From the IMG/VR virus record IMGVR_UViG_2541047948_000009: a stretch of 45,296 bases of DNA. One strand, written 5' to 3'. Made by a program: the position numbers and the translations under genes. Source of the DNA: a virus. Its lineage: Duplodnaviria; Heunggongvirae; Uroviricota; Caudoviricetes. Positions 1-45,296 of this stretch are shown one piece after another (position 1 is the stretch's first letter; every line of letters starts with the position of its first letter). The notes beneath the pieces are model-generated. The model was given only the letters and a program-made list of their open reading frames with translations. It ran no database searches and was not told the origin of the DNA.

Positions 1-63
1 TTGCCTCCCCCCCGTTGATGGGTAAAATAGCCGCAATTTTTCGTTTTCAACAAGCGCGGCGCG

Positions 64-165
64 ATGCCGCTTACTCAAGAAGAAAGAATTATGACGTTGT
101 CTCCTTATTTGCAAGAGGTGGCGAAGCGCCGCACTTTTGCCATTATTTCTCACCCCAATAATTAA
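64..165 (+). CDS. Short ORF (33 codons) upstream of the integrase; possibly host-side or att-adjacent, function unknown
   Basis: ATG at 64 in frame to TAA at 163-165; below the ORF-track length cut-off; no recognisable similarity. Confidence 0.15.
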
Positions 166-319
166 GTCCAAATTAAAGCTCTTTCACTCTTTCAAAATCC
201 TTTCAGTTAATTGAGGTCGAGCTATATAACTCATTTAAATACATTTGGTTATGTGACTTCTTTAATTGAAAATTCTTTCATGTAACTTTAAATCGATCAG
301 GTTGCTTTCATCAAAAATC

Positions 320-376
320 TGTACATATGCTTGTACATAATGTACAAAGCAGCAGAGGTGTTTTGCGATTTGTACA
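320..376. promoter_or_regulatory. Cluster of four TGTACA hexamers immediately upstream of int (candidate int promoter/operator or arm-type sites)
   Basis: TGTACA at 320-325, 332-337, 341-346 and 371-376, within 70 bp of the int start codon. Confidence 0.35.
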
Positions 377-385
377 AGGTGAGTA

Positions 386-1600
386 ATGGCGCTGTCTGAT
401 GCGTGGTTGCGTTCAGTCGTTGGAAAGGAACGTGATAAGGTTTTGGTTAAATCCGATCGTGATGGTCTGTCTGTCAGAGTATCACCGAAAGGTCGCGTAG
501 TGTTCCAATATCGTTATCAATGGGCAGGGAAAGGTGAGCGTCTTGATATCGGAACTTACCCGGCAACTGGATTAAAAGAGGCCAGAGAAGAAGTTATTCG
601 TCTCCGTGGTGAACTCGAGTCAAACCGTAATCCACGATTGGTCAAGCAGGCTGAAAAACGAAAAGCTACTGAAGCCATGACGGTAGAGTCTGTGATCCGT
701 GCCTGGTATGAAGCATATTGTGTAAAAAATAAAAAAGGTTCTGAACAGATACTCCGCTCGTTTGAGCTGCACCTGTTCTCTAAAATCGGGAATATCCCTC
801 ACGATGCAGCTACATTGCATGATTGGTTAGAAGTCCTGGAGCCTCTTAGCACTAAGACTCCAGCAATAGCAGACCGATTGCTAATTAACGCAAAGCAGGC
901 CCATGTCTGGGCGTATAAGAGAAAGCTCATTGAAACTCGCCCGCTGTCGGATATCACGGGTAAAGATATGGATATCCGTAAAGGTCAGAAGAAACGGTTT
1001 CTGACACATGATGAAATTAAAATCCTTTATGCTGCGATCGATGGTTCTCGAATGGTTCCTAAATACCGGGCCTTCATTAAACTATTGCTTCATTTTGGTT
1101 GCCGTAGTTCAGAGCTAATTACCGCCAGGGTGGACGATTTTGATTTCATTAATAAAGTATGGACTGTACCACCAGAACGACATAAGACTGGGGAGATAAC
1201 AGGCGAACCGCTAAAGCGGCCCATTATTGAACCGGTTGAAGAGCTTATAAAGTACGCTATTTCTATGAACAATGGTTCCGATATGCTTTTTACTAAGGAA
1301 GGAAGCAGGGAACCCGTTGGTCGGACATCATTGCAGTCGCTGCCTTACAATTTAATGCAGTATGCATGGCGGCGTTTGGGTTATCAATTCCCTCATTGGT
1401 CTCTTCATGATTTGAGGCGAACAGCACGAACAAACTTTTCTGATCTTACTGCGCCTCATATTGCAGAAATTATGCTAGGTCATAAACTGCCAGGGGTATG
1501 GCAAGTTTATGACAAGAGCGATTATCTAGAAGAACAGCGTAAAGCCTACCAAGCGTGGTGGGAGAGGGTTGAATCGATCGTTACTTGTACTGGTTCATAA
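386..1600 (+). CDS. int: Tyrosine site-specific integrase (P4-type, N-terminal DUF4102-like arm-binding region)
   Basis: 404 aa ORF; C-terminal catalytic region with R..HxxR..Y-like motifs (HDLRRTARTNF, LGHKLPGVWQVYDKSDY); terminal position in a prophage. Confidence 0.9.
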   Translation: MALSDAWLRSVVGKERDKVLVKSDRDGLSVRVSPKGRVVFQYRYQWAGKGERLDIGTYPATGLKEAREEVIRLRGELESNRNPRLVKQAEKRKATEAMTVESVIRAWYEAYCVKNKKGSEQILRSFELHLFSKIGNIPHDAATLHDWLEVLEPLSTKTPAIADRLLINAKQAHVWAYKRKLIETRPLSDITGKDMDIRKGQKKRFLTHDEIKILYAAIDGSRMVPKYRAFIKLLLHFGCRSSELITARVDDFDFINKVWTVPPERHKTGEITGEPLKRPIIEPVEELIKYAISMNNGSDMLFTKEGSREPVGRTSLQSLPYNLMQYAWRRLGYQFPHWSLHDLRRTARTNFSDLTAPHIAEIMLGHKLPGVWQVYDKSDYLEEQRKAYQAWWERVESIVTCTGS

Positions 1601-1975
1601 TCGAAATGATATTTTGCATATCTAGTACGCAATAAAATATGACAGTCCGCTTTGAGCTGCGGACATTGCTAGCAGCATTTTCTGTGAGGTAACGGGAGGT
1701 TGTTCAATATTGCCTCTGAAAAGGATAACCATTCAATTCTTCATTGAAAAAACTCATCGAAGATTTTATGGAGGGATGCAATTTATTTTGAGCGAATTTA
1801 ATTCATCACTAATGATCCTACATAGTTATTGCCTTGCTCACTAAAAGGTGAGATTTCATTAGCTCACCAACAATAATTAAATAGGATCATTAGCACTTTA
1901 TATCAGGCTATAATTTTAATAAATTACGTTATTTAAAGCCATTTTCTCCATCAAGTAATATCTTCATGCTAATGT

Positions 1976-2992
1976 TCACTTTTGTTTTAGCTTTATAATT
2001 TCTGATATCATAGTTGTTAGCTTTGAATCGGAAAGATTCTGCAGTCTATCTTTCTCAATAGAAACTGTAGTTTGTCCCTTTTCTAATATGAAATTTCTTT
2101 CTGTTTTCATTAAAAGCATTGCCAACTCTTTTATCATGTCTTCGTTCTTGAATTCTTGAGCATATTTTAGAGACATGACTTTCATCTCAATATTTGTGAT
2201 TTCATTCTGAAAATATTTGATTTCGTCAAACCCATTTTTATAGAGGCGTAGAAAAAAATAAGCAAACAATTCAACGACTATTACAAATGATAATTTAGGA
2301 AGGTGATGAATAAAAAATCCCACCCCATCCACAATGTCTGGCGCGCTGTAAAGAAAGTAAGCAAGAGATAATATCCCTGTCAACGCAATTATTGTTCCGA
2401 TTGCAAGGTTAAGCCCACCTCGTCGATTGAGTCTGTCTATTTCAGACTCTAATCTTAGAACCATATCAGTATGGAGTTTATGTAAGCTGTAGCTCTTCTT
2501 AAAATCAGATATATCGCTTTTTAGGCTGTTATCTGCCAGAAGTATTGTGTTTCCAATTATTCTCTTTTTTGCATCGGATATTAACTTCTCCCTTTCACTC
2601 TCTGTTATTTCAATGGAAACTCCGGAAGATGTTCTATTTTCAATTTCGCTCAATTTTTTATTTAGCTTAACTATTTCTTTGTGAAAAATATATCTCGTGT
2701 TTTCAATATCTCTACCACCAATTCCTTTGTTTAAATAAGAAGTCATTATTGCGACAAAAGAACCAACAAAAACTAGGGCAGTTGCTGTAAATAAAATAAA
2801 CTCTTTCTTCTCGTTTATTAAATTTACTATTGATGATGATTCCAGTTGAATGTCTGAAAGCGAAGTTTTAAGCACAAAATTCATCACAGGTGAAACCATG
2901 ATTATGGCAACAACTATAATAAATCCATATTTTTTTATAATGTAAATAAGAAGACCAAATAAATCTTTCATTTTATCTTTTACCTGAAACAA
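1976..2992 (-). CDS. Hypothetical membrane protein with about four predicted TM helices and two coiled-coil segments; AT-rich cargo gene
   Basis: 338 aa ORF in a very AT-rich island between int and xis; hydrophobic stretches near residues 13-36, 65-86, 193-216 and 226-247, K/E-rich helical regions between. Confidence 0.6.
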   Translation of the reverse strand: MFQVKDKMKDLFGLLIYIIKKYGFIIVVAIIMVSPVMNFVLKTSLSDIQLESSSIVNLINEKKEFILFTATALVFVGSFVAIMTSYLNKGIGGRDIENTRYIFHKEIVKLNKKLSEIENRTSSGVSIEITESEREKLISDAKKRIIGNTILLADNSLKSDISDFKKSYSLHKLHTDMVLRLESEIDRLNRRGGLNLAIGTIIALTGILSLAYFLYSAPDIVDGVGFFIHHLPKLSFVIVVELFAYFFLRLYKNGFDEIKYFQNEITNIEMKVMSLKYAQEFKNEDMIKELAMLLMKTERNFILEKGQTTVSIEKDRLQNLSDSKLTTMISEIIKLKQK

Positions 2993-3344
2993 ATTTTTAT
3001 TAAAGTAACTTAAAAAATGATTGATTGCAAGATTTACTATTGCTGTTCATTTTAAATTACTATACCCCCCTATGCATACATATAATCCCATAGGGGAGAA
3101 GTTTATTAGTTAGTTAAGTTGAAGGCTATACCTACAATCTAATTCCCCTCCAACCTAACATGCACAAGCGTCAACCTATCGGTAGTGATAATTTTATGAG
3201 GATACGTATAAACAAGATTCTGAGTTGCTCCTATTCATTAAGACAATACATTTTGTAACTTCTGCTTTTGGCTCAGGGTGGGGTGTGAGATTAGGTTTGG
3301 CTCTGTGCCATAGATGTGTCAGTTCACATCTGAGCTAATACACA

Positions 3345-3539
3345 TTACTCAATCACTCCAGCAAACCTATATATCTTGTGTGACGCCCATTTATTTGGGC
3401 ATGATTTAATATCAGGATCTGGAAAATCAGGCCTGTATTTCTGGCCAGTTCTCCGGTTTACGCTGTTCCAGCGAAGAACTGTCGATACTGAAACGCCACA
3501 GAAGTCGGCGACTTGTTTAGTTGTCATTAAGTTGTTCAT
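3345..3539 (-). CDS. AlpA/Xis-like small DNA-binding protein (excisionase/regulator)
   Basis: 64 aa; motif TTKQVADFCGVSVSTVLRW typical of the AlpA/excisionase HTH family; last gene of the leftward operon, nearest int. Confidence 0.7.
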   Translation of the reverse strand: MNNLMTTKQVADFCGVSVSTVLRWNSVNRRTGQKYRPDFPDPDIKSCPNKWASHKIYRFAGVIE

Positions 3540-4159
3540 TACTTCACCTCCTGCGGCGGTTCCGGTAGCGGCATCCAGTGGGTTACTTTCGATGCCGGTT
3601 CTTCCATATCGTCAGTAACTGCCCACCATTTGTTTCTCGACCAATCGTAATACCCTTCGAAGGTATCGCACTCAGTCCAGCCGTAAGACTTCCCCCAACA
3701 CCAAACATACTGTTTATCGTTCGGCATTCGCTCACTACAGCTTATCCAACCATCCGGAGTTACCGGAGAGTTGCCCGACAGCTCGTTCAACTTGTAAGTC
3801 TGGCTTACAGGTTCGGCACCATGAAGCATGGCGGTGCGGCAGGAGTTCCAGCCTTCATCAAAGCCGACTATGCCATTATTTAAAGACGGAAGACCATCCG
3901 GCACCACCGACACTGGCTGAGCCATATATAGCGGCTGAACATACCAGCCCTTTGATAACCAACTGTCAGCAATGTTTTTGCTCCTGGTTATTGCCGGAAT
4001 ACCTAAGCCATTGTCTGAATGCAGCCACGCCAACGGCTCTGCTTCCAGTGATGCCAGAGCAATTTCATAAGCACGGCGCTCAACATTGTCTCGCACGTGC
4101 AGGCTGCCGATTCGTTCTTTGATTTCTTTAATCAGTTCCTTATCGGTGAAAGTGGTCAT
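3539..4159 (-). CDS. Phage early protein with C-terminal DUF551-like domain
   Basis: 206 aa; C-terminal W/C-rich motif (WISCSERMP...THWMPLPEPP); start overlaps the xis stop. Confidence 0.55.
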   Translation of the reverse strand: MTTFTDKELIKEIKERIGSLHVRDNVERRAYEIALASLEAEPLAWLHSDNGLGIPAITRSKNIADSWLSKGWYVQPLYMAQPVSVVPDGLPSLNNGIVGFDEGWNSCRTAMLHGAEPVSQTYKLNELSGNSPVTPDGWISCSERMPNDKQYVWCWGKSYGWTECDTFEGYYDWSRNKWWAVTDDMEEPASKVTHWMPLPEPPQEVK

Positions 4160-4521
4160 TATGCCCCAGCCTCCGGTGCTTTTGGCATTACTGCCCAGTG
4201 AGTGATATTGACGTTTTCAAGGTCCCCGACCTGAAATGTCCACTGCCATTCTCCGGTTTCTTTTTGTCCCCAGGTGTACCAGAGAGAACGCCAGCCAATC
4301 AGCCAGCCTTCTCCGTTAGTATCAAATAACAGAACACTTTCATTTGCTGGTGGAAGTTCAACTGACACTGGTATTACTTTGTTTTCCAGTGCCGCACATT
4401 TAGCTTCAAGCGCATCGAATTTACGTACCAGATACTCAGCATTTGTTTCATTCACTTTCAGATCTCGCGGTACACATTTCCCGCGAAGAAACCCTTCCAT
4501 TTCGAAAACATTCATGCGCAT
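4159..4521 (-). CDS. Phage early protein, DUF551-like (YfdS-like, 120 aa)
   Basis: 120 aa; C-terminal ITHWAVMPKAPE motif similar to the neighbouring DUF551 protein; overlapping start/stop in the operon. Confidence 0.5.
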   Translation of the reverse strand: MRMNVFEMEGFLRGKCVPRDLKVNETNAEYLVRKFDALEAKCAALENKVIPVSVELPPANESVLLFDTNGEGWLIGWRSLWYTWGQKETGEWQWTFQVGDLENVNITHWAVMPKAPEAGA

Positions 4522-5048
4522 TTGCGTAACTCCGATAACTCGTTAAAACGTTCCATAAACATCCCATAGGCATGGCCTGGCGACAGTGGAATAACTTTGA
4601 ACATCTCTGTTGCCGGGATACCTTCCAGTACAGGCCAGAAAGAGCCATCATCAAGCCCGAGATCGCGGCGTTCGGTTGCCAGCATGATGAGATCGGCATA
4701 TTTCACAGGCGTGCTCATAACCGGGGGTAACCCGTATTTCTCACGGATTACGGCGTCTATTTTTTCTTCCATCCGTTTATAGTCAGGAAGAAGGCGTTTC
4801 AGTGGCGCGGGGATGTCCTGGCAATACGCTTCTGTTGCATCATGCATTAACGCTTCAAAAGCAAATTCCTGCGGCACCAGCTGGCTGCAAAGCACCGCAT
4901 GCTGGGCGACGCTGTAGAAGTGTGAAAGATGTCCTGCAAAGCGACAGATATTTGAAAGGGAAACCGCGATATCGTTAATCACGATGTCGTCTTTATTTAT
5001 CCTGTCATAATAAAAATGCTTCCCGGAAAAAGTTTTAATAAATGACAT
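4512..5048 (-). CDS. HD-domain phosphohydrolase (YfdR-like 5'-deoxynucleotidase family)
   Basis: H..HD metal-binding motifs (SVAQHAV, LMHDATEAY); start placed at the internal ATG (5046-5048) with GGAGA 5 nt upstream, giving 178 aa. Confidence 0.65.
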   Translation of the reverse strand: MSFIKTFSGKHFYYDRINKDDIVINDIAVSLSNICRFAGHLSHFYSVAQHAVLCSQLVPQEFAFEALMHDATEAYCQDIPAPLKRLLPDYKRMEEKIDAVIREKYGLPPVMSTPVKYADLIMLATERRDLGLDDGSFWPVLEGIPATEMFKVIPLSPGHAYGMFMERFNELSELRKCA

Positions 5049-5175
5049 TTTGTTCTCCACGTATATGTGCTGCACCACGCTGAATTCTGGTAAAAGGAAG
5101 CCCTCACCATCCGGTGATTATTGAGTTAATTACGTTTCCATAAATGCCCCCGCAGGGGCATTTGCAGTAATGAAA

Positions 5176-6000
5176 TCAGGCGGTGAAAGTACCAATAAAG
5201 GTTTCTACTTTGCTGTCCTTGAATTTCTCAACAAGCAGATCACGAAATTCGTTAGCCATTTCCTCCTGCACTGCTTCCAGCTGAATAATGCGCAGAACCA
5301 GTACAGGACGATCGCCAGTGAGAATGCTGAGGCGTAATTTAAACGGACGTTCTTTCAGGCCTTCAAACGGAACGCATTTAAATTCAAATGCCACTGGCAT
5401 AATGTCTTTGGTTTTCGCTTCGACAGACTCCATCAGGGAGCGTTTGCCGCTGAAGTCATTGTCTTCAAAATCAGCGGTCTGGTTTGCTTCAATCGTGATT
5501 TTACGGACTGCCGCAGCTGCTTTTGTTGCCTGAATAGCGTCACCATTAGCATCAAAGCCCACAAGGTAGTCGGCCCAGTCTTCAATCCATTCTGCCAGTG
5601 ACTTCTGGGAGTTACGCTCGCCATTAACAGACAACAGAGCAGAGAACGGTGCTGTCTTTTTCAGTTTGAGAGTGGCGGTGTTATCTGCGTGACCTGGTTC
5701 ATCAATAGTACCCAGATTAAGCACACTGACAGCACGCATATTATCAGCATCGATAAAGCAGCGGGTGCCTTCATCTGCAAGATCTTTAGAATAACGGGTA
5801 AAGTCATCGATGCTGGCAGTGGAAAGCGCACCACGGAAACGGAAGCGATTTAAATTAAATTTTTCCAGATCATGAATGCGGAAATTCTCAGGCAATGCCA
5901 CAGCATCGGCACCAATCTTACTGATAATTTCATTAACACCCTGAGCAGAAATAAGGGCATGGATTTGATTAATTGCGGTTGCGTCTAAGTTCTGAGACAT
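5176..6000 (-). CDS. YfdQ-like (DUF2303) prophage protein
   Basis: 274 aa; length and sequence recalled as matching the YfdQ family of the E. coli CPS-53 prophage; memory-based. Confidence 0.55.
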
Positions 6001-6065
6001 AATAAGTCCTCACTATATAAAGATATTCAGTGATGAGATAAATAATCAGTTAATTAAAAACGATA

Positions 6066-6428
6066 TTAATGACCTGCTGCGCGGAGTTTTCCGTCAGGTT
6101 CACCGGCAAGAGTCAGTAATTGTCCCTGGTCTTCCTGCAGAATAGTCAGGCGACCACCGCGATTGACATACATCGGCGTTTCGGTGGTGTCTTCTTCGGA
6201 AATTTTCCCGCGGTTAGTTGGGCGAACATATGAGAGTTTGTGTTTGATTTTCACACGGTTCTCATCAAACGGTTCGATTTCCAGATTGAGTGAGACCTTC
6301 CCTTTGGTTTTCGTGTTCATCACACCGGAAGCGACTTCACTTAGAACTGCGCCGATTTTTGTTTCAAATACGCCGCCGTCCAGCTCCCCGATAAATGCCT
6401 GCACATCAGTACTGCGTTCACTAGCCAT
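6066..6428 (-). CDS. Hypothetical early protein (YfdP-like, 120 aa)
   Basis: Start at the internal ATG (6426-6428) preceded by GAGGAG with 7-nt spacing; the longer track ORF upstream is unlikely to be coding. Confidence 0.5.
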   Translation of the reverse strand: MASERSTDVQAFIGELDGGVFETKIGAVLSEVASGVMNTKTKGKVSLNLEIEPFDENRVKIKHKLSYVRPTNRGKISEEDTTETPMYVNRGGRLTILQEDQGQLLTLAGEPDGKLRAAGH

Positions 6429-6565
6429 TTTGCTGCTCCTCATCATATCGACCCTGCAATGTCGGTTAGTTTCTCCACAAAACAGAGAAGAACACCTGCG
6501 GTGGTAGCCGCCCGGATGGATTGGGTTATGAGCCCGTCGTCCGATGATGTTCTTCTCTGTTTTGT

Positions 6566-6625
6566 AAAAAGAGCGGTACCAGCCGGAAGCAAGTGTACAA
6601 ACTGGTACCGCCAAAGCAGTGGCTG
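6566..6625 (-). ncRNA. dicF: DicF-like sRNA ending in a strong intrinsic terminator (approximate ends)
   Basis: Minus strand reads ...CTTTGGCGGTACCAGTTTGTACACTTGCTTCCGGCTGGTACCGCTCTTTTT: 11-bp perfect stem (6571-6582 with 6602-6612), 19-nt loop, T-run; resembles the recalled DicF core UUUGGCGGUAUCAGUUU; lies in the ORF-poor leader of the leftward operon. Confidence 0.45.
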
Positions 6626-7047
6626 TTGTGGTGACCGGTGCTGATCTCCGGCTTGCGGTTATTTCAGACTCTCACGGGCATTTAATTGCCCCGCCGAACA
6701 GCTCTTTTCCGCAATAGCTGCAATGTCTTTCGCGCATCAGCCTGCGCATTCACCACAACGCTGAGAGCACTTAGCCAGTTACGGCACCACACTTTGTCGC
6801 GGTTCCATAAATGCCCTCATCGTTGCACCCTGGTCTCTTCCCAGGCGTCAAACCGAATCGCCACGCTGGTTAGGCGTCTTATCAGCATCATCATTGACTT
6901 GCACATTCCGGCTACCTGGTTTGTTTGCCCGAGCAAGGAGTGGATTGTCCCCTTTAACGTCCCCAGACCGCTAACGACGCATGTGCCATACGCCGTGTTA
7001 CAACCAAATTTTGTTAGTACCTTGTTTGTTTGTCTGGAAAGAAAGAT

Positions 7048-7096
7048 AAAATGAAGTTGCGCATTATGCAAGTGTTTTTTGTTGCGAGATATGCAA
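7048..7096. promoter_or_regulatory. Left operator/promoter region (OL/pL): two TTGC-N7-GCAA repressor-site candidates
   Basis: TTGCgcattatGCAA (7048-7062) and TTGCgagatatGCAA (7082-7096) match the palindromic half-site pattern also present in OR. Confidence 0.4.
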
Positions 7097-7106
7097 TTTA
7101 ATGGGT

Positions 7107-7131
7107 AATGAAAAGCCACCTTCGGGTGGCT
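7107..7131 (-). terminator. Intrinsic terminator downstream of cI (minus strand)
   Basis: Hairpin AGCCACC-ttcg-GGTGGCT (7114-7131) followed on the minus strand by a T-run. Confidence 0.5.
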
Positions 7132-7151
7132 AATTGATGAGGAGGTAAGGG

Positions 7152-7844
7152 TTAATTGTGTCGCTTAAGGGTTTGTGACTGGCTGATTAAGACCTTTCCA
7201 AAGACCATAAACCGGTGTTCATTTTCGCTGGTAATTCCCCATTCACGGTAAATCTGGTTATCAGAAATCACCAGTAGTTTGTCAGGTATCATTTGCAGTC
7301 GTTTGACATAAATTTTATCATCAAAACCAAATACATAGATACCATCTCCATCAAACTGATTGATACTGACATCAACGAAGATGAGATCTCCTGGCTCAAT
7401 GGTTGGACACATACTGTCCCCACGAACGTTGATAACTTTAATGTGATTGGCTGGCCGTCCGCCAAACATCGATACAGCATTATCAGTTCTGTATTCAATG
7501 GCATGAATCACATCAATGACATCACCGCCCTGGATAAGGCCATTTCCCGCACTGGCACTGACATCCAGCATTTCAATACGGAATACATCCTTCACCTGCG
7601 CAACATCCTCACTAATACTGTTTTTACATACAGTATTACTTTTGAAGTCTGAGGTAAAGAGATCAGCAATATCAACACCTAAGCTCCTGGCAATATTACT
7701 CAGGGCTTGTTCAGTGAATTGTTTCTGCTTACCTGTTTCCAGGCGTGAGATATTCGCCGCATCCACTCCTATTGCTTCAGCGAGATCGGCGATTTTCATG
7801 TTCTTCGCCTGGCGAAGTTGTCTGACTCGGTTTCCTATGTTCAT
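7152..7844 (-). CDS. cI: CI-type prophage repressor (N-terminal XRE HTH, C-terminal S24 LexA-like autopeptidase domain)
   Basis: 230 aa; HTH QLRQAKNMKIADLAEAIGVDAANISRLETGK; C-terminal GDSM (Ser) and VKRL (Lys) catalytic-dyad motifs; divergent from cro. Confidence 0.85.
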   Translation of the reverse strand: MNIGNRVRQLRQAKNMKIADLAEAIGVDAANISRLETGKQKQFTEQALSNIARSLGVDIADLFTSDFKSNTVCKNSISEDVAQVKDVFRIEMLDVSASAGNGLIQGGDVIDVIHAIEYRTDNAVSMFGGRPANHIKVINVRGDSMCPTIEPGDLIFVDVSINQFDGDGIYVFGFDDKIYVKRLQMIPDKLLVISDNQIYREWGITSENEHRFMVFGKVLISQSQTLKRHN

Positions 7845-7864
7845 GCGTTTATTACATTTCTTTA

Positions 7865-7927
7865 TTGCGCGTTAAGCAAATCAACTTGCGCAAAATATTT
7901 GCGTGAAATAATATGCTCATCACGCAA
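7865..7927. promoter_or_regulatory. Right operator/promoter region (OR, pRM/pR) between cI and cro
   Basis: TTGCgcgttaaGCAA (7865-7879), near-palindrome CGCAAAATATTTGCG (7889-7903), inverted repeat TTGCGTGA...TCACGCAA (7899-7927). Confidence 0.45.
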
Positions 7928-7941
7928 TATGTGGAGGTCAT

Positions 7942-8202
7942 ATGCAATCACCATTACGGAATGTGCGTAAGGCGCACGGATTTACTTTGCAGCATGTTGC
8001 TGCTGGCGTTCAGGTCAATCCAGCGACGCTGAGTCGTATTGAAAGACTGGAACAAATTCCATCTATCGATCTTGCAGAACGTCTGGCCAATTTTTTTAAG
8101 GGTGAAATCAGCGAAATGCAGATTCTTTATCCGGCACGTTTTCAATCTAGCCAAAACCAGAATGGGTTTAAACCACAGGAACAGGAGGTAAGCCGTGGGT
8201 AA
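7942..8202 (+). CDS. cro: Cro-like HTH (XRE-family) regulator
   Basis: 86 aa; HTH GFTLQHVAAGVQVNPATLSRIER; first gene of the rightward operon, divergent from cI; GGAGG RBS. Confidence 0.7.
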   Translation: MQSPLRNVRKAHGFTLQHVAAGVQVNPATLSRIERLEQIPSIDLAERLANFFKGEISEMQILYPARFQSSQNQNGFKPQEQEVSRG

Positions 8203-8378
8203 TCATCACTGGAAAGTGGAAAAACAGCCTGAGTGGTACGTGAAAGCTGTCAGAAAAACTATCGCGGCGTTGCCGGGGGGTTACGCTGAAGCTGCCTGAG
8301 TGGCTGGATGTAACAGAGAACGCTTTATTCAACCGCCTTCGTGCAGATGGCGATCAGATTTTCCCGCTGGGATGGGCA

Positions 8379-8747
8379 ATGATTTTACAGCGTGCTGCTG
8401 GCACTCACTACATTGCGGATGCTGTCGCACAGTCTGCTGGTGGGGTGTTTGTATCGCTTCCTGAAATTGAGGAAGTAGAGAACGCAGATATAAACCAGCG
8501 CCTGCTGGAAGTCATCGAACAGATCGGGAGTTACTCAAAGCAGATTCGTTCGGCAATCGAAGATGGGGTAGTGGAGCCACACGAGCAGACAGCAATTAAT
8601 GATGAATTGTATCTGTCAATTTCGAAGCTCCAGGAGCATGCGGCACTGGTCTACAAAATTTTCTGCGCTCCAGAAAAGAGTGACGCCCGCGAGTGTGCAG
8701 CTCCGGGCGTCGTGGCGTTTTGTGTCTGTGGAGAAACTAACGCATGA
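8379..8747 (+). CDS. CII-like regulatory protein (tentative)
   Basis: 122 aa ORF in the CII position after cro; family assignment is by position and loose resemblance only. Confidence 0.35.
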   Translation: MILQRAAGTHYIADAVAQSAGGVFVSLPEIEEVENADINQRLLEVIEQIGSYSKQIRSAIEDGVVEPHEQTAINDELYLSISKLQEHAALVYKIFCAPEKSDARECAAPGVVAFCVCGETNA

Positions 8748-9147
8748 ACAGTTTAACGGCAAATAACCGTTTGTCGCAACAGCTAGTGGTCAGTGTCGCT
8801 GCACACCTGTTGTTACGGCATGAATGCAGATTACCAAATCACCTGGCTGTAAGTAACCACAGAGAACTTTACCTGACTGTGGGGGGCGAGTTGTGCAGGA
8901 ACTTAACCGCTGGTTTCGTGACGGAAGAGGACTTTATGTTCATGTTATTCGTTGGGAGCCAGAAACACAGCGCGTTATCTATCTTCGCAAAGACTACCCG
9001 CATGAGTGCTTTAGTCCTTTGTGGAAATTCAGGCGTGATTTTGTTGAGTGTGAAGGACCACCAGCACATTGATTCTGCCATTCCGGGACGTTACACTGTT
9101 CAGGCACCTTATAAAGCGGGTGCCGGGCGTGGAAACCCGGAATTCAC

Positions 9148-9178
9148 CAAAGCGCACAACCGCGCTCTTGCGGTTTTT
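9148..9178 (+). terminator. Intrinsic terminator-like hairpin upstream of Rha
   Basis: AACCGC-gctctt-GCGGTT followed by TTTTTTTG. Confidence 0.4.
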
Positions 9179-9349
9179 TTGTGTCATGAGCAGCATTACG
9201 CCCAAATTATGGTGGGGCGTGCAGGGCCAACTTCGGTTGGGCCGGGTTCTTTGGTGACCGGTATTTCCACCCCTGTACGTCTCACCACCAATAAGGTCGT
9301 GGAAAGCCTTGGTGGTGAGTTATTAAAAATCACCAAAGAGGCTGCCATC

Positions 9350-9895
9350 ATGGCTACGATCCCAACCCTCACTCAACCTGAAATTGCCATCGTTGATGGT
9401 CAGGCTGTTACTTCATCCCTGGCTGTTGCCAACTTCTTCTCCAAACGTCATGACGATGTACTGAAAAAGATCCGCACGCTTGAATGTTCCGCATCATTCA
9501 CTGCCCGCAATTTTTCGGTGAGTGATTACACCGATTGCACAGGCCGCAAACTACCTTGCTATCAAATAACCCGCGACGGCTTTGCGTTTCTTGCTATGGG
9601 TTTCACGGGTAAACGTGCTGCCCAGTTCAAAGAGGCATACATCAATGCCTTTAACCAGATGGAGAAACAGCTTTCAAAGCCCGCTGTACCGAGCGACGTT
9701 GCACATAACGCCAGCGTTCTCTGTTCCTACATTTCATCAATTCATCAGGTCTGGCTGCAGCAGCTTTATCCTATGTTGGCAAAAGCCGAATCTCCGCTGG
9801 CTGTTAGCTTATATGACTATATTAATGATGCTTCGGCGCTGGCCTGCCTCATAAATTTGTCGCTGAACCCTTCAGAGGTAAGGGGGCGCAAATGA
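9350..9895 (+). CDS. Rha-family phage regulatory protein
   Basis: Start at the internal ATG 9350 (AAAGAGG RBS); N-terminus MATIPTLTQPEIAIVDGQAVTSSLAVANFFSKRHDDVLKKIRTL is typical of the Rha domain; the 5' extension of the track ORF looks non-coding. Confidence 0.7.
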   Translation: MATIPTLTQPEIAIVDGQAVTSSLAVANFFSKRHDDVLKKIRTLECSASFTARNFSVSDYTDCTGRKLPCYQITRDGFAFLAMGFTGKRAAQFKEAYINAFNQMEKQLSKPAVPSDVAHNASVLCSYISSIHQVWLQQLYPMLAKAESPLAVSLYDYINDASALACLINLSLNPSEVRGRK

Positions 9896-10116
9896 TCCGG
9901 AATATTTTCAAACGTTTTACCAATCAGACTTTCCGTTGTCCTCGTCCGGGTCAGTGGTACACCACGCCTGCAGGGCATGTTCTACGTGTTAGCCTGGTTG
10001 ACCGTGAATGTCAGAAGGTGATTTGTGAACCGCTGGGCCGTAATTACCGCGTCAGTATGCCGCTTATAGCCTTTTGCTCCGGAAAAAACATGAAGCATCT
10101 CGGAGGTGCAGCATGA
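9892..10116 (+). CDS. Hypothetical small protein, translationally coupled
   Basis: 74 aa; ATGA start/stop overlaps with both neighbours. Confidence 0.4.
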   Translation: MIRNIFKRFTNQTFRCPRPGQWYTTPAGHVLRVSLVDRECQKVICEPLGRNYRVSMPLIAFCSGKNMKHLGGAA

Positions 10117-10931
10117 GTATGGAGCTGATGGTTAAAGCGATGAAAATTCGAGTGGGTAATCCATTGCGAAAACTGGTTCTGATCAAGCTGGCTGATAATG
10201 CCAGCGATCAGGGTGAGTGCTGGCCCAGCTACCAGCATATTGCTGACCAGTGCGAGATTAGCAAACGTTCTGTGATGAATCATATTGCGGCCCTTTGTGA
10301 TTCCGGGCTGGTAAAAAAAGTCACCCGGAAAGGTGAAAAAGGTAACTCAAGTAATATCTATCTCCTTCATCTTGATGGTGCAGGAGATTCACTAGGGGGT
10401 AGTGCAAATAATTCACTATCTGGTGCAGCAAATTCACCAGGTAGTGCAGGAGTTGCACCAGGGGGTGGTGCAGGAGATTCACCCAGAACCAGTCACTCTT
10501 TTGAACCAGTCAAAGAACCAGTCAATGAACCAATAGCTGTTGGTGCATCTGCTGATGAGTCTGTGCGAGTTCGTTCAAACCGACCGGAATACTCTCCGGA
10601 GTTTGAGCAGGCATGGCTGGCATACCCCAAACGTGCTGGTGGCAATTCAAAATCTGCAGCCTTCAAAGCCTGGAAAGCCCGTTTGAATGAGGGGGTAAAA
10701 CCCGAAACCATGCTGGAAGGTGTGAAACGCTACGCGGGCTGGGTATCTGCGATGGGTAACAGCGGCACACAATTTGTGAAACAGGCTGTCACGTTCTTTG
10801 GTCCGGATCGTCATTTCGAAGAATCCTGGGAAGTTCCTGCGGTATCTGCAGCCAGACGCGAGGACCCGTACTTCAAAGCCAGTTACGACAACGTGGACTA
10901 CAGCCAGATCCCGGCAGGATTCAGGGGGTAA
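10113..10931 (+). CDS. Replication-associated HTH protein (O/DnaD-like N-terminal HTH, Gly/Ser-rich linker, conserved C-terminal domain)
   Basis: Start at ATG 10113 (GGAGG RBS); HTH region PSYQHIADQCEISKRSVMNHIAALCDSGLV; low-complexity linker; C-terminal EFEQAWLAYPKRAGGNSKSAAFKAWKARL. Confidence 0.5.
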   Translation: MSMELMVKAMKIRVGNPLRKLVLIKLADNASDQGECWPSYQHIADQCEISKRSVMNHIAALCDSGLVKKVTRKGEKGNSSNIYLLHLDGAGDSLGGSANNSLSGAANSPGSAGVAPGGGAGDSPRTSHSFEPVKEPVNEPIAVGASADESVRVRSNRPEYSPEFEQAWLAYPKRAGGNSKSAAFKAWKARLNEGVKPETMLEGVKRYAGWVSAMGNSGTQFVKQAVTFFGPDRHFEESWEVPAVSAARREDPYFKASYDNVDYSQIPAGFRG

Positions 10932-10933
10932 TC

Positions 10934-11422
10934 ATGAGTCTTTTGAATGAAGTTCAGAAATTCATTGAAGCCCATCCGGGGTGTACTTCCGGAGACATTG
11001 CAGATGCTTTTGCAGGTTACTCACGGCAGCGCGTTCTGCAGTCAGCAAGCAAGTTACGTCAGAGTGGGCGTGTGGCTCACCGTTGTGAAGGAGATACACG
11101 CAGACATTTCCCGCGCCTGACTGAGAGAGCGCAGGAGCCGGAACCACAACCAGTTCGTGAAACCAGACCTGTGCGCAATTTCTATGTCGGCACTAACGAT
11201 CCCCGGGTAATTTTGTGCCTGACCCGCCAGGCTGAAGAACTGGAGTCCAGGGGCTTATACCGTCGTGCTGCAACCGTGTGGATGGCGGCATTCCGTGAAA
11301 GCCACTCCCAGTCAGAACGAAACAATTTTCTGGCGCGCCGTGAGCGGTGCTTACGGAAAAGCAGCAAGCGCGCTGTATCGGGTGATGAGTGGTATCTGTC
11401 AGGGAATTACGTGTGGGCTTAA
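10934..11422 (+). CDS. Hypothetical regulator with possible PerC-like C-terminal region
   Basis: 162 aa; motif LESRGLYRRAATVWMAAFRE reminiscent of PerC-family activators (memory-based); coupled to neighbours. Confidence 0.35.
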   Translation: MSLLNEVQKFIEAHPGCTSGDIADAFAGYSRQRVLQSASKLRQSGRVAHRCEGDTRRHFPRLTERAQEPEPQPVRETRPVRNFYVGTNDPRVILCLTRQAEELESRGLYRRAATVWMAAFRESHSQSERNNFLARRERCLRKSSKRAVSGDEWYLSGNYVWA

Positions 11423-11748
11423 TGACGACGTTAACTCAATGCCAGCAGCAGGTGCTGGATATGCTGATTTCTTATCAGAAAGAACGTGGTTTCCCGCCAA
11501 CCAATCAGGAGGTGGCAGCCATGCTGGGATACCGTTCGGTGAATGCAGCGGTGGAGCATCTTCGCGCACTGGAGAAAAAAGGCGTCATCACGATAAAGCG
11601 TGGCGTGGCCCGGGGTATCACGCTTCATACCACAGTGAAGGACGACGACAGCGAGGCAGCCGGGATTATCCGTGCACTGCTTGCCGGTGAGGAAAACGCC
11701 AGACTGCGTGCAGCCCACTGGTTACATGAGAGGGGCCTGAAAGTATGA
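11422..11748 (+). CDS. LexA DNA-binding-domain-like protein lacking the peptidase domain
   Basis: Start at ATG 11422 (TAATG overlap); LTQCQQQVLDMLISYQKERGFPPTNQEVAAMLGYRSVNAAVEHLRALEKKGVI parallels the LexA N-terminal winged helix; no S24 domain follows. Confidence 0.6.
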   Translation: MTTLTQCQQQVLDMLISYQKERGFPPTNQEVAAMLGYRSVNAAVEHLRALEKKGVITIKRGVARGITLHTTVKDDDSEAAGIIRALLAGEENARLRAAHWLHERGLKV

Positions 11749-12134
11749 AGCTGATCCTGCCTTTCCCGCCCAGCGTGAACACGTACTGGCGACACCCCAA
11801 CAAAGGGGCGTTTGCTGGTAAGAGCCTGATAAGCGCGGCGGGGCGCAAATTCCAGAGCGCGGCGTGTGCAGCAATATTTGAGCAGTTACGTCGTCTGCCA
11901 AAACCAACGTCGGCACCTGCTTCAGTGGAGATCGTGTTGTTTCCTCCGGATAACCGGATCCGCGATCTGGACAACTATAACAAGGCGCTGTTTGACGCCC
12001 TGACCCACGCGGGTGTGTGGGAAGACGACAGTCAGGTGAAAAGAATGCTGGTGGAGTGGGGACCGGTTATCCCGGAAGGGAAGGTCGAGATCACTATCAG
12101 TAAGTACGAGAAAACGGCGGGTGCAGCCGCCTGA
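11745..12134 (+). CDS. rusA: RusA-family Holliday junction resolvase
   Basis: 129 aa; LPFPPSVNTYWRH ... RDLDNYNKALFDALTHAGVWEDDSQV match RusA conserved motifs. Confidence 0.85.
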   Translation: MKLILPFPPSVNTYWRHPNKGAFAGKSLISAAGRKFQSAACAAIFEQLRRLPKPTSAPASVEIVLFPPDNRIRDLDNYNKALFDALTHAGVWEDDSQVKRMLVEWGPVIPEGKVEITISKYEKTAGAAA

Positions 12135-12153
12135 TTAAGAGGAGAAACGAAGT

Positions 12154-12951
12154 ATGAATAATCTGATGGTTATTGATGGTATTGAAGTTCGTCGTGATGC
12201 TTATGGGCGTTACAGCCTGAACGATCTGCACAGGGCTGCTGGTTCTCTGGATAAGCATAAGCCCGCATTCTGGCTCCGCAATGAGCAAACTGAGCGTTTA
12301 ATAAGCGAGTTGCAGATTTGCAACTCGGTCAATATAGAGCCAGTTAACGTTATTCGTGGCGGAAATAACCAGGGGACGTATGTCTGCAAAGAACTGGTGT
12401 ATGCCTATGCAATGTGGATCAGCCCGTCATTCCATCTGAAGGTGATCCGTACTTTCGACATGGTAACCAGCGCACCGGAAAAATTATCCGGACAGGCTGC
12501 TGACAAGATGCAGGCTGGTGTGATTCTGCTGGACTTTATGCGCCGGGAATTAAACCTGTCTAACTCTTCAGTGCTTGGTGCCTGCCAGAAACTCCAGGAG
12601 GCTGTTGGCTTACCGAATCTGGCACCGCGCTATGCCATTGATGCTCCTGCTGATGCACACGATGGCTCAAGTCGCCCCACGCTGTCTCTGAGTGCACTGC
12701 TGAGGCAGTATGGTATCCGCCTGACGGCTAATCAGGCATATCACCAGATGGTGAAGCTGGGGATCGTTGAACAACGCGAACGATACAGCCGTACCGCGAT
12801 TAACAACATCAAAAAATTCTGGTCGCTGACGGCGAAAGGCTGCATGTTCGGCAAGAACATCACCAGTCCTGCAAATCCGCGCGAGACGCAGCCGCATTTC
12901 TTCGAATCCCGATTCCCTGAGCTGTTAAAGCTGCTCGATACCGTTCATTGA
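12154..12951 (+). CDS. KilA-N domain antirepressor-like protein
   Basis: 265 aa; N-terminal KilA-N-like region (IDGIEVRRDAYGRYSLNDLHRAAG...PAFWLRNEQT) and C-terminal antirepressor-type domain. Confidence 0.65.
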   Translation: MNNLMVIDGIEVRRDAYGRYSLNDLHRAAGSLDKHKPAFWLRNEQTERLISELQICNSVNIEPVNVIRGGNNQGTYVCKELVYAYAMWISPSFHLKVIRTFDMVTSAPEKLSGQAADKMQAGVILLDFMRRELNLSNSSVLGACQKLQEAVGLPNLAPRYAIDAPADAHDGSSRPTLSLSALLRQYGIRLTANQAYHQMVKLGIVEQRERYSRTAINNIKKFWSLTAKGCMFGKNITSPANPRETQPHFFESRFPELLKLLDTVH

Positions 12952-12952
12952 G

Positions 12953-13948
12953 GTGACCGTGAGAGCACTACTGACCCCTGAAATTGCCCCGCGTATGGGG
13001 ATTGTATTGTTCAGGCCAGGTTCAGAGCTGATGCCCCTGTTTATGCAGGGGCGTGTCCTGCTGGAGCCTGAGCCGGAACGTTATTCATCTTTCGCCAGTG
13101 GTGCCGTTCCGGCGGCATCACAACCGCTGGCGGATGATCCTGCCGTTCGGGCCGTGTTCCGCAATGAGGCAGTGATCCGTCGTGCTGGTGGCGTGGAATG
13201 TCTTGAAAGCTGGTTACTTCGTGAAAAGGGCTGTCAGTGGCCTCATTCCGACTGGCACAGCGAGAACATGACCACAATGCGGCACGCTCCGGGAGCAATT
13301 CGTCTGTGCTGGCACTGCGATAACCAGCTGCGTGACCAGTTCACGGAACGGCTGGAATCAATGGCAACGGATAACTGTGCCCGCTGGGTGTTGTCTGTCG
13401 TGCGTCGGGATCTCGGTTTTGATGACAGTCACGTTGTGACAATGCCGGAACTGTGCTGGTGGCTGGTTCGTAATGATTTGGCGGATGCCTTACCGGAAAG
13501 TGCAGCCCGTAAGGCACTGAGATTACCGAAGCCTGTTGTGCCATCTGTCACCCGGGAAAGTGACCTTGTGCCTTCGGTTCCTGCCACCAGCATCATCCAG
13601 GATAAAGCGAAAAAGGTGCTGGCGCTGAAAGTGGATCCGGAGTCGCCGGAGTCTTTTATGTTACGCCCCAAACGTCGCCGCTGGGTTAATGAAAAGTACA
13701 CGCGCTGGGTTAAGACGCAGCCGTGCGCATGTTGTGGAAAGCCAGCTGATGATCCCCACCACCTGATAGGCCACGGTCAGGGTGGAATGGGTACAAAAGC
13801 GCATGATCTCTTTGTGTTGCCTTTGTGCAGAAAGCATCACGACGAGCTGCATGCGGATACCGTGACATTTGAAGAGAAGTATGGCTCCCAACTGGAGCTG
13901 ATATTTCGTTTTATCGATCGTGCGCTGGCAATTGGCGTACTGGCGTAA
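12953..13948 (+). CDS. DUF968-like nin-region protein with C-terminal Cys/His (HNH-like) motif
   Basis: 331 aa; C-terminal CACCGKPADDPHHLIGHGQGGMGTKAHD...LCRKHHDELH; GTG start (or GTG 12959 with GGTGA RBS). Confidence 0.5.
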   Translation: MTVRALLTPEIAPRMGIVLFRPGSELMPLFMQGRVLLEPEPERYSSFASGAVPAASQPLADDPAVRAVFRNEAVIRRAGGVECLESWLLREKGCQWPHSDWHSENMTTMRHAPGAIRLCWHCDNQLRDQFTERLESMATDNCARWVLSVVRRDLGFDDSHVVTMPELCWWLVRNDLADALPESAARKALRLPKPVVPSVTRESDLVPSVPATSIIQDKAKKVLALKVDPESPESFMLRPKRRRWVNEKYTRWVKTQPCACCGKPADDPHHLIGHGQGGMGTKAHDLFVLPLCRKHHDELHADTVTFEEKYGSQLELIFRFIDRALAIGVLA

Positions 13949-13961
13949 GTGGAGAACGAGC

Positions 13962-14714
13962 ATGAACCTTGAAGCCTTACCAAAATATTACTCCCCAAAA
14001 TCTCCAAAATTGAGTGATGCCGCACCGGCGACAGGCTCAGGTGGTTTAACGATTACGGATGTGATGGCTGCGCAGGGGATGGTGCAGTCGAAAGCACCGC
14101 TTGGGTTTGCCTTATTCCTGGCAAAAGCTGGCGTTCAGGATCCTCAGTTTGCGATTGAAGGTCTGCTCAATTACGCGATGGCACTGGATAACCCGACATT
14201 GAACAAATTGAGTGAAGAAATCCGGTTACAGATCATCCCTTACCTTGTGAGTTTTGCCTTTGCTGATTATTCCAGGTCTGCGGCAAGTAAGGCTCGCTGT
14301 GAGCCTTGTGCTGGTACTGGATTTCATAATGTATTGCGCGAAGTGGTGAAATACTCCAGAAGCGGGGAGTCTGTTATCAAGGAAGAGTGGGTGAAGGAAC
14401 TATGTCAGCATTGTCATGGTAAGGGAGAAGTCAGCACAGCGTGCAGAGGGTGTAAGGGTAAAGGTATTGTCCTGGATGAAAAAAGGACCCGGCTTCATGG
14501 CGCGCCTGTTTATAAGATTTGTGGGCGTTGCAATGGAAACCGGTTTAGTCGTTTACCAACGACACTGGCGCGGTGTCATGTCCAGAAGCTGGTACCAGAC
14601 CTGACTGATTATCAGTGGTACAAAGGATATGCAGATGTCATTGATAAACTGGTTACAAAGTGCTGGCAGGAAGAAGCATATGCTGAGGTGCAATTAAGAA
14701 AAGTGACGAGATAA
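13962..14714 (+). CDS. Late-gene antiterminator Q (Qin/phage-82 type, zinc-binding)
   Basis: Start at ATG 13962 (GGAGA RBS); Cys clusters CEPCAGTG and CQHCHGKG...CRGCKGKG; lies immediately upstream of a strong promoter plus terminator. Confidence 0.7.
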   Translation: MNLEALPKYYSPKSPKLSDAAPATGSGGLTITDVMAAQGMVQSKAPLGFALFLAKAGVQDPQFAIEGLLNYAMALDNPTLNKLSEEIRLQIIPYLVSFAFADYSRSAASKARCEPCAGTGFHNVLREVVKYSRSGESVIKEEWVKELCQHCHGKGEVSTACRGCKGKGIVLDEKRTRLHGAPVYKICGRCNGNRFSRLPTTLARCHVQKLVPDLTDYQWYKGYADVIDKLVTKCWQEEAYAEVQLRKVTR

Positions 14715-14745
14715 ATGATTTTCGCCGAAGATGGCGACGTAATGC

Positions 14746-14774
14746 TTGCATTTTTCAAAAAATATGGATAAAAT
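14746..14774 (+). promoter_or_regulatory. Late promoter pR' candidate (-35 TTGCAT, 17-bp spacer, -10 TAAAAT)
   Basis: TTGCAT at 14746-14751, 17-bp spacer, TAAAAT at 14769-14774, directly downstream of Q. Confidence 0.5.
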
Positions 14775-14820
14775 TTTTTCAACGATGGGCTTTATATACC
14801 CGACGTTAAGAAAAAGTAGA

Positions 14821-14847
14821 AAACCCGCTGATGAGCGGGTTTTTGTG
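14821..14847 (+). terminator. tR'-like intrinsic terminator (target of Q antitermination)
   Basis: CCCGCT-gatg-AGCGGG followed by TTTTTG, about 50 nt downstream of the putative pR'. Confidence 0.6.
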
Positions 14848-15129
14848 CTTTAGATAGGGTAATAGAGATGTTGAATCTCATTCCGGGATTCATGTTTGTT
14901 TACTTATTATTTATCGGGTGACTTTGCCTGATGTTTAAAATGTTTTCTTCCAGTACTATGTCCCTAGATACAATGAGTCTGCATATTACATTATTAGCAG
15001 AGCTATTACGGTCAAAGTACAGCGTAAGCTTTTAAAGCCAATCAACCAGTCATCAAGACAGACGGGGTTATTCATGAAAACTCTCCATGTTTGATTCGAT
15101 GGGGCCTGAAATTAAAGCTTTAATATAGC

Positions 15130-15342
15130 TCATGAAAGGTAAACATTGGCAGCTGAAGGGCCACGCAGACCATTTATCCGGCAAAATTCCACGCGTAATC
15201 CGGTGGTAATTTCTTCTGCATCGCGGAGATTGAGCGCTGAAACATGAAGCTGGACATCGATACGACCATCGGATGGGGTGATAAGACCCTTGCCGCTTTT
15301 GCCGTCAAAGGTTTTGACAATTCCTGTCATTTTACGGGACAA
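15130..15342 (-). CDS. Cold-shock-domain protein, CspF/CspH type
   Basis: 70 aa; [27 protein letters not shown]...[20 protein letters not shown] matches recalled CspF/CspH sequences. Confidence 0.8.
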
Positions 15343-15642
15343 AAAAATTCCTTAATACTGATAACTGGGCGCACTATACACACGTTCCTGAAGAAAGCTA
15401 TAGTTTTTTGATGGGGTTGAAGATGGCTGGATGTCTAAAATAAACATTGCTTCATATGTTCAACTATGCGTTAATGATTGCGTCGGTTTGAAGAACAGAC
15501 GATATACGAAGTAGTTTACTAAAGCAGTTCTCATTTCAGGTGTTATTCACTTATTCCTTCTTTGAGTCTCTCCAATTAAGTACGAAGTCGTTTCTGTTAT
15601 ACAAGCCATTTATGCCGAAAGGCTCAAGTTAAGGAATGTAGA

Positions 15643-15858
15643 ATGTCAAATAAAATGACTGGTTTAGTAAAATGGTTTAACGCTGATAAAGGTTTTGGCT
15701 TTATTTCTCCTGTTGATGGTAGTAAAGATGTGTTTGTGCATTTTTCTGCGATTCAGAATGATAATTTTCGAACCTTATTTGAAGGTCAAAAGGTTACCTT
15801 CTCTGTAGAGAGTGGTGCTAAAGGTCCTGCAGCAGCAAATGTCATAATTACTGATTAA
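15643..15858 (+). CDS. cspB: Cold-shock protein CspB-like
   Basis: 71 aa; [38 protein letters not shown] with RNP1/RNP2 motifs; long AT-rich 5' UTR typical of csp genes. Confidence 0.85.
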
Positions 15859-16140
15859 AATTCATAGTTTGTCTGTATACGATAACGAAGAAGGCTGATG
15901 CCTGAGTGGAGATACAGACAGAGTGGTGAATATTGGATCTCTTTAATAAATAGTAAGGAGGTCCAATACATGAAACAATGGCCAGCATATTTGGCAATAA
16001 CTTAATCAGGAAAAGTATGCTAACCATTGTGGTGAAGTGCAGGTTTGCTGCATGAATAGTTTTACAGCAGAAGCTAACTGCTGGCATAGCAAAACAAAGT
16101 GCGTAAGTGGATGACTCCCACAAAAAGTACCACAATATTA

Positions 16141-16166
16141 AACCCGCTCAGGCGGGTTTTTTATTA
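16141..16166 (+). terminator. Intrinsic terminator
   Basis: AAACCCGC-tcag-GCGGGTTT followed by TTTTATT. Confidence 0.5.
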
Positions 16167-16221
16167 TCTGCTTTAAATATGTTATTAAAATATAAAAAAT
16201 ACTTGTTACGAATAAAATCAA

Positions 16222-16392
16222 TCAAGCTACAGCTTTAAGATTTGTCTGGAATACTTTGTTGCAATGAGGGCAGATCAAAAGGGCACCTTTTTGTACTCTT
16301 GAAAAACTGTGTTCTGACTCTTGGGTGCAGTTTGGGCAGGAACATTTAACGAGATAATTACGGCGTGATTTTGAGTCTTTACGTTCTGACAT
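16222..16392 (-). CDS. Small zinc-ribbon protein (YnfU-like)
   Basis: Start at the internal ATG 16390-16392 (AGGAAAA RBS), 56 aa; CxCPxC ... CPHC arrangement. Confidence 0.45.
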   Translation of the reverse strand: MSERKDSKSRRNYLVKCSCPNCTQESEHSFSRVQKGALLICPHCNKVFQTNLKAVA

Positions 16393-16610
16393 AGGCTTTT
16401 CCTGTATAAATGGCCGTATACAGTACACTAAATATGAAAACATATCTCGTATTATTATTTAATATATGATTTTCTTTTAAAATAATTACCCACATTTTTA
16501 ATGTGTCTGTTTTTTAGCGCCGTTGAGAACAACGTTTGCTATAAAAACTAACCCATAGACTCCGATCTTTTCAAACATATTGCACCATCTGTGTACATCG
16601 GGGTGAGGAT

Positions 16611-16826
16611 ATGAAATCAATGGATAAGTTAACAACAGGTATCGCCTATGGCACATCGGCTGGTAATGCTGGTTTCTGGGCATTGCAGTTACTCGATAAA
16701 GTAACTCCGTCACAGTGGGCTGCAATCGGTGTGCTGGGTAGTCTGGTTTTTGGCCTGCTGACGTATCTGACAAACCTTTATTTCAAGATTAAAGAAGACA
16801 GGCGTAAGGTTGCGAGAAGAGAGTAA
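16611..16826 (+). CDS. Class II pinholin (phage 21 S21-like) with dual-start motif
   Basis: 71 aa; [26 protein letters not shown]...[15 protein letters not shown] closely matches the recalled S21 sequence; Met1/Met4 dual start. Confidence 0.85.
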
Positions 16827-16830
16827 TCCA

Positions 16831-17382
16831 ATGACACAAGACTATGAACTGGTTGTGAAAGGAGTCCGCAATTTTGAGAATAAAGTGGCGGTAACTGTAG
16901 CCTTACGGGACAAAAAACGCTTTGACGGTGAAATTTTTGACCTGGACATCTCGCTGGACCGTGTTGAAGGTGCCGCGCTGGAGTTTTATGAGGCAGCAGC
17001 CAGAATGAGAATCAGACAGGTATTCCTGGATGTTGCTGCCGGGTTATGTGTAGGGGATGAGCAGTCGCCGGAAAAGCGCCCCATAATTTTAGAGGCGCAG
17101 AATGTGTGGATAACCTACAAAGGAAAGCTACCGGGAAGAATTACTGGTTCTCTGAAGACGCCACCGACGGCATTGCGGTCAGAAAAAGATGATATTGAAT
17201 CGCCCATTGAAAAACTGGAGGGCAGCGTCGCTGATCTGAATAAAAAATTGTCGGTGCTGATCCCTTCTGAAGATGAAAAAAAACGCCGCGATGAGCAGTT
17301 TGCGGCGTTTTACGATTATTGCATTGAAGTTACTCGCAGGAATTTTGTGAAGATTTTTGAGGAGGGTAAATCTCTTCAGTAA
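16831..17382 (+). CDS. Hypothetical protein inserted between holin and endolysin
   Basis: ORF in late-operon orientation; start placed at ATG 16831 (track start 16810); charged, helical composition; no recognised family. Confidence 0.45.
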   Translation: MTQDYELVVKGVRNFENKVAVTVALRDKKRFDGEIFDLDISLDRVEGAALEFYEAAARMRIRQVFLDVAAGLCVGDEQSPEKRPIILEAQNVWITYKGKLPGRITGSLKTPPTALRSEKDDIESPIEKLEGSVADLNKKLSVLIPSEDEKKRRDEQFAAFYDYCIEVTRRNFVKIFEEGKSLQ

Positions 17383-17590
17383 GCTTAATGGCGGACGCTG
17401 CAATTAATTCAGGAAGGTCCGCAAGGTCATCTGTCAGTGGATATGATGAAAAATCGGCGGCAGTTCTGTTAAGAAGCGCTTTAACTAATTCCTTTTCCTT
17501 CTCCGGCAACAAGTTGATTAGAGCTACGACTGCTTGCCTGAGTGCGATTAAATCAGCAAAAGTTTGTTTTGGTAGATTTGTGTAATCCAT
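17330..17590 (-). CDS. Hypothetical acidic protein, convergent with and overlapping the 3' end of the preceding gene
   Basis: 86 aa from ATG 17588-17590 with AGAGGTG RBS; protein-like composition; 53-nt 3' overlap with 16831..17382. Confidence 0.4.
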   Translation of the reverse strand: MDYTNLPKQTFADLIALRQAVVALINLLPEKEKELVKALLNRTAADFSSYPLTDDLADLPELIAASAIKLTEEIYPPQKSSQNSCE

Positions 17591-17703
17591 AGTCACCTCT
17601 GTGTTTATCAGATTGACATCCTCCTCCCGCCAGTGCCCATCACTGGTGAGGTAAGATTTAACATATCCGGGGATTTGAAGCCGATAAATCCTGATAAATA
17701 TCC

Positions 17704-18731
<1,028 letters not shown>

Positions 18732-19091
18732 ATTAATATTAAATCGGATTATTTTTAGCGCTGAATGTGAAATTTAAATAAAAAGGACTCTTCCATGAGT
18801 CAAAATCCTTGAAATCTTAAGGGTAAGATAAAAGGTCATTAGACAGAATGACACGTTTTATTAATAAATAAAGCTATTGTTTCATTCGTGTGTTTTTCTT
18901 TACAAAAGTAATCCTTGCTATGGTTGGTTAATCATGCGTTAATGGTGTTCTGGTTTGTTACAAAATTATCTGAAGCAGTCATTGTTATAATTTTATTATT
19001 TGTACCTCTTGAGATTTCCTTGTTGGTTTTTCTCTCTGATATTTTTTTTCGGACCATTCTGCCCAAGGGCTAACTTCTTCAAAAGGTAATA

Positions 19092-19307
19092 ATGATGTCT
19101 AACAAAATGACTGGTTTAGTGAAATGGTTTAACCCTGAAAAAGGTTTTGGTTTCATCACGCCGAAAGATGGTAGCAAAGATGTGTTTGTGCATTTCTCAG
19201 CTATTCAGAGCAACGATTTCAAAACGTTAACTGAGAATCAGGAAGTCGAATTTGGTATTGAGAACGGACCTAAAGGCCCTGCAGCTGTTCATGTAGTGGC
19301 ACTTTGA
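19092..19307 (+). CDS. cspI: Cold-shock protein CspI-like
   Basis: [70 protein letters not shown] matches the recalled CspI sequence. Confidence 0.85.
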
Positions 19308-19512
19308 GGTAGAAAATATTACAAACCATATTCACTTTAGATGCCCGTGTTGCCATGGTTCTCAGTATAGAACATCATCTTTTGATGTTTCTGACAGAAA
19401 TCCTTTCGGGGCAAAATGTATCTTTTGTAAATCAATGATGATTACATTTGATAATATTTCACAATACTTAAATGTTAGCCATCTGTCGTTAGATTTAAGA
19501 AAGTGAAAATGA

Positions 19513-19536
19513 AGGCTCCTTCGGGAGCTTTTTTGC
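19513..19536 (+). terminator. Intrinsic terminator
   Basis: GGCTCC-ttcg-GGAGCT followed by TTTTTTG. Confidence 0.5.
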
Positions 19537-19616
19537 TTAGTGTCTAGTCGATGGATACTCACATATTACGGTAACATTATGAAAAAAATAATAGTTTTTT
19601 TAACTCTGAACCAGCA

Positions 19617-19808
19617 ATGGTAGTGCCAGTGATGACCGGAGTTAACACCATCATGCGTGAATATCCAAATGGCGAAACAACACACCTCACTGTAATGGCT
19701 GCAGGGTTTCCATCTCTGACCGGAGATCATAAAGTCATTTATGTAGCAGCGGATCGACATGTAACTTCAGAAGAAATTCTGGAAGCAGCAATGAGACTCT
19801 TGAATTGA
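19617..19808 (+). CDS. Hypothetical small protein
   Basis: 63 aa ORF with plausible composition; no clear RBS. Confidence 0.25.
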   Translation: MVVPVMTGVNTIMREYPNGETTHLTVMAAGFPSLTGDHKVIYVAADRHVTSEEILEAAMRLLN

Positions 19809-19980
19809 TTTGATTCTAATGCATTGATAATAAATGATAATCATCTTTATCTGTTTGTGTGAAATTTAGACCGTCGTATGTTGATTATTGCGATGTTTCA
19901 TCTTATCTTTTATACGTTTGCTCCATATAATTGACACTACTGTGTACCAGGACAGTCATAACAGACTAAAAGAGGAAATG

Positions 19981-20154
19981 ATGAACATTGAAGAGTTAAA
20001 AACAAAAACAGAAGCAGATATTTCTGAATATATAACAAAAAAAATCATTGAGCTTAAGAAAAAGACCGGGAAAGAAGTTACCAGTATCCAGTTTACTGCA
20101 CGGGAAAAAATGACTGGTCTTGAAAGCTATGATATCAAGATTGATTTAATCTAG
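19981..20154 (+). CDS. gnsB: GnsA/GnsB-family small protein
   Basis: Start at second ATG (AAAGAGGA RBS), 57 aa; MNIEELKTKTEADISEYITKKIIELKKKTGKEVTSIQFTAREKMTGLESYDIKIDLI resembles recalled GnsB. Confidence 0.6.
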   Translation: MNIEELKTKTEADISEYITKKIIELKKKTGKEVTSIQFTAREKMTGLESYDIKIDLI

Positions 20155-20449
20155 CATGTTTATAGTATTAGCATCAATTTCTCATCAGATGCTATTCAAC
20201 AATACAAATTACCCATAAACCTCGTTTTTACGGGGTTTTGTTATATTTAAACATTACCGAATAGATATAAATCTCGATTGTCAATGGTATTGGTTGTGTG
20301 ACAATACCTAGTCTTTCCGGTATGCCTGAAGAGAATACAAACGACAGATTATGTAAGGGAAACGCGCTGAAACTTTCACTCTTTCATGCTGAGTGATTTG
20401 ACGTTATATTTTTAGCCGCAAGTGAAGAGCAAACGAATGGAGCGACAAA

Positions 20450-20656
20450 ATGCATAAAGATCAATACACTGATGCCCCCTCCCAGGAGCAGGTTCGTGTA
20501 AAAACTATGCTTAATAGCACCATTTCGATGGGTTACCCGGATGTTGTAATTGCATGTATAGAACATCAAGTATCTCTGGAAGCATTCAGGGCAATTGAGG
20601 CCGCGTTAGTAAAGCACGATAAGAATACGAAGGATTATTCCCTGGTGGTTGACTGA
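20450..20656 (+). CDS. Hypothetical small protein
   Basis: 68 aa ORF with GGAG upstream; unknown function. Confidence 0.35.
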
Positions 20657-21009
20657 TCACCATAACTGCTAACCATTCTGACCATTTCACAAGTGACAGA
20701 GTCAATATCGTATTCTGTCACTGTAAGGCTAATACAGTACTGCAATTCAACTACAGCAATGCCTCGTATTTAGGTGAATTTACAATATCGTCCAGTTCGG
20801 ATGCCGGCTGCATTTCTGAAGATAAGGCATTTCGGTTCGCGTATTTTCCCCTCATGCTCGTCAGTCCTGCGCGTAGTAAGAAACAGGACACTCACACTAA
20901 TTTGTGTGGGCATGCTGTGATGTCCTTCTGAATTATCCCCATGCCATTATGTAACGCTCTGTTTCAGATGCTCGTCACGGTTGTCAGGCTGTCGGGTCCT
21001 CCCAGTGGG

Positions 21010-21045
21010 GGTCCCTGCCACGGGGCGGGAGCGTCGCGGAAAAAG
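21010..21045. other. Putative cos site (cosN-like core) upstream of the small terminase gene
   Basis: CCACGGGGCGGGAGCGTCGCGG resembles the lambda cosN region TTACGGGGCGGCGACCTCGCGG (memory-based); GGGTCCT upstream, like the lambda right end; position matches cos-Nu1 arrangement. Confidence 0.45.
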
Positions 21046-21208
21046 GCTAGTTTTTGCATTTTTATCGGCCACCATCATCTTTGCATCTTATTGATTATTA
21101 ATGGTTGTTTGTTTTTTGTATGTCGAGTTGAGTGTTTTTTGTTCGACATCGAACGCGTTTTCTTAAAGTTGTTCGCACGATGCATGTTTAAAGCTCTCCG
21201 GAGGAAAT

Positions 21209-21700
21209 ATGGATCATGAGTTGAAAAACCTGGTGCTGAATATTAATCAACTGGCGGCTTTATCTGGTCTGCACCGCCAGACTGTCGTGGCAAGACTGAA
21301 AAACATTCGTCCCGCTGGTGGACATGACAAACTCAAGCTATACCGGTTGACCGATATTCTGACTGAATTTATGGGGTTACCACCGCCGGTTGCTGAGGGC
21401 GAAATGGATCCACATGAACGCAAAGCCTGGTATCAGTCTGAACGTGAGCGTCTTAAGTTCGAACAGGAAACGGCACAACTCATTCCGGCCAGTGATGTCA
21501 GACGGGAGTTTGCCATCTGGGCAAAAGCGGTCGTGCAGGTGCTGGAGACATTACCGGATATTCTGGAACGTGACTGCGGCCTGCAGCCTGCCGCTGTGAG
21601 CCGTGTTCAGTCCATTATTGATGATCTGCGCGATCAGATAGCCCTGCGGGTGACCGAAGCAGGTGCGGATGATGAGGAGGAATTACAGCAGGAGGAGTAA
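21209..21700 (+). CDS. Terminase small subunit (Nu1-like)
   Basis: 163 aa; N-terminal HTH (LNINQLAALSGLHRQTVVARLKN), acidic C-terminus; TAATG coupling to the large subunit. Confidence 0.8.
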   Translation: MDHELKNLVLNINQLAALSGLHRQTVVARLKNIRPAGGHDKLKLYRLTDILTEFMGLPPPVAEGEMDPHERKAWYQSERERLKFEQETAQLIPASDVRREFAIWAKAVVQVLETLPDILERDCGLQPAAVSRVQSIIDDLRDQIALRVTEAGADDEEELQQEE

Positions 21701-23802
21701 TGCTGAATCAGGAAACCGCAAAGGCAGCACGAACCGATTCAGGTTATATCCTTCGCGCACCGAGACGAATGCGGGTTGCTGATGCCGTTGCTCAGTATAT
21801 GCGGGTGCCCATGGGGGCCGGGAACTCAGTCCCGTGGGATCCGCTGGTGGCACCGTATGTTATTGAGCCGATGAACTGCCTGGCCTCGCGTGAATACGAC
21901 GCAGTGATATTTGTTGGCCCGGCACGAACTGGCAAGACTATCGGCCTGATTGACGGCTGGGTGATTTACAACGTGATTTGCGATCCTGCTGATATGCTGA
22001 TCATTCAGATGACGGAGGAAAAAGCCCGCGAACACTCCAAAAAACGACTTGCCAGAACGTTTCGCGTCAGCCCGGAAGTGGTCAGTCGCCTGAGTCCGAA
22101 CAAAAATGACAACAACGTTTATGACAGAACATTCCTTGCTGGCAACTACCTGAAAATCGGCTGGCCGTCAGTCAATATCATGTCCTCATCAGATTATAAA
22201 TGCGTGGCGCTGACGGATTATGACCGTTTTCCGGAAGATATTGATGGCGAGGGGGATGCCTTCTCTCTTGCCTCAAAACGTACCACCACATTTATGTCCA
22301 GTGGTATGACGCTGGTGGAGAGTTCCCCCGGCAGGGATGTGAAGGATGTGAAATGGCGACGGACTTCACCGCATGAGGCTCCACCAACCACGGGGATACT
22401 GTCGCTCTATAACCGTGGCGATCGCCGTCGCTGGTACTGGCCCTGTCCACACTGTGGTGAGTATTTTCAGCCCTGCGGCGATGTGGTTGCTGGTTTCCGT
22501 GATATTGCCGATCCCGTGCTGGCAAGTGAGGCGGCTTATATTCAGTGTCCTTCCTGTTCAGGACGGATTATGCCTGAACAAAAACGTGAGCTGAACGGAC
22601 GTGGGGTCTGGTTGCGGGATGGTGAATCCATCAATGCGGATGGCAGTCGTTATGGTGATCCCCGACGCTCACGTATTGCGTCATTCTGGATGGAGGGTCC
22701 GGCAGCTGCTTACCAGACACTCTCGCAACTCGTTTACAAACTGCTTGCTGCAGAACAGGAATACGAGACAACCGGAAGTGAAGAAACACTCAAGACGGTT
22801 ATCAATACCGACTGGGGATTACCTTATCTTCCCCGTGCCAGCATGGAGCAACGAAAAAGTGAACTGCTTGAGCAGCGGGCAGAGCCAGTTCCTTCCCGCA
22901 GTGTGCCGGATGGCGTTAATTTCCTGGTGGCGACAGTTGATGTGCAGGCGGGACGTCATCGCCGTTTTGTGGTTCAGGTAACGGGCTATGGCAGCCGTGG
23001 CGAACGCTGGATTATTGATCGTTACAACATCACGCAGTCATTGCGCGGTGACAGCGACGGGGAGAGCCAGCGAATTGATCCGGCCAGCTATCCGGAAGAC
23101 TGGGATGTCCTGCTGACGGATGTTTTTCATAAAAGCTGGCCGCTGGCCTCCGATCCTTCTCAACAAATGCGACTGATGGCAATGGCGGTGGACTCCGGCG
23201 GTGAAGACGGAGTCACTGATAATGCCTATAAATTCTGGCGTCGTTGCCGTCGTGATGGCCTTGGTAAACGTATTTACCTGTTTAAGGGCGACAGCATCCG
23301 GCGCGCAAAACTGATCACCCGTACATTCCCTGATAACACCGGACGAACGGGCCGACGGGCGCAGGCCGCAGGTGATGTACCGCTCTGGCTTCTTCAGACG
23401 GATGCCCTGAAAGACCGGGTGAATAACGCGTTATGGCGTGACTCGCCAGGTCCCGGCTATGTGCATTTCCCTGACTGGCTGGGGAGCTGGTTTTACGACG
23501 AACTGACGTATGAAGAGCGGAGCAGTGACGGGAAATGGAGTAAGCCGGGTCGCGGTGCCAACGAAGCTTTTGACCTGATGGTGTATGCCGAGGCTCTGGT
23601 CATTCTGCATGGATACGAAAAGATCCGCTGGCCGGATGCACCGGAGTGGGCGAGCCGGGAAACCTGGCTGGAGTGTGTCCCGGACAGTACCGAACCGTCA
23701 CCCACACCGGAACCGGTATCCACGCCTGTTAAAAAACAAAAACGGAAGAAAACAGTAACTGACGATGTTAACCCCTGGCTGACTTCCGGAGGATGGTTAT
23801 GA
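21700..23802 (+). CDS. Terminase large subunit (gpA-like ATPase/nuclease)
   Basis: 700 aa; Walker A-like GPARTGKT; position after Nu1 and before W/portal. Confidence 0.9.
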   Translation: MLNQETAKAARTDSGYILRAPRRMRVADAVAQYMRVPMGAGNSVPWDPLVAPYVIEPMNCLASREYDAVIFVGPARTGKTIGLIDGWVIYNVICDPADMLIIQMTEEKAREHSKKRLARTFRVSPEVVSRLSPNKNDNNVYDRTFLAGNYLKIGWPSVNIMSSSDYKCVALTDYDRFPEDIDGEGDAFSLASKRTTTFMSSGMTLVESSPGRDVKDVKWRRTSPHEAPPTTGILSLYNRGDRRRWYWPCPHCGEYFQPCGDVVAGFRDIADPVLASEAAYIQCPSCSGRIMPEQKRELNGRGVWLRDGESINADGSRYGDPRRSRIASFWMEGPAAAYQTLSQLVYKLLAAEQEYETTGSEETLKTVINTDWGLPYLPRASMEQRKSELLEQRAEPVPSRSVPDGVNFLVATVDVQAGRHRRFVVQVTGYGSRGERWIIDRYNITQSLRGDSDGESQRIDPASYPEDWDVLLTDVFHKSWPLASDPSQQMRLMAMAVDSGGEDGVTDNAYKFWRRCRRDGLGKRIYLFKGDSIRRAKLITRTFPDNTGRTGRRAQAAGDVPLWLLQTDALKDRVNNALWRDSPGPGYVHFPDWLGSWFYDELTYEERSSDGKWSKPGRGANEAFDLMVYAEALVILHGYEKIRWPDAPEWASRETWLECVPDSTEPSPTPEPVSTPVKKQKRKKTVTDDVNPWLTSGGWL

Positions 23803-24011
23803 ACCAGAATGATATCGAAGCCATGATTCAGCGTTATACGGAAGCTGAAATGGCGGTGCTGGACGGAAAATCCGTCACCTTTAATGGTCAGCAGATGACC
23901 ATGGAAAACTTATCTGAGATCCGGCAGGGACGGCAGGAGTGGGAGCGCCGCCTTGCGGCTCTGATTACACGACGACGGGGGCATCCCGGGTACCGGCTTG
24001 CGAGGTTCTGA
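23793..24011 (+). CDS. Head-tail joining protein gpW-like
   Basis: 72 aa; C-terminal ITRRRGHPGY resembles lambda W C-terminus (RRRGPAGF). Confidence 0.65.
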   Translation: MVMNQNDIEAMIQRYTEAEMAVLDGKSVTFNGQQMTMENLSEIRQGRQEWERRLAALITRRRGHPGYRLARF

Positions 24012-25519
24012 TGGCAATTCTTGATGATGTGATTGGCGTTTTTTCACCAGGATGGAAAGCGGCAAGGCTGCGTTCCCGTGCGGTGATCCAGGCTTATGAG
24101 GCCGTAAAAACGACGCGGACACACAAAGCCCGGCGGGAAAACCGAACTGCCGACCAGTTAAGCCAGTACGGGGCCGTGTCGTTACGTGAGCAGGCCCGTT
24201 ACCTTGATAACAACCACGATCTGGTCATTGGTGTATTTGACAAGCTGGAAGAACGGGTGGTGGGGAAAAACGGGATTATTGTCGAGCCACATCCGGTATT
24301 ACGCAATGGGGCCATTGCCCGTGATCTGGCAGCGGAGATACGCACCCGATGGAGTGAATGGTCTGTCAGTCCGGAAGTCACCGGGCAGTTTACCCGTCCG
24401 ATGCTGGAACGTCTGATGTTGCGTACCTGGCTGCGCGATGGTGAGGTGTTTGCCCAGATGGTTTCCGGGCGCATAAACAGCCTGACGCCTTCTGCCGGTG
24501 TTCATTTCTGGCTGGAGGCGCTCGAGCCGGACTTTATTCCCATGACCAGTGATGAGAGCAACAGGCTGAATCAGGGCGTGTTTGTTGATGACTGGGGGCG
24601 TCCCGAAAAATATCTGGTGTATAAAAGCCGTCCCGTATCCGGACGGCAGATGGAAACCAAAGAAGTGGATGCAGAGCGAATGCTGCATCTTAAATTTGTT
24701 CGCCGTCTGCACCAGATGCGCGGGACGTCTTTGTTGTCCGGTGTGCTGATCCGCCTCAGTGCCCTGAAAGAGTATGAAGATTCTGAGCTGACTGCAGCAA
24801 GGATCGCCGCTGCTCTGGGGATGTACATCCGGAAAGGCGACGGGCAGAGCTATGAACCGGATGGTAATGGCAGCAAGGATAAGGAACGCGAGCTTACCAT
24901 TCAGCCAGGCATTATTTACGACGATCTGAAACCCGGCGAAGAAATCGGAATGGTGAAGTCGGATCGCCCCAATCCTAATCTTGAAACTTTTCGTAATGGT
25001 CAGTTGCGTGCCGTGGCGGCGGGCAGTCGTCTGAGTTTTTCCAGTACAGCGCGCAACTATAACGGCACTTACAGCGCCCAGCGTCAGGAGCTGGTTGAAT
25101 CCACTGATGGCTACCTGATCCTGCAGGACTGGTTTATTGGTGCCGTCACCCGCCCGATGTATCGTGCCTGGCTGAAACAGGCTGTGGCATCCGGTGTTAT
25201 CAGGCTACCCCGCGATCTTGATCGTTCTTCACTGTATACCGCGGTGTATTCCGGACCGGTGATGCCGTGGATTGACCCTGTTAAGGAGGCTGAGGCCTGG
25301 AAAATTCAGATTCGTGGTGGAGCGGCGACAGAATCAGACTGGGTACGTGCAGGTGGTCGTAATCCAGATGATGTCAAACGTCGGCGCAAGGCCGAAATTG
25401 ATGAAAACCGCAAGCTGGATCTGGTATTTGATACCGATCCGGCCAGTGATAAAGGAGGCAGCAGTGCCGCAACGAAACGACAGGAGCCGCAGCACACCGA
25501 CGACCAGTCCGAAGAATAA
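24011..25519 (+). CDS. Portal protein (gpB-like)
   Basis: Start at ATG 24011 (TGATG overlap with W), about 502 aa; lambda-like gene order. Confidence 0.85.
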   Translation: MAILDDVIGVFSPGWKAARLRSRAVIQAYEAVKTTRTHKARRENRTADQLSQYGAVSLREQARYLDNNHDLVIGVFDKLEERVVGKNGIIVEPHPVLRNGAIARDLAAEIRTRWSEWSVSPEVTGQFTRPMLERLMLRTWLRDGEVFAQMVSGRINSLTPSAGVHFWLEALEPDFIPMTSDESNRLNQGVFVDDWGRPEKYLVYKSRPVSGRQMETKEVDAERMLHLKFVRRLHQMRGTSLLSGVLIRLSALKEYEDSELTAARIAAALGMYIRKGDGQSYEPDGNGSKDKERELTIQPGIIYDDLKPGEEIGMVKSDRPNPNLETFRNGQLRAVAAGSRLSFSSTARNYNGTYSAQRQELVESTDGYLILQDWFIGAVTRPMYRAWLKQAVASGVIRLPRDLDRSSLYTAVYSGPVMPWIDPVKEAEAWKIQIRGGAATESDWVRAGGRNPDDVKRRRKAEIDENRKLDLVFDTDPASDKGGSSAATKRQEPQHTDDQSEE

Positions 25520-25532
25520 TTCCTGGTTCAGG

Positions 25533-27491
25533 ATGCAGGCAGGTCACCAGAGTGACGCGGATATTTATATTTATGACGAGATTGGTTTCTGGGGTGTTAC
25601 GGCGAAGCAGTTTATCAGTGATCTGAATGCACTGGGCGATATCACCCACATTAATCTCCATATTAATTCACCGGGTGGCGATGTCTTTGAAGGCATCGCC
25701 ATTTTTAATGCACTGAAAACACATGGTGCGTCCATTACCGTTTATGTCGACGGTGTGGCGGCGTCAATGGCGTCGGTCATTGCGATGGTGGGAAACCCGG
25801 TCATTATGCCGGAAAACTCCTTCATGATGATTCATAAACCATTTGGCTTTACGGGCGGTGATGCGGAGGACATGCGCACCTATGCCGACCTGCTCGATAA
25901 AGTTGAGGCGGTTCTGTTACCCGCTTATGCACAGAAAACCGGGAAAACCACCGATGAAATTGCTGCCATGCTGGCGGATGAGACCTGGATGTCCGGTGCC
26001 GAATGTCTGGCACAGGGATTTGCTGATCAGGTGACACCAGCCGTTAAGGCAATGGCATGTATTCAGTCAAAACGTACAGAGGAATTTAAAAAGATGCCGG
26101 AATCCATTCGAAATATGATTACTCCGCCACGCAACAGTGCTCCACGCGTACAGGATGATGGACCTGCAGCCTCCCGGACGCCAGTGCAGGCAGCAGCACC
26201 CGTGGTGGATGAAAACAGCATCCGTGCGCAGGTCCTGGCAGAGCAAAAAGCGCGTGTAAACGGTATTAATGATCTGTTTGCCATGTTTGGCGGGCGTTAT
26301 CAGTCGTTGCAGGCTCAGTGTCTTGCCGATCCTGAATGTTCGCTGGAGCAGGCCCGCGAAAAGCTGTTGAACGAGATGGGGCGCGAGTCCACGCCATCCA
26401 ATAAAAATACCCCGGCTCATATTTATGCCGGTAACGGTAATTTTGTGGGGGACGGGATCCGCCAGGCGCTGATGGCGCGCGCCGGGTTTGAAAAAACTGA
26501 ACGTGATAATGTCTACAACGGGATGACCCTGCGTGAATATGCCCGTATGTCACTGACTGAACGTGGTATTGGTGTTTCCAGTTATAACCCGATGCAGATG
26601 GTCGGTGCGGCGTTCACACACAGTACGTCTGACTTCGGTAATATTCTGCTGGATGTTGCGAACAAAGCCATTCTGCAGGGCTGGGAAGATGCCCCTGAAA
26701 CCTATGAACAGTGGACGCGGAAAGGTCAGTTGTCTGATTTTAAAATTGCCCATCGTGTGGGTATGGGGGGCTTCAGTGCTCTGCGTCAGGTGCGTGAAGG
26801 GGCAGAATATAAATACGTCACCACCGGAGATAAACAGGCCACTATTGCACTGGCGACCTATGGCGAGCTGTTCAGTATCACCCGTCAGGCCATTATCAAT
26901 GATGATCTGAATATGCTGACCGATGTCCCGATGAAGCTGGGCCGTGCGGCGAAATCCACTATTGCCGATCTGGTTTATGCCATTCTGACGTCTAACCCGA
27001 AAATCTCCACAGATAATGTAAGTCTGTTCGATAAAGCGAAACATGCAAACGTACTGGAGAGCGCGGCAATGGACGTGGCATCGCTGGATAAAGCCCGCCA
27101 GTTGATGCGCGTTCAGAAAGAGGGTGAGCGTCATCTGAATATTCGTCCTGCGTTCGTACTGGTACCGACGGCGATGGAGTCTGTTGCTAACCAGGTCATT
27201 CGCTCCTCAAGTGTCAAGGGGGCTGACATTAACGCCGGTATTATTAACCCGGTGAAAGATTTTGCGACCGTTATTGCAGAGCCTCGTCTTGATGATAACA
27301 GCCAGACCACCTTCTACCTGGCTGCGTCCAAAGGCTCCGATACGATTGAAGTGGCTTATCTCAACGGTGTGGATACGCCATATATTGATCAGATGGAGGG
27401 CTTCAGTGTGGATGGCGTGACAACGAAAGTGCGTATTGACGCTGGTGTTGCGCCAGTTGATCACCGCGGCCTGGTGAAATGTACGGCGTAA
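25533..27491 (+). CDS. Fused head maturation protease (ClpP/S14 family), scaffold-like linker and HK97-fold major capsid protein
   Basis: Start at first ATG after the portal stop; N-terminal ClpP-like region (IYIYDEIGFWG...INSPGGDVFEG...SMASVIAMVG); coiled-coil middle; C-terminal about 330 aa capsid-like. Confidence 0.75.
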   Translation: MQAGHQSDADIYIYDEIGFWGVTAKQFISDLNALGDITHINLHINSPGGDVFEGIAIFNALKTHGASITVYVDGVAASMASVIAMVGNPVIMPENSFMMIHKPFGFTGGDAEDMRTYADLLDKVEAVLLPAYAQKTGKTTDEIAAMLADETWMSGAECLAQGFADQVTPAVKAMACIQSKRTEEFKKMPESIRNMITPPRNSAPRVQDDGPAASRTPVQAAAPVVDENSIRAQVLAEQKARVNGINDLFAMFGGRYQSLQAQCLADPECSLEQAREKLLNEMGRESTPSNKNTPAHIYAGNGNFVGDGIRQALMARAGFEKTERDNVYNGMTLREYARMSLTERGIGVSSYNPMQMVGAAFTHSTSDFGNILLDVANKAILQGWEDAPETYEQWTRKGQLSDFKIAHRVGMGGFSALRQVREGAEYKYVTTGDKQATIALATYGELFSITRQAIINDDLNMLTDVPMKLGRAAKSTIADLVYAILTSNPKISTDNVSLFDKAKHANVLESAAMDVASLDKARQLMRVQKEGERHLNIRPAFVLVPTAMESVANQVIRSSSVKGADINAGIINPVKDFATVIAEPRLDDNSQTTFYLAASKGSDTIEVAYLNGVDTPYIDQMEGFSVDGVTTKVRIDAGVAPVDHRGLVKCTA

Positions 27492-27577
27492 ACGTCGCAG
27501 ACAACAACTCTGATGGCCCGTAAGGGCTTTTTTTGTACCTGAAATCAGCCCCTGAACGGGGCTGTGCGGAGACAGTT

Positions 27578-27901
27578 ATGGCAAAGAATTTTGTAGAAGA
27601 AGGAAAAACGGTGGCGATTGTTGCCAGTGCAGCCATCAGCAGCGGAGATCTGGTGCAGGTGGGGGATGTTTTTGCGGTGGCGCTGACCGATATTCCACAG
27701 GGAGAAACAGGCGACGGCATAACCGAAGGTGTGTTTATGCTGCCTAAGCTGAAAACGGATGACATGAAAACGGGTAAGAAGGTTTATCTGAAGTCAGGAA
27801 AAGTTCAGCTGACTAACAGCGGCTCTGAGCCGCTGGTCGGGGTTGTCTGGGCAGATGCCGGAACCAGTGCAGAAGAAGTGCCGGTAAAACTCAATGTCTG
27901 A
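27578..27901 (+). CDS. Head-associated structural protein (DUF2190-like decoration/adaptor, tentative)
   Basis: Start at ATG 27578 (GGAGA RBS), 107 aa; immediately downstream of the capsid gene. Confidence 0.4.
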   Translation: MAKNFVEEGKTVAIVASAAISSGDLVQVGDVFAVALTDIPQGETGDGITEGVFMLPKLKTDDMKTGKKVYLKSGKVQLTNSGSEPLVGVVWADAGTSAEEVPVKLNV

Positions 27902-28169
27902 TCCCTTTTCCCGGCTGGCAGCGCGTATGGATGCGATCACGGTCAGAAAGATGGGAAAGACAGCCTCGATTAATGATGTCGATATGACTGTGATCCCGGG
28001 AGAAACACTGGCAGAGCTGAATGCTCTGTCCGGACCTGCGGTCTCTCTGGTGGTGTTTTCTTCGGGATACCGCCCACGGCGCGGGGATCGCGTTGTTTAT
28101 GACGGACAACAATGGACGGTCACACGGCATGAACGTTTTAACGGTAAGCCAATGATCTTTATTGAGTAA
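27894..28169 (+). CDS. Head-tail connector protein, gpFII-like
   Basis: 91 aa; RRGDRVVYDGQQWTVTRHERFNG parallels the lambda FII motif RRGDTLTIGEENFWVDRV; precedes Z. Confidence 0.55.
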   Translation: MSDPFSRLAARMDAITVRKMGKTASINDVDMTVIPGETLAELNALSGPAVSLVVFSSGYRPRRGDRVVYDGQQWTVTRHERFNGKPMIFIE

Positions 28170-28180
28170 AGAGGTGTGGG

Positions 28181-28759
28181 ATGAAGGGGCTTGAGAATGC
28201 CATCCGCAATCTGAACAGCCTTGATACCCGTATGGTGCCACAGGCCAGCGCATGGGCGATAAACCGTGTGGCACAGAAAGCGGTCTCGGTTGCCACCCGG
28301 CAGGTTGCCGGGAATACCGTTGCGGGAGATAACCAGGTGAAAGGGATCCCCCTGAAACTGGTACGTCAGCGTGTCCGGGTGTTTAAAGCCAGTCCGTCAG
28401 GAAAAATGACGGTCAGGATCCGCGTTAACCGGGGCAATCTGCCCGCCATTAAGCTGGGGACAGCCCGGGTCAGACTGGCCCGGCGTGGTGGAAAACTGCA
28501 GTACCGTGGCAGTGTGCTGAAGGTGGGTAAATATCTTTTCCGGGATGCGTTTATTCAGCAACTGGCGAATGGTCGCTGGCATGTGATGCGACGTATTGAT
28601 GGCAAAAATCGTTACCCCATTGATGTGGTGAAAATCCCGCTGTCCGGACCGCTGACACAGGCATTTGAAGATGCCCGCGACCACATCATTGCTGCGGAAA
28701 TGCCGAAACAGCTGGGGTATGCACTAAAACAACAACTGAGGTTATGGCTGACCCGATGA
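28181..28759 (+). CDS. Z: Minor tail protein Z
   Basis: 192 aa; N-terminus MKGLENAIRNLNSL resembles lambda Z; conserved order. Confidence 0.75.
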   Translation: MKGLENAIRNLNSLDTRMVPQASAWAINRVAQKAVSVATRQVAGNTVAGDNQVKGIPLKLVRQRVRVFKASPSGKMTVRIRVNRGNLPAIKLGTARVRLARRGGKLQYRGSVLKVGKYLFRDAFIQQLANGRWHVMRRIDGKNRYPIDVVKIPLSGPLTQAFEDARDHIIAAEMPKQLGYALKQQLRLWLTR

Positions 28760-29157
28760 ACCGACATACACAAATCCGCCAGGCCGTACTGGCACGCCTT
28801 CGGGAACAGTGTGGAGACAGCGCCACGTTTTTTGACGGGCTTCCGGCATTTATTGATGCGCAGGAACTGCCTGCCGTGGCGGTGTGGCTGAGTGATGCTC
28901 AGTACACCGGAAAAATGACGGATGAAGATGACTGGCAGGCTGTTCTGCATATTGCCGTCTTCATCCGGGCACAGGCACCGGATTCAGAGCTGGATATGTG
29001 GATGGAGAGCACCATTTTCCCTGCCCTGAATGATATACCGGCACTTTCCGGACTCATCGACACCCTGATCCCACTCGGTTTTAACTATCAACGTGATAAT
29101 GAGATGGCCACCTGGGCGATGGCGGAAATCACGTACCAGATCACGTACACGAATTAA
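28744..29157 (+). CDS. U: Tail terminator protein U
   Basis: ATFFDGLPAFIDAQELPAVAVWLSDAQYTGK...DSELDMWMES...IPALSGLI strongly matches recalled lambda U; true start may be ATG 28756. Confidence 0.85.
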   Translation: MADPMNRHTQIRQAVLARLREQCGDSATFFDGLPAFIDAQELPAVAVWLSDAQYTGKMTDEDDWQAVLHIAVFIRAQAPDSELDMWMESTIFPALNDIPALSGLIDTLIPLGFNYQRDNEMATWAMAEITYQITYTN

Positions 29158-29167
29158 GGAGGTGGTA

Positions 29168-29911
29168 ATGACCACACCAAATCCACTGGCAAAGACGAAA
29201 GGTGCGGGGACGACGTTCTGGATGTATACCGGCAACGGCGATGCGTTTGCGAACCCTTTGTCGGACACTGACTGGCTGCGTCTTGCGATGGTGAAGGATC
29301 TGCAACCTGGCGAAATGACCGCTGATGCAGAAGATGACACTTATCTCGATGATGAAGATGCAGACTGGAAAACGACAACCCAGGGGCAGAAATCCGTTGG
29401 TGATACTTCGGCGACGCTGGCCTGGCGTCCGGGTGACAGCGGGCAGAAAAAACTGGTTCAGTTGTTCGACTCCGGTGAAGTCTGCGCGTTTCGTATCAAA
29501 TATCCCAACGGCACTGTTGATGTTTTCCGTGGCTGGCTGAGCTCACTGGGTAAAACCATTGCCTCAAAAGACGTGATGACCCGCACTGTGAAAATCAGCG
29601 GTGTGGGGCGTCCGTATCTGGCAGAGGAAGGCACTGAAACCGTGAGCGTTACCGGGCTGACAGTATCACCGGCGTCTGCCAGTGTAAAAGTGGGAGCAAC
29701 CACCACGCTGACCTTTACAGTAAAACCTGACGGAGCCAGTGACAAAGCGATCAGTGTGCATTCGTCAGATCCACAGACTGCCACGGTTACCCTGAACGGA
29801 CTTGTGGCCACGGTAAAAGGCGTGAAGCAGGGCAGTGTCAGCATTGTGGGCATGACCGCTGACGGGAATTTTGTGGCTGTGACTGCGGTGACTGTCAGCG
29901 CAGCAGGTTAA
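29168..29911 (+). CDS. V: Major tail protein V with C-terminal Ig-like (Big_2) domain
   Basis: Start at ATG 29168 (AAGGAGG RBS); C-terminal Ig-like repeat region. Confidence 0.85.
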   Translation: MTTPNPLAKTKGAGTTFWMYTGNGDAFANPLSDTDWLRLAMVKDLQPGEMTADAEDDTYLDDEDADWKTTTQGQKSVGDTSATLAWRPGDSGQKKLVQLFDSGEVCAFRIKYPNGTVDVFRGWLSSLGKTIASKDVMTRTVKISGVGRPYLAEEGTETVSVTGLTVSPASASVKVGATTTLTFTVKPDGASDKAISVHSSDPQTATVTLNGLVATVKGVKQGSVSIVGMTADGNFVAVTAVTVSAAG

Positions 29912-29968
29912 CAGGACGATACTCATCATTTGCCCCGGTTATTCGGGGCTTTTTTGCAGGTGGAGAAC

Positions 29969-30358
29969 ATGATGTTTCTGAAACAGGACACGTTTAATTA
30001 TGAAAAACAGTCCGTGGTGCTCAGTGAGCTGTCCGGGCTGCAGAGAATTGAATATCTGACGTTTGTTCAGCAGCGAACGGCAAAGTTTGATGCCGGGGAG
30101 GGAGAACTGCCGGAGGCTGAACGACAGATTGCTTTTCTGCGGATGGGGATGGATATCAATGCCTGGCTGGTTTCCCGCTCACTGTGGAATGCGGATCAGT
30201 CTAAGGATGTAGAGACGCTTTGCGCATCCGTTATTACAACATGGTCGTATGATGCCCTGGGTGCGGGGGCGGAGATGGTTCTGTCGCTGAGCGGTATGGG
30301 GGCCATTGATAATGCCGTGGATGATGAGCATGAGGCGCTGACGCCGGAAAAGTCCTGA
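29969..30358 (+). CDS. G: Tail assembly chaperone G
   Basis: MMFLKQDTFNYEKQSVVLSELSGLQRIEYL parallels the lambda G N-terminus; GGAGAAC RBS. Confidence 0.8.
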   Translation: MMFLKQDTFNYEKQSVVLSELSGLQRIEYLTFVQQRTAKFDAGEGELPEAERQIAFLRMGMDINAWLVSRSLWNADQSKDVETLCASVITTWSYDALGAGAEMVLSLSGMGAIDNAVDDEHEALTPEKS

Positions 30359-30696
30359 CGCGGGAAATGCAGTTTGTCATGCGGCTTGCCCGGGAGTTCC
30401 GGCGGGCAGACTGGCGGCGGATGCTGTCGGAAATGTCGGCCACTGAGCTTGGTGAGTGGGGCGATTATTTCCGGATGCAGAGCTTCAGTGATGTGTGGAT
30501 GGATGCGCAGTTTGCCTCGCTGAAGGCATTGATCGTGAGAATGGTGTCCGGCAGCAGTGATGCTGCGGTGGCTGATTTCAGCCTTTTACCGGAAGAGAAC
30601 GGGATACCGGAGCGAACGGACGAAGAACTGATGCATCTTGGGGAAGGTATTTCCGGAGGTGTGCGTTATGGACCAGATAGCCAACCTGGTCATTGA
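29969..30696 (+). CDS. G-T fusion tail assembly chaperone made by programmed -1 frameshift near the end of G
   Basis: The -1 frame is open from 30334 and continues through ORF 30367..30696 (T-like, DWRRMLSEMSATELGEWGDYFRM); candidate slip site GGAAAAG at 30346-30352. Confidence 0.55.
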
Positions 30697-33600
30697 TTTG
30701 GGGATTGATGCGGCAGAGTTTAAAAATGAAATTCCCCGTATCAAAAACCTTCTGAATGGTGCAGCCAGCGATGCAGAACGGTCTTCTGCCCGTATGCAGC
30801 GTTTTATGGAGCGTCAGACTCAGGCCGCCCGGCAGACAACGCAGGCAGCTTCTTCGGCTGCAACAGCCGCATCCGTCCATGCGCAGACGGTGGAGAAGAA
30901 CGCACAGGCTCATGAACGCATGGCCCGCGAGGTGGAGAAAACCCGCCAGCGCATGGAGGCACTGAGCCAGAAAATGCGCGAGGAACAGGCGCAGGCCATG
31001 GCTCTGGCGGAGGCTCAGGATAAAGCGGCTGCTGCGTTTTATCGTCAGATTGACAGTGTGAAACAGGCCAGTGCGGGGCTGCAGGAATTACAGCGTATTC
31101 AGCAGCAGATCCGACAGGCCAGAAACAGTGGCGGGATTGGTCAGCAGGATTATCTGGCGCTGATTTCTGAGGTTACTGCGAAAACCCGTGTTCTTACACA
31201 GGCTGAGGAAGAGGCTACCCGACAGAAAGTGGCGTTTATCCGTCAGCTTAAAGAGCAGGCAACCCGCCTGAATCTTTCATCTTCTGAGTTGCTTCGTGCT
31301 AAGGCAGCCCAGCTGGGGGTAAGCAGTGCTGCAGAAGTGTATATCCGCAAAATGGAGCAGGCAGGAAAAGCCACGCATTCGCTGGGTCTGAAAAGTGCAG
31401 CAGCCCGCCAGGAGATAGGCGTTCTGATAGGTGAACTGGCCCGCGGCAATTTAGGGGCGCTGAGGGGATCCGGGATAACGCTGGCTAACCGTGCCGGATG
31501 GATAGACACACTGATGTCACCGAAAGGCATGATGCTTGGCGGGGTTATTGGCGGTATTGCCGCGGCCGTCTATGGTCTGGGTAAAGCCTGGTATGACGGT
31601 CAGAAGGAGGGGGAAGAATTTAACCGCCAGTTGTCGCTGACGGGGCATTATGCCGGAGTCACTGCCGGGCAGCTGTGGACGCTCAGTCGTGCTATTTCCG
31701 GGAATGGTATCACGCAACATGCTGCAGCCGGTGCGCTGGCTCAGGTGGTGGGGAGTGGTGCATTTCGTGGAAACGATATCGGTATGGTGGCGAGAGTTGC
31801 CGCACAGATGGAGCGATCGGTTGGCCAGTCGGTCAGCGATACCATAAATCAGTTTAAGCGGCTGAAGGATGATCCTGTAAATGCCGCGAAGGCTCTGGAC
31901 AATGAGCTGCATTTTCTTACTGCCACTCAGCTTGAGCAGATACGCGTCCTTGGGGAGCAGGGGCGGTCCAGTGATGCTGCACGGATAGCCATGTCTGCAC
32001 TGGCAGAGGAAACCGGTCGGCGTACTGCGGATATTGATAATAACCTCAATGCGCTTGGCAGTACGCTGAAGTATCTGTCTGATTTGTGGAGTCGTTTCTG
32101 GGATGCGGCCATGAATATTGGTCGTGAAGACTCGCTGGATGAACAGATTGCCGCTTTACAGGAGAAAGTGTCGCGGGCGAAAAGACTCCCCTGGACGGCA
32201 TCATCTTCTCAGGTTGAATACGATCAGCAGCGTCTTAATGATCTTCAGGAGAAAAAACGCCAGAAGGATTTGCAGGATGCAAAAGAGCAGGCAGAGCGGA
32301 ATTATCAGGAGCAACAGAAACGCCGTAATGCTGAAAATGCTGCACTGAACCGGATGAATGAAACGGAAGCAGCACGACATCAGCGTGAAATTGCGCGTAT
32401 TAATGCCATGCAGTACGCCGATCAGGCTGTCAGGGATGCGGCGATACAACGTGAAAATGAACGTTACGAGAAAGCCCTGGCATCCGGTAAGAAAAAAACA
32501 CGCGAAACCCGTAATGATGAGGCCACCCGGTTATTGCTGCAGTACAGTCAGCAACAGGCACAGGTGGAAGGACAGATTGCTGCTGCCAGACAGTCAGCAG
32601 GCATTGCCACGGAAAGGATGACAGAAGCGCATAAACAGCTTCTGGCTCTGCAGCAGCGCATCAGCGACCTGGACGGGAAAAAACTGACGGCAGATGAAAA
32701 GAGTGTGCTGGCCCGTAAAGATGAACTGATTCAGGCACTGACGCTGCTGGATGTAAAACAGCAGGAGCTTCAGAAACAGACGGCACTCAACGAGCTGAAG
32801 AAAAAAACAATTCAGCTGACCAGTCAACTGGCTGAAGAAGAGCGCGCTCAGCGTCAGCAACATGACCTGGATATCGCCACGGTGGGTATGGGTGATCAGC
32901 AGCGACAGCGATATCAGGTACAACTGAGTCTTCGCCAGAAATACCAGCAACAGCTGGAGCAGTTGAGGCGGGATAGTGAGCAGAAAGGGACATATAACAC
33001 GGATGACTACAGAAAGGCCGAGCAGGCGCTGACGGAGAGCCTGAACCGACAACTGAATGAGAATCGCCGTTACTGGCAACAGCTTGAAGTTGTGCAGGGT
33101 AACTGGAAAAACGGAGTCCTGCGTGCATTTCAGGATTTTACCGTGGATGCAGATAATACGGCAGAAACAGCAGAACAGGTGTTCTCGTCAGCCTTCAGCA
33201 ACATGGGAAATGGCCTGGCAACTTTTGTCACTACCGGCAAACTCAATTTCAAATCCTTCACCTCTTCTGTGCTGTCAGATATGGCGAAAATCCTGGCGCA
33301 GGCAACCATGATGAAATCGATAAAAGGGATTGGCAGTGTACTGGGATTTGATCTCAGCAGCCTTTCCCTGAATGCCAATGGGGGGATTTATCAGTCTGCT
33401 GATTTGAGTCGTTACAGTGGCACGGTGGTTAACCGTCCGACGTTTTTTGCTTTTGCAAAAGGCGCGGGTGTGATGGGGGAAGCGGGACCTGAAGCCATTC
33501 TGCCATTGCGTCGTGGTGCTGACGGTAAGCTGGGGGTTGTGGCGGATATTGGGGGGTCAGGTATGGCGATGTTTTCCCCGCAGTACAACATCGAGATCAA

Positions 33601-33733
33601 TAACGATGGCACGAACGGGCAGATAGGTCCGGCTGCCCTGAAGGCGGTTTATGACCTCGGGAAAAAAGCGGCAGCGGACTTTATGCAACAGCAGGCCCGT
33701 GATGGTGGTCGGTTAAGTGGAGCATATCGGTAA
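30668..33733 (+). CDS. H: Tail tape measure protein (gpH-like)
   Basis: Start at ATG 30668 (GGAGG RBS), 1021 aa; long coiled-coil central region, Gly-rich C-terminal part; position after G/T. Confidence 0.9.
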   Translation: MDQIANLVIDLGIDAAEFKNEIPRIKNLLNGAASDAERSSARMQRFMERQTQAARQTTQAASSAATAASVHAQTVEKNAQAHERMAREVEKTRQRMEALSQKMREEQAQAMALAEAQDKAAAAFYRQIDSVKQASAGLQELQRIQQQIRQARNSGGIGQQDYLALISEVTAKTRVLTQAEEEATRQKVAFIRQLKEQATRLNLSSSELLRAKAAQLGVSSAAEVYIRKMEQAGKATHSLGLKSAAARQEIGVLIGELARGNLGALRGSGITLANRAGWIDTLMSPKGMMLGGVIGGIAAAVYGLGKAWYDGQKEGEEFNRQLSLTGHYAGVTAGQLWTLSRAISGNGITQHAAAGALAQVVGSGAFRGNDIGMVARVAAQMERSVGQSVSDTINQFKRLKDDPVNAAKALDNELHFLTATQLEQIRVLGEQGRSSDAARIAMSALAEETGRRTADIDNNLNALGSTLKYLSDLWSRFWDAAMNIGREDSLDEQIAALQEKVSRAKRLPWTASSSQVEYDQQRLNDLQEKKRQKDLQDAKEQAERNYQEQQKRRNAENAALNRMNETEAARHQREIARINAMQYADQAVRDAAIQRENERYEKALASGKKKTRETRNDEATRLLLQYSQQQAQVEGQIAAARQSAGIATERMTEAHKQLLALQQRISDLDGKKLTADEKSVLARKDELIQALTLLDVKQQELQKQTALNELKKKTIQLTSQLAEEERAQRQQHDLDIATVGMGDQQRQRYQVQLSLRQKYQQQLEQLRRDSEQKGTYNTDDYRKAEQALTESLNRQLNENRRYWQQLEVVQGNWKNGVLRAFQDFTVDADNTAETAEQVFSSAFSNMGNGLATFVTTGKLNFKSFTSSVLSDMAKILAQATMMKSIKGIGSVLGFDLSSLSLNANGGIYQSADLSRYSGTVVNRPTFFAFAKGAGVMGEAGPEAILPLRRGADGKLGVVADIGGSGMAMFSPQYNIEINNDGTNGQIGPAALKAVYDLGKKAAADFMQQQARDGGRLSGAYR

Positions 33734-34062
33734 TGGAGACGTTTCACTGGAAAGTGCGCCCGGATATGAATGTGGTATCAGAGCCGAAAGTGGTGACAGT
33801 GAAGCTGGGCGATGGTTATGAACAGCGTCGTGCGGCGGGACTGAATAACCAGTTGTCGACTTACAGCGTGACGATACGTGTTCGTAAATGTGACCACCCA
33901 TCTTTAAAAGCCTTTCTGGAACGGCACGGTGGCGTCCGTGCATTTCAGTGGACGCCACCTTATGACTGGAAACCGATCAGGGTGGTTTGTCGTAAATGGT
34001 CGGCAAGCGTGGGGGCGCTGTGGGTAACCATAACGGCAGATTTTGAACAGGTCGTGGCATAG
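33733..34062 (+). CDS. M: Minor tail protein M
   Basis: 109 aa; METFHWKVRPDMNV...FQWTPPYDWK...FEQVVA closely matches recalled lambda M. Confidence 0.9.
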   Translation: METFHWKVRPDMNVVSEPKVVTVKLGDGYEQRRAAGLNNQLSTYSVTIRVRKCDHPSLKAFLERHGGVRAFQWTPPYDWKPIRVVCRKWSASVGALWVTITADFEQVVA

Positions 34063-34071
34063 GAGGCTCTG

Positions 34072-34770
34072 ATGCAGGATATTCCACAGGAAACACATCA
34101 TGAGACGACACGCCTCACTCAGTCAGCCCAGGTGGTGCTCTGGGAAATCGATCTGACAGAGGTCGGTGGTGAACGTTATTTTTTCTGTAATGAGCAGAAC
34201 GAAAAAGGTGAGCCGGTTATCTGGCAGGGGCGGCAGTATCAGGTATACCCCATTCAGGGGACGGGATTTGAACTGAACGGCAAGGGCAGTGCTGCCCGTC
34301 CGACACTGACGGTTTCTAACCTGTACGGTATGGTCACCGGGATGGCGGAAGATCTGCAGAGTCTGGTCGGCGGAACGGTGGTCCGGCGTAAGGTTTACGC
34401 CCGTTTTCTGGATGCGGTGAACTTCGTCAACGGAAACAGTGACGCCGATCCGGAGCAGGAGGTGATCAGCCGCTGGCGCATTGAGCAGTGCAGCGAACTG
34501 AGCGCGGTGAGTGCCTCTTTTGTACTGTCCACGCCGACGGAAACGGACGGCGCTGTTTTTCCGGGACGTATCATGCTGGCCAACACCTGCACCTGGACCT
34601 ATCGCGGTGATGAGTGCGGTTATCACGGTCCGGCAGTCGCGGATGAATATGACCAGCCGACGTCCGATATCACGAAGGATAAATGCAGCAAATGCCTGAG
34701 CGGCTGTAAGTTTCGCAATAACGTCGGCAACTTTGGCGGCTTCCTTTCCATTAACAAACTTTCGCAGTAA
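34072..34770 (+). CDS. L: Minor tail protein L
   Basis: 232 aa, same length as lambda L; C-terminal Cys cluster. Confidence 0.9.
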   Translation: MQDIPQETHHETTRLTQSAQVVLWEIDLTEVGGERYFFCNEQNEKGEPVIWQGRQYQVYPIQGTGFELNGKGSAARPTLTVSNLYGMVTGMAEDLQSLVGGTVVRRKVYARFLDAVNFVNGNSDADPEQEVISRWRIEQCSELSAVSASFVLSTPTETDGAVFPGRIMLANTCTWTYRGDECGYHGPAVADEYDQPTSDITKDKCSKCLSGCKFRNNVGNFGGFLSINKLSQ

Positions 34771-34774
34771 TCCC

Positions 34775-35518
34775 ATGACAGAGACAGAATCAGCGATTCT
34801 GGCGCACGCCCGGCGATGTGCGCCAGCGGAGTCGTGCGGCTTCGTGGTGAGAGCGCCGGAGGGGGAAAGATATTTTCCCTGCGTGAATATTTCCGGTGAG
34901 CCGGAGGATTATTTCCGGATGGCTCCGGAGGACTGGCTGCAGGCAGAGATGCAGGGTGAGATTGTGGCACTGGTCCACAGTCATCCCGGTGGTCTGCCCT
35001 GGCTGAGTGAGGCTGACCGGCGGCTGCAGGTGCAGAGTGATTTGCCGTGGTGGCTGGTCTGCCGGGGGGCGATTCACAAGTTCCGCTGTGTGCCGCATCT
35101 CACCGGGCGGCGCTTTGAGCACGGGGTGACGGACTGTTACACGCTGTTCCGGGATGCTTATCATCTGGCGGGGATTGAGATGCCGGATTTTCATCGCGGG
35201 GATGACTGGTGGCGTAACGGTCAGAATCTCTATCTGGATAATCTGGAGGCCACAGGGCTGTATCAGGTGGCGTTGTCATCAGCACAACCGGGCGATGTGC
35301 TGCTGTGCTGTTTTGGTTCATCGGTGCCGAATCATGCCGCCATTTACTGCGGCGACGGTGAGCTGCTGCACCATATTCCTGAACAACTGAGTAAACGAGA
35401 GAGGTATACCGACAAATGGCAGCGACGCACACACTCCCTCTGGCGTCACCGGGCATGGCACGCATCTGCCTTTACGGGGATTTACAACGATTTGGCCGCC
35501 GCATCGACCTTCGAGTGA
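34775..35518 (+). CDS. K: Tail assembly protein K (MPN/JAMM plus NlpC/P60 domains)
   Basis: Start at ATG 34775; JAMM motif LVHSHPGG; NlpC/P60-like C-terminal part. Confidence 0.85.
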   Translation: MTETESAILAHARRCAPAESCGFVVRAPEGERYFPCVNISGEPEDYFRMAPEDWLQAEMQGEIVALVHSHPGGLPWLSEADRRLQVQSDLPWWLVCRGAIHKFRCVPHLTGRRFEHGVTDCYTLFRDAYHLAGIEMPDFHRGDDWWRNGQNLYLDNLEATGLYQVALSSAQPGDVLLCCFGSSVPNHAAIYCGDGELLHHIPEQLSKRERYTDKWQRRTHSLWRHRAWHASAFTGIYNDLAAASTFE

Positions 35519-36063
35519 AAACGGGGTCTGAAGCCATCCGGGCGCTGGCCATGCAGATCCCGGCGTTTCGTCAGAAACTGAGCGACGGCTGGTACCAGGT
35601 ACGCATTGCCGGGCGTGATGCAGGTGAAACCGAATTGTCTGCCCGTCTTAATGAGCCGCTGGCAAATGGTGCCGTGATCCACATCGTGCCGCGTCTGGCG
35701 GGAGCTAAAAGTGGCGGTGTGTTTCAGGTGGTGCTGGGGGCGGCGCTGATTGCGGTGGCATGGTGGAACCCTGTGGGCTGGCTGGGTGCCGCGGCTGTAT
35801 CGGGCATGTATGCGGCAGGGGCCAGTATGATCCTGGGCGGAGTGGCGCAGATGCTGGCACCGAAAGCCAGGACGCCCACGGCAGCAAGTACAGATAACGG
35901 CAAACAGAACACCTATTTCTCCTCACTGGATAACATGGTTGCCCAGGGCAATGTTCTGCCCGTTCTGTACGGTGAAATGCGCGTGGGGTCGCGGGTGGTC
36001 TCTCAGGAGATCAGCACGGCAGACGAAGGGGATGGTGGTCAGGTTGTAGTGATTGGTCGCTGA
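35416..36063 (+). CDS. I: Tail assembly protein I
   Basis: MAATHTLPLASPGMARICLYGDLQRFGRRIDLRVKTG... very close to recalled lambda I; overlaps the K 3' end as in lambda. Confidence 0.85.
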   Translation: MAATHTLPLASPGMARICLYGDLQRFGRRIDLRVKTGSEAIRALAMQIPAFRQKLSDGWYQVRIAGRDAGETELSARLNEPLANGAVIHIVPRLAGAKSGGVFQVVLGAALIAVAWWNPVGWLGAAAVSGMYAAGASMILGGVAQMLAPKARTPTAASTDNGKQNTYFSSLDNMVAQGNVLPVLYGEMRVGSRVVSQEISTADEGDGGQVVVIGR

Positions 36064-36082
36064 TGAAAAACGTTTTATGTGA

Positions 36083-36103
36083 AACCGCCTCCGGGCGGTT
36101 TTG
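36083..36103 (+). terminator. Terminator-like hairpin between I and J (possibly attenuating or stabilising)
   Basis: AACCGCC-tccg-GGCGGTT followed by TTGT; sits just upstream of the J start. Confidence 0.3.
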
Positions 36104-36123
36104 TCGTTTATGGAGCGTTAGGA

Positions 36124-39100
36124 ATGGGTAAAGGCAGCAGTAAGGGGCATACTCCGCGCGAAGCGAAGGACAACCTGAAGTCCACGCAGTTGCTGAGTGT
36201 GATCGATGCCATCAGCGAAGGGCCGATTGAAGGTCCGGTGGATGGATTAAAAAGCGTGCTGCTGAACAGTACGCCAGTGCTGGACACTGAGGGGAATACC
36301 AACATCTCCGGCGTCACGGTGGTGTTCCGGGCAGGTGAGCAGGAGCAGACACCGCCGGAGGGATTTGAATCCTCCGGCTCCGAGACGGTGCTGGGTACGG
36401 AAGTGAAATATGACACGCCGATCACCCGCACCATCACGTCGGCAAACATCGACCGTCTGCGCTTTACCTTCGGTGTGCAGGCACTGGTGGAAACCACCTC
36501 AAAGGGGGACAGGAATCCATCGGAAGTCCGCCTGCTGGTTCAGATACAGCGTAACGGTGGCTGGGTGACGGAAAAAGACATCACCATTAAGGGCAAAACC
36601 ACCTCGCAGTATCTGGCCTCGGTGGTGGTGGATAACCTGCCGCCGCGCCCGTTTAATATCCGGATGCGCAGGATGACGCCGGACAGCACCACAGACCAGC
36701 TGCAGAACAAAACGCTCTGGTCGTCATACACCGAAATCATCGATGTGAAACAGTGCTACCCGAACACGGCACTGGTTGGCGTGCAGGTGGACTCGGAGCA
36801 GTTCGGCAGCCAGCAGGTGAGCCGTAATTATCATCTTCGCGGGCGCATTCTGCAGGTGCCGTCGAACTATAACCCGCAGACGCGGCAATACAGCGGTATC
36901 TGGGACGGAACGTTAAAACCGGCATACAGCAACAACATGGCCTGGTGTCTGTGGGATATGCTGACCCATCCGCGCTACGGCATGGGGAAACGTCTTGGTG
37001 CGGCGGATGTGGATAAATGGGCGCTGTATGTCATCGGCCAGAATTGCGACCAGTCGGTGCCGGACGGCTTTGGCGGCACGGAGCCGCGCATCACCTGTAA
37101 CGCTTACCTGACCACACAGCGCAAGGCGTGGGATGTGCTCAGTGATTTCTGCTCGGCGATGCGCTGTATGCCGGTATGGAACGGGCAGACGCTGACGTTC
37201 GTGCAGGACCGACAGTCGGATAAGGTGTGGACCTATAACCGCAGTAATGTGGTGATGCCGGATGATGGCGCGCCGTTCCGCTACAGCTTCAGCGCCCTGA
37301 AGGACCGCCATAATGCCGTTGAGGTGAACTGGATTGACCCGAACAACGGCTGGGAGACGGCGACAGAGCTTGTTGAAGATACGCAGGCCATTGCCCGTTA
37401 CGGTCGTAATGTCACGAAGATGGATGCCTTTGGTTGTACCAGTCGGGGGCAGGCACACCGAGCCGGGCTGTGGCTGATTAAAACGGAACTGCTGGAAACG
37501 CAGACCGTGGATTTCAGCGTGGGCGCAGAAGGGCTTCGCCATGTGCCGGGCGATGTTATTGAAATCTGCGATGATGACTATGCCGGTATCAGCATCGGTG
37601 GTCGCGTGCTGGCGGTGAACAGCCAGACCCGGACGCTGACGCTCGACCGTGAAATCACGCTGCCATCCTCCGGCACCACGCTGATAAGCCTGGTTGACGG
37701 TGAGGGTAATCCGGTCAGCGTGGAGGTCCAGTCCGTCACCGACGGCGTGAAGGTGAAAGTGAGCCGTGTTCCTGACGGCGTTGCTGAATACAGCGTGTGG
37801 GGGCTGAAGTTGCCGACGTTGCGCCAGCGCCTGTTCCGCTGCGTGAGTATCCGTGAGAACGACGACGGCACGTATGCCATCACTGCCGTGCAGCATGTAC
37901 CGGAAAAAGAGGCCATCGTGGATAACGGGGCGCACTTTGACGGCGACCAGAGCGGCACGGTGAATGGTGTCACGCCGCCAGCGGTGCAGCACCTGACTGC
38001 CGAAGTCACCGCAGACAGCGGGGAATATCAGGTGCTGGCCCGCTGGGACACGCCGAAAGTGGTGAAGGGCGTGAGCTTCCTGCTTCGCCTGACCGTGGCA
38101 GCGGATGACGGCAGTGAGCGGCTGGTCAGCACGGCCCGGACGACGGAAACCACATACCGCTTCACGCAACTGGCGCTGGGGCGTTACATGCTGACGGTCC
38201 GGGCGGTAAATGCGTGGGGGCTGCAGGGCGATCCGGCATCGGTATCGTTCCGGATTGCCGCACCGGCAGCGCCGTCTCGGATTGAGCTGACACCGGGCTA
38301 TTTTCAGATAACCGCCACGCCACATCTTGCGGTTTATGACCCGACGGTACAGTTTGAGTTCTGGTTCTCGGAAAAACGGATTGCGGATATCAGGCAGGTT
38401 GAAACCACAGCCCGCTATCTTGGCACGGCGCTGTACTGGATAGCTGCCAGTATCAATATCAGGCCGGGCCATGATTATTATTTTTACGTTCGCAGTGTGA
38501 ACACCGTTGGCAAATCGGCATTCGTGGAGGCTGTTGGTCGGGCGAGCGATGATGCGGAAGGTTACCTGGATTTTTTCAAAGGCCAGATAACCGAATCCCA
38601 TCTTGGCAAGGAGCTGCTGGAAAAAGTCGAGCTGACGGAGGATAACGCCAGCAAACTGGAGGAGTTTTCGAAAGAGTGGAAGGACGCCAGTGATAAGTGG
38701 AATGCCATGTGGGGCGTCAAAATTGAGCAGACCAAAGACGGCAAACATTATGTCGCGGGTATTGGCCTCAGCATGGAGGACACGGAGGAAGGCAAACTGA
38801 GCCAGTTCCTGGTTGCCGCTAACCGTATCGCGTTTATTGATCCGTCTAATGGCAACACAAGACCAATGTTTGTTGGTCAGGGCGATCAGATATTCATGAA
38901 CGACGTGTTCCTGAAACGCCTGACGGCTCCGACCATTACCAGCGGCGGTAATCCTCCGGCATTTTCCCTGACACCGGATGGGCGGCTGACGGCGAAAAAT
39001 GCCGATATCAGCGGTAACGTGAATGCGAACTCCGGGACGCTCAACAACGTCACGATTAACGAGAACTGTCGGGTTCTGGGAAAACTGTCCGCGAACCAGA

Positions 39101-39519
39101 TTGAAGGCGATCTCGTTAAAACAGTGGGCAAAGCTTTCCCCCGGGACTCCCGTGCACCGGAACGGTGGCCATCAGGGACCATTACCGTCAGGGTTTATGA
39201 CGATCAGCCGTTTGACCGGCAGATTGTTATTCCTGCGGTGGCATTCAGCGGCGCTAAACATGAGAGAGAGCATACTGATATTTACTCCTCATGCCGTCTG
39301 ATAGTGCGGAAAAACGGTGCTGAAATTTATAACCGTACCGCGCTGGATAATACGCTGATTTACAGTGGCGTTATTGATATGCCTGCCGGTCACGGTCACA
39401 TGACGCTGGAGTTTTCGGTGTCAGCATGGCTGGTAAATGACTGGTATCCCACAGCAAGTATCAGCGATTTGCTGGTTGTGGTGATGAAGAAAGCCACCGC
39501 AGGCATCAGTATCAGCTGA
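36124..39519 (+). CDS. J: Central tail fibre / host specificity protein J
   Basis: Start at ATG 36124; N-terminus [37 protein letters not shown] matches recalled lambda J; about 1131 aa. Confidence 0.9.
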
Positions 39520-39527
39520 ATTTTATA

Positions 39528-39553
39528 ACCCATATACGGGCGCCAGAAATGGC
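39528..39553 (+). terminator. Intrinsic terminator after J
   Basis: GGGCGCC-agaaat-GGCGCC followed by TTTTTT. Confidence 0.6.
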
Positions 39554-39586
39554 GCCTTTTTTATTGCAGAAAAGCGAGAGGTAATT

Positions 39587-40186
39587 ATGCGTAAAGTTTG
39601 TGCAGCCATTTTGTCCGCAGCCATTTGTCTGGCCGTATCCGGTGCGCCTGCATGGGCGTCTGAACATCAGTCCACGCTGAGCGCGGGGTATCTTCATGCC
39701 TCGACGAACGTCCCCGGCAGTGATGATCTGAACGGGATTAACGTGAAATACCGTTATGAGTTTACGGACACACTGGGGCTGGTGACGTCATTCAGCTATG
39801 CAGGAGACAAGAATCGCCAGCTGACCCGTTACAGCGATACCCGCTGGCATGAAGATTCCGTTCGTAACCGCTGGTTCAGCGTAATGGCGGGGCCGTCTGT
39901 GCGCGTGAATGAATGGTTCAGCGCGTATGCGATGGCGGGTGTAGCTTACAGCCGTGTGTCGACTTTCTCCGGGGATTATCTTCGCGTAACTGACAACAAG
40001 GGGAAAAAGCACGATGTGCTGACCGGAAGTGATGACGGTCGCCACAGCAACACGTCTCTGGCGTGGGGGGCTGGCGTTCAGTTTAACCCGACCGAATCCG
40101 TGGCCATTGATATTGCTTATGAAGGCTCCGGCAGTGGCGACTGGCGCACTGACGGTTTCATCGTGGGTGTCGGTTATAAGTTCTGA
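39587..40186 (+). CDS. lom: Lom outer-membrane beta-barrel protein (Ail/Lom/PagC family), lysogenic-conversion moron
   Basis: 199 aa; signal peptide; Ail/Lom-type beta-strand pattern ending GFIVGVGYKF; own GAGAGG RBS and flanking terminators; position right after J as in lambda. Confidence 0.9.
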   Translation: MRKVCAAILSAAICLAVSGAPAWASEHQSTLSAGYLHASTNVPGSDDLNGINVKYRYEFTDTLGLVTSFSYAGDKNRQLTRYSDTRWHEDSVRNRWFSVMAGPSVRVNEWFSAYAMAGVAYSRVSTFSGDYLRVTDNKGKKHDVLTGSDDGRHSNTSLAWGAGVQFNPTESVAIDIAYEGSGSGDWRTDGFIVGVGYKF

Positions 40187-40212
40187 TTAGCCAGGTAACA
40201 CAGTGTTATGAC

Positions 40213-40240
40213 AGCCCGCCGGTTCAGGCGGGCTTTTTTG
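40213..40240 (+). terminator. Intrinsic terminator after lom
   Basis: AGCCCGCC-ggttca-GGCGGGCT followed by TTTTTTG. Confidence 0.6.
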
Positions 40241-40250
40241 TGGAGTGGAT

Positions 40251-42629
40251 ATGGCAGCAGTAAAAATCTCAGGTGTGCTGAAAGATGGTGCGGGAAAACC
40301 AATACAGAACTGCACTATTCAACTGAAGGCAAAGCGTAACAGCACCACGGTACTGGTGAACACGGTGGCCTCTGAAAATCCGGATGAAGCCGGGCGTTAC
40401 AGCATGGATGTTGAGTATGGTCAGTACAGCGTCACCCTGCTGGTTGAAGGTTTTCCGCCTTCACATGCCGGGACCATTACCGTCTATGAAGGTTCCAGAC
40501 CAGGTACGCTGAATGATTTTCTCGGTGCCATGACGGAAGATGATGTCATGCCGGAGGCATTGCGTCGTTTTGAGGCAATGGTGGAAGAAGCGGCACGCAA
40601 CGCCGAAGCCGCCTCTCAGAGCGCAGCAGCGGCAAAGAAATCCGAAACTGCAGCGGCATCATCGAAGAACGCGGCGAAAACCTCAGAAACAAATGCAGCT
40701 AACAGCGCACAGGCGGCAGCGTCCTCGCAGACTGCATCGGCAAACTCCGCGACAGCAGCCAAAAAATCAGAAACCAACGCGAAAAATAGCGAGACAGCCG
40801 CAAAGACGAGCGAAACCAACGCAAAGTCCAGCCAGACGGCAGCGAAAACAAGCGAAACGAATGCCAAAGCCAGTGAAACTGCGGCAAAAAACAGCCAGGT
40901 TGCAGCAGCCCAAAGCGCGAGCGCGGCAGCCGGTTCTGCGACTTCAGCAGCTGGATCAGCAACTGCTGCGGCTAACAGCCAGAAAGCTGCGAAGACGAGT
41001 GAAACTAACGCAAAGTCCAGCCAGACGGCAGCGAAGACCAGCGAAACGAATGCCAAAGCCAGCGAAACTGCGGCGAAAAACAGTCAGGATGCAGCAGCCC
41101 AAAGCGAGAGTGCTGCAGCTGGTTCTGCAAGCGCGGCGGCTGCTTCTGCCACTGCATCAGCCAACAGTCAAAAAGCAGCAAAAACCAGTGAAACCAATGC
41201 AAAGACAAGCGAGACTGCAGCGGCGAACTCGGCGAAAGCATCCGCTGCAAGCCAGACCGCTGCAAAAGCAAGTGAAGACGCAGCCAGAGAGTATGCAAGC
41301 CAGGCAGCAGATCCGTATAAATATGTCTTACAGCCGCTGCCTGATGTGTGGATACCGTTTAACGATTCACTGGATATGATTACGGGCTTTTTGCCATCAT
41401 ATAAAAAGATTGTTATTGGTGACGACGAAATAACGATGCCTGGCGACAAGATTGTTAAGTTTAAACGTGCATCGAAAGCAACCTATATTAACAAATCTGG
41501 TGTGCTGACAGAGGCTGCCATTGATGAGCCACGATTTGAACGTGATGGCCTGCTTATTGAGGGGCAAAGAACTAATCTTCTGCTTAATTCAACAAATCCA
41601 TCTAAATGGAATAAGTCAGGCAATCTGGAACTCACAGAAATATCCACGGATTCTTTTAATTTTACTTATGGGAGATTTACTGTAAAAGATACTCTTATTG
41701 GTCAGACAAGTGCTATTAATATCGTAACGATTTCTGGCAGTAAAGGGTTTGATGTCACAGGTGATGAAAAATATGTGACCATTTCATGCCGTGTAAGAAG
41801 TGATGTTGAAAATATAAGGTGTCGTTTAAGATTTGAACACCATGATGGTTATACTTACACTTTTTTGGGAGATGCTTACCTCAATTTATCAACACTTGTA
41901 ATTGATAAAACTGGTACTGCTGCAGACCGTATTATTGCAAAGGCTGTAAAAGATGAGGTTACTGGTTGGATTTTCTATCAGGCTACAATTAATGCACTAG
42001 ATACAGAGAGCATGATTGGTGCGATGGTTCAATACGCTCCTGTAAAAGGTTCAGGTACAGCATCTGGAGACTATCTGGATATCGCAACTCCACAAGTGGA
42101 AGGTGGATCAAGTGCTTCGTCATTTATTGTAACTGATATAACTGCAAGCACTCGCGCAAGCGATATGGTGACAGTCCCAATCAAGAATAACCTTTATAAT
42201 CTTCCTTTTACGGTTCTTTGTGAGGTACATAAGAACTGGTATAAAACGCCAAATGCAGCACCGCGTGTTTTTGATACCGGCGGTCATCAAACCGGAGCGG
42301 CTATTATTCTTGGCTTCGGTCGTTCAACAGATTACGACGGATTTCCTTATTGTGATATAGGTTTGGCTAACAGACGGGTAAACGAAAACGCATCGCTTGA
42401 AAAAATGGTTATGGGGATGCGTGTAAAGTCAGATCAGTCTACGTGCTCAGTAAGTAACGGGCGTATATCCAGCGAAAAGAAAGCCACATGGTCCTATATT
42501 CAGAACTCCGCAATTATCCGTATTGGAGGCCAGACTACAGCCGGGTTGCGTCATTTATTTGGTCATGTCAGGAATTTCAGAATATGGCACAAGGCATTGA
42601 CTGATGCTCAGATGGGGGAGTCAATCTAA
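40251..42629 (+). CDS. stf: Side tail fibre protein (lambda Stf-like N-terminus, repetitive Ala/Ser/Thr shaft, divergent AT-rich C-terminal receptor-binding domain)
   Basis: N-terminus MAAVKISGVLKDGAGKPIQNCTIQLKAKRNSTT matches recalled lambda Stf; AAKTSETNAK-type repeats; C-terminal about 430 aa are AT-rich and end with a LamG/ConA-like motif (GHVRNFRIWHKALTDAQMGE). Confidence 0.85.
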   Translation: MAAVKISGVLKDGAGKPIQNCTIQLKAKRNSTTVLVNTVASENPDEAGRYSMDVEYGQYSVTLLVEGFPPSHAGTITVYEGSRPGTLNDFLGAMTEDDVMPEALRRFEAMVEEAARNAEAASQSAAAAKKSETAAASSKNAAKTSETNAANSAQAAASSQTASANSATAAKKSETNAKNSETAAKTSETNAKSSQTAAKTSETNAKASETAAKNSQVAAAQSASAAAGSATSAAGSATAAANSQKAAKTSETNAKSSQTAAKTSETNAKASETAAKNSQDAAAQSESAAAGSASAAAASATASANSQKAAKTSETNAKTSETAAANSAKASAASQTAAKASEDAAREYASQAADPYKYVLQPLPDVWIPFNDSLDMITGFLPSYKKIVIGDDEITMPGDKIVKFKRASKATYINKSGVLTEAAIDEPRFERDGLLIEGQRTNLLLNSTNPSKWNKSGNLELTEISTDSFNFTYGRFTVKDTLIGQTSAINIVTISGSKGFDVTGDEKYVTISCRVRSDVENIRCRLRFEHHDGYTYTFLGDAYLNLSTLVIDKTGTAADRIIAKAVKDEVTGWIFYQATINALDTESMIGAMVQYAPVKGSGTASGDYLDIATPQVEGGSSASSFIVTDITASTRASDMVTVPIKNNLYNLPFTVLCEVHKNWYKTPNAAPRVFDTGGHQTGAAIILGFGRSTDYDGFPYCDIGLANRRVNENASLEKMVMGMRVKSDQSTCSVSNGRISSEKKATWSYIQNSAIIRIGGQTTAGLRHLFGHVRNFRIWHKALTDAQMGESI
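40801..41178. repeat. Two near-identical tandem copies of an about 189-bp unit inside the stf shaft-coding region
   Basis: Units starting near 40801 and 40990 are about 90% identical at nucleotide level; encoded AAKTSETNAKSSQTAAKTSETNAKASETAAKNSQ repeated. Confidence 0.6.
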
Positions 42630-42910
42630 TGAAAGATTTAACACTCAAATTTGCAGACAGGGCCGACTTTTCGGCCTTTATGGATAGCATTGGCTATTAT
42701 GATGACGAGTCGATGCAGGATGATATTCTTATTGACGTGATAGGTAACGTGTACAAAGAAACCGGAGAACTGACTGAAGATGGCGAACCGGTATGTGTTA
42801 AGGAAGATGGATATTTTGTAAACGTGCGCATCATTAATGATGCAAAAAAATCGTTAATATTCGATGAATACGCGGTTGTAGTTGAACATCAACTTCGTGG
42901 CTGGATGTGA
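42629..42910 (+). CDS. Hypothetical acidic protein translationally coupled to stf (possible fibre chaperone or accessory)
   Basis: 93 aa; TAATG overlap with the stf stop; AT-rich like the stf C-terminal domain. Confidence 0.45.
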   Translation: MKDLTLKFADRADFSAFMDSIGYYDDESMQDDILIDVIGNVYKETGELTEDGEPVCVKEDGYFVNVRIINDAKKSLIFDEYAVVVEHQLRGWM

Positions 42911-42919
42911 GGGAGACAA

Positions 42920-43624
42920 ATGGCTACATCGACAGTAATTCCAGGAGACATCACCACGTTAAAGGGAGATGTCAGTAAAGCCAAGGAAGATATTTCCTCA
43001 ATTAACGGAAAAGTATCAACGCTTCAGGCTGATATGACCAGTGCAAAGCAGGATATCAGCACCAGATACACAAAAACTGAAGTTGATAATAAGCTGAAAA
43101 ACAAACTGGAAGTGAACGCTCTGGAAAGCGGTCGTTATGGTGGAGATTTTTACCCGTTGACTGGCCGTGAAGCGTTTTATTTGTGGGGATTGGGCACGAC
43201 TACAGCGGCGGCAAACCTTTATCTTAATCCTGACCCCGCAATTTCGTCTGTGCTGCGGTCAACATCGTCTATCCGCTATAAACATTCAGTAGAGACAATA
43301 GATTCAGAGCACGCCGATCTCATTTTCAGGATGCGCCCTGTGTGGTACAGGTCACAATGCGAAAATGACAGGCGTGACTGGGGATTCTACGGATTGATTG
43401 CCGAGGAAGTAGGAGAAATTGCCCCTCAGTTTGTACACTGGCGACCAGCTAACGAAGATGATGCACCGGAAGCTATTTCCAGCAATGGCCTTGTTGCCGA
43501 AGGTGTAATGTACGAACGTCTGGTTGTTCCACTGATTCACCATATCCAGAAGCTGACTGAAAGAGTTGATGAACTTGAGTCAGAATTAAAGTTGTTATCC
43601 GTTTCCCGAAGCGATATCGGATAA
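42920..43624 (+). CDS. Short fibre-like protein with C-terminal intramolecular chaperone (peptidase S74-like) domain
   Basis: 234 aa; N-terminal heptad-like repeats; C-terminal DRRDWGFYGLIAEEVGEIAPQFV...GLVAEGVMYERLVVPLIHHIQKL...DELE resembles the autoproteolytic chaperone domain of phage fibres and spikes (memory-based). Confidence 0.45.
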   Translation: MATSTVIPGDITTLKGDVSKAKEDISSINGKVSTLQADMTSAKQDISTRYTKTEVDNKLKNKLEVNALESGRYGGDFYPLTGREAFYLWGLGTTTAAANLYLNPDPAISSVLRSTSSIRYKHSVETIDSEHADLIFRMRPVWYRSQCENDRRDWGFYGLIAEEVGEIAPQFVHWRPANEDDAPEAISSNGLVAEGVMYERLVVPLIHHIQKLTERVDELESELKLLSVSRSDIG

Positions 43625-43634
43625 AGGAGGAGTA

Positions 43635-43928
43635 ATGGATATAACACCTTTCCTTCATGCGCTTTGTGCTGTGGCTGCGCAGCTACTGATTGGTCTTTTT
43701 ACCGGGAACTGGGCTTACGGGGCGATAGCTGGTTGTACGTTCTTCATTGCGCGTGAACACACCCAGGCAGAATATCGCTGGATTGAAATGTTCGGGCATG
43801 GCAAGCGAATGAATATGCCGTGGTGGGGCGGTTTTGATCCGCGCGCGTGGGATGTGGCAAGCCTGATGGATTTTGCTGTGCCGGTGGTGGCGTGTCTGCT
43901 GGTCTGGCTGTTGGTTAATCGTGGGTGA
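43635..43928 (+). CDS. Small integral membrane protein (2-3 predicted TM helices), candidate receptor-masking or superinfection-exclusion factor
   Basis: 97 aa; hydrophobic segments FLHALCAVAAQLLIGLF and VASLMDFAVPVVACLLVWLLV; AGGAGG RBS. Confidence 0.45.
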   Translation: MDITPFLHALCAVAAQLLIGLFTGNWAYGAIAGCTFFIAREHTQAEYRWIEMFGHGKRMNMPWWGGFDPRAWDVASLMDFAVPVVACLLVWLLVNRG

Positions 43929-43938
43929 AAAAAGGTGA

Positions 43939-44058
43939 GCTGTATATGCAACGGAGGAAGAAACCTCGTTGCTGGAAGCCTGGAAGAAGTATCGGGTGTT
44001 GCTGAACCGTGTTGATACGTCAACTGCACAGGATATTGAATGGCCAGCACTGCCGTAG
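43939..44058 (+). pseudogene. 3' remnant of a tail-fibre assembly gene (tfa)
   Basis: Frame encodes ...[36 protein letters not shown], matching the recalled lambda Tfa C-terminus; no start codon or upstream tfa body; the frame opens just after a stop at 43936-43938. Confidence 0.6.
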
Positions 44059-44155
44059 GGTAAAACATATAAATTCTATAATTAGATGTATCTTTCCATT
44101 TACGGCAAGGAAGGGGGCTTGGAAGACGTAAAGCATCTCACACCGAGATTATTTT

Positions 44156-44746
44156 TTATATGTCAGGTGTCTGAAGTTTTGCTTTGGCTCTTAAAATGGT
44201 TTGCCGCGAGGTTTTGAATTCCCGGGCAATGGCACTTATACTTACACCTGACTTAATTCGTTCGAATACCACCTGTTTCTGTTCTTCATTTAACACAGGT
44301 GGTCGACCAAAACGTTTCCCTGCGCCGCGGGCTCTTACTATCCCGGAATGAGTGCGTTCAAGTAAAAGGTCTCGTTCAAATTCAGCGACTGCTGAAATTA
44401 CGTGCATCATCATTTTTCCTGTTGGACTGGTCAGGTCAATGCCCCCCAATGCTAAGCAATGCACTCTGATACCTGTTTCGGTCAGTTGTTCCACTGTTTT
44501 CCTGATATCCATTGCATTACAACCAAGGCGATCCAGTTTTGTCACAATCAATTGATCACCACATTTCAGGCGAGCAAGCAACCGGTTAAAACCAGGACGC
44601 TCACTGGTTGCTGCTGAGCCGCTAATGTGTTCTTCGATTATTTGCTGAGGTTTGATTTTAAAACCTGCACTTTCGATTTCCCGGCGTTGATTTTCGGTGG
44701 TCTGATCCAGCGTTGATATCCGACAGTAAGCAAAAATTCGAGACAT
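44156..44746 (-). CDS. Serine recombinase, DNA invertase (Pin/Gin/Hin family)
   Basis: 196 aa; N-terminal catalytic motif YCRISTLDQ (active-site Ser), resolvase core, C-terminal HTH; adjacent to tail-fibre genes. Confidence 0.9.
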
Positions 44747-45062
44747 AGTGAGACTCTATACGAAATTGGTGTTCATATCATAATGCATCTCAGAAAATAA
44801 TTTTGATTATTTTTGTGCATATTTGTATGTACACGTTCGAAAATAAACGAATGCGTATGCAACCCCGTAACTTTGGTGAGACCCAAAATCGATTTTGTGA
44901 AAAATGGCTTTAACTCGGTTTGTTTTTCGAGTTCCGGGCGGACTCAAGGAAGAAGAATAGTGTTGCGTGTTATTTTAACCAGATTTCAAGTTGTTTGGTC
45001 GTGGAAAAGTGGAGCAAAATGTTGTTAAAGTGGAAAAATGATAAAAAAGTAAGTTTATTATA

Positions 45063-45296
45063 TTACATTTTACCATTTAAATTTTGGTTGTCTTTAAGAA
45101 CTGATATCGCTGTTTGTAATAATTCTTTGTTATCCAGCCATGACTTTTTCTTTATGTTTCCTTCAATGTAATCAAGCAATGTTCTGGTATTGATAGGTCT
45201 TCCCTGTTTTGCTACTTCCACGACAGCATCTCCCAGGATAATTCTGACTTCAGGAAGCTGCGCAGGGAACCACTTTAGGGTGTCTTTTGATTTCAT
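45063..45296 (-). CDS. ydfK: YdfK/YnaE-like small prophage protein
   Basis: 77 aa beginning at the window edge; MKSKDTLKWFPAQLPEVRIILGDAVVEVAKQGRPINTRTLLDYIEGNIKK... matches recalled YdfK/YnaE. Confidence 0.65.
   Translation of the reverse strand: MKSKDTLKWFPAQLPEVRIILGDAVVEVAKQGRPINTRTLLDYIEGNIKKKSWLDNKELLQTAISVLKDNQNLNGKM

Follow-up and report, generated by a model that had tools for sequence, protein, structure and literature searches.

The 45,296-nt stretch of DNA analyzed here over its whole length (the window) is identical to positions 4953267-4998562 of the Escherichia coli S88 chromosome and comprises a complete lambdoid prophage of ~45 kb inserted between yjjG and prfC. The same yjjG/prfC prophage is present in E. 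coli S88, UTI89, and APEC O1, and near-identical copies are found in UTI89, NU14, APEC O1, F11, and other ExPEC strains. The prophage begins with int, followed by a leftward early operon (DUF551, yfdS/R/Q/P), repressor genes of the cI and Cro types, genes for replication, Q, the lysis cassette, and structural genes similar to those of HK97. We focused on a single gene close to int, for which the local features are as follows.

386-1600, plus strand: gene for a tyrosine integrase (int), left border of the hotspot (Pfam Phage_integrase, Arm-DNA-bind_3, and Phage_int_M)
1976-2971, minus strand: coding sequence of WP_000653746.1 (PHROG 5157), a 331-aa inner-membrane protein with four TM helices, based on RefSeq, PHROG, dN/dS, and homologs
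2972-2992, minus strand: seven extra codons if translation starts at a TTG; probably 5' UTR and noncoding, as PHROG and RefSeq begin at the ATG
3345-3539, minus strand: gene for a probable excisionase (xis) of 64 aa with HTH_17, right border of the hotspot (Pfam; annotation of phage 2H10)

The xis ORF has no annotation in the S88 RefSeq record; its counterpart in phage 2H10 is annotated as "excisionase," and records of sibling prophages have an HTH protein annotated at this position. A first-pass annotation of the sequence had described a 338-aa gene located between int and xis, oriented with the leftward operon, and lying in an AT-rich island. Its placement of the gene was correct in all three respects: the gene is flanked by int and the HTH_17 ORF, is on the same strand as DUF551 and yfdS/R/Q/P, and has a GC content of 31.6%, with 32.6% for the interval 1601-3344 versus 49% for the whole window. 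The gene is also real, but its length had been overestimated. The ORF that starts at the upstream TTG spans 1976-2992 on the minus strand and encodes 338 aa; translation almost certainly begins at the ATG at 2971 instead, which gives 331 aa. The PHROG 5157 profile covers residues 8-338 of the TTG ORF, corresponding to profile positions 1-331 of 331 (E = 2.7e-226), RefSeq annotates 1976-2971 as WP_000653746.1 ("hypothetical protein"), and the ATG is kept in diverged alleles, while the TTG is not conserved in an allele with 73% identity.

The chance of 338 open codons at the local composition (32% GC) is ~3e-13, and the longest open frame obtained in 2,000 shuffles had 159 codons compared with the 356 observed. 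Relative to an 84%-identical E. coli allele residing in the same slot, dN/dS was 0.82 for aa 1-40 and 0.085 for aa 121-331. These data show a real gene that has been subject to purifying selection. The difference between the two dN/dS values indicates that the core of the protein is under strong purifying selection and that the N-terminal module is either diversifying or relaxed. By analogy, the combination of a diversifying N-terminus and a constrained core suggests the pattern usual for defense proteins that consist of a sensor plus an effector.

The gene is part of a larger unit with the following features.

1644-3275, minus strand: mobile cargo cassette of ~1.63 kb with ~32% GC that consists of the gene, a 304-bp 5' flank, and a 332-bp 3' flank, as defined by homology breakpoints
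1645-1664, minus strand: terminator-like hairpin at the cassette's 3' edge, GTCCGC...GCGGAC and a T-rich tail; stem conserved, loop different in the 73% allele
1809-1893, no strand assigned: inverted repeat in the 3' flank with 23-nt arms that are 87% complementary and a 39-nt spacer; arms kept in three of three alleles
3000-3028, minus strand: candidate sigma-70 promoter TTGCAA-17 nt-TACTTT, as read from the sequence, ending ~28 nt upstream of the ATG

Sibling prophages that have a different cargo lose nucleotide homology to the window at 1591-1661 and regain it at 3252-3295. The 73%-identical allele sits at the tail-fiber/invertase end of a different prophage, and the DNA of this unrelated slot (locus L106) has 74% nucleotide identity over exactly 1644-3275. 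Together, the homology limits and the second slot indicate that the cassette moves with its own noncoding flanks. The 84% and 73% alleles share the promoter-like box, with TATTTT as the -10 element; a consensus promoter scan upstream of the gene yielded no strong sigma-70 site and did not flag the box, and we regard 3000-3028 as a putative promoter. A search of 1500-3600 against Rfam gave no match. A 16-codon upstream ORF was considered as a leader peptide and rejected because it is absent from the 73% allele. The anatomy of the cassette is that of a moron with its own putative promoter and putative terminator.

The integrase is encoded in 699 of 5,426 complete E. coli genomes (about 13%), and the gene itself in 71 of these 5,426 genomes (51 near-identical copies, ~14 copies at 80-90% identity, and 6 that are more distant). 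To describe what the slot holds, we examined a sample of 14 sibling prophages that are likewise integrated at yjjG/prfC and recorded the genes between int and xis/DUF551. Among the cargo were a CHAT protein matching Borvo BovA (E = 1.3e-241), an AIPR protein matching AbiU (E = 3.7e-111), and, according to RefSeq annotation, Dsr1 and a dGTPase-family protein. Other siblings had DUF4365 proteins (twice), two two-gene sets, or uncharacterized proteins of 413 aa (twice), 515 aa, 271 aa, and 239 aa (twice). Thus, validated defense systems account for 4 of ~10 cargo types, and the int-xis slot is a true variable hotspot with defense cargo. The gene resembles known defense-hotspot cargo in that it occupies a variable slot between conserved int and xis genes as an AT-rich, self-contained unit exchanged between siblings. 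Single-gene cargo is known from the defense hotspots of P2 and P4 prophages and satellites (Rousset et al. 2022, PMC9122126). In contrast to BovA, AbiU, Dsr1, and the dGTPase, with which it has no sequence or fold relation, the S88 protein is a membrane protein without an enzymatic domain.

Based on hydropathy, the protein has four hydrophobic segments at residues ~16-34, 58-76, 186-207, and 224-243. An AlphaFold model built from an alignment of 137 sequences is all-helical (pLDDT 85, pTM 0.68), and its most prominent elements are very long helices (residues 124-208 and 216-274), which extend from the cytoplasm and pass through TM3 and TM4. Lys plus Arg residues are distributed as follows across the 137 family members: N-terminus, 5.8; loop 1, 1.5; central region, ~20; loop 3, 0.6; C-terminus, ~13. 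This distribution indicates an N-in/C-in topology in which nearly all soluble mass is cytoplasmic. The first-pass annotation had proposed two N-terminal TM helices, a long K/E-rich coiled coil, a second TM pair, and another coiled-coil tail; the hydropathy analysis and the AlphaFold model agree with the four TM helices and the long helical stretches, the latter being candidate coiled coils. Fold searches with the model returned generic helical hairpins only; a BFVD fold search returned SLATT-type matches that were non-significant. The protein can be divided into four parts.

2744-2926, minus strand: fast-evolving N-terminal module consisting of TM1 (aa 16-34), a short periplasmic loop, and TM2 (aa 58-76), based on hydropathy, identity, and dN/dS
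2417-2743, minus strand: cytoplasmic helical region (aa 77-185) that is rich in Lys and Arg, has AlphaFold helices at 89-113 and 124-208, and ends in a pre-TM3 motif
2243-2416, minus strand: conserved TM3-loop-TM4 hairpin (aa 186-243), based on invariant or near-invariant alignment columns
1979-2242, minus strand: conserved cytoplasmic C-terminal helices (aa 244-331), based on invariant columns and with pLDDT 90-97

Conservation differs sharply between these parts. The identity of family members to the S88 protein is 10-13% in TM1, loop 1, and TM2 versus 66% in TM4. TM4 is the best-conserved segment of the protein (top-residue frequency 0.80), followed by the 30 residues after TM4 and by TM3. 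At the end of the aa 77-185 region, the pre-TM3 motif reads R173-L-x-x-E177 ... R-R184-G185-x-N188-L189, with R173, E177, R184, G185, N188, and L189 invariant or nearly so. TM3 carries a face of small residues (G192, A196, and G199), of which G192 and G199 are among the (near-)invariant positions. In TM4, P225 is followed by a nearly invariant mid-membrane glutamate, E234, and an FAYFFL motif; here, the (near-)invariant residues are P225, R226, E234, F236-L241, L243, and Y244. The C-terminal helices contain the motifs LYK-x4-E-x-KYFQNE-x-TN-x-E and TERNF-x-L-x-KGQ-x-T. The (near-)invariant residues after TM4 are K252, Y253-F-Q-N256-E257, T259, N260, T290-E-R292-N293, Q300, and T302, and Y244, K252, N256, E257, R292, N293, and T302 are invariant in this part. 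A buried Glu, a small-residue face, and flanking invariant polar motifs at the cytoplasmic face of the membrane are expected of an oligomeric ion-conducting or proton-binding module that has a cytoplasmic gate rather than of a mere membrane anchor.

The protein belongs to a large family. We obtained 1,080 matches in a database clustered at 90% identity and 2,812 family representatives at 50% identity, of which 1,523 had E < 1e-30 and almost all were 300-370 aa in length. Members are found in Gamma-, Beta-, Alpha-, and Epsilonproteobacteria, Bacteroidota, Acidobacteriota, Planctomycetota, Nitrospirota, Verrucomicrobiota, and Desulfobacterota, and their sources include soil bacteria, marine bacteria, and bacteria known from MAGs. 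Sequence searches of Pfam, NCBIfam, PADLOC, and PDB with the S88 protein gave nothing significant, in agreement with the earlier impression from the sequence that it belongs to no named family, which holds for these four databases. The sole named family with a match is PHROG 5157, of which the S88 protein is a full-length member; as this PHROG has no assigned function, membership explains nothing. A tblastn search against 50,697 deposited phage genomes gave no match, and a plasmid search gave seven matches only, all distant and partial. In the literature, we found no mention of accession WP_000653746, of PHROG 5157, or of a family of this kind and nothing relevant on a MotA-like single-gene defense or on a prfC hotspot. 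The accessible part of the DefensePredictor supplement (PMC13092281) has no entry for WP_000653746. We note that WP_000653385, an accession near in number, is in that same part an unrelated helicase-like protein (PMC13092281).

We also analyzed the neighborhoods of distant homologs using 79 loci from different species. The 1,468 neighboring ORFs formed 1,273 clusters, and no neighbor recurred at positions -4 to +4 in the 79 loci. The lack of a recurring neighbor indicates that the gene has no obligate partner, and we rejected a multi-gene system on this basis. Several homologs lie close to defense genes or on mobile DNA: a Vreelandella homolog directly follows Kiwa KwaA-KwaB, a Citrobacter homolog adjoins AbiJ inside a prophage, a Kosakonia homolog lies outside int of another lambdoid prophage, and Pseudomonas and Kosakonia homologs are in small islands bearing an integrase or IS. 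We screened the 287 neighbors that lie within ±3 genes and are ≥130 aa long; strong PADLOC matches, for which we required E < 1e-10, included Old/AriA/GajA, NsnB, LmuB, MADS mad2/mad3, a SIR2 Argonaute partner, a type I MTase, and the PDC families PDC-S15, -S20, -S35, and -S66 and PDC-M30B, -M34A, and -M41B. Pfam matches among the neighbors included integrases, transposases, NACHT, SLFN/AlbA_2, WYL, and KAP. As roughly estimated from per-family counts, about a tenth of the neighbors may be defense-like, which would probably be above the typical genome-wide fraction. Many other neighbors of distant homologs were ordinary housekeeping or metabolic genes. The arguments from the hotspot and from these neighborhoods are guilt by association.

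We consider the chances about even that the gene by itself provides a new membrane-acting factor for phage defense or exclusion. Our favored reading is that of a phage-triggered depolarizing effector that would act via abortive infection or exclusion, and for its function we infer the following course of events. As the payload of an autonomous moron-type cassette in the int-xis defense hotspot, the gene would use its own promoter for expression in the lysogen, and the protein would oligomerize through its long helices. In the oligomer, the TM3-TM4 hairpins would bring together a ring of membrane-buried glutamates (E234) as a cation or proton path, which the conserved membrane-proximal cytoplasmic motifs would gate. 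The fast-evolving module of TM1, periplasmic loop, and TM2 would detect an envelope cue that signals infection; that this envelope-facing module is the sensor is plausible. Opening of the path would then collapse the membrane potential, and the incoming phage would be aborted or excluded. For channel formation, one conserved buried Glu and analogy are the basis. A more far-reaching proposal is that the family represents phylum-spanning one-protein immune channels that combine a diversifying sensor with a gated pore (an E234 ring with a KYFQNE/TERNF collar), use no partner or second messenger, and have either no relation or only an ancient one to MotA/ExbB stators; this proposal is tentative, and we would give it clearly less than an even chance.

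The kind of gene is already known, i.e., single-gene cargo in an integrase-proximal prophage hotspot that is probably membrane-acting; what appears to be new, judged by sequence comparison, is the family, which is unnamed and has no detectable relation to known effectors. Among the latter, lambda RexB, the 2TM effectors of CBASS/SLATT, Pycsar PycTM, and Kiwa KwaA are similar in kind, as they are small polytopic inner-membrane proteins that are encoded in prophages or defense islands and are presumed depolarizers. The similarities of the S88 protein to 2TM and SLATT-type effectors are, however, non-significant, and all of these known effectors need a separate sensor or signal partner (RexA, a cyclase, or KwaB), whereas the S88 gene is solitary: the cassette has no second gene and the 79 loci have no conserved neighbor that could represent a RexA-like sensor, the neighbor survey revealed no nucleotide cyclase as would be looked for in CBASS/SLATT systems, and the window contains no genes for ZorB-D or KwaB partners. 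The best PADLOC match of the protein was the "2TM effector" (PDLC00707), with a non-significant E value of 0.0075 and 13.5 bits over residues 18-166 only, and 1 of the 137 family members matched this profile. The S88 protein had no PADLOC match to ZorA or KwaA at E ≤ 10, and these two were absent among the best 25 of the 45 PADLOC families listed for the 137 members. The two parts of the original functional proposal fared differently. The reading as integrase-proximal defense or exclusion cargo has strong contextual support from BovA, AbiU, Dsr1, and the dGTPase in the same slot, from distant homologs beside Kiwa, AbiJ, and further PADLOC-positive genes, and from the solitary nature of the gene. 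The suggested mechanism, a membrane-disrupting abortive infection or SieB-like effector, is not supported by homology to known Abi, Sie, or CBASS effectors, the PDLC00707 match being the closest that PADLOC offers.

As an alternative, the protein could confer non-abortive superinfection exclusion by blocking genome injection or inner-membrane transit in a cell that survives. P22 SieA, T4 Imm, and HK97 gp15 are the models for injection-blocking exclusion by a membrane protein. An inner-membrane protein encoded by a prophage, in a slot that is taken to be expressed in the lysogen, would be suited to this role, and its sole periplasm-exposed parts (TM1, loop 1, and TM2) are the fastest-evolving ones, as for a surface that contacts phage injection machinery. 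However, conservation is highest in TM4, which contains the buried Glu, and in the cytoplasmic motifs, and the family spans phyla and many islands that are not prophages. The conserved core and the span of phyla speak for an effector whose activity is generic and against a lock-and-key block that is specific to the injection of one phage. In addition, there is no sequence similarity to known Sie proteins in PHROGs or PADLOC. We consider exclusion of this type unlikely.

It is improbable, and a little more so, that the gene is cargo unrelated to defense, i.e., an ExPEC fitness or virulence trait, a prophage-stabilizing toxin, or an accessory to the phage life cycle. AT-rich morons can carry virulence factors, and the concentration of the identical allele in the ExPEC strains S88, UTI89, NU14, APEC O1, and F11 would fit such a trait, as would the many neighbors of distant homologs that are not defense genes. 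On the other hand, family members are found in many phyla, in bacteria from soil, the sea, and MAGs, for which an ExPEC-type virulence role would make no sense. A complete lysis cassette is already present in the prophage, the slot can be dispensed with and its content is swapped for known defense genes in siblings, and no antitoxin-like partner, as would be relevant to a stabilizing toxin, is conserved.

A further alternative starts from the likeness to MotA/ExbB/TolQ and ZorA, which are also polytopic, have a big cytoplasmic insert before a conserved TM hairpin, have an acidic last TM helix, and possess long TM helices that reach into the cytoplasm. The protein could, accordingly, be a divergent orphan stator of the MotA/ExbB/TolQ type that either acts as an unplugged proton channel or poisons host TolQR/ExbBD and thereby blocks Tol/Ton-dependent entry of phages and colicins. 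Besides the similar topology and the acidic residue in the last TM helix, the UniRef names of two homologs and weak PF01618 matches in 11 of the 137 members (best E = 0.004) point in this direction. Nevertheless, the S88 protein has no PF01618 match at E ≤ 1, and hhalign of a family alignment gave a probability of 0.6% against E. coli TolQ and of 2.4% against TolQ plus a Bacteroidota ExbB, the comparison profile being shallow because the homolog search with this ExbB, which is from Mucilaginibacter, gave only relatives at ≥80% identity. Moreover, a single-TM partner of the MotB/ExbD/TolR type is absent from the window, no neighbor recurs in the 79 loci, and, in contrast to Zorya, the gene is not accompanied by ZorB or by soluble partners of the ZorC/ZorD type. 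We therefore rejected membership in MotA/ExbB/TolQ based on the lack of a PF01618 match, the hhalign values, which are non-significant with a shallow profile, and the lack of a partner, and we hold the stator explanation as a whole to be very doubtful. Finally, the view that the frame arose by chance or is a decaying remnant within AT-rich DNA, and no functional gene, has nothing in its favor but a weak promoter match and the annotation as "hypothetical protein," and it is refuted by thousands of full-length homologs with invariant motifs, the dN/dS of 0.085, and the shuffle statistics with a chance probability of ~3e-13, which leave it practically no credence.

If the favored effector reading is correct and the protein is protective, then it would represent a widespread single-gene membrane defense family with >2,800 clusters at 50% identity in many phyla that is now invisible to Pfam, NCBIfam, and PADLOC. 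At 331 aa and with no partner, it would be a compact model for a membrane protein that both senses infection and executes the response, and the natural alleles, which differ almost only in the N-terminal module, provide a ready-made specificity swap. Carriage by the model ExPEC strains UTI89, S88, APEC O1, and NU14 would make the protein relevant for phage therapy against them. A further outcome of the survey is that lambdoid prophages at yjjG/prfC have a rich defense hotspot in their int-xis slot, and the cargo in this slot that remains uncharacterized (the 413-, 515-, 271-, and 239-aa proteins and the two two-gene sets) provides further candidates.

Just outside int, RefSeq places a pseudogene fragment that was found in every sibling locus (prophages with the same integrase and site and other cargo) and is likely a target-gene end duplicated by integration (attL). 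Inward of int and the cargo gene, immediately 3' of the DUF551 gene, lies an ORF that the S88 RefSeq record leaves unannotated. In phage 2H10, the homologous stretch carries an "excisionase" annotation, and the sibling prophages have an annotated HTH protein at this position. This ORF is probably the prophage xis.

Window 91-159, plus strand: 69-nt pseudogene fragment
Window 3345-3539, minus strand: 64-aa HTH_17/MerR-like ORF

The slot between int and xis holds further cargo in six sibling prophages, comprising proteins of 413, 515, 271, and 239 aa as well as two sets of two genes.

L092:5295-6536, L093:5282-6829, L097:4765-5580, L099:4896-5615, L095:5211-6187, L115:4198-5354: int-xis cargo

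PADLOC, in a scan covering L092, L093, L097, L099, and L095, gave no match for their cargo. The cargo genes of all six prophages are candidates for further defence genes. In Vreelandella venusta (L002:4293-7062), the distant cargo-gene homologue P0108 is located 160 bp 3' of the Kiwa genes KwaA-KwaB on the same strand, with an adjoining integrase fragment. This pairing did not recur in the 79-locus survey; the proximity may reflect chance clustering in an island or a functional link.

The 3' flank of the window cargo gene contains an inverted repeat with arms that are 87% complementary and a small terminator-like stem inside it, at 1837-1852. The repeat is kept across cargo-gene alleles with only 73-84% protein identity and may represent an RNA element, a site bound by a protein, or the scar of a recombination event.

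Window 1809-1893: inverted repeat, 23-nt arms, 39-nt spacer

In the leftward early operon of some siblings, DUF551/yfdS is replaced by a PAPS-reductase-domain protein and a small hypothetical protein (L092:7357-8235 and L116:6357-7235), a module that might serve DNA modification or anti-defence. The gene yfdR is kept in this operon in all sampled sibling prophages and could affect dNTP-based defences, e.g., the dGTPase in the adjoining hotspot of one sibling.

Window 4512-5048, minus strand: yfdR, 5'-deoxynucleotidase with HD domain

In the region separating Q, the lysis genes, and terminase (window 14984-20153), we observed an unusual accumulation of cold-shock-family and small genes, a set that resembles the content of Qin-type cryptic prophages. 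The genes are cspF, cspB, cspI, ymcF, ynfN, ydfK (45062-45295), gnsB, and ynfU.

The tail-fibre region (window 40250-44745) has a truncated tail-fibre assembly gene at its end, and this gene together with an opposed serine recombinase suggests an invertible host-range segment, possibly decayed.

Window 44155-44745, opposite orientation: serine recombinase

In a different prophage (L106), the 73%-identical cargo-gene allele adjoins the equivalent invertase.

Follow-up and report, generated by a model that had tools for sequence, protein, structure and literature searches.

An untranslated early-left leader in an Escherichia coli prophage is a mosaic of conserved RNA modules, including a terminator-like hairpin weakly related to DicF

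About 600 gene-free bases lie 3' of a putative early-left promoter in an E. coli prophage (minus strand, positions 6429-7047 of the 45,296-nt stretch of viral DNA that we analyzed, hereafter the window), and the question this locus raises is what such a leader is for. A sequence-only reading of the same DNA had described it as the ORF-poor leader of a repressor-controlled leftward operon carrying a DicF-like small RNA, and had missed the conserved RNA modules that make up most of the leader besides the hairpin we call HP1. An ORF check, a protein-family search and the annotation of UTI89 all agree that the minus strand holds no credible gene at 6429-7047, and the order of repressor, operators, leader and yfdPQR bears out the placement as an untranslated leader of that operon. 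In the 99.9% identical UTI89 prophage in RefSeq, nothing is annotated between the repressor and yfdP, whose start is the same; the downstream genes are yfdP-yfdQ-yfdR. In NC_007946.1, HP1 corresponds to 4,994,484-4,994,533 and B to 4,994,541-4,994,688 on the minus strand, and the repressor is WP_001311077.1. Between the promoter and these genes, conserved RNA modules follow one another in the order A, clamp, B, HP1, HP2 and HP3, after which comes yfdP. The features are as follows, from 5' to 3' along the transcript.

7152-7844, minus strand: cI-like repressor gene, 5' of the leader
7114-7131, minus strand: terminator hairpin of the repressor gene (AGCCACCCGAAGGTGGCT, then TTTCATT; terminator scan), taken as the upstream boundary
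7081-7096 and 7056-7071, minus strand: OL operator-like 16-mers (GTTGCGAGATATGCAA and GTTGCGCATTATGCAA, respectively) of one repeat family
7066-7071 and 7043-7048, minus strand: -35 (TTGCAT) and -10 (TATCTT) of the putative early-left promoter, with 17-nt spacing
6829-7015, minus strand: module A, a conserved structured non-coding RNA (homology and RNAalifold)
6756-6825, minus strand: S1 clamp helix, in which a consensus fold predicts that CAACGAUGAGGGCAUUU (6809-6825) pairs with AAGUGCUCUCAGCGUUG (6756-6772), enclosing a variable insert
6623-6770, minus strand: element B, a three-way junction with kissing loops (103.8 bits with R1, a model built from type-1 B elements)
6751-6759 and 6625-6633, minus strand: outer helix of B (GUUGUGGUG/CACCACAAC)
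6732-6747 and 6634-6652, minus strand: hairpins a and b of B, with complementary loops and a variable insert between them
6672-6749, minus strand: 25-codon ORF MRRLMRERHCSYCGKELFGGAIKCP, counted from the first ATG (earlier given as 21 codons) and judged not coding
6566-6615, minus strand: HP1, a DicF-family terminator hairpin (arms 6602-6612 and 6572-6582; T5 at 6566-6570)
6477-6565, minus strand: HP2, a hairpin of 89 nt whose lower stem is perfect over 20 bp (6546-6565/6477-6496), predicted energy -42.2 kcal/mol
6449-6464, minus strand: HP3, a small hairpin (CGAC...GUCG) just 5' of the Shine-Dalgarno sequence
6066-6441, minus strand: yfdP, including GAGGAG at 6436-6441, with its ATG at 6428; the first annotated leftward gene (RefSeq UTI89 WP_000135682.1)

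The rightward operator region at 7864-7879 carries the same 16-mer repeat family as the OL pair. The -35 and -10 hexamers were read by eye, the consensus promoter scan not having listed the pair, and their sequence suggests promoter activity at 7043-7071.

Our preferred reading, to which we give about an even chance of being right, is that the leader is a non-coding modular RNA cassette with a leaky terminator or attenuator, yielding an RNA of the DicF/STnc100 class, between the early-left promoter and yfdP. Region 6420-6660 folds much more strongly than its shuffles (z = -5.4). Across homologues fetched in both collection scans by exact words of 21-26 nt, a procedure that inflates conservation and limits covariation, HP1, HP2 and HP3 jointly keep 98.5% of cells paired, compared with 37-51% when partners are slid, and 6 pairs have changed on both sides, a count matched by 0/500 shuffles. 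Taken singly, HP2 has 99.9% of cells paired over 77 distinct homologues, among which one pair varies between A-U, G-U and G-C and the lower stem has 16 of its 20 pairs invariant; HP3 shows both-side changes in 3 of its 4 pairs and occurs in an alternative version, GCCCC...GGGGC; and HP1 diverges in its loops but changes its stem in compensatory fashion, with A-U replaced by G-C in L067 and L103. HP1 and HP2 together are present in 2,490 of 5,426 complete E. coli genomes, where they are never annotated as RNA and where the e14 copy is annotated as the protein gene "ymfH".

The 5' half of the leader is likewise shared among phages. Stretches 78-89% identical to module A lie in unannotated intergenic DNA of P1, Uetakeviruses and Stx2c phages, and an RNAalifold consensus of 5 sequences retains pairing through changes on both sides at 9 of 50 pairs; module A has no match in Rfam. 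The P1 copy sits downstream of a tRNA-Met. In HK620, Klebsiella phages and many IMG/VR contigs, B likewise comes after this S1 clamp (ACAACAGGUAAGAGCAYU/AGUGCUCUUUCCGUUG), which in those copies often encloses a T-arm-like hairpin.

Element B occurs in 147 phage records of many genera, with a core of 26 nt that is identical across unrelated phage groups. In B, 94.9% of cells are paired, against 23-55% with partners slid, and hairpin b has all of its cells (100%) paired, 2 of its pairs being compensatory. Covariation of the kissing loop is seen in L232 and L233, where loop a changes from GGCUGA to GGCCGA and loop b from UCAGC to UCGGC in both of the variants found; at a second kissing-loop position (C to D in loop a), the IMG/VR scan returned no variants. 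R1 scores the P1 copy at 67 bits, and B2-type elements in SfIV, e14 and the Qin dicF-dicB spacer at 31-37 bits (E about 1e-5, the E-values of our custom models R1 and R2 being rough). A hairpin plus T-run follows within 170 nt in 51 of 98 distinct B contexts. In L194, L197 and L207, which belong to other immunity types, a promoter-like TTGACA-N18-TACATT lies about 20 nt before B and HP1 comes after it, so that B plus HP1 is the core that leaders of this kind conserve. Other copies of B follow stop codons at the ends of operons, neighbor tRNAs or lie in the late leader of HK620. A full-text literature search for the B core sequence found nothing, and one for "ymfH" with "sRNA" returned only an unrelated Bacillus gene.

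The likeness to DicF that had first drawn attention to this leader holds at the level of the core: TTTGGCGGTAcCAGTTT (6599-6615) is identical to TTTGGCGGTAtCAGTTT of K-12 dicF at 16 of 17 positions, and at up to 2 mismatches the DicF 17-mer has one match in the window, where shuffles give 0.03. The hairpin and T-run described earlier are likewise present, although the stem given as 11 perfect base pairs consists of 10 Watson-Crick pairs and one G-U pair; it encloses a 19-nt loop, with a predicted energy of -21.2 kcal/mol. The Rfam search that the earlier reading had itself proposed went the other way: the DicF model RF00039 has no match in the leader at E<=10, and HP1 fails its gathering threshold (48 bits), while K-12 dicF as a positive control scores 76.7 bits. 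Rfam was searched with the whole window at gathering thresholds and, at E<=10, with the leader at 6300-7250 (951 nt) and with 6555-6790 (236 nt); at E<=10 the leader returned no DicF, STnc100, tRNA or other credible family, only miRNA and snoRNA matches at chance level. A link nonetheless runs through e14, whose copy of the HP1 element scores 28.5 bits (E 0.012) with RF00039. In the other direction, R2, a model of HP1-type hairpins from which DicF was left out, gives HP1 95.5 bits and finds relatives in e14, in a Uetakevirus, in other contigs and in K-12 dicF, which is precisely what it picks out of the Qin locus (18.9 bits, E 0.004). These reciprocal matches, sub-threshold and by way of the e14 intermediate, point weakly to HP1 being related to DicF.

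On the preferred reading, transcription from about 7036 would produce a folded chain of A, the S1 clamp and B, ending at HP1 as an intrinsic terminator. HP1 would act as an attenuator because its 11-pair stem closes a large 19-nt loop and is followed by only five U; so large a loop and so short a U-run may, on the other hand, make it a poor terminator. Transcripts that stop there would be RNAs of about 470 nt, which would be trimmed to a B+HP1 species of about 205 nt and perhaps to an HP1 species of about 55 nt. In read-through transcripts, RNase III would cut the 20-bp duplex of HP2, its presumed substrate, freeing the yfdP-yfdQ-yfdR mRNA. The released RNA would probably bind Hfq and act in trans, its variable C/U-rich HP1 loop (here CUUGCUUCC) meeting other RNAs and a target other than ftsZ.

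A rather unlikely alternative is that the leader works in cis alone, as a structured spacer that shields the untranslated stretch from Rho and RNases, with HP1 a mere terminator or attenuator and no functional RNA released. The folds, their conservation and the shape of the terminator are all compatible with this account, as is the fact that no target was found and that complementarity to ftsZ is absent. However, the identity of the 26-nt B core in unrelated phage groups suggests a partner that recognizes its sequence and not just a generic structure; the HP1 stems are kept while the loops diversify, as expected of a seed region; and the relatives (DicF, STnc100 and PasD) are stable RNAs that are bound by Hfq and have targets.

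It is improbable, in our estimate, that B is instead a put-like processive antiterminator, which would modify RNA polymerase in cis for read-through of HP1 into yfdP and on to the integration genes, replacing N. Such a role would suit the position of B at or near the start of the early-left transcript in at least two immunity types, with a terminator directly after it, in a leftward operon that has no N-like gene. HK022 has putL in the same placement, just 3' of its early-left promoter, as a structured cis-acting RNA 5' of terminators and with no evident N gene (PMC9378689). The folds differ, however, since put RNA is made up of two neighboring stem-loops, about 70 nt, and includes a triplex (PMC9378689) and B is a closed three-way junction. 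Copies of B are also found far from early promoters, at operon ends, beside tRNAs and in the late leader of HK620, for which Q already supplies antitermination, and among the relatives, STnc100 and PasD build up as terminated RNAs. Moreover, R1 finds no match in HK022 at 22-32 kb (L229 and L230). That region presumably contains putL and putR, although the record carries no annotation of them.

It is very improbable that the element at 6566-6625 is orthologous to DicF and that its RNA pairs at the ribosome-binding site of ftsZ and stops division. The 16/17 core identity, an operon position the same as that of dicF and the weak reciprocal model matches would fit such an orthologue, which RF00039 failed to recognize at E<=10. 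DicF pairs with the ftsZ ribosome-binding site through its 3' half (PMC5069750), and this half (ACUCCGUGACUGCUCUGCCGCC) is replaced in HP1. The ftsZ inhibition proposed earlier was not borne out, and no block to cell division is indicated. In a 24-nt local scan, used because full-length duplex folding failed to discriminate even DicF, the best HP1-ftsZ duplex reached -16.2 kcal/mol (z = +1.07, worse than the shuffle mean) against -22.9 kcal/mol for DicF at ftsZ -29..-7, in a low-power test where DicF itself has z = -0.93. A filamentation screen of a UTI89 expression library recovered dicB/dicF and a rightward region of the prophage studied here, with no leader fragment listed, which fits a lack of ftsZ targeting and is silent on other functions.

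Finally, a coding leader, be it the decayed remnant of a ymfH-like gene, a stretch that lengthens yfdP at its N terminus or a source of small peptides such as ydfA/B/C, is hardly credible: although the same module is annotated as protein in e14 (ymfH, 103 aa) and SfIV (gp34), and an uninterrupted 182-aa frame leads from 6614 into yfdP, YmfH and every leader ORF lack a protein-family match, substitutions keep helices rather than codons, the e14 and SfIV copies differ by 1-nt indels, one RefSeq record labels a ymfH-type gene as frameshifted, and two RNA models score a B2 element whose 5' strand is the start of "ymfH" (GTGGTGAATGCG). The searches against Pfam and NCBIfam covered a 100-aa GTG ORF (6817-7119) that crosses the terminator and operators, the 182-aa TTG ORF (6066-6614) that extends yfdP in frame across the hairpins, a 122-aa plus-strand ORF and e14 YmfH. 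A short peptide frame had also been suggested, and an ORF does exist at 6672-6749, but it is not conserved as coding sequence: most homologous copies have Arg for Cys24, 2 have a stop in place of Tyr12 and 1 has Phe for Cys10. Its first third is the invariant hairpin a, after which other phages carry unrelated inserts, and its zinc-ribbon matches (E 0.01) are below the cut-off.

Nearly half of complete E. coli genomes thus carry the HP1+HP2 module unannotated or called protein, as in e14 ymfH and SfIV gp34, and a corrected annotation changes how prophage early-left operons are read. DicF appears to belong, as a single branch, to a broader family of phage RNAs, terminator hairpins with conserved stems and diversified loops, and joining the DicF/HP1 family to STnc100/PasD-type elements offers a testable route by which prophage sRNAs may gain new targets. 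With its invariant 26-nt core, covarying kissing loop and interchange with tRNA across very different phage families, B is a candidate host-factor-binding RNA, the factor being RNase P, Hfq, RNA polymerase or a tRNA enzyme.

Among known systems, the C4 RNAs of P1 and P7 and the CI immunity RNA of P4 are processed from leaders by RNase P. The leader described here may be analogous, as a source of small phage RNAs cut from untranslated sequence by tRNA-processing enzymes, although neither B nor HP1 has any similarity to them. A C4 RNA is present elsewhere in the window, at 9205-9292.

In the Uetakevirus L003, a tRNA-Arg occupies exactly the B slot of the same cassette, after the junction CAGCGUU|GUGG; beyond it, the trailer hairpin is the same (AAUCACG..GGACCGUGAU) and the terminator is of the HP1 type. 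Modeled as a closed multi-arm fold whose first and last arm loops are in contact, B resembles a tRNA in its 7-bp outer helix, 2 nt, arm of 4-5 bp, variable arm and 5-bp arm, the last stacked directly on the 3' strand of the closing helix, and the loop-loop contact may be analogous to the tRNA elbow. Unlike in tRNA, this contact is Watson-Crick rather than the canonical D-loop/T-loop interaction, and there is no CCA end, the sequence running on after CACCAC as AAC; the tRNA models RF00005 and ARAGORN do not match B, ARAGORN finds no tRNA or tmRNA in the whole window, and a tRNA lies within 300 nt in only 8 of 98 B contexts. Tentatively, and with some doubt, B can be viewed as a tRNA-shaped mimic with a Watson-Crick kissing-loop "elbow", occupying the tRNA slot of a mobile tRNA-gene-like cassette that spread across unrelated enterobacterial phages; HP1-type RNAs, DicF included, would then be 3'-trailer products freed by tRNA-processing enzymes, with variable loops retargeted to different host mRNAs. 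The cassette so conceived runs from leader A and the S1 clamp through tRNA or B to trailer and HP1 terminator, and its carriers would include P1, T1-like, Vi01-like, N4-like, P22-like and lambdoid phages. A tRNA gene with a functional 3' trailer was reportedly described by Lalaouna et al. in 2015 (the 3'ETS-leuZ type).

Compared with DicF, HP1 has a fully paired stem (GGUACCAG/CUGGUACC) where DicF has an internal loop, lacks the DicF 5' seed UUUCUGGUGA as well as the ftsZ-pairing 3' half, and sits between B before it and HP2 after it, whereas in Qin a B2 element comes after dicF. DicF also exists as a 190-nt species, and a reading of it as B plus DicF was dropped when a filter-off R1 search upstream of Qin dicF gave only 3 bits; with no B there, the parallel is one of size and position only. 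The likenesses are that both share UUUGGCGGUAyCAGUUU as the 5' arm of a GGCGG...CCGCC terminator that carries the UUUGGCGGUAUCAGUUU core and is followed by U5, have a C/U-rich apical region and a long duplex nearby as a possible RNase III site, and lie in a repressor-controlled early-left operon of a lambdoid prophage with further genes downstream, DicF arising from a repressor-controlled polycistronic transcript (10.1101/2023.04.14.536235).

STnc100 and PasD are Hfq-bound prophage sRNAs that end in terminators (Zhu, Shabalina and Storz 2026, preprint 10.64898/2026.05.13.724894; Pearl Mizrahi et al. 2021, PMC8550237), and their Rfam model RF02076 (gathering threshold 47 bits) matches neither the window nor the type-1 B of HK620 and Klebsiella phages. 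Unlike in B2 sequences, where none was seen, type-1 B has a GCUGA/UCAGC kissing loop, and the window copy lies in an early-left leader rather than between Q and the lysis genes, with the HK620 copy in a late leader. The Pas sRNAs were considered as counterparts of this leader and rejected, PasB being embedded in the structural genes and PasA/C/D located close to Q, holin and RusA. RF02076 nevertheless matches the same B2 loci as R1, at 29-38 bits, and sequence comparison suggests that B is distantly related to STnc100/PasD, with which it shares a prophage location, a total length of about 200 nt and the order UGGUGAAU, hairpin, variable region, hairpin and CACCA, then a terminator.

The leader (minus strand, 6429-7047) belongs to a prophage that Escherichia coli UTI89, APEC O1 and S88 carry at 99.9% identity over the 751 bases around it, and RefSeq places no annotation between the repressor gene and yfdP. 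The features discussed here are as follows:

7152-7844, minus strand: cI-like XRE/S24 repressor gene (RefSeq annotation)
7114-7131: terminator hairpin at the end of the repressor gene (terminator scan)
7056-7071 and 7081-7096: two 16-mers of one repeat family, recurring at 7864-7879 in the rightward control region
7066-7071 and 7043-7048: -35 (TTGCAT) and -10 (TATCTT) with 17 nt spacing, overlapping the first 16-mer operator
6829-7015, minus strand: module A, conserved, upstream of B
6809-6825 with 6756-6772, minus strand: clamp helix, conserved, upstream of B
6623-6770, minus strand: element B, defined by comparing phage copies of its core, with outer helix GUUGUGGUG/CACCACAAC, hairpin a, GCGCA(GGCUGA)UGCGC, a variable insert, then hairpin b, GCCGG(AGAUCAGCA)CCGGU
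6602-6612 with 6572-6582: arms of hairpin HP1, with a T5 run at 6566-6570
6428, minus strand: ATG of yfdP, the first gene after the leader, with yfdQ and yfdR next (RefSeq annotation)
6817-7119: 100-aa GTG frame crossing the terminator and operators
6066-6614: 182-aa TTG frame, an upstream extension of yfdP across two strong hairpins

Because the rightward control region carries a repeat of the same kind, the 16-mers look operator-like, and together with the overlapping -35/-10 pair, a putative early-left promoter, they make "OL/pL region", the label used in the sequence-only reading, a reasonable one. That reading also saw no credible long minus-strand ORF in the leader, and we find no credible ORF there: the candidate frames either cross the terminator and operators or extend yfdP, and Pfam and NCBIfam returned nothing for the 100-aa and 182-aa frames, a plus-strand 122-aa frame or e14 YmfH. 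The short peptide it proposed did not survive comparison, as it lies inside B, has hairpin a as its first third, and keeps its residues poorly in homologues (Cys24 becomes mostly Arg, Tyr12 a stop in two, Cys10 Phe in one). The annotated e14 ymfH (b1142; L005 2363-2674) and the 5' part of SfIV gp34 (L006 1868-2185) overlie an element of the B2 type (the STnc100-positive loci of Qin, SfIV and e14) followed by HP1 and the long hairpin HP2. Single-base indels separate e14 and SfIV within "ymfH", and one RefSeq record calls it a frameshifted gene, which argues against coding; given these frame-breaking indels and the lack of a family match, both annotations are probably misannotated RNA.

The terminator hairpin described earlier in the leader is real, with a 19-nt loop and a predicted energy of -21.2 kcal/mol; its supposedly perfect 11-bp stem does have 11 pairs, but ten are Watson-Crick and one is G-U. 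The 5' arm and flanks of HP1 (TTTGGCGGTACCAGTTT) resemble their K-12 dicF counterpart (TTTGGCGGTATCAGTTT), a match of a quality expected 0.03 times per window, and the structure line of the Rfam model match places the same bases of DicF likewise in the terminator 5' arm. The Infernal check named in the sequence-only reading was negative, with no match to the Rfam DicF model at E<=10 in either a 951-base or a 236-base search of the leader, while the positive control, K-12 dicF, scored 76.7 bits. DicF uses its 3' part to pair with the ribosome-binding site of ftsZ (PMC5069750), and this pairing segment (ACUCCGUGACUGCUCUGCC) is absent from the window element. In a 24-nt local scan the window element reached -16.2 kcal/mol against ftsZ, worse than its own-shuffle mean, the scan having low power since DicF itself reaches just z = -0.93 with its best duplex (-22.9 kcal/mol, ftsZ -29..-7). 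A filamentation screen of a UTI89 expression library recovered dicB/dicF and a region of this same prophage, window 9155-11679, and the leader was not among the recovered fragments (PMC6206680). With the model negative, the ftsZ segment absent and the screen lacking the leader, neither DicF-family membership nor DicF function is supported.

The filamentation-causing region (NC_007946.1 4,997,073-4,999,597) lies in the rightward early region and holds a Rha C-terminus and HTH, PerC-like and methyltransferase genes; a division inhibitor of this prophage probably sits there rather than in the leader. IsrK (67 bits, 9104-9180, plus strand) and a C4 antisense RNA (83.6 bits, 9205-9292, plus strand) both fall within the 383-aa "Rha family" ORF annotated in UTI89 (8744-9895, plus strand), of which the first ~200 codons probably make up an immI-like, non-coding stretch, the true start lying near MATIPTLTQ.

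The anatomy of the leader and its relatedness to other loci are what the analysis shows. DicF itself looks like one branch of a broader hairpin family in these models, because R2, our model built from ten HP1-type hairpins with DicF left out, matches precisely dicF when run on the Qin locus (1883-1944; score 18.9 bits, E 0.004) and the Rfam DicF model in turn matches the e14 HP1 copy (28.5 bits, E 0.012), each match being marginal singly and own-model E-values rough, and because HP1-type copies share kept sequence and compensatory stems. R2 scores of 24-35 bits also mark HP1-type terminators in a Uetakevirus and in several IMG/VR contigs; all these copies keep UUGGCGGU...ACCGCCCUUUUUACA, their stems change compensatorily (GGUACC/GGUACC to GGUGCC/GGCACC or GGUGAUGG/CUAUCACC), and their apical C/U-rich loops vary freely.

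HP1, HP2 and the small hairpin HP3 form a module also found upstream of xisE in e14 (there annotated as the protein gene ymfH) and of yfdP in SfIV. The alignment of 77 distinct homologues has 98.5% of its cells paired vs. 37-51% with partners slid, and six pairs have both sides changed, a count reached in 0 of 500 shuffles; the homologues were fetched by exact words, which biases conservation measures. The HP2 lower stem runs 20 bp uninterrupted (predicted energy -42.2 kcal/mol), and since 16 of these pairs never vary, its support is conservation, not covariation. The 161-nt HP1+HP2 stretch occurs in 2,490 of 5,426 complete E. coli genomes, in up to five copies each, with either no annotation or that of a hypothetical protein.

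The leader proved to be a mosaic when searched against phage and E. coli collections. A 40-nt core (GTGGTGAATGCGCAGGCTGATGCGCG and flanks) exceeds 90% identity among very different phages, its 147 records, nearly all unannotated, including HK620 and T1-like, Vi01-like and N4-like phages of Klebsiella, Escherichia, Salmonella, Erwinia and Cronobacter. Over 35 diverse copies, the fold of B pairs 94.9% of cells vs. 23-55% slid, with hairpin b paired in every copy through C-G to A-U and G-C to A-U changes. The loops of hairpins a and b are complementary (GCUGA/UCAGC), and this kissing pair covaries: in both IMG/VR variants found, whose inserts are unrelated and whose hairpin-b stems differ, loop a becomes GGCCGA with loop b UCGGC. 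Both hairpins also change compensatorily in the P1 copy, and in the clamp and module A upstream of B 9 of 50 predicted pairs are compensatory (five sequences: P1, a Uetakevirus and IMG/VR contigs).

The possibility that B is a put RNA was rejected because R1, our model from type-1 (window-like) B elements, has no match in the HK022 early region. The Rfam STnc100 model (RF02076) gave significant but sub-threshold scores at the Qin dicF-dicB spacer (34.4 bits), SfIV (38.4), P1 (37.8) and e14 (29.2), and no match on the window, HK620 or Klebsiella phages. R1 scores 103.8 bits on the window, 67 bits on P1 and 31-37 bits on the STnc100-positive loci (E about 1e-5, own-model E-values being approximate); since it thus reaches loci that RF02076 also finds while RF02076 misses the window, B is, by these models, a distinct subtype within an STnc100-like superfamily. 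R1 found no B element upstream of dicF; the Qin spacer (L002 1944-2084), unannotated in K-12, is itself of B2/STnc100 type (R1 33.1 bits). A second, weak B/STnc100-like element (16015-16165, plus strand; R1 22 bits, E 0.0026), followed by a clean terminator (AAACCCGCTCAGGCGGGTTTTTT), lies just 3' of a cspA-like unit of the prophage. The cspA thermoregulator 5' UTR is matched at full length twice (15482-15921, 156.5 bits, and 18937-19353, 110.1 bits, both plus strand), indicating that the prophage has two cold-shock-protein genes with RNA thermosensors.

Genomic context also connects B with tRNAs. A hairpin and T-run follow within 170 nt in 51 of 98 distinct B contexts; a tRNA lies within 300 nt in just 8 of the 98, and widening the distance to 600 nt gives 14 tRNAs, all on the strand of their B element. 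The cassette of a Uetakevirus (L003) runs from module A through clamp, tRNA-Arg and trailer hairpin (AAUCACG..GGACCGUGAU) to an HP1-type terminator, with the tRNA-Arg beginning at the exact junction where the window B begins (CAGCGUU|GUGG), and two contigs (L181, L185) carry B and then that same trailer and terminator. B has proportions similar to a tRNA, its kissing loop placed where the elbow would be, but lacks a CCA end, and Rfam and ARAGORN searches of the window detected it with no tRNA model. We infer that B may mimic a tRNA and that HP1 may be a 3'-trailer RNA. Three contigs of another immunity type (L194, L197, L207) have a strong promoter-like site ~20 nt before B, and because they keep B and then HP1 and HP2, B+HP1 is the part that such leaders have in common.

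In the P1 tRNA region (L004 466-2700), the order is tRNA-Asn, tRNA-Thr, B (924-1038), a B2/STnc100-like element (1185-1322), an SPFH gene, tRNA-Met, and module A directly upstream of ban; an opposite-strand "hypothetical protein" CDS (968-1297) overlaps both elements. Upstream of B, HK620 (L131 ~370-890) and Klebsiella phage 6991 (L129 ~400-900) carry a tmRNA-like tag frame (GCAAACGAAGAAATGTATCTGGCCGTAGCTTAA, ANEEMYLAVA*), with weak Rfam tmRNA_permuted matches (25 and 20 bits, respectively) and, in phage 6991, a T-arm and ...GGGAACCA 3' of B. ARAGORN called no tmRNA in these regions, which may encode a phage tmRNA-like RNA.

[quoted passage not shown] By analogy, derepression of the early-left promoter would yield a structured RNA mostly ending at HP1; trimming would leave B+HP1 (about 205 nt) and perhaps also HP1 alone, and cutting of HP2 in read-through transcripts would release yfdP mRNA. 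Termination, processing, Hfq binding and targets of the leader RNA are thus inferred. STnc100 and PasD are Hfq-associated, terminator-ended sRNAs of prophages, no longer than about 240 nt and located near Q and lysis genes (10.64898/2026.05.13.724894; PMC8550237), and B of HK620, like them, sits in the late leader, between qut and tQ. Collectively, what the sequence-only reading observed holds and its interpretation holds in part: HP1 is related to DicF by descent and architecture, is no DicF member by model and gives no sign of ftsZ targeting, and the leader element is a variant of two known kinds, DicF and STnc100/PasD, within a widespread, unannotated modular cassette.

Follow-up and report, generated by a model that had tools for sequence, protein, structure and literature searches.

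A prophage-encoded LexA-family protein without the S24 peptidase domain, a possible RecA-insensitive stand-in for LexA in lambdoid prophages of Escherichia coli and Shigella

The analysed window, which is the whole 45,296-nucleotide stretch of IMG/VR record IMGVR_UViG_2541047948_000009, carried on its plus strand a gene (11422-11748, stop codon included) for a 108-aa LexA-family protein that lacks the S24 peptidase domain. The protein combines the DNA-binding domain of LexA with a conserved C-terminal tail, and the gene is under purifying selection. Judging from the sequence, we give a probability of about one half to the reading that this protein would take the place of LexA at SOS boxes and be insensitive to RecA.

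The open reading frame was intact, with an ATG at 11422 and a TGA ending at 11748 (108 codons in the ORF list and the translation), and these limits were exactly those given in the original prediction. In-frame GTG codons were present upstream at 11389 and 11413. Position 11422 was taken as the likely start because the similarity to LexA begins there (MTTLT compared with MKALT). Both ends of the gene overlapped a neighbour. The stop codon of the upstream PerC-family ORF (10934-11422, 162 aa) shared one base with the start codon in the sequence TAATG (11420-11424, +), and the start codon of RusA (11745) overlapped the stop codon in the sequence ATGA (11745-11748, +). Both overlaps were read directly in the sequence, which bore out the earlier proposal of translational coupling in an operon, here the one between the replication genes and Q. 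An overlap at the RusA junction was found in 67 of the 72 related IMG/VR loci and in three diverged loci (42-47% identity). Overlapping stop and start codons were also found at the neighbouring PerC-family/dam junction. No sigma-70-like promoter was predicted directly upstream of the LexA-like gene, and the -35 element corresponding to that of the putative SfV dam promoter was weaker in the window. Given this lack of a predicted promoter of its own, and given that cro and the replication genes precede the gene and that its reading frame overlaps those of its neighbours, we infer that, once the prophage is induced or a cell is infected, the rightward early promoter would drive its expression together with the delayed-early genes.

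Residues 1-69 (11422-11628, +) form a LexA-type winged helix-turn-helix, with helices at residues 6-22, 28-35 and 40-52 and wing strands at 56-58 and 66-68, and the recognition helix is RSVNAAVEHLRAL. The original prediction had aligned the product to the N-terminal winged helix of LexA, and the domain search agreed with it: Pfam PF01726 (LexA_DNA_bind) was covered end to end (1-65 of 65, E = 3.4e-19, 68.8 bits, cut-off 23.7). BLASTP against residues 1-68 of E. coli LexA gave 51% identity (E = 2e-21). In a PDB sequence search the top matches were all LexA, the best being the LexA DNA-binding domain 1lea (E = 8e-16). The AlphaFold2 model of the protein (mean pLDDT 82) had three helices and a two-strand wing, and it superposed on 1lea and 3jso at 1.1-1.3 Å.

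According to the summary of the LexA–DNA crystal structure in PMC11442139, E. coli LexA contacts the CTGT half-site mainly through S39, N41, A42 and E45. The four residues named in that summary were all present in the LexA-like protein, and they were also kept by most diverged family members. Within the enterobacterial family S39 and N41 were invariant, E45 was at least 90% conserved, and A42 varied in a few members. The wing residues R64, G65 and I66 were invariant across the family. Two positions of the recognition helix differed from LexA. The substitution P40V was invariant in the enterobacterial family, and position 40 was variable in the diverged members; E44V was nearly invariant in the enterobacterial family, and none of the members examined had an acidic residue at position 44. 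In the LexA408 variant, position 40 plays a part in specificity.

The protein stops at residue 108 and the S24 domain was absent, as had been predicted: Peptidase_S24 was unmatched in the Pfam search, and NCBIfam TIGR00498 (lexA) was matched only over model positions 1-91 of 203, with 67.6 bits against a cut-off of 110.95. There is therefore no catalytic Ser/Lys pair, and self-cleavage is impossible. The label 'LexA repressor', used in many records, should not be applied to this protein, because the S24 domain is the defining feature of LexA proper. The HMMER alignment placed A88-G89-E90 opposite the LexA cleavage site A84-G85-E86. This motif is probably not a cleavage site, since it varies in the family (ANE, VGE), is predicted to be helical and has no catalytic domain in cis.

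The description of the product as a LexA DNA-binding domain without the autoprotease held for the winged helix and for the missing S24 domain, but the protein is not a bare domain and has a conserved tail of 40 residues. Residues 70-108 (11629-11745, +) comprise a short acidic linker and a predicted helical hairpin, with helices at 75-87 and 93-103 in the AlphaFold2 model. The pLDDT of the hairpin helices was 86-88 by block, in a monomer prediction with a pTM of 0.56. The tail has the family-specific sequence EAxGIIRALLAGEENARLRAxHWLHERG and its conservation extended to relatives of only about 42% identity, A97 and L101 being invariant. A PDB sequence search with residues 70-108 returned no significant relative. 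In fold searches with the model, the winged-helix part alone was matched convincingly, so that in these searches the tail resembled no known module. The tail is not LexA-derived, and the modelled hairpin is possibly a dimerisation module.

The LexA-like gene is common, and it is already annotated as 'LexA family protein'. An identical protein (100%) was found in E. coli S88, where its RefSeq entry is WP_000210132.1, and in APEC O1, under the names 'LexA family protein' or 'LexA repressor'. The gene was present in 2233 of 5426 complete E. coli genomes (41%), with up to four copies per genome. It was also present in 50 phage records, among them SfV (orf42), SfII, SfIV, mEp460, cdtI and 2H10; the Stx phages with the gene included fifteen Stx2c phages, Stx2a_1447/WGPS2 and one Stx2k phage. 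Residues 1-108, tail included, aligned with positions 1-106 of the 106 in the profile of PHROG 362 (E = 3.5e-58), which is named 'transcriptional repressor'. The exhaustive HMMER search gave 4691 proteins at E ≤ 1e-3, including members of 105-135 aa that shared the tail at 40-49% identity (P0122, P0125, P0126, P0127, P0136, P0156, P0182, P0201 and P0217). Three of these diverged lineages (42-47% identity) were placed on contigs, and their gene order was replication genes, LexA-like gene, RusA, DUF968 and Q. A single-protein scan detected seven loci, namely two in Shigella (94-95%), one short partial fragment and four distant ones (44-54%).

Pooled over 63 unique intact alleles, pN/pS was 0.09 for the whole gene, 0.033 for the DNA-binding domain and 0.17 for the tail. 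These low values showed strong purifying selection and indicated that the gene is functional and that both halves of the protein are constrained. Many short phage proteins carrying the LexA DNA-binding domain alone were found in BFVD, and the LexA-like protein falls in this broad, already catalogued class. The same family is pham 237 of Stx phages (PMC8136144). PHROG 362, the NCBI name 'LexA family protein' and pham 237 (PMC8136144) are annotation labels only, and the literature search yielded no functional study of the enterobacterial LexA-like gene. A part in an anti-phage defence system was also considered and rejected, as PADLOC gave only a marginal winged-helix match for the protein.

The LexA-like gene behaves as an optional, swappable cassette between the replication genes and Q in SfV/mEp460-type lambdoid prophages. 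Among the 80 IMG/VR loci with the RusA type of the window, 72 carried the LexA-like gene, and in 8 dam was joined to RusA by an ATGA overlap. Three cassette orders were thus observed: PerC–dam–LexA-like–RusA in SfV, PerC–LexA-like–RusA in the window, and PerC–dam–RusA in the eight loci without the LexA-like gene (L389, L393, L403, L412, L419, L425, L438 and L447). The window has no dam, and its LexA-like ATG was located at exactly the start position of dam in SfV. The junction sequence was common to all three orders (window 11420-11424, corresponding to SfV, L003, 29612-29616). The region from the replication genes to Q is a mosaic of cassettes, each linked to the next where a stop codon overlaps a start codon. 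After the LexA-like gene, the order in the window was RusA–KilA-N–DUF968–Q, and the gene was located just upstream of Q in every lineage examined. Both DLP12-type loci and the eight dam–RusA loci provided examples of RusA and DUF968 without the LexA-like gene. The DUF968 protein adjoining Q (12953-13948, +) matched Pfam HNHc_6 barely over the cut-off (E = 4e-6, 26.9 bits, cut-off 26.6) and had a sub-threshold match to the RecA-dependent nuclease (P1 Ref-like) family, which suggests a putative nuclease working with RusA.

Candidate operators were scored with an SOS-box matrix (PSSM) of 31 E. coli operators. The scores are approximate; the top sites were unambiguous TACTG-N10-CAGTA palindromes. 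A scan of the prophage for SOS-box-like sites had been proposed with the original prediction, and it gave one strong site. This candidate operator, TACTGTTTTTACATACAGTA at 7616-7635, was the sole strong canonical SOS box in the window and scored 24.9 bits, compared with a best score of 21.5 in 200 shuffles and 10.4 for the next-best site of the window. It was located inside the S24-type cI repressor gene (about 7152-7844, minus strand), in the part coding for the linker between the HTH and S24 domains. In the cI gene of another locus (L008, 71% protein identity), the box was an island of 18/20 identical bases within flanking DNA that did not align. This indicated that the DNA of the box is under selection. 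The cI-internal box was observed at L008 836-855, L203 2812, L139 11649 and L118 1659, in genes whose cI proteins were 66-72% identical. No convincing promoter overlapping the box was found. A transcriptional roadblock and an internal or antisense promoter are possibilities for its function.

All 13 phage records with the cI allele of the window carried the LexA-like gene, and so did 12 of the 13 IMG/VR loci with enough flank. A dependence of the cI-internal box on the gene was nevertheless rejected, because the box was kept in four of the eight gene-less dam–RusA relatives and in L118. The co-occurrence of box and gene reflects linkage. The density of strong SOS boxes was 3.84 per 100 kb in loci with the gene, compared with 0.09 in DLP12-type RusA loci and 0.19 in lambda-cro loci. 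Eight matched sister loci without the gene had about 3.5 per 100 kb. An enrichment due to the LexA-like gene was rejected, as the matched gene-less relatives were about equally dense. The loci are also not phylogenetically independent. The rich SOS wiring is a property of the phage lineage and not of the gene. The loci L005-L007 possessed the gene and had no SOS box within 12 kb of it. Host LexA alone is sufficient to explain the phage-borne boxes; a second ligand, the phage protein, is neither needed to account for them nor contradicted by them.

Strong boxes were found in the dinI promoter region of 2H10 and mEp460, in tandem. Others (21-24 bits) fell within the opening codons of a DNA methylase gene of the late region, downstream of Q, at 34170-34189 in SfV (L003), 41021-41040 in mEp460 (L004), 5503 in L063 and 15072 in L084; LexA operators are not usually placed there. 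In some variants, the 150-bp spacer between RusA and KilA-N contained a 22-24-bit SOS box, TACTGTATTTATGAACAGTG (L078 10765-10784, and also L063, L069, L070 and L071), and no promoter was predicted there. The corresponding gap in the window was only 20 bp and had no SOS box. In one diverged clade (L009, 5531-5579, and also L010), a sigma-70-like promoter, TTGCAA-17-AATAAT, was followed directly by the canonical SOS box ACCTGTACATTCATACAGTA. Promoter and box were located directly upstream of an operon in the order small ORF–LexA-like–RusA–DUF968–Q. In L009 they came just after an inserted toxin/immunity pair on the opposite strand. The arrangement implies that the expression of Q in this clade would be LexA-controlled and possibly autoregulated.

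When CTGT-Nx-ACAG was counted in the window for x = 0-20, no spacing stood out; at spacing 8, three were observed against 0.69 expected and a shuffle maximum of 3. An operator with another half-site spacing was dropped, as these counts were uninformative. Exact CTGT-N8-ACAG matches also occurred at 8847-8862 (5.9 bits) and at 19940-19955 (9.2 bits, ~40 bp upstream of a gnsB-like gene). Both had GC-rich spacers, and they are probably chance matches.

Several RNA elements were detected elsewhere in the window. An isrK Hfq-binding RNA (Rfam, 67 bits; 9104-9180, +), a C4 antisense RNA (Rfam, 83.6 bits; 9205-9292, +) and a terminator-like hairpin (9158-9175) were all located inside a 383-aa ORF (8744-9895) whose product is named a 'Rha family' protein in RefSeq. 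The N-terminal roughly 200 codons of this ORF are probably non-coding, and the true Rha/antirepressor-like gene likely starts near 9342, under RNA control of the P1 c4/IsrK type. Two cspA-type thermoregulator 5' leaders were found on the plus strand at 15482-15921 (156 bits) and 18937-19353 (110 bits). They match the prophage cold-shock genes (cspB-like and cspI-like) that flank the lysis genes in a Qin-like late region.

The original prediction had proposed an uncleavable competitor at SOS boxes, which is plausible and agrees with the reading preferred here. If the protein is a RecA-insensitive stand-in, it would act as follows. Two copies would bind CTGT-N8-ACAG operators, held together through the hairpin or through contacts between the DNA-binding domains on the DNA. 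Cleavage of LexA lowers its DNA affinity and exposes signals for degradation by ClpXP and Lon (PMC3159453). The LexA-like protein should escape this route, because its C-terminus is ...GLKV and not an end generated by cleavage. Being unable to cleave itself, it would persist once host LexA had been cleaved and degraded. It would then re-occupy SOS operators on the host chromosome and in resident prophages, and LexA-controlled phage promoters would be repressed again. The SOS regulon would thereby be damped or reset in a manner that RecA* could not reverse. The complete proposal is that a dimeric, RecA*-proof LexA surrogate made early in lytic growth re-imposes SOS repression, as a phage-driven off-switch carried by numerous lambdoid prophages of E. 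coli and Shigella, Stx2a, Stx2c and Stx2k phages among them, and that in L009-like clades it also autoregulates its own Q operon. We offer this complete form tentatively and regard it as less likely than not.

The stand-in reading is favoured by the retained base-contact residues, the absence of a self-cleavage domain and the purifying selection. It is also favoured by the 51% identity of the protein to E. coli LexA, to which it is far closer than to the re-targeted GIL01 gp6. The promoter and SOS box of L009 and L010 have the layout expected under LexA control and autoregulation. On the other side, the recognition helix differs from LexA by P40V and E44V, LexA dimerises through a domain that is missing here and for which the hairpin is a modelled substitute, and the phage-borne SOS boxes do not track the LexA-like gene. 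By analogy, GIL01 gp6 shows that truncated LexA homologues can gain another operator and activate transcription (PMC6182141).

The case of gp6 is the basis of a different explanation, which we regard as rather unlikely but worth weighing: the LexA-like protein may have drifted to a phage-specific, non-SOS operator and may activate or repress a phage promoter as a dedicated regulator, for example in the timing of late or accessory genes. The truncated LexA homologue gp6 recognises GaCACAnnTGTGaC and is an activator of the late promoter P3 (PMC6182141). The changes at positions 40 and 44 of the recognition helix, the constant position just upstream of Q and the PHROG 362 label, which is only 'transcriptional repressor', would all agree with such a role. 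However, a re-targeted protein would not be expected to keep all four base-reading residues of LexA, no alternative conserved palindrome appeared among the CTGT-Nx-ACAG spacings of 0-20 in the window, and a gene that is optional in its own lineage is a poor fit to an essential late-gene activator. The overlap-type coupling to RusA, kept at 42-47% identity, together with the HNHc_6 match of DUF968 just over the cut-off and its sub-threshold match to a RecA-dependent nuclease, could instead point to a DNA-binding accessory of a coupled recombination and repair module (RusA resolvase and DUF968/HNH-like nuclease) that is not a transcription factor. This is improbable: the fold is a winged helix that reads operators in a sequence-specific manner, with conserved base-contact residues, RusA and DUF968 occur without the gene, and the coupling is not specific to it because the PerC-family/dam junction overlaps as well.

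We give very little credence to an antagonist of LexA, that is, a weak monomer that competes with or titrates host LexA, represses poorly and so leaves SOS or LexA-controlled prophage functions partly on. The missing dimerisation domain and the LexA-controlled elements of the lineage, such as the tandem boxes at dinI in 2H10 and mEp460, would suit this role. Yet an operator that overlaps a promoter normally represses once occupied, whatever protein binds it, a monomer that binds weakly would fail to displace the LexA dimer, and the conservation of the tail points to a folded module for oligomerisation or interaction. Some database entries of the family are frameshifted or fused (P0024, P0031 and P0079), as would be seen for a decaying, functionless fragment of a captured lexA gene. 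Such decay is effectively refuted by selection and conservation, given the pN/pS of 0.09 with all 63 unique alleles intact, the conservation of a tail that did not come from LexA, the synteny kept down to about 42% identity and the presence of the gene in 2233 of 5426 complete E. coli genomes.

If the LexA-like protein is an uncleavable SOS repressor, lysogens would respond differently to DNA-damaging antibiotics, with effects on mutagenesis, filamentation, induction of other prophages and possibly Stx release, and the lexA(Ind-) phenotype would have in this gene a natural counterpart that can be transferred. If it works as an off-switch, host repair, mutagenesis and the LexA-controlled functions of co-resident prophages would be reshaped. 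If it is a private regulator like gp6, it would represent a second, independent capture of a LexA domain with a changed role. As a small soluble protein with known candidate operators, it offers a simple test case for the rewiring of a host master regulator by a phage.

Compared with the DNA-binding domain of E. coli LexA (1lea, 3jso), the LexA-like protein has the same winged helix-turn-helix and keeps R64-G65-I66 and S39/N41/A42/E45. It differs from LexA in having no S24 peptidase/dimerisation domain and therefore neither Ser119 nor Lys156, in the substitutions P40V and E44V, and in its hairpin tail. LexA is encoded by an autoregulated chromosomal gene, whereas the LexA-like gene belongs to a phage early operon. 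The N-terminal fragment of LexA (residues 1-84) and the lexA(Ind-) alleles are functional analogues, in that each would provide a DNA-binding module that RecA* cannot inactivate. However, the fragment binds DNA less tightly and is degraded by ClpXP and Lon (PMC3159453), whereas the LexA-like protein is a stand-alone, selected gene product with another C-terminus and an added helical module. The Ind- proteins, in contrast, retain the dimerisation domain. The nearest precedent is gp6 of the Bacillus thuringiensis tectivirus GIL01, the only truncated phage LexA that has been characterised, which acts as an activator at the late promoter P3 (PMC6182141). Both proteins are phage-encoded and have a LexA DNA-binding domain without the protease domain, and gp6 acts beside host LexA in the lytic switch, as is proposed here for the LexA-like protein. 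BLASTP gave no alignment between the two at E ≤ 100, which indicated an independent capture, in this case from a proteobacterial LexA. The two also differ in size and composition, gp6 having 66 aa and no tail and the LexA-like protein 108 aa with a tail. A transcriptional activator, gp6 reads a palindrome of its own by means of K38, while the LexA-like protein keeps base-reading residues of the host type.

What the first reader, a model, noticed from the sequence alone, without database searches (positions are those of the whole stretch)
16831..17590. Convergent two-gene insertion splitting the pinholin-endolysin pair
In phage-21-type lysis cassettes the pinholin and SAR endolysin genes are normally adjacent. 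Here about 880 bp lie between them, holding a 183-aa gene in late orientation and an 86-aa acidic gene on the opposite strand whose 3' ends overlap by 53 nt. Convergent overlap allows mutual antisense regulation, and the minus-strand gene has its own RBS, so it could be expressed in the lysogen. Neither protein is recognisable to me; this is a moron slot that could hold a toxin/antitoxin-like or exclusion pair, or a lysis-timing regulator.
Basis: partly seen in the sequence, partly recalled or inferred. Interest (0 to 1): 0.55.

Follow-up and report, generated by a model that had tools for sequence, protein, structure and literature searches.

The report
Antisense moron inside phage lysis cassette
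Between a prophage's hole-forming and wall-degrading lysis genes lies the common YdfR gene with an extra tail, plus a small backward-facing gene with its own promoter-like box and terminator. Together the tail and that gene form a mobile, uncharacterised add-on module, not a recognisable toxin-antitoxin pair.

Summary
An S21-type pinholin (16611-16826) and a SAR endolysin (17704-18237) are separated by 877 bp. That gap holds a 183-aa + strand ORF (16831-17382) and an 86-aa - strand ORF (17330-17590), which overlap by 53 nt.

The interpretation needs revising. The + gene is recognisable: it belongs to the YdfR/DUF1327 family, the usual occupant of this slot (about 80% of complete E. coli genomes carry its N-domain DNA). 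The variable part is a roughly 490-bp cassette, present in about 6% of genomes. It consists of a helical C-terminal tail fused in frame to YdfR, plus the antisense gene ORF-B.

ORF-B looks like a real gene. It has homologues at 40-57% identity, dN/dS of 0.2-0.36, a Shine-Dalgarno site, an intrinsic terminator (hairpin plus U8) lying inside the YdfR tail coding sequence, and an invariant upstream block with -35/-10-like hexamers.

The same tail/ORF-B pair, with the same convergent overlap, occurs after Rz in Salmonella prophages and attached to other N-domains. The same upstream block precedes two unrelated small antisense ORFs in other coliphages.

Best reading: a moron-type antisense transcription unit, possibly coupled functionally to the tail. 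No homology supports a toxin-antitoxin or defence role. Protein function is unknown. Interest is moderate.

The parts
16611..16826 (+). S21-type class II holin (pinholin), with the MKSM dual-start motif
   Evidence: Pfam PF04971, E=7.3e-34; phrog holin. Sequence.
16831..17166 (+). ORF-A N-domain (aa 1-112): the YdfR/DUF1327 domain, the resident gene of this slot
   Evidence: Pfam PF07041, 140.8 bits (cut-off 25), aa 1-112. AF2 gives a beta-beta-beta-helix fold over aa 5-73, pLDDT 65-86. This DNA is present in 4349 of 5426 E. coli genomes. K-12 YdfR binds the RNase E N-terminal domain (PMC13232886).
17167..17382 (+). ORF-A C-terminal tail (aa 113-183), predicted helical. It is the late-strand half of the mobile cassette; its last 18 codons, including the stop, overlap ORF-B.
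   Evidence: Absent from the 103-116-aa YdfR forms and nearly invariant across different N-domain subtypes. Homologous free-standing or differently fused tails occur next to ORF-B homologues. The pre-hairpin part of partner tails in the Salmonella-type and third clades has pN/pS 0.22-0.39. AF2 predicts helices 123-143 and 147-181 at low pLDDT.
17272..17311 (-). Intrinsic terminator of ORF-B. Hairpin at 17280-17311 (10-bp stem, 12-nt loop), followed on the minus strand by a U8 run of which four Us lie in the stem. It also folds on the + strand, so it may act in both directions. It encodes KKRRDEQFAAF of ORF-A.
   Evidence: strand folding: -14.6 kcal/mol, z=-3.6 on the minus strand; -18.7 kcal/mol, z=-3.25 on the plus strand. 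A hairpin of the same span is kept in the Salmonella clade and in clade 3, with one compensatory G-C to A-T change. The simple scan missed it because its loop limit is 3-8 nt.
17330..17590 (-). ORF-B: 86 aa, acidic, predicted three-helix protein (phrog_2572)
   Evidence: phrog_2572, E=1e-53, 86/86. Homologues at 40-57% identity. dN/dS 0.21-0.36 in the non-overlapping part. It is the only frame without stops in all 7 homologues. AF2 gives three helices, pLDDT 71.5.
17594..17599 (-). Shine-Dalgarno sequence GAGGTG of ORF-B
   Evidence: Read directly from the sequence. The other clades have AAGGAC at the equivalent place.
17660..17706 (-). Conserved leftward promoter-like block: ATGGATATTTATCAGGATTTATCGG (tandem ATTTATC, 10-bp period), -35-like TTTATC at 17688-17683, 17-nt spacer, -10-like TATGTT at 17665-17660. 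It abuts the endolysin ATG at 17704.
   Evidence: The 19-nt core is identical in all 20 loci fetched up to that call, including Salmonella-type and other contexts with no endolysin next to it. It occurs once in the window, against 0.02 expected. It also precedes unrelated cargo ORFs and occurs with no cargo. It is not picked up by the consensus promoter scan.
17704..18237 (+). SAR-type lysozyme (R21-like endolysin)
   Evidence: Pfam PF00959, E=2.6e-24; phrog_7 endolysin.
18234..18731 (+). Rz-like i-spanin (DUF2514), with an embedded Rz1-like lipoprotein ORF
   Evidence: Pfam PF10721, E=3.6e-38; phrog_312. The embedded ORF 18385-18681 has an LTSC lipobox.

Best explanation
The slot holds two things of different age.

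(1) A resident late gene, ydfR (DUF1327 N-domain, aa 1-112). It is the normal occupant between S21-type holins and SAR lysozymes.

(2) A roughly 490-bp mobile cassette, about 17163-17654. On the late strand it adds a helical 71-aa tail in frame to YdfR. On the opposite strand it carries ORF-B as a self-contained transcription unit: a conserved promoter-like block, about 60 nt of 5' UTR, a Shine-Dalgarno site, an 86-aa acidic three-helix protein, and an intrinsic hairpin-U8 terminator that lies inside the tail coding sequence.

Inferred mechanism. ORF-B is a moron-type gene transcribed from its own weak sigma-70-like promoter when the late operon is silent, in lysogeny or early infection. Q-antiterminated late transcription reads through the embedded hairpin. 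By convergent collision, or by duplex formation with the fully complementary ORF-B mRNA, it then shuts ORF-B off.

Because ORF-B is always inherited with the tail, whatever the tail is fused to, the favoured sub-hypothesis (about 35-40%) is that the ORF-B protein binds or neutralises the tail of the late protein. That would gate the activity of a YdfR-type protein, which is reported to bind RNase E, until late transcription outruns ORF-B.

Shown here: the anatomy, the mobility, purifying selection, the terminator fold and the conservation of the block. Inferred only: promoter activity, timing of expression, the protein-protein link and any effect on lysis.
For: - ORF-A is a YdfR protein plus a tail.
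- ORF-B family members at 40-57% identity always converge on a late-strand ORF with a 53- or 59-nt overlap. Partners are YdfR-183/176/211/243, a 144-aa non-DUF1327 protein, a 116-aa protein, and a free-standing 73-aa ORF after Rz in Salmonella-type prophages.
- Purifying selection acts on ORF-B: dN/dS 0.21-0.36, substitutions by codon position pos2 < pos1 < pos3, and no stops in any homologue.
- Partner tails in the Salmonella-type and third clades also look selected: pN/pS 0.22-0.39.
- The terminator hairpin plus U8 folds well (z=-3.6). It is kept at the same place in all three clades, with one compensatory pair.
- The 19-nt core of the upstream block is 100% identical in all 20 loci fetched up to that call, although ORF-B synonymous sites are saturated (dS 1-2). 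That includes contexts without an adjacent endolysin.
- The same block heads unrelated cargo ORFs. In phage Chlobot its conservation ends just past the -10-like hexamer.
- Presence/absence polymorphism: 311 genomes against 4349.
- The module is carried by eight phage genome records, among them 2H10, PhiR63_1, PhiR5_1 and PhiR12.
- Lower GC: 0.42 against 0.47-0.53 in neighbouring genes.
Against: - There is no transcript, TSS or proteomic evidence.
- The promoter-like hexamers are weak (TTTATC is 3/6, TATGTT is 4/6) and the consensus scan did not call them.
- In E. coli the block also abuts the endolysin start, so it could serve R expression as well.
- The wobble-aligned antisense shadow frame gives nearly the same pN/pS (0.52 against 0.46). 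Substitution ratios alone therefore do not fix the coding strand.
- The detectable similarity between partner tails coincides with the terminator hairpin DNA. Tail 'homology' may therefore be imposed at the nucleotide level.
- The tail is predicted only at pLDDT about 45.
- No ORF-B/tail complex could be modelled.
- ORF-B has no informative sequence or fold relatives.
Confidence: 0.55

Rival explanations
1. ORF-B is an ordinary independent moron, a lysogen-expressed accessory protein acting on the host or on other phages. The YdfR tail has no functional link to it. The late-strand reading frame simply runs on through the moron's terminator and 3' end because the insertion landed in frame or was tolerated.
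For: The only part of the partner tails that is detectably similar between clades coincides with the terminator hairpin and the overlap with ORF-B. The pre-hairpin parts are unrelated in sequence between clades. The same slot and promoter block host unrelated cargo with different or no YdfR extensions. The tail model has low confidence.
Against: In this antisense frame ORF-B carries 6-11 stops, read over its whole length. Yet the frame stays open through the hairpin and the 17-19 overlapping codons in all three diverged clades. It always extends upstream into a translated-looking ORF. In Salmonella that ORF has its own ATG abutting the Rz stop (TAAATG). Pre-hairpin pN/pS is 0.22-0.39. Indels in E. 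coli tails (a 7-aa deletion, a 28-aa insertion) all keep the frame to the same stop. No ORF-B locus without a tail ORF was found.
Confidence: 0.25
2. The effector is RNA. The conserved block fires an antisense transcript into the ydfR-R junction. That transcript pairs with the late lysis mRNA (in the manner of lambda OOP-cII) or interferes by convergent transcription, tuning endolysin or YdfR expression. The ORFs on it are secondary or dual-function.
For: What all variants share is the block and its orientation, not any protein: three unrelated cargo ORFs, plus a cargo-less O157 version in which the block points into the ydfR 3' end. The ORF-B transcript would be fully complementary to the late polycistronic mRNA and ends at a terminator inside ORF-A. 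YdfR itself is linked to RNase E and RNA binding.
Against: ORF-B keeps an intact ORF, a start codon and a Shine-Dalgarno site, and shows protein-level conservation at 40-57% identity with saturated synonymous sites. That is not expected for a purely non-coding RNA. There is no Rfam match. In Salmonella the unit lies after Rz, away from the R start.
Confidence: 0.15
3. This is a toxin-antitoxin-like or abortive-infection/exclusion pair. The acidic ORF-B would be the antitoxin or sensor, and the long YdfR the toxin.
For: ORF-B is a small acidic helical protein (pI 4.3-4.8). The two genes are strictly co-inherited. The pair is variable in a prophage hotspot.
Against: Neither protein hits PADLOC, Pfam or NCBIfam toxin, antitoxin or defence models. 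The genes are convergent and belong to different transcription programmes, not an autoregulated operon. The partner's N-domain can be absent or replaced. Overproduction of K-12 YdfR changed only a few transcripts (PMC13232886). The module is carried by phages held as complete genome records.
Confidence: 0.07
4. ORF-B is not a gene but a chance antisense ORF in an untranslated spacer.
For: The family is taxonomically narrow (Escherichia and Salmonella prophages). It is not annotated in phage 2H10. A long shadow ORF exists on the other strand.
Against: Homologues reach down to 40% identity with conserved length, start and Shine-Dalgarno site. dN/dS is 0.2-0.36. There are zero stops in 7 diverged copies, while the other five frames carry 2-11. 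A dedicated terminator and a conserved upstream block are present. PGAP and other pipelines call it.
Confidence: 0.05

Closest known systems
E. coli K-12 Qin prophage essQ-ydfR-rrrQ (YdfR, DUF1327/PF07041)
   Same: The same slot between an S21-type holin and a lysozyme, and the same N-terminal domain (141 bits). The K-12-type locus is shown. K-12 YdfR binds the RNase E catalytic half and co-purifies RNA (PMC13232886).
   Different: K-12 YdfR is 103 aa and overlaps the rrrQ start. It has no tail, no ORF-B and no antisense block. Here YdfR carries a 71-aa helical extension that hosts the terminator and 3' end of an antisense gene.
Lambda bor-type morons (autonomous promoter-gene-terminator units in the late region; concept of Juhala/Hendrix; from my own knowledge)
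   Same: A small gene on the strand opposite to the late operon, next to the lysis genes. In Salmonella the ORF-B homologue sits just after Rz, as I recall bor does in lambda. It has its own terminator, is present or absent among related phages, and has slightly lower GC.
   Different: ORF-B is a cytoplasmic acidic helical protein with no sequence relation to Bor. It is embedded inside the lysis cassette and is always paired with an overlapping late-strand ORF. Promoter activity and lysogenic expression are not shown.
Lambda OOP RNA / cII 3'-end antisense control (from my own knowledge)
   Same: A convergent transcript whose 3' part overlaps the 3' end of a coding region by about 50-60 nt and ends at an intrinsic terminator.
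   Different: OOP is a short non-coding RNA. Here the antisense transcript encodes a conserved protein, and it is complementary to a polycistronic late mRNA over its whole length.
Stx2-converting phage 86 orf5/orf6 and phage Chlobot CDS0007/CDS0006
   Same: The same slot, the same YdfR N-domain gene followed by a convergent small minus-strand ORF, and the same upstream block next to R.
   Different: The minus-strand proteins are unrelated (phrog_1853 and phrog_2411; BLASTP finds nothing). The YdfR C-termini differ (268 aa, 114 aa).

Membership tests
YdfR / DUF1327 (Pfam PF07041) | Significant match to the family HMM above the gathering score | tested here: met
   140.8 bits against a cut-off of 25, E=1.6e-41, aa 1-112 against profile positions 1-92 of 93. 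PGAP names homologues 'YdfR family protein'.
YdfR / DUF1327 (Pfam PF07041) | Position between a class II (S21-type) holin and the lysozyme of a lambdoid lysis cassette | tested here: met
   Window order is holin-ORF-A-lysozyme-Rz. The K-12-type and O157 loci have the same order.
YdfR / DUF1327 (Pfam PF07041) | Binding to the RNase E N-terminal half (reported for K-12 YdfR residues 1-72) | not testable with these tools
   [not shown]
Moron (autonomous transcription unit inserted in a phage operon) | Own promoter | tested here: inconclusive
   An invariant block with TTTATC-17 nt-TATGTT lies upstream of ORF-B in every context and upstream of unrelated cargo. The hexamers are weak, the consensus scan is negative, and there are no TSS data.
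Moron (autonomous transcription unit inserted in a phage operon) | Own factor-independent terminator | tested here: met
   Hairpin at 17280-17311 plus U8 on the minus strand, -14.6 kcal/mol, z=-3.6. The position is conserved, with one compensatory pair, in the other clades. This is prediction only; termination was not measured.
Moron (autonomous transcription unit inserted in a phage operon) | Present or absent between otherwise colinear relatives | tested here: met
   ORF-B is present in 311 of 5426 genomes, the ydfR N-domain in 4349. The O157 locus has the flanks without the cassette.
Moron (autonomous transcription unit inserted in a phage operon) | Expression from the repressed prophage | not testable with these tools
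   Needs RNA-seq, TSS mapping or a reporter in a lysogen.
Type II toxin-antitoxin or known anti-phage defence system | Match to a known toxin, antitoxin or defence protein family | tested here: not met
   PADLOC gives 0 hits at E<=1 for both proteins. Pfam and NCBIfam give none beyond DUF1327.
Type II toxin-antitoxin or known anti-phage defence system | Co-directional, co-transcribed two-gene operon | tested here: not met
   The genes are convergent with overlapping 3' ends in all contexts.
DUF1823 (annotation given to the ORF-B homologue in phages PhiR5_1 and PhiR12) | Match to PF08853 above the gathering score | tested here: not met
   Best E=0.024. The window protein scores 13.2 bits against a cut-off of 25, and only 5 of 11 family members give any hit.
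Holin / antiholin / spanin-type lysis accessory protein | Transmembrane domain, signal sequence or lipobox | tested here: not met
   ORF-B is acidic (net charge -5.5) with three amphipathic helices and no uninterrupted hydrophobic stretch. This rests on inspection of the sequence and the AF2 model. No dedicated TM predictor was run.
cis-antisense RNA regulator (lambda OOP-like) | Convergent transcript overlapping the target's 3' end and ending at an intrinsic terminator | tested here: met
   Geometry only: the ORF-B unit ends at the hairpin inside ORF-A.
cis-antisense RNA regulator (lambda OOP-like) | Regulatory effect exerted by the RNA, not by a protein | not testable with these tools
   ORF-B shows protein-level selection, which argues that it is at least not purely non-coding. 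There is no Rfam match.

The most novel reading that the evidence does not exclude
S21-type lysis cassettes may contain a conserved antisense 'docking' promoter just upstream of the endolysin gene, expressing interchangeable small ORFs. One of these, ORF-B, would form with the co-transferred helical tail a two-component switch. ORF-B protein made in lysogeny or early infection would sequester the tail of the RNase E-binding late protein YdfR. Q-driven convergent transcription would then silence ORF-B and release YdfR, coupling RNA decay or late-mRNA stability to lysis timing.
Probability: 0.15. Interest if true: 0.7.

Novelty: new member of a known kind. Interest (0 to 1): 0.4.

Why it matters
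YdfR is among the most widespread prophage genes of unknown role in E. coli. It sits in the middle of the lysis cassette and has only just been linked to RNase E. This work shows that a subset of YdfR proteins carry a transferable tail that is physically interlocked with an antisense small gene. It also shows that an invariant antisense promoter-like block in this position carries different small ORFs in different phages. That gives a concrete handle for asking what YdfR does and whether lysis cassettes are regulated from the opposite strand. On the practical side, it corrects annotation errors: long YdfR called a pseudogene, ORF-B missing or labelled DUF1823. It also flags a recurrent site where prophages carry accessory genes. 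If ORF-B is only another moron of unknown function, the value is mainly descriptive.

Tried and rejected
- **Defence or TA models.** PADLOC, Pfam and NCBIfam give nothing for ORF-B or the tail.
- **DUF1823 label.** Sub-threshold, rejected.
- **Rfam.** No credible RNA family.
- **Consensus promoter/terminator scan.** It missed both features of interest: the hexamers are too weak and the loop is too long.
- **Homology among the three minus-strand cargo proteins** (ORF-B, Chlobot 90 aa, phage 86 orf6). BLASTP finds none, so they are treated as unrelated.
- **pN/pS as a strand discriminator.** The wobble-aligned shadow frame scores almost the same as the sense frame. I relied instead on ORF integrity, start codon and Shine-Dalgarno conservation, and the codon-position ranking.
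- **PGAP 'pseudogene' flags on ydfR next to ORF-B.** These suggested decay of the partner, but direct translation shows intact ORFs in all three loci (183 aa in L003 and L005, a 171-aa in-frame variant in L004), so they are artefacts.
- **Literature.** Nothing in the searchable library describes ORF-B, the tail or the block.
- **Sigma-28 and sigma-32-like readings of the block.** Considered by eye and dropped because the key bases are not conserved in Salmonella or the spacing is wrong.
Full report
**Observation**

The region reads exactly as described.
- A 71-aa P21-type holin lies at 16611-16826 (PF04971, E=7e-34). It is followed 4 nt later by a 183-aa ORF on the same strand, 16831-17382 (ORF-A).
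- An 86-aa ORF lies on the minus strand at 17330-17590 (ORF-B), preceded by GAGGTG.
- The two ORFs overlap at their 3' ends by 53 nt.
- A lysozyme with a SAR-like N-terminus follows at 17704-18237, then an Rz-like spanin at 18234-18731.
- The distance from holin to lysozyme is 877 bp.

The window is a lambda-like prophage or phage. Across the lysis cassette (16611-18237) it is 99.4% identical to Escherichia phage 2H10 and 99.3% to PhiR63_1.

**What the + strand gene is**

ORF-A is not an orphan.
- Residues 1-112 match Pfam DUF1327 (YdfR) at 141 bits, against a cut-off of 25. The whole protein matches phrog_2091 end to end.
- ydfR is the gene that lies between essQ/essD-type holins and rrrQ in the K-12-type Qin arrangement (locus L021).
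- DNA of this N-domain is found in 4349 of 5426 complete E. coli genomes.
- A gene between the pinholin and the SAR endolysin is therefore the rule in E. coli prophages. Direct adjacency is the DLP12/phage-21 state (H55-H60).

The family comes in length classes of 103-116, 176, 183, 211, 243, 268 and 296 aa. They share the N-domain and differ downstream of '...SLKTPP'. The 176/183/211 forms share a nearly invariant C-terminus, 'KKRRDEQFAAFYDYCIEVTRRNFVKIFEEGKSLQ', on quite different N-domain subtypes. That is a mosaic pattern.

The only functional data I found are from a 2026 paper (PMC13232886). K-12 YdfR binds the catalytic N-terminal half of RNase E in two-hybrid and co-purification assays. 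Residues 1-72 suffice, and it co-purifies RNA. Overproduction changes few transcripts.

**Is ORF-B a gene?**

- It matches phrog_2572 over its full length, and PGAP annotates it as a hypothetical protein.
- Word-indexed and exhaustive HMMER searches find a small family. It comprises E. coli copies at 85-100% identity, and 89-93-aa homologues at 40-57% identity in Salmonella enterica and in metagenomic or Logan assemblies.
- Between these three clades, synonymous sites are saturated (dS 1-2). dN/dS in the part that overlaps nothing else is 0.21-0.36.
- The ORF-B frame is the only one of six without stops in all seven copies.
- Differences rank pos2 < pos1 < pos3.
- The start codon and a Shine-Dalgarno site are kept.

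One caveat applies. The wobble-aligned shadow frame on the other strand, the 65-aa + ORF at 17388-17585, gives almost the same pN/pS by construction (0.52 against 0.46). The ratio alone therefore does not fix the strand.

AF2 predicts three helices (8-26, 30-48, 56-74; pLDDT 71.5). The proteins are acidic, pI 4.3-4.8. There is no relative in PDB, Pfam, NCBIfam or PADLOC. The 'DUF1823' label used for phages PhiR5_1 and PhiR12 is sub-threshold. I take ORF-B as a real protein gene, at about 90%.

**The unit that moves**

Every ORF-B homologue whose surroundings I could read converges on a late-strand ORF with a 53- or 59-nt overlap in the same relative frame. The partner, however, differs:
- YdfR-183 or -176 (window; 74 colinear IMG/VR or GTDB loci).
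- YdfR-211 (PhiR5_1).
- YdfR-243 (L017, L018).
- A 144-aa protein without DUF1327, downstream of a Q antiterminator gene (L016).
- A 116-aa protein (L020).
- A free-standing 73-aa ORF directly after Rz and before the terminase genes, in Salmonella prophages and related contigs.

The cassette is therefore [late-strand helical tail + antisense ORF-B]. In this window it is fused in frame to the resident ydfR. Comparison with an O157 prophage that lacks it puts its limits at about 17163 and 17654. It is present in 311 of 5426 complete E. coli genomes and in 8 of 50,697 phage records. Among GTDB species representatives it is found only in E. coli.

**Terminator inside a coding sequence**

Eighteen nucleotides past the ORF-B stop, the minus strand forms a 10-bp hairpin with a 12-nt loop (17311-17280). 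It runs into eight U's (-14.6 kcal/mol, z=-3.6). It also folds on the + strand (-18.7 kcal/mol). On the + strand this DNA encodes 'KKRRDEQFAAF' of ORF-A.

A hairpin of the same 28-nt span sits at the same place in the Salmonella clade (AACGCCGC/GCGGCGTT) and in the third clade (AACGCCACC/GGTGGCGTT). The third clade shows one compensatory G-C to A-T change and one extra pair.

This has two consequences. First, ORF-B has its own intrinsic terminator, which the simple scan missed because of its loop limit. Second, the only BLAST-detectable similarity between partner tails (E=2e-4) coincides with this hairpin, so it may be imposed at the nucleotide level.

The tails nevertheless look translated:
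- The frame stays open through the hairpin and the overlap in all clades. The same antisense frame carries 6-11 stops when ORF-B is read over its whole length.
- The Salmonella ORF has its own ATG abutting the Rz stop.
- Indels in the E. coli tails keep the frame.
- Pre-hairpin pN/pS in the Salmonella-type and third clades is 0.22-0.39, on small counts.

**A conserved antisense block**

Upstream of ORF-B, the sequence ATGGATATTTATCAGGATTTATCGG contains tandem ATTTATC at a 10-bp period. Seventeen nucleotides after its TTTATC comes TATGTT (TATTGT in Salmonella).
- The 19-nt core is 100% identical in all 20 loci fetched up to that call, despite saturated synonymous divergence of the adjacent gene.
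- It occurs once in the window, against 0.02 expected.
- In E. coli it abuts the endolysin ATG. In Salmonella and in L016 there is no endolysin beside it, so it is under selection as part of the antisense unit.
- The same block precedes two unrelated minus-strand ORFs: phrog_2411 in phage Chlobot and phrog_1853 (orf6) in Stx2 phage 86. It also stands alone in an O157 prophage.
- In Chlobot, similarity stops just after the -10-like hexamer.

This is what a shared leftward promoter with exchangeable cargo would look like. However, the hexamers are weak (3/6 and 4/6), the consensus scan does not call them, and I have no TSS data. Promoter function is therefore inferred.

**Mechanism**

The anatomy fits a moron: promoter-like block, Shine-Dalgarno site, ORF, terminator, presence/absence polymorphism and slightly lower GC (0.42 against 0.47-0.53). 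It lies antisense in the late operon, as lambda bor does after Rz (from my own knowledge).

From established lambda biology, Q-modified polymerase reads through intrinsic terminators, so the embedded hairpin need not block late expression of R and Rz. The convergent late transcription and the full complementarity of the two RNAs should turn ORF-B off once the late operon fires.

ORF-B always travels with the tail, whatever the tail is attached to. I therefore favour, at about 35-40%, a direct functional link: ORF-B protein binding the tail of the late protein. The alternatives are as follows.
- The tail is merely tolerated read-through (0.25).
- The RNA is the real effector (0.15).
- The pair is a toxin-antitoxin or exclusion system (0.07). 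That has no homology support, the gene arrangement is wrong for it, and the module is carried by phages held as complete genome records.
- ORF-B is spurious (0.05).

**Comparison and novelty**

ORF-A is a member of the YdfR family. ORF-B is a member of an uncharacterised phage family. The unit behaves like a moron. What I did not find described is threefold:
- the tail/ORF-B interlock,
- its relocation between lysis-cassette positions in E. coli and Salmonella,
- the invariant antisense block carrying different small ORFs.

I file it as a new member of a known kind, of moderate interest. The YdfR N-domain is near-universal but has no known lysis role, and the tail plus ORF-B is variable.

Noticed in passing
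L003:2221-2772, L004:991-1506, L005:949-1500: PGAP marks the long ydfR next to ORF-B as 'incomplete, missing C-terminus' pseudogenes. Direct translation shows intact 183-aa ORFs in L003 and L005, and a 171-aa in-frame variant in L004. The flags are probably an artefact of a short family model.
   Followed up: yes
L007:1531-1803 (-) and L006:1941-2255 (-): Phage Chlobot (90 aa, phrog_2411) and Stx2 phage 86 orf6 (104 aa, phrog_1853) carry unrelated small minus-strand ORFs at the same place. Both lie behind the identical ATATTTATCAGGATTTATC block and convergent with ydfR.
   Followed up: partly
L022:793-842: In an O157:H7 prophage the antisense promoter-like block is kept in a 50-nt ydfR-lysozyme spacer with no cargo ORF. 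It would fire into the 3' end of ydfR and could give a short antisense RNA.
   Followed up: no
window 17388-17585 (+): A 65-aa ORF rich in Ser, Ala and Arg is the wobble-aligned antisense shadow of ORF-B. It is open in the E. coli copies and broken in Salmonella L009. It is very likely not a gene.
   Followed up: yes
window 16611-16622: The holin starts MKSM, which looks like the dual-start (antiholin/holin) motif I recall from S21.
   Followed up: no
window 18385-18681 (+): An Rz1-like ORF is embedded in the +1 frame of the Rz gene, with a lipobox (LIVLTSC). This gives the usual embedded spanin pair.
   Followed up: no
window 15643-15858 (+), 19092-19307 (+), 16222-16443 (-): Two 71-aa cold-shock protein (Csp) paralogues flank the lysis cassette. 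A 73-aa CxxC...CxxC ORF lies just upstream of the holin on the minus strand, where strain ML35 has ynfU annotated. The layout is Qin-like.
   Followed up: no
L024:3038-3807: One IMG/VR copy has an insertion of about 770 bp in ydfR, flanked by a 9-bp duplication of the target. It looks like an IS element. ORF-B and the block are intact.
   Followed up: partly
[not shown]
   Followed up: partly
L016:970-1544: In one metagenomic contig the tail/ORF-B pair follows a DUF3927 small protein and a TerB-like ORF downstream of Q, with no recognisable S21 holin or YdfR domain. This is a third kind of insertion context.
   Followed up: no

Follow-up and report, generated by a model that had tools for sequence, protein, structure and literature searches.

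The genes located behind stf appear to represent a common, horizontally traded, Tfa-independent tail-fibre cassette, followed by a separate and widespread membrane-protein gene. The window, i.e. the whole stretch of 45,296 nucleotides analysed, carries in this region, part of an E. coli prophage, the plus-strand genes stf (40245-42629; 794 aa), orf93 (42629-42910), orf234 (42920-43624; 234 aa) and orf97 (43635-43928; 97 aa), and then a start-less tfa scar (43939..44058, plus strand). The locus as a whole is probably a mosaic of three units exchanged independently on a lambdoid backbone. An earlier note on this DNA had described a single three-gene module behind stf. The Stf distal domain, orf93 and short fibre indeed form a conserved set in virulent phages, an outcome that the note had itself counted against its proposal, but orf97 moves independently of them, and the "module" consists of at least three separately exchanging units: the stf distal part with orf93 and the start of orf234, the body of orf234, and orf97. 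This is ordinary phage mosaicism, pointing neither to a defect nor to a receptor blocker of the Cor/Llp type.

Tight packing on the same strand was confirmed, the intergenic gaps after stf being -1, 9 and 10 nt. A strong Shine-Dalgarno sequence precedes each gene of the set, and all four ORFs are intact. That the ORFs are genuine genes and did not arise by chance is shown by the hundreds of homologues of each and by the 100% identity of the entire 3.5-kb stretch in S88, APEC O1 and others. The 3.5-kb block was detected over at least 80% of its length in 68 complete E. coli genomes, with 99.9-100% identity for most of those listed. The GC content was 0.41 for stf distal, 0.40 for orf93, 0.46 for orf234 and 0.54 for orf97, and 0.55-0.57 for J and lom. 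Downstream of the scar, a Pin/Hin-type serine invertase gene is encoded on the minus strand (44156..44746; Pfam Resolvase and HTH_7; phrog_125 DNA invertase). This gene is a backbone neighbour outside the cassette, and no crossover site or inverted repeat for the invertase was detected.

The stf gene itself is composed of three parts. Its 5' part (40245..40642, plus strand), of backbone origin with GC 0.53, encodes a lambdoid N-terminal tail-attachment domain (Pfam phage_tail_N at aa 5-134, E 1e-66), and shows 82-92% nucleotide identity to lambda, Turner and phage 21, ending between 40603 and 40780. The shaft (40643..41330) consists of Ala/Ser/Thr-rich tandem repeats with many 'tail fiber' PHROG matches, including two 189-nt copies at 40746-41123 that are 82% identical and have a 63-nt sub-period. 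The receptor-binding part was proposed in the earlier note to be swapped, and the distal domain (41331..42629) was indeed found to be imported, as indicated by its low GC and by 71-81% nucleotide identity to the virulent phages ESCO3 (Nonagvirus) and VSe12 (T5-like) beginning exactly at 41331. Within this domain, aa 437-638 match NCBIfam GTA_spike_fiber (58.6 bits against a cut-off of 36), and similarity was observed to Rcc01080 (PDB 6tb9; E 2.5e-4). For its lectin-like C-terminus, the phage 21 Stf orthologue gave 23.9 bits with Laminin_G_3 (E 5e-5), under the Pfam cut-off of 27.6. No S74 domain was found in Stf itself. Stf would thus be a long proximal fibre ending in a GTA-head-spike-fibre/lectin-like domain. 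The low-GC fibre cassette, as delimited by sequence comparison, probably begins at about 41331 and comprises the distal half of Stf, orf93 and some 15 codons at the start of orf234. Homology to HannyBb extends from 40234 to 42963, where nucleotide homology of orf234 ends, and resumes from 43634.

The removal of the tfa body by recombinational replacement, as suggested in the earlier note, was supported by alignment with lambda and the stf-tfa-pin phage Turner: homology stops at 40603-40642 and restarts at 43947/8, corresponding to Tfa codon 156. Where ordinary stf-tfa-pin phages have the distal part of stf and codons 1-155 of tfa, the present locus has the block 40642-43948. The Stf N-terminal domain, the flanks (lom upstream and pin downstream) and the final 36 codons of Tfa are shared with lambda Stf-Tfa (Ur-lambda) and the stf-tfa-pin loci of Turner, mEp460, Rac and Qin; the present locus differs in the replacement of the Stf distal two-thirds and Tfa codons 1-155. 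The scar, forming the right-hand joint, retains the last 36-39 codons of tfa (39 open codons, as noted before), with a stop codon before them and no ATG. It matches positions 95-130 of the 131 of Pfam Caudo_TAP (E 1e-16), is equivalent to residues 156-191 of the lambda and Turner Tfa, and is called a partial pseudogene by PGAP in E. coli S88. Neither another Tfa-like sequence nor a functional Tfa gene was found anywhere in the window. In the proposed course of events, tfa would be lost upon recombination of the cassette into the locus, leaving its 3' 36 or so codons as the joint, presumably because neither fibre needs Tfa.

The reduction of tfa to a pseudogene fragment, together with an apparently orphan invertase, might suggest that the prophage is defective and its fibre region decayed and non-functional, the side fibres having been inactivated when tfa was lost. 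This is most improbable, given the intact ORFs with strong ribosome-binding sites, the wide occurrence of the near-identical stretch in complete genomes, and the presence of identical architecture and scar in the deposited phages HannyBb, Tritos and PhiR63_1. The arrangement was observed altogether in the isolated and deposited phages HannyBb, Tritos, PhiR63_1, IdasGreatGrand, 2G7b and phage 21. The joint itself is found in HannyBb and also in phage 21, which shares 43623-44004, i.e. orf97 and 20 scar codons. Since the same junction is present in plaque-forming HannyBb, Tritos and phage 21 and in the 68 genomes, the replacement event is old; it is common to viable phages, and is no lesion of the present prophage.

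The first gene behind stf encodes the small acidic protein described in the earlier note, with pI 4.17, 21 D+E residues against 9 K+R, and an ATG overlapping the stf stop codon as TAATG (phrog_1361, E 4e-46). Homologues of orf93 were detected in 181 phage records, with a fibre or tail annotation for nearly all of the matches listed, and in every locus opened (n=9) the gene is located directly behind a long fibre gene. The AF2 model gave a pLDDT of 46.8. In phage 21 and the phage-plasmid PhiR41_1, the order is stf-orf93-orf97 without the S74 gene, and in about 20 wild lambda-like phages orf93 sits 19 nt before orf97 as judged from match coordinates, indicating that orf93 belongs to Stf rather than to the second fibre. 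From these observations we infer that orf93 is an obligatory partner of the present Stf distal-domain type, either an assembly factor or an adaptor. It is translationally coupled to stf, and would participate in folding or assembly, or serve as adaptor, doing the job that Tfa does for lambda-type Stf.

The protein encoded by orf234 looks, from its domain order, like a short second fibre with a swappable body, in agreement with one suggestion of the earlier note. Its N-terminal segment of about 28 aa (42920..43003, plus strand), a candidate docking anchor, is conserved: the first 27-32 aa are 66-74% identical to those of the 343-351-aa variants of HannyBb, Tritos, 2G7b and ESCO3, of which the bodies are unrelated. 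The following region (43004..43264), predicted to be a coiled-coil stalk with a small tip, matches the C-terminal region of phrog_3299 and contains heptad-like repeats, for which weak alignments were obtained with the needle coiled coil of P22 gp26 (E 0.015) and with repeats of 8hqz_d. The C-terminal S74-like domain noted earlier was confirmed as an intramolecular chaperone (43265..43624), with PF13884 Peptidase_S74 at aa 116-172 (27.3 bits against a gathering cut-off of 22) and the motif S116-x4-K121 aligning with the solved chain 8hqz_d of an L-shaped tail fibre. Between the conserved N-terminus and S74 the body varies, giving total lengths of 234-351 aa. The product would thus be a short trimeric fibre made of anchor, coiled-coil stalk, small tip and self-cleaving S74 chaperone, and the anchor may dock on Stf, as in branched or serial fibres of the LtfA/LtfB type.

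A trans-acting role of orf234 in Stf assembly, with stf-orf93-orf234 encoding one fibre and two chaperones instead of two virion fibres, is an unlikely alternative, although S74 cleavage would leave a mature part of only about 115 aa, Stf has neither its own S74 domain nor Tfa, and the BASEL annotation of the KarlJaspers and PeterMerian orthologue reads 'putative lateral tail fiber chaperone'. The same Stf distal type and orf93 are present without orf234 in phage 21 and the 20 or so wild lambda-like phages, implying that Stf does not need orf234. In the 343-351-aa variants, about 110 extra residues are placed between the shared anchor and the S74 domain, a pattern of swappable receptor-binding modules unlike that of a chaperone. 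S74 domains are known solely as cis-acting intramolecular chaperones (PMC4728585), and the third gene of T5-like and rV5-like phages encodes a different short 'tail fiber protein' without S74.

The fibre set is not confined to lambdoid phages. The order of long fibre, a gene of about 93 aa and short fibre was observed in KarlJaspers (T1-like), VSe12 (T5-like), EmilHeitz (rV5-like) and ESCO3 (Nonagvirus); S74 is carried by the short fibre of HannyBb, ESCO3 and KarlJaspers, and the T5-like and rV5-like phages have the same set but a different short fibre. In virulent T1-like and Nonagvirus phages, the Stf distal domain, orf93 and a short fibre make up a conserved set. Lateral fibres are built from one, two or more proteins in the BASEL phages (PMC8594841). 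The lateral fibre locus of the BASEL Drexlerviridae, Dhillonvirus and Queuovirinae (for example, KarlJaspers bas06_0037-0035; PMC8594841) has the same three genes in the same order with the same overlaps; between KarlJaspers and the present locus, amino acid identity is 46% for the lateral fibre distal domain, 53% for the 92-aa hypothetical protein and 60% for the 225-aa S74 protein. These phages differ in being virulent, in lacking orf97 and in the N-terminal attachment domain of the fibre, and the function of their S74 protein is only guessed ('putative chaperone'). The second fibre reading is consistent with the two-protein and branched lateral fibres of DT57C (LtfA/LtfB) and phiEco32 (gp14/gp15), in which a short conserved segment at the N-terminus serves for docking (PMC4728585, PMC10713586). 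As in the present locus, a long proximal fibre gene is followed there by a shorter second one, of which the product has a short conserved N-terminus, a variable distal part and a C-terminal autoproteolytic S74; T5-like VSe12 shares both the Stf distal domain (73% aa identity) and an orf93 homologue. The analogy with LtfA/LtfB is incomplete: S74 is present in both DT57C fibres but absent from the present Stf, the gene of about 93 aa between the fibre genes is not mentioned in the DT57C text searched (PMC4728585, PMC10713586), and orf234, of which the attachment to Stf is putative, is far shorter than the second fibre of DT57C or phiEco32.

As judged from sequence comparison, orf97 stands apart from the fibre set. 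It is highly conserved and separately mobile, and in many phage types it occupies the 3' end of a receptor-binding-protein locus or, at times, has lysis genes as neighbours. Its product (phrog_1443, E 6e-59) is predicted to be a small three-helix membrane protein, in line with the earlier note; GRAVY is +0.52, hydrophobic segments lie at about aa 3-28 and 71-97, and the AF2 model shows three helices (4-23, 26-53 and 74-96) with a mean pLDDT of 93.6. The family shares an invariant loop motif of 34 residues. With a backbone-like GC, orf97 retains 96-100% identity among phages in which that of the fibre genes falls to about 50%: in phage 21 it is 96% identical as against 52-53% for the Stf distal domain and orf93, and it exceeds 95% identity in phages with Stf distal domains only 53-76% identical to the present one. 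The gene was detected in 1906 of 5426 complete E. coli genomes (35%), with a median of 2 copies, and among the matches listed none was in the cassette-bearing T1-like, T5-like or Nonagvirus phages. The family adjoins many types of receptor-binding gene (P22-type tailspike, P2-type fibre and gpJ). In Gally it lies beside a P22-type tailspike and is preceded by a terminator, an AT-rich spacer and a promoter-like site, and the phiHAP-1 relative is flanked by the tail-fibre-assembly gene and the sheath gene FI, a position that we take to correspond to the Z/fun moron site of P2. Members were also found in large, probably virulent phages, among holin-like and endolysin genes in four relatives, and, in a single instance, at a non-phage site of an Aeromonas chromosome.

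The earlier note had suggested a receptor-blocking protein of the Cor/Llp type, masking the outer-membrane receptor of the adjacent fibre. Cor (T1, phi80 and N15) and Llp (T5) are outer-membrane lipoproteins specific for FhuA (PMC9586334), and orf97 shares with them only the general position beside a receptor-binding gene, a position found in many temperate phages and, in Gally, in a moron-like layout. A role of this kind is very unlikely. orf97 has neither a lipobox nor a basic n-region, and Cys11 is not conserved; as a predicted polytopic helical membrane protein it could not reach an outer-membrane receptor, and no match to an exclusion family was found in Pfam, NCBIfam or PADLOC. Whereas such blockers are specific for one receptor, orf97 is near-invariant beside receptor-binding proteins that are unrelated in type, and the absence of a lipobox, taken with its >95% identity beside divergent Stf domains, does not support the proposal. 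Its occurrence in probably virulent phages and beside lysis genes also argues against it.

We tentatively favour, as a possibility short of an even chance, a moron-type protein of the inner membrane, giving the lysogen or infected cell protection at the cytoplasmic membrane by exclusion or conversion. Such a protein would act like T4 Imm, P22 SieA or HK97 gp15, without receptor masking. These are likewise small phage membrane proteins encoded among or after tail genes (PMC3594210, PMC10883804); the layout in Gally and the wide retention in E. coli prophage regions add to the likeness, but no similarity in sequence or fold to these three proteins was found. orf97 also differs from inner-membrane exclusion morons in lacking its own promoter in the window (10-nt gap) and in the location of some relatives within lysis cassettes. 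It is probably expressed only late here, a poor fit to a classical lysogenic-conversion gene. Modulation of lysis is the main rival, in which orf97 would be a holin, antiholin or other timing modulator at the end of the late operon, its fibre-adjacent place in coliphages only reflecting the position of the last late gene; this is rather improbable. In its favour, orf97 is transcribed together with late genes in the window, and a Comamonas prophage (L007) and a metagenomic contig (L030) share a syntenic trio of orf97 at the head, a 3-TMD protein and a 2-TMD protein, followed by endolysins of two different types and, in L030, also by an Rz-like DUF2514 protein. A further locus (L024) has the order Phage_lysozyme, 2-TMD 90-aa protein and orf97-like gene, and the relative in Aeromonas phage 62AhydR11PP lies behind a transglycosylase-like protein and a 2-TMD protein. 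Class I holins resemble orf97 in size (about 100 aa) and in having three helices. Against this, the phage-21-type lysis genes of the window itself (SAR endolysin and Rz/Rz1) lie 25 kb off, and phage 21 carries orf97 although its lysis has been accounted for by pinholin, SAR endolysin and spanins alone. The C-terminal tail of orf97 is just 'NRG', without the charged tail typical of holins, and an invariant loop of 34 residues is unusual among them. The Aeromonas chromosomal copy and the several copies per E. coli genome better fit a gene of benefit to the host, and in Gally the gene is located in a moron layout behind a terminator.

The prophage shares the J-lom-stf gene order of lambda. Its stf gene (40245-42629, plus strand) encodes a side tail fibre protein of 794 aa, carrying the Pfam phage_tail_N domain (PF08400, E 1e-66) at the N-terminus and NCBIfam GTA_spike_fiber at aa 437-638; this N-terminus and the position after J and lom are those of a prophage side tail fibre. 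On the same strand follow orf93 (42629-42910) for an acidic protein (pI 4.17), its start overlapping the stf stop as TAATG; orf234 (42920-43624), with a C-terminal Peptidase_S74 domain above the Pfam gathering score; orf97 (43635-43928) for a hydrophobic protein, modelled by AF2 as three helices (pLDDT 93.6); and, right after orf97, 39 open codons without start codon (43939-44058), the remnant or scar of the tail fibre assembly gene tfa. The intergenic gaps from stf to orf97 are -1, 9 and 10 nt, a strong Shine-Dalgarno sequence precedes each gene, and no terminator-like site was found between stf and the tfa scar. Gene calls, Pfam and coordinates thus confirmed all the elements listed in the earlier note. 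Over 3.5 kb (41300-44800), the window is 100% identical to a lambdoid prophage that lies beside prfC in many E. coli strains, among them S88 and APEC O1, and at least 80% of this stretch is present in 68 complete genomes.

Breakpoints were mapped by blastn against fetched phage loci. Against lambda and phage Turner, the latter carrying an ordinary stf-tfa-pin locus, homology covered lom and the first ~130 stf codons, ended at 40603-40642 and restarted at 43947/8 inside tfa. Since homology stops before the block 40642-43948 and resumes after it, this block is a replacement, and the recombinational event postulated in the earlier note is borne out by the alignment to both phages. The block is composite. 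For the virulent phages ESCO3 (Nonagvirus) and VSe12 (T5-like), the match begins exactly at 41331, the end of the Ala/Ser-rich repeat shaft of Stf, and ends at 42979 and 42657, respectively. The HannyBb match (40234-42963) runs through stf and orf93 into orf234, of which it covers the first 15 codons; HannyBb then continues with a longer, unrelated S74 fibre body, and the match resumes at 99% from 43634, one base ahead of the orf97 ATG. The phage 21 match spans 43623-44004, so that orf97 and the first 20 scar codons are common before the sitABCD moron interrupts. IdasGreatGrand has orf93-orf234-orf97 in common with the window and differs downstream. The GC profile agrees with this mosaic picture, being 0.57 and 0.56 for J and lom, 0.41 for the Stf distal domain, 0.40 for orf93, 0.46 for orf234, and 0.54, a backbone-like value, for orf97. 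The locus is a case of ordinary, widespread tail-fibre mosaicism.

The Stf shaft includes two tandem 189-nt copies (40746-41123), 82% identical and with a 63-nt sub-period, which encode Ala/Ser/Thr-rich, AAKTSETNAK-like sequence. As the imported distal domain starts right after the shaft repeats, at ~41331, these may represent the left recombination joint. One lateral-fibre cassette is exchanged by temperate lambdoids with virulent phages of the T1-like, T5-like and Nonagvirus groups, with the Stf shaft and the conserved tfa 3' end as its joints.

The tfa scar matches the last 36 positions (95-130 of 131) of the Pfam Caudo_TAP profile, corresponding to Tfa residues 156-191 of lambda and Turner. 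A full-length ORF for Tfa of ~190 aa with start codon is absent, a stop standing directly upstream of the scar with no ATG; no further Tfa-like sequence was detected in the window, and PGAP annotates the scar as a pseudogene. In the window as in HannyBb and phage 21, orf97 and tfa are joined at one and the same Tfa codon, indicating one old event inherited by viable phages and not decay of this prophage. In phage 21 (locus L010, 5295-8835), 20 codons of the scar are left ahead of the sitABCD moron for an iron/manganese transporter, and the joint was therefore reused as an insertion point. In Turner (locus L004, 7772-7846), a second copy of the tfa 3' fragment, 85% identical, lies downstream of pin, which points to the conserved tfa 3' end as a recurrent recombination linker.

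The window also carries, downstream of the scar, a Pin/Hin-type serine invertase gene (44156-44746, minus strand), which converges on the fibre operon. A search of 39500-45296 found neither a gix/hix-like crossover core nor a long inverted repeat, and the fibre region has no opposite-strand fibre genes. An invertible segment of the Mu G, P1 C or e14 P type was rejected on these grounds, and the invertase is apparently an orphan such as pinR or pinQ.

Across the cassette-bearing phages, the Stf distal domain shows 46-76% identity; it resembles the head spike fibre of RcGTA (PDB 6tb9, E 2.5e-4). PF13884 found no match in Stf, which ends in a GTA-spike-fibre/lectin-like domain; for the Stf end of phage 21, a ConA-like lectin match (Laminin_G_3) stayed below threshold (23.9 versus a cut-off of 27.6 bits). 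Homologues of orf93 were detected in 181 phage records. In every locus examined, those of KarlJaspers (T1-like), VSe12 (T5-like), EmilHeitz (rV5-like), ESCO3 (Nonagvirus), phage 21 and a phage-plasmid, orf93 stands directly after the long fibre gene, usually overlapping its stop. The arrangement stf-orf93-orf97 without short fibre occurs in phage 21, PhiR41_1 and, as judged from match coordinates, about 20 wild lambda-like phages, indicating that orf93 goes with the Stf distal domain, to which the short fibre is an optional addition. The AF2 model of orf93 is of low confidence (pLDDT 46.8), because its shallow alignment held only homologues of >82% identity; neither a PDB sequence search nor hhalign against lambda Tfa gave a match. 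The orf93 protein is the constant partner of this fibre type, very widespread and uncharacterised, with a potential for discovery that is smaller than that of orf97.

The short fibre gene is usually next after orf93. In orf234, Peptidase_S74 (PF13884) was detected at the C-terminus, aa 116-172 of 234, scoring 27.3 bits where the cut-off is 22; for the longer variants, the scores are 52-53 bits. The S-x4-K dyad motif at the domain start (S116-S-I-R-Y-K121) aligns with T-S-G-I-E-Y-K of 8hqz_d, a chain of a solved L-shaped tail fibre. The S74 domain is also present in the short fibres of KarlJaspers (225 aa), HannyBb (343 aa) and ESCO3 (351 aa); the third gene of VSe12 and EmilHeitz encodes a different 'tail fiber protein' without S74. 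Over its first 27-32 residues, orf234 shares 66-74% identity with the 343-351-aa variants of HannyBb and ESCO3, and the remaining body gave no match to them. Such a pattern would be the signature of an N-terminal docking segment joined to a swappable distal module. In addition, the C-terminal positions 1147-1384 of phrog_3299, a 1385-aa profile, match orf234 over its full length, in keeping with the BASEL study (PMC8594841), in which small siphoviruses and T5-like phages are noted to build their lateral fibres from one, two or more proteins.

We propose from these sequence comparisons that Stf would be the proximal fibre, orf93 its dedicated assembly factor or adaptor, and orf234 a short second fibre folding via its own cis-acting S74 chaperone. 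With the orf93 partner and the chaperone of orf234, Tfa would be unnecessary. A docking segment with swappable distal module, attached to a proximal fibre, is known for LtfB of DT57C and gp15 of phiEco32 (PMC4728585, PMC10713586). The short conserved N-terminus and variable distal part of orf234 resemble the LtfA/LtfB type, in which, however, both fibres end in an S74 chaperone, whereas Stf lacks S74 here. The locus is thus a predicted new member of the two-protein lateral fibres with intramolecular chaperone, accompanied by the scar of a displaced tfa. For annotation, it is best read as a Tfa-independent two-fibre cassette plus tfa scar rather than as a broken stf-tfa locus. The arrangement is common, with orf97 found in about one-third (1906 of 5426; median two copies) and the orf234 body in 14% of complete E. 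coli genomes. On the whole, the locus holds little surprise for a phage specialist.

The orf97 protein is strongly conserved, widespread and uncharacterised, and the potential for discovery lies mainly here. It is 96-100% identical between phages of which the Stf distal domains are 53-76% identical and orf93 down to 52-53%. Among the matches listed, none was from the virulent T1-like, T5-like or Nonagvirus carriers of the cassette. The family corresponds to phrog_1443 and forms 575 clusters at 90% identity. At 50%, an exhaustive HMM search found 434 clusters; the best 150 of the 434 are all 58-146 aa in size, and therefore none of these is fused to another domain. Ten distant members gave nothing above cut-off against Pfam, and the family is without a Pfam model. 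Between helices 2 and 3 lies a near-invariant segment, AREHTQAEYRWI..FG.GKR.NMPWWGGFD.R.W, with the invariant loop motif REHTQAEYRWI...NMPWWGGFD; the mean K+R of this conserved loop is 5.4, versus 0.2 for the N-terminus and 0.8 for the C-terminus. Fold searches for orf97 were uninformative. Within the literature searched, we found no paper describing these small genes and none mentioning HannyBb or IdasGreatGrand.

The neighbours of orf97 are diverse. It stands beside Stf and orf93 in lambdoids and a phage-plasmid, beside a P22-type tailspike in Gally, beside a P2-type S74 fibre in a Leclercia prophage, and beside S74 tailspikes in a metagenomic phage and Cobetia phage Carin-5. In phiHAP-1 its neighbour is a Tfa-like gene, just before the sheath gene, a position which we take to correspond to the P2 Z/fun moron site. 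In a Comamonas prophage it is separated from gpJ by a 72-aa gene, and in Aeromonas a homologue occupies a non-phage chromosomal site. The latter homologue, 58% identical, lies outside any recognisable prophage on the A. rivipollensis chromosome (locus L006, 6001-6309), where its neighbours are genes for pirin, a RIO1 kinase and two lipid A acyltransferases. The idea that S74 and orf97 are specifically linked, raised by four contexts (the window, Leclercia, loci L020/L021 and Carin-5), was dropped because orf97 also follows non-S74 genes and because the HannyBb homology restarts exactly at the start of orf97, not inside the S74 domain.

Beyond the loss of the tfa body, which the blastn breakpoints uphold, the earlier note had suggested, from its location, that orf97 might be a receptor-blocking exclusion protein such as Cor or Llp, and this part found no support. 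Cor and Llp are outer-membrane lipoproteins, each specific for one receptor (PMC9586334). The AF2 model of orf97, with three long helices, predicts a polytopic protein, and the N-terminus MDITPFLHALCAV is devoid of a lipobox, having an acidic n-region, Leu before Cys, and a Cys11 that is not conserved. The searches of exclusion and defence families in Pfam, NCBIfam and PADLOC gave no match to orf97, and the PADLOC defence-system libraries matched none of orf93, orf234 and orf97. Co-variation with one receptor-binding protein was not observed, orf97 also standing beside the P22-type tailspike, the P2-type fibre and gpJ. Receptor masking is therefore not supported, orf97 being polytopic, without lipobox, unmatched to any such family, and >95% identical beside diverged Stf distal domains. 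A role in fibre assembly is also unlikely, since the same cassette is assembled by virulent phages that lack orf97.

By elimination, orf97 would be an accessory protein that acts on the envelope. We tentatively favour, at less than even confidence, an inner-membrane exclusion or conversion moron, on account of its layout in Gally, its position in phiHAP-1, the chromosomal copy in Aeromonas and the multiple copies in E. coli genomes. In Gally, pattern matches place a strong terminator (3789-3809), an AT-rich spacer of 190 nt and a promoter-like site ahead of orf97, apparently a moron layout; in the window, where the gap is 10 nt, the same kind of search found no promoter-like site or terminator. 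A close rival, itself rather improbable, is that orf97 modulates lysis. Transmembrane segments are present as in holins, and four relatives lie among genes for holin-like membrane proteins and endolysins; the window lacks such neighbours, its lysis genes being at 17.7-18.7 kb, and orf97 has no charged C-terminal tail. The family might constitute a new functional class of phage membrane protein, which we consider doubtful. By gene context, its members keep to that end of the late operon where receptor-binding and lysis genes lie, in sipho-, myo- and podoviruses infecting gamma- and betaproteobacteria. Possible variants of such a class are a broad inner-membrane block to phage DNA entry and a new regulator coupling virion release to the state of the envelope; the target would be a conserved envelope component. 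Exclusion and lysis phenotypes of orf97 are cheap to test in tractable phages such as phage 21 and HannyBb.

Some further observations concern gene arrangement. A syntenic trio of orf97, a 3-TMD protein and a 2-TMD protein was found in the Comamonas prophage (locus L007, 6001-7521) and on a metagenomic contig (locus L030, 1005-3788), followed by a transglycosylase-like and a Peptidase_M15 endolysin, respectively, and in the latter also by an Rz-like DUF2514 protein; trio and endolysin together may represent an undescribed lysis-cassette architecture. The lysis genes of the window (17704-18731) are probably of the phage 21 type, with a 177-aa lysozyme carrying a hydrophobic SAR-like N-terminus, followed by Rz; a putative Rz1-like ORF (18385-18681) with the lipobox-like LTSC is embedded in Rz. 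Two antisense ORFs, 43715-44068 (117 aa) and 44020-44136 (38 aa), both on the minus strand, overlap orf97 and the tfa scar; the 38-aa ORF, for which HannyBb and Turner have a hypothetical-protein annotation, is probably spurious.
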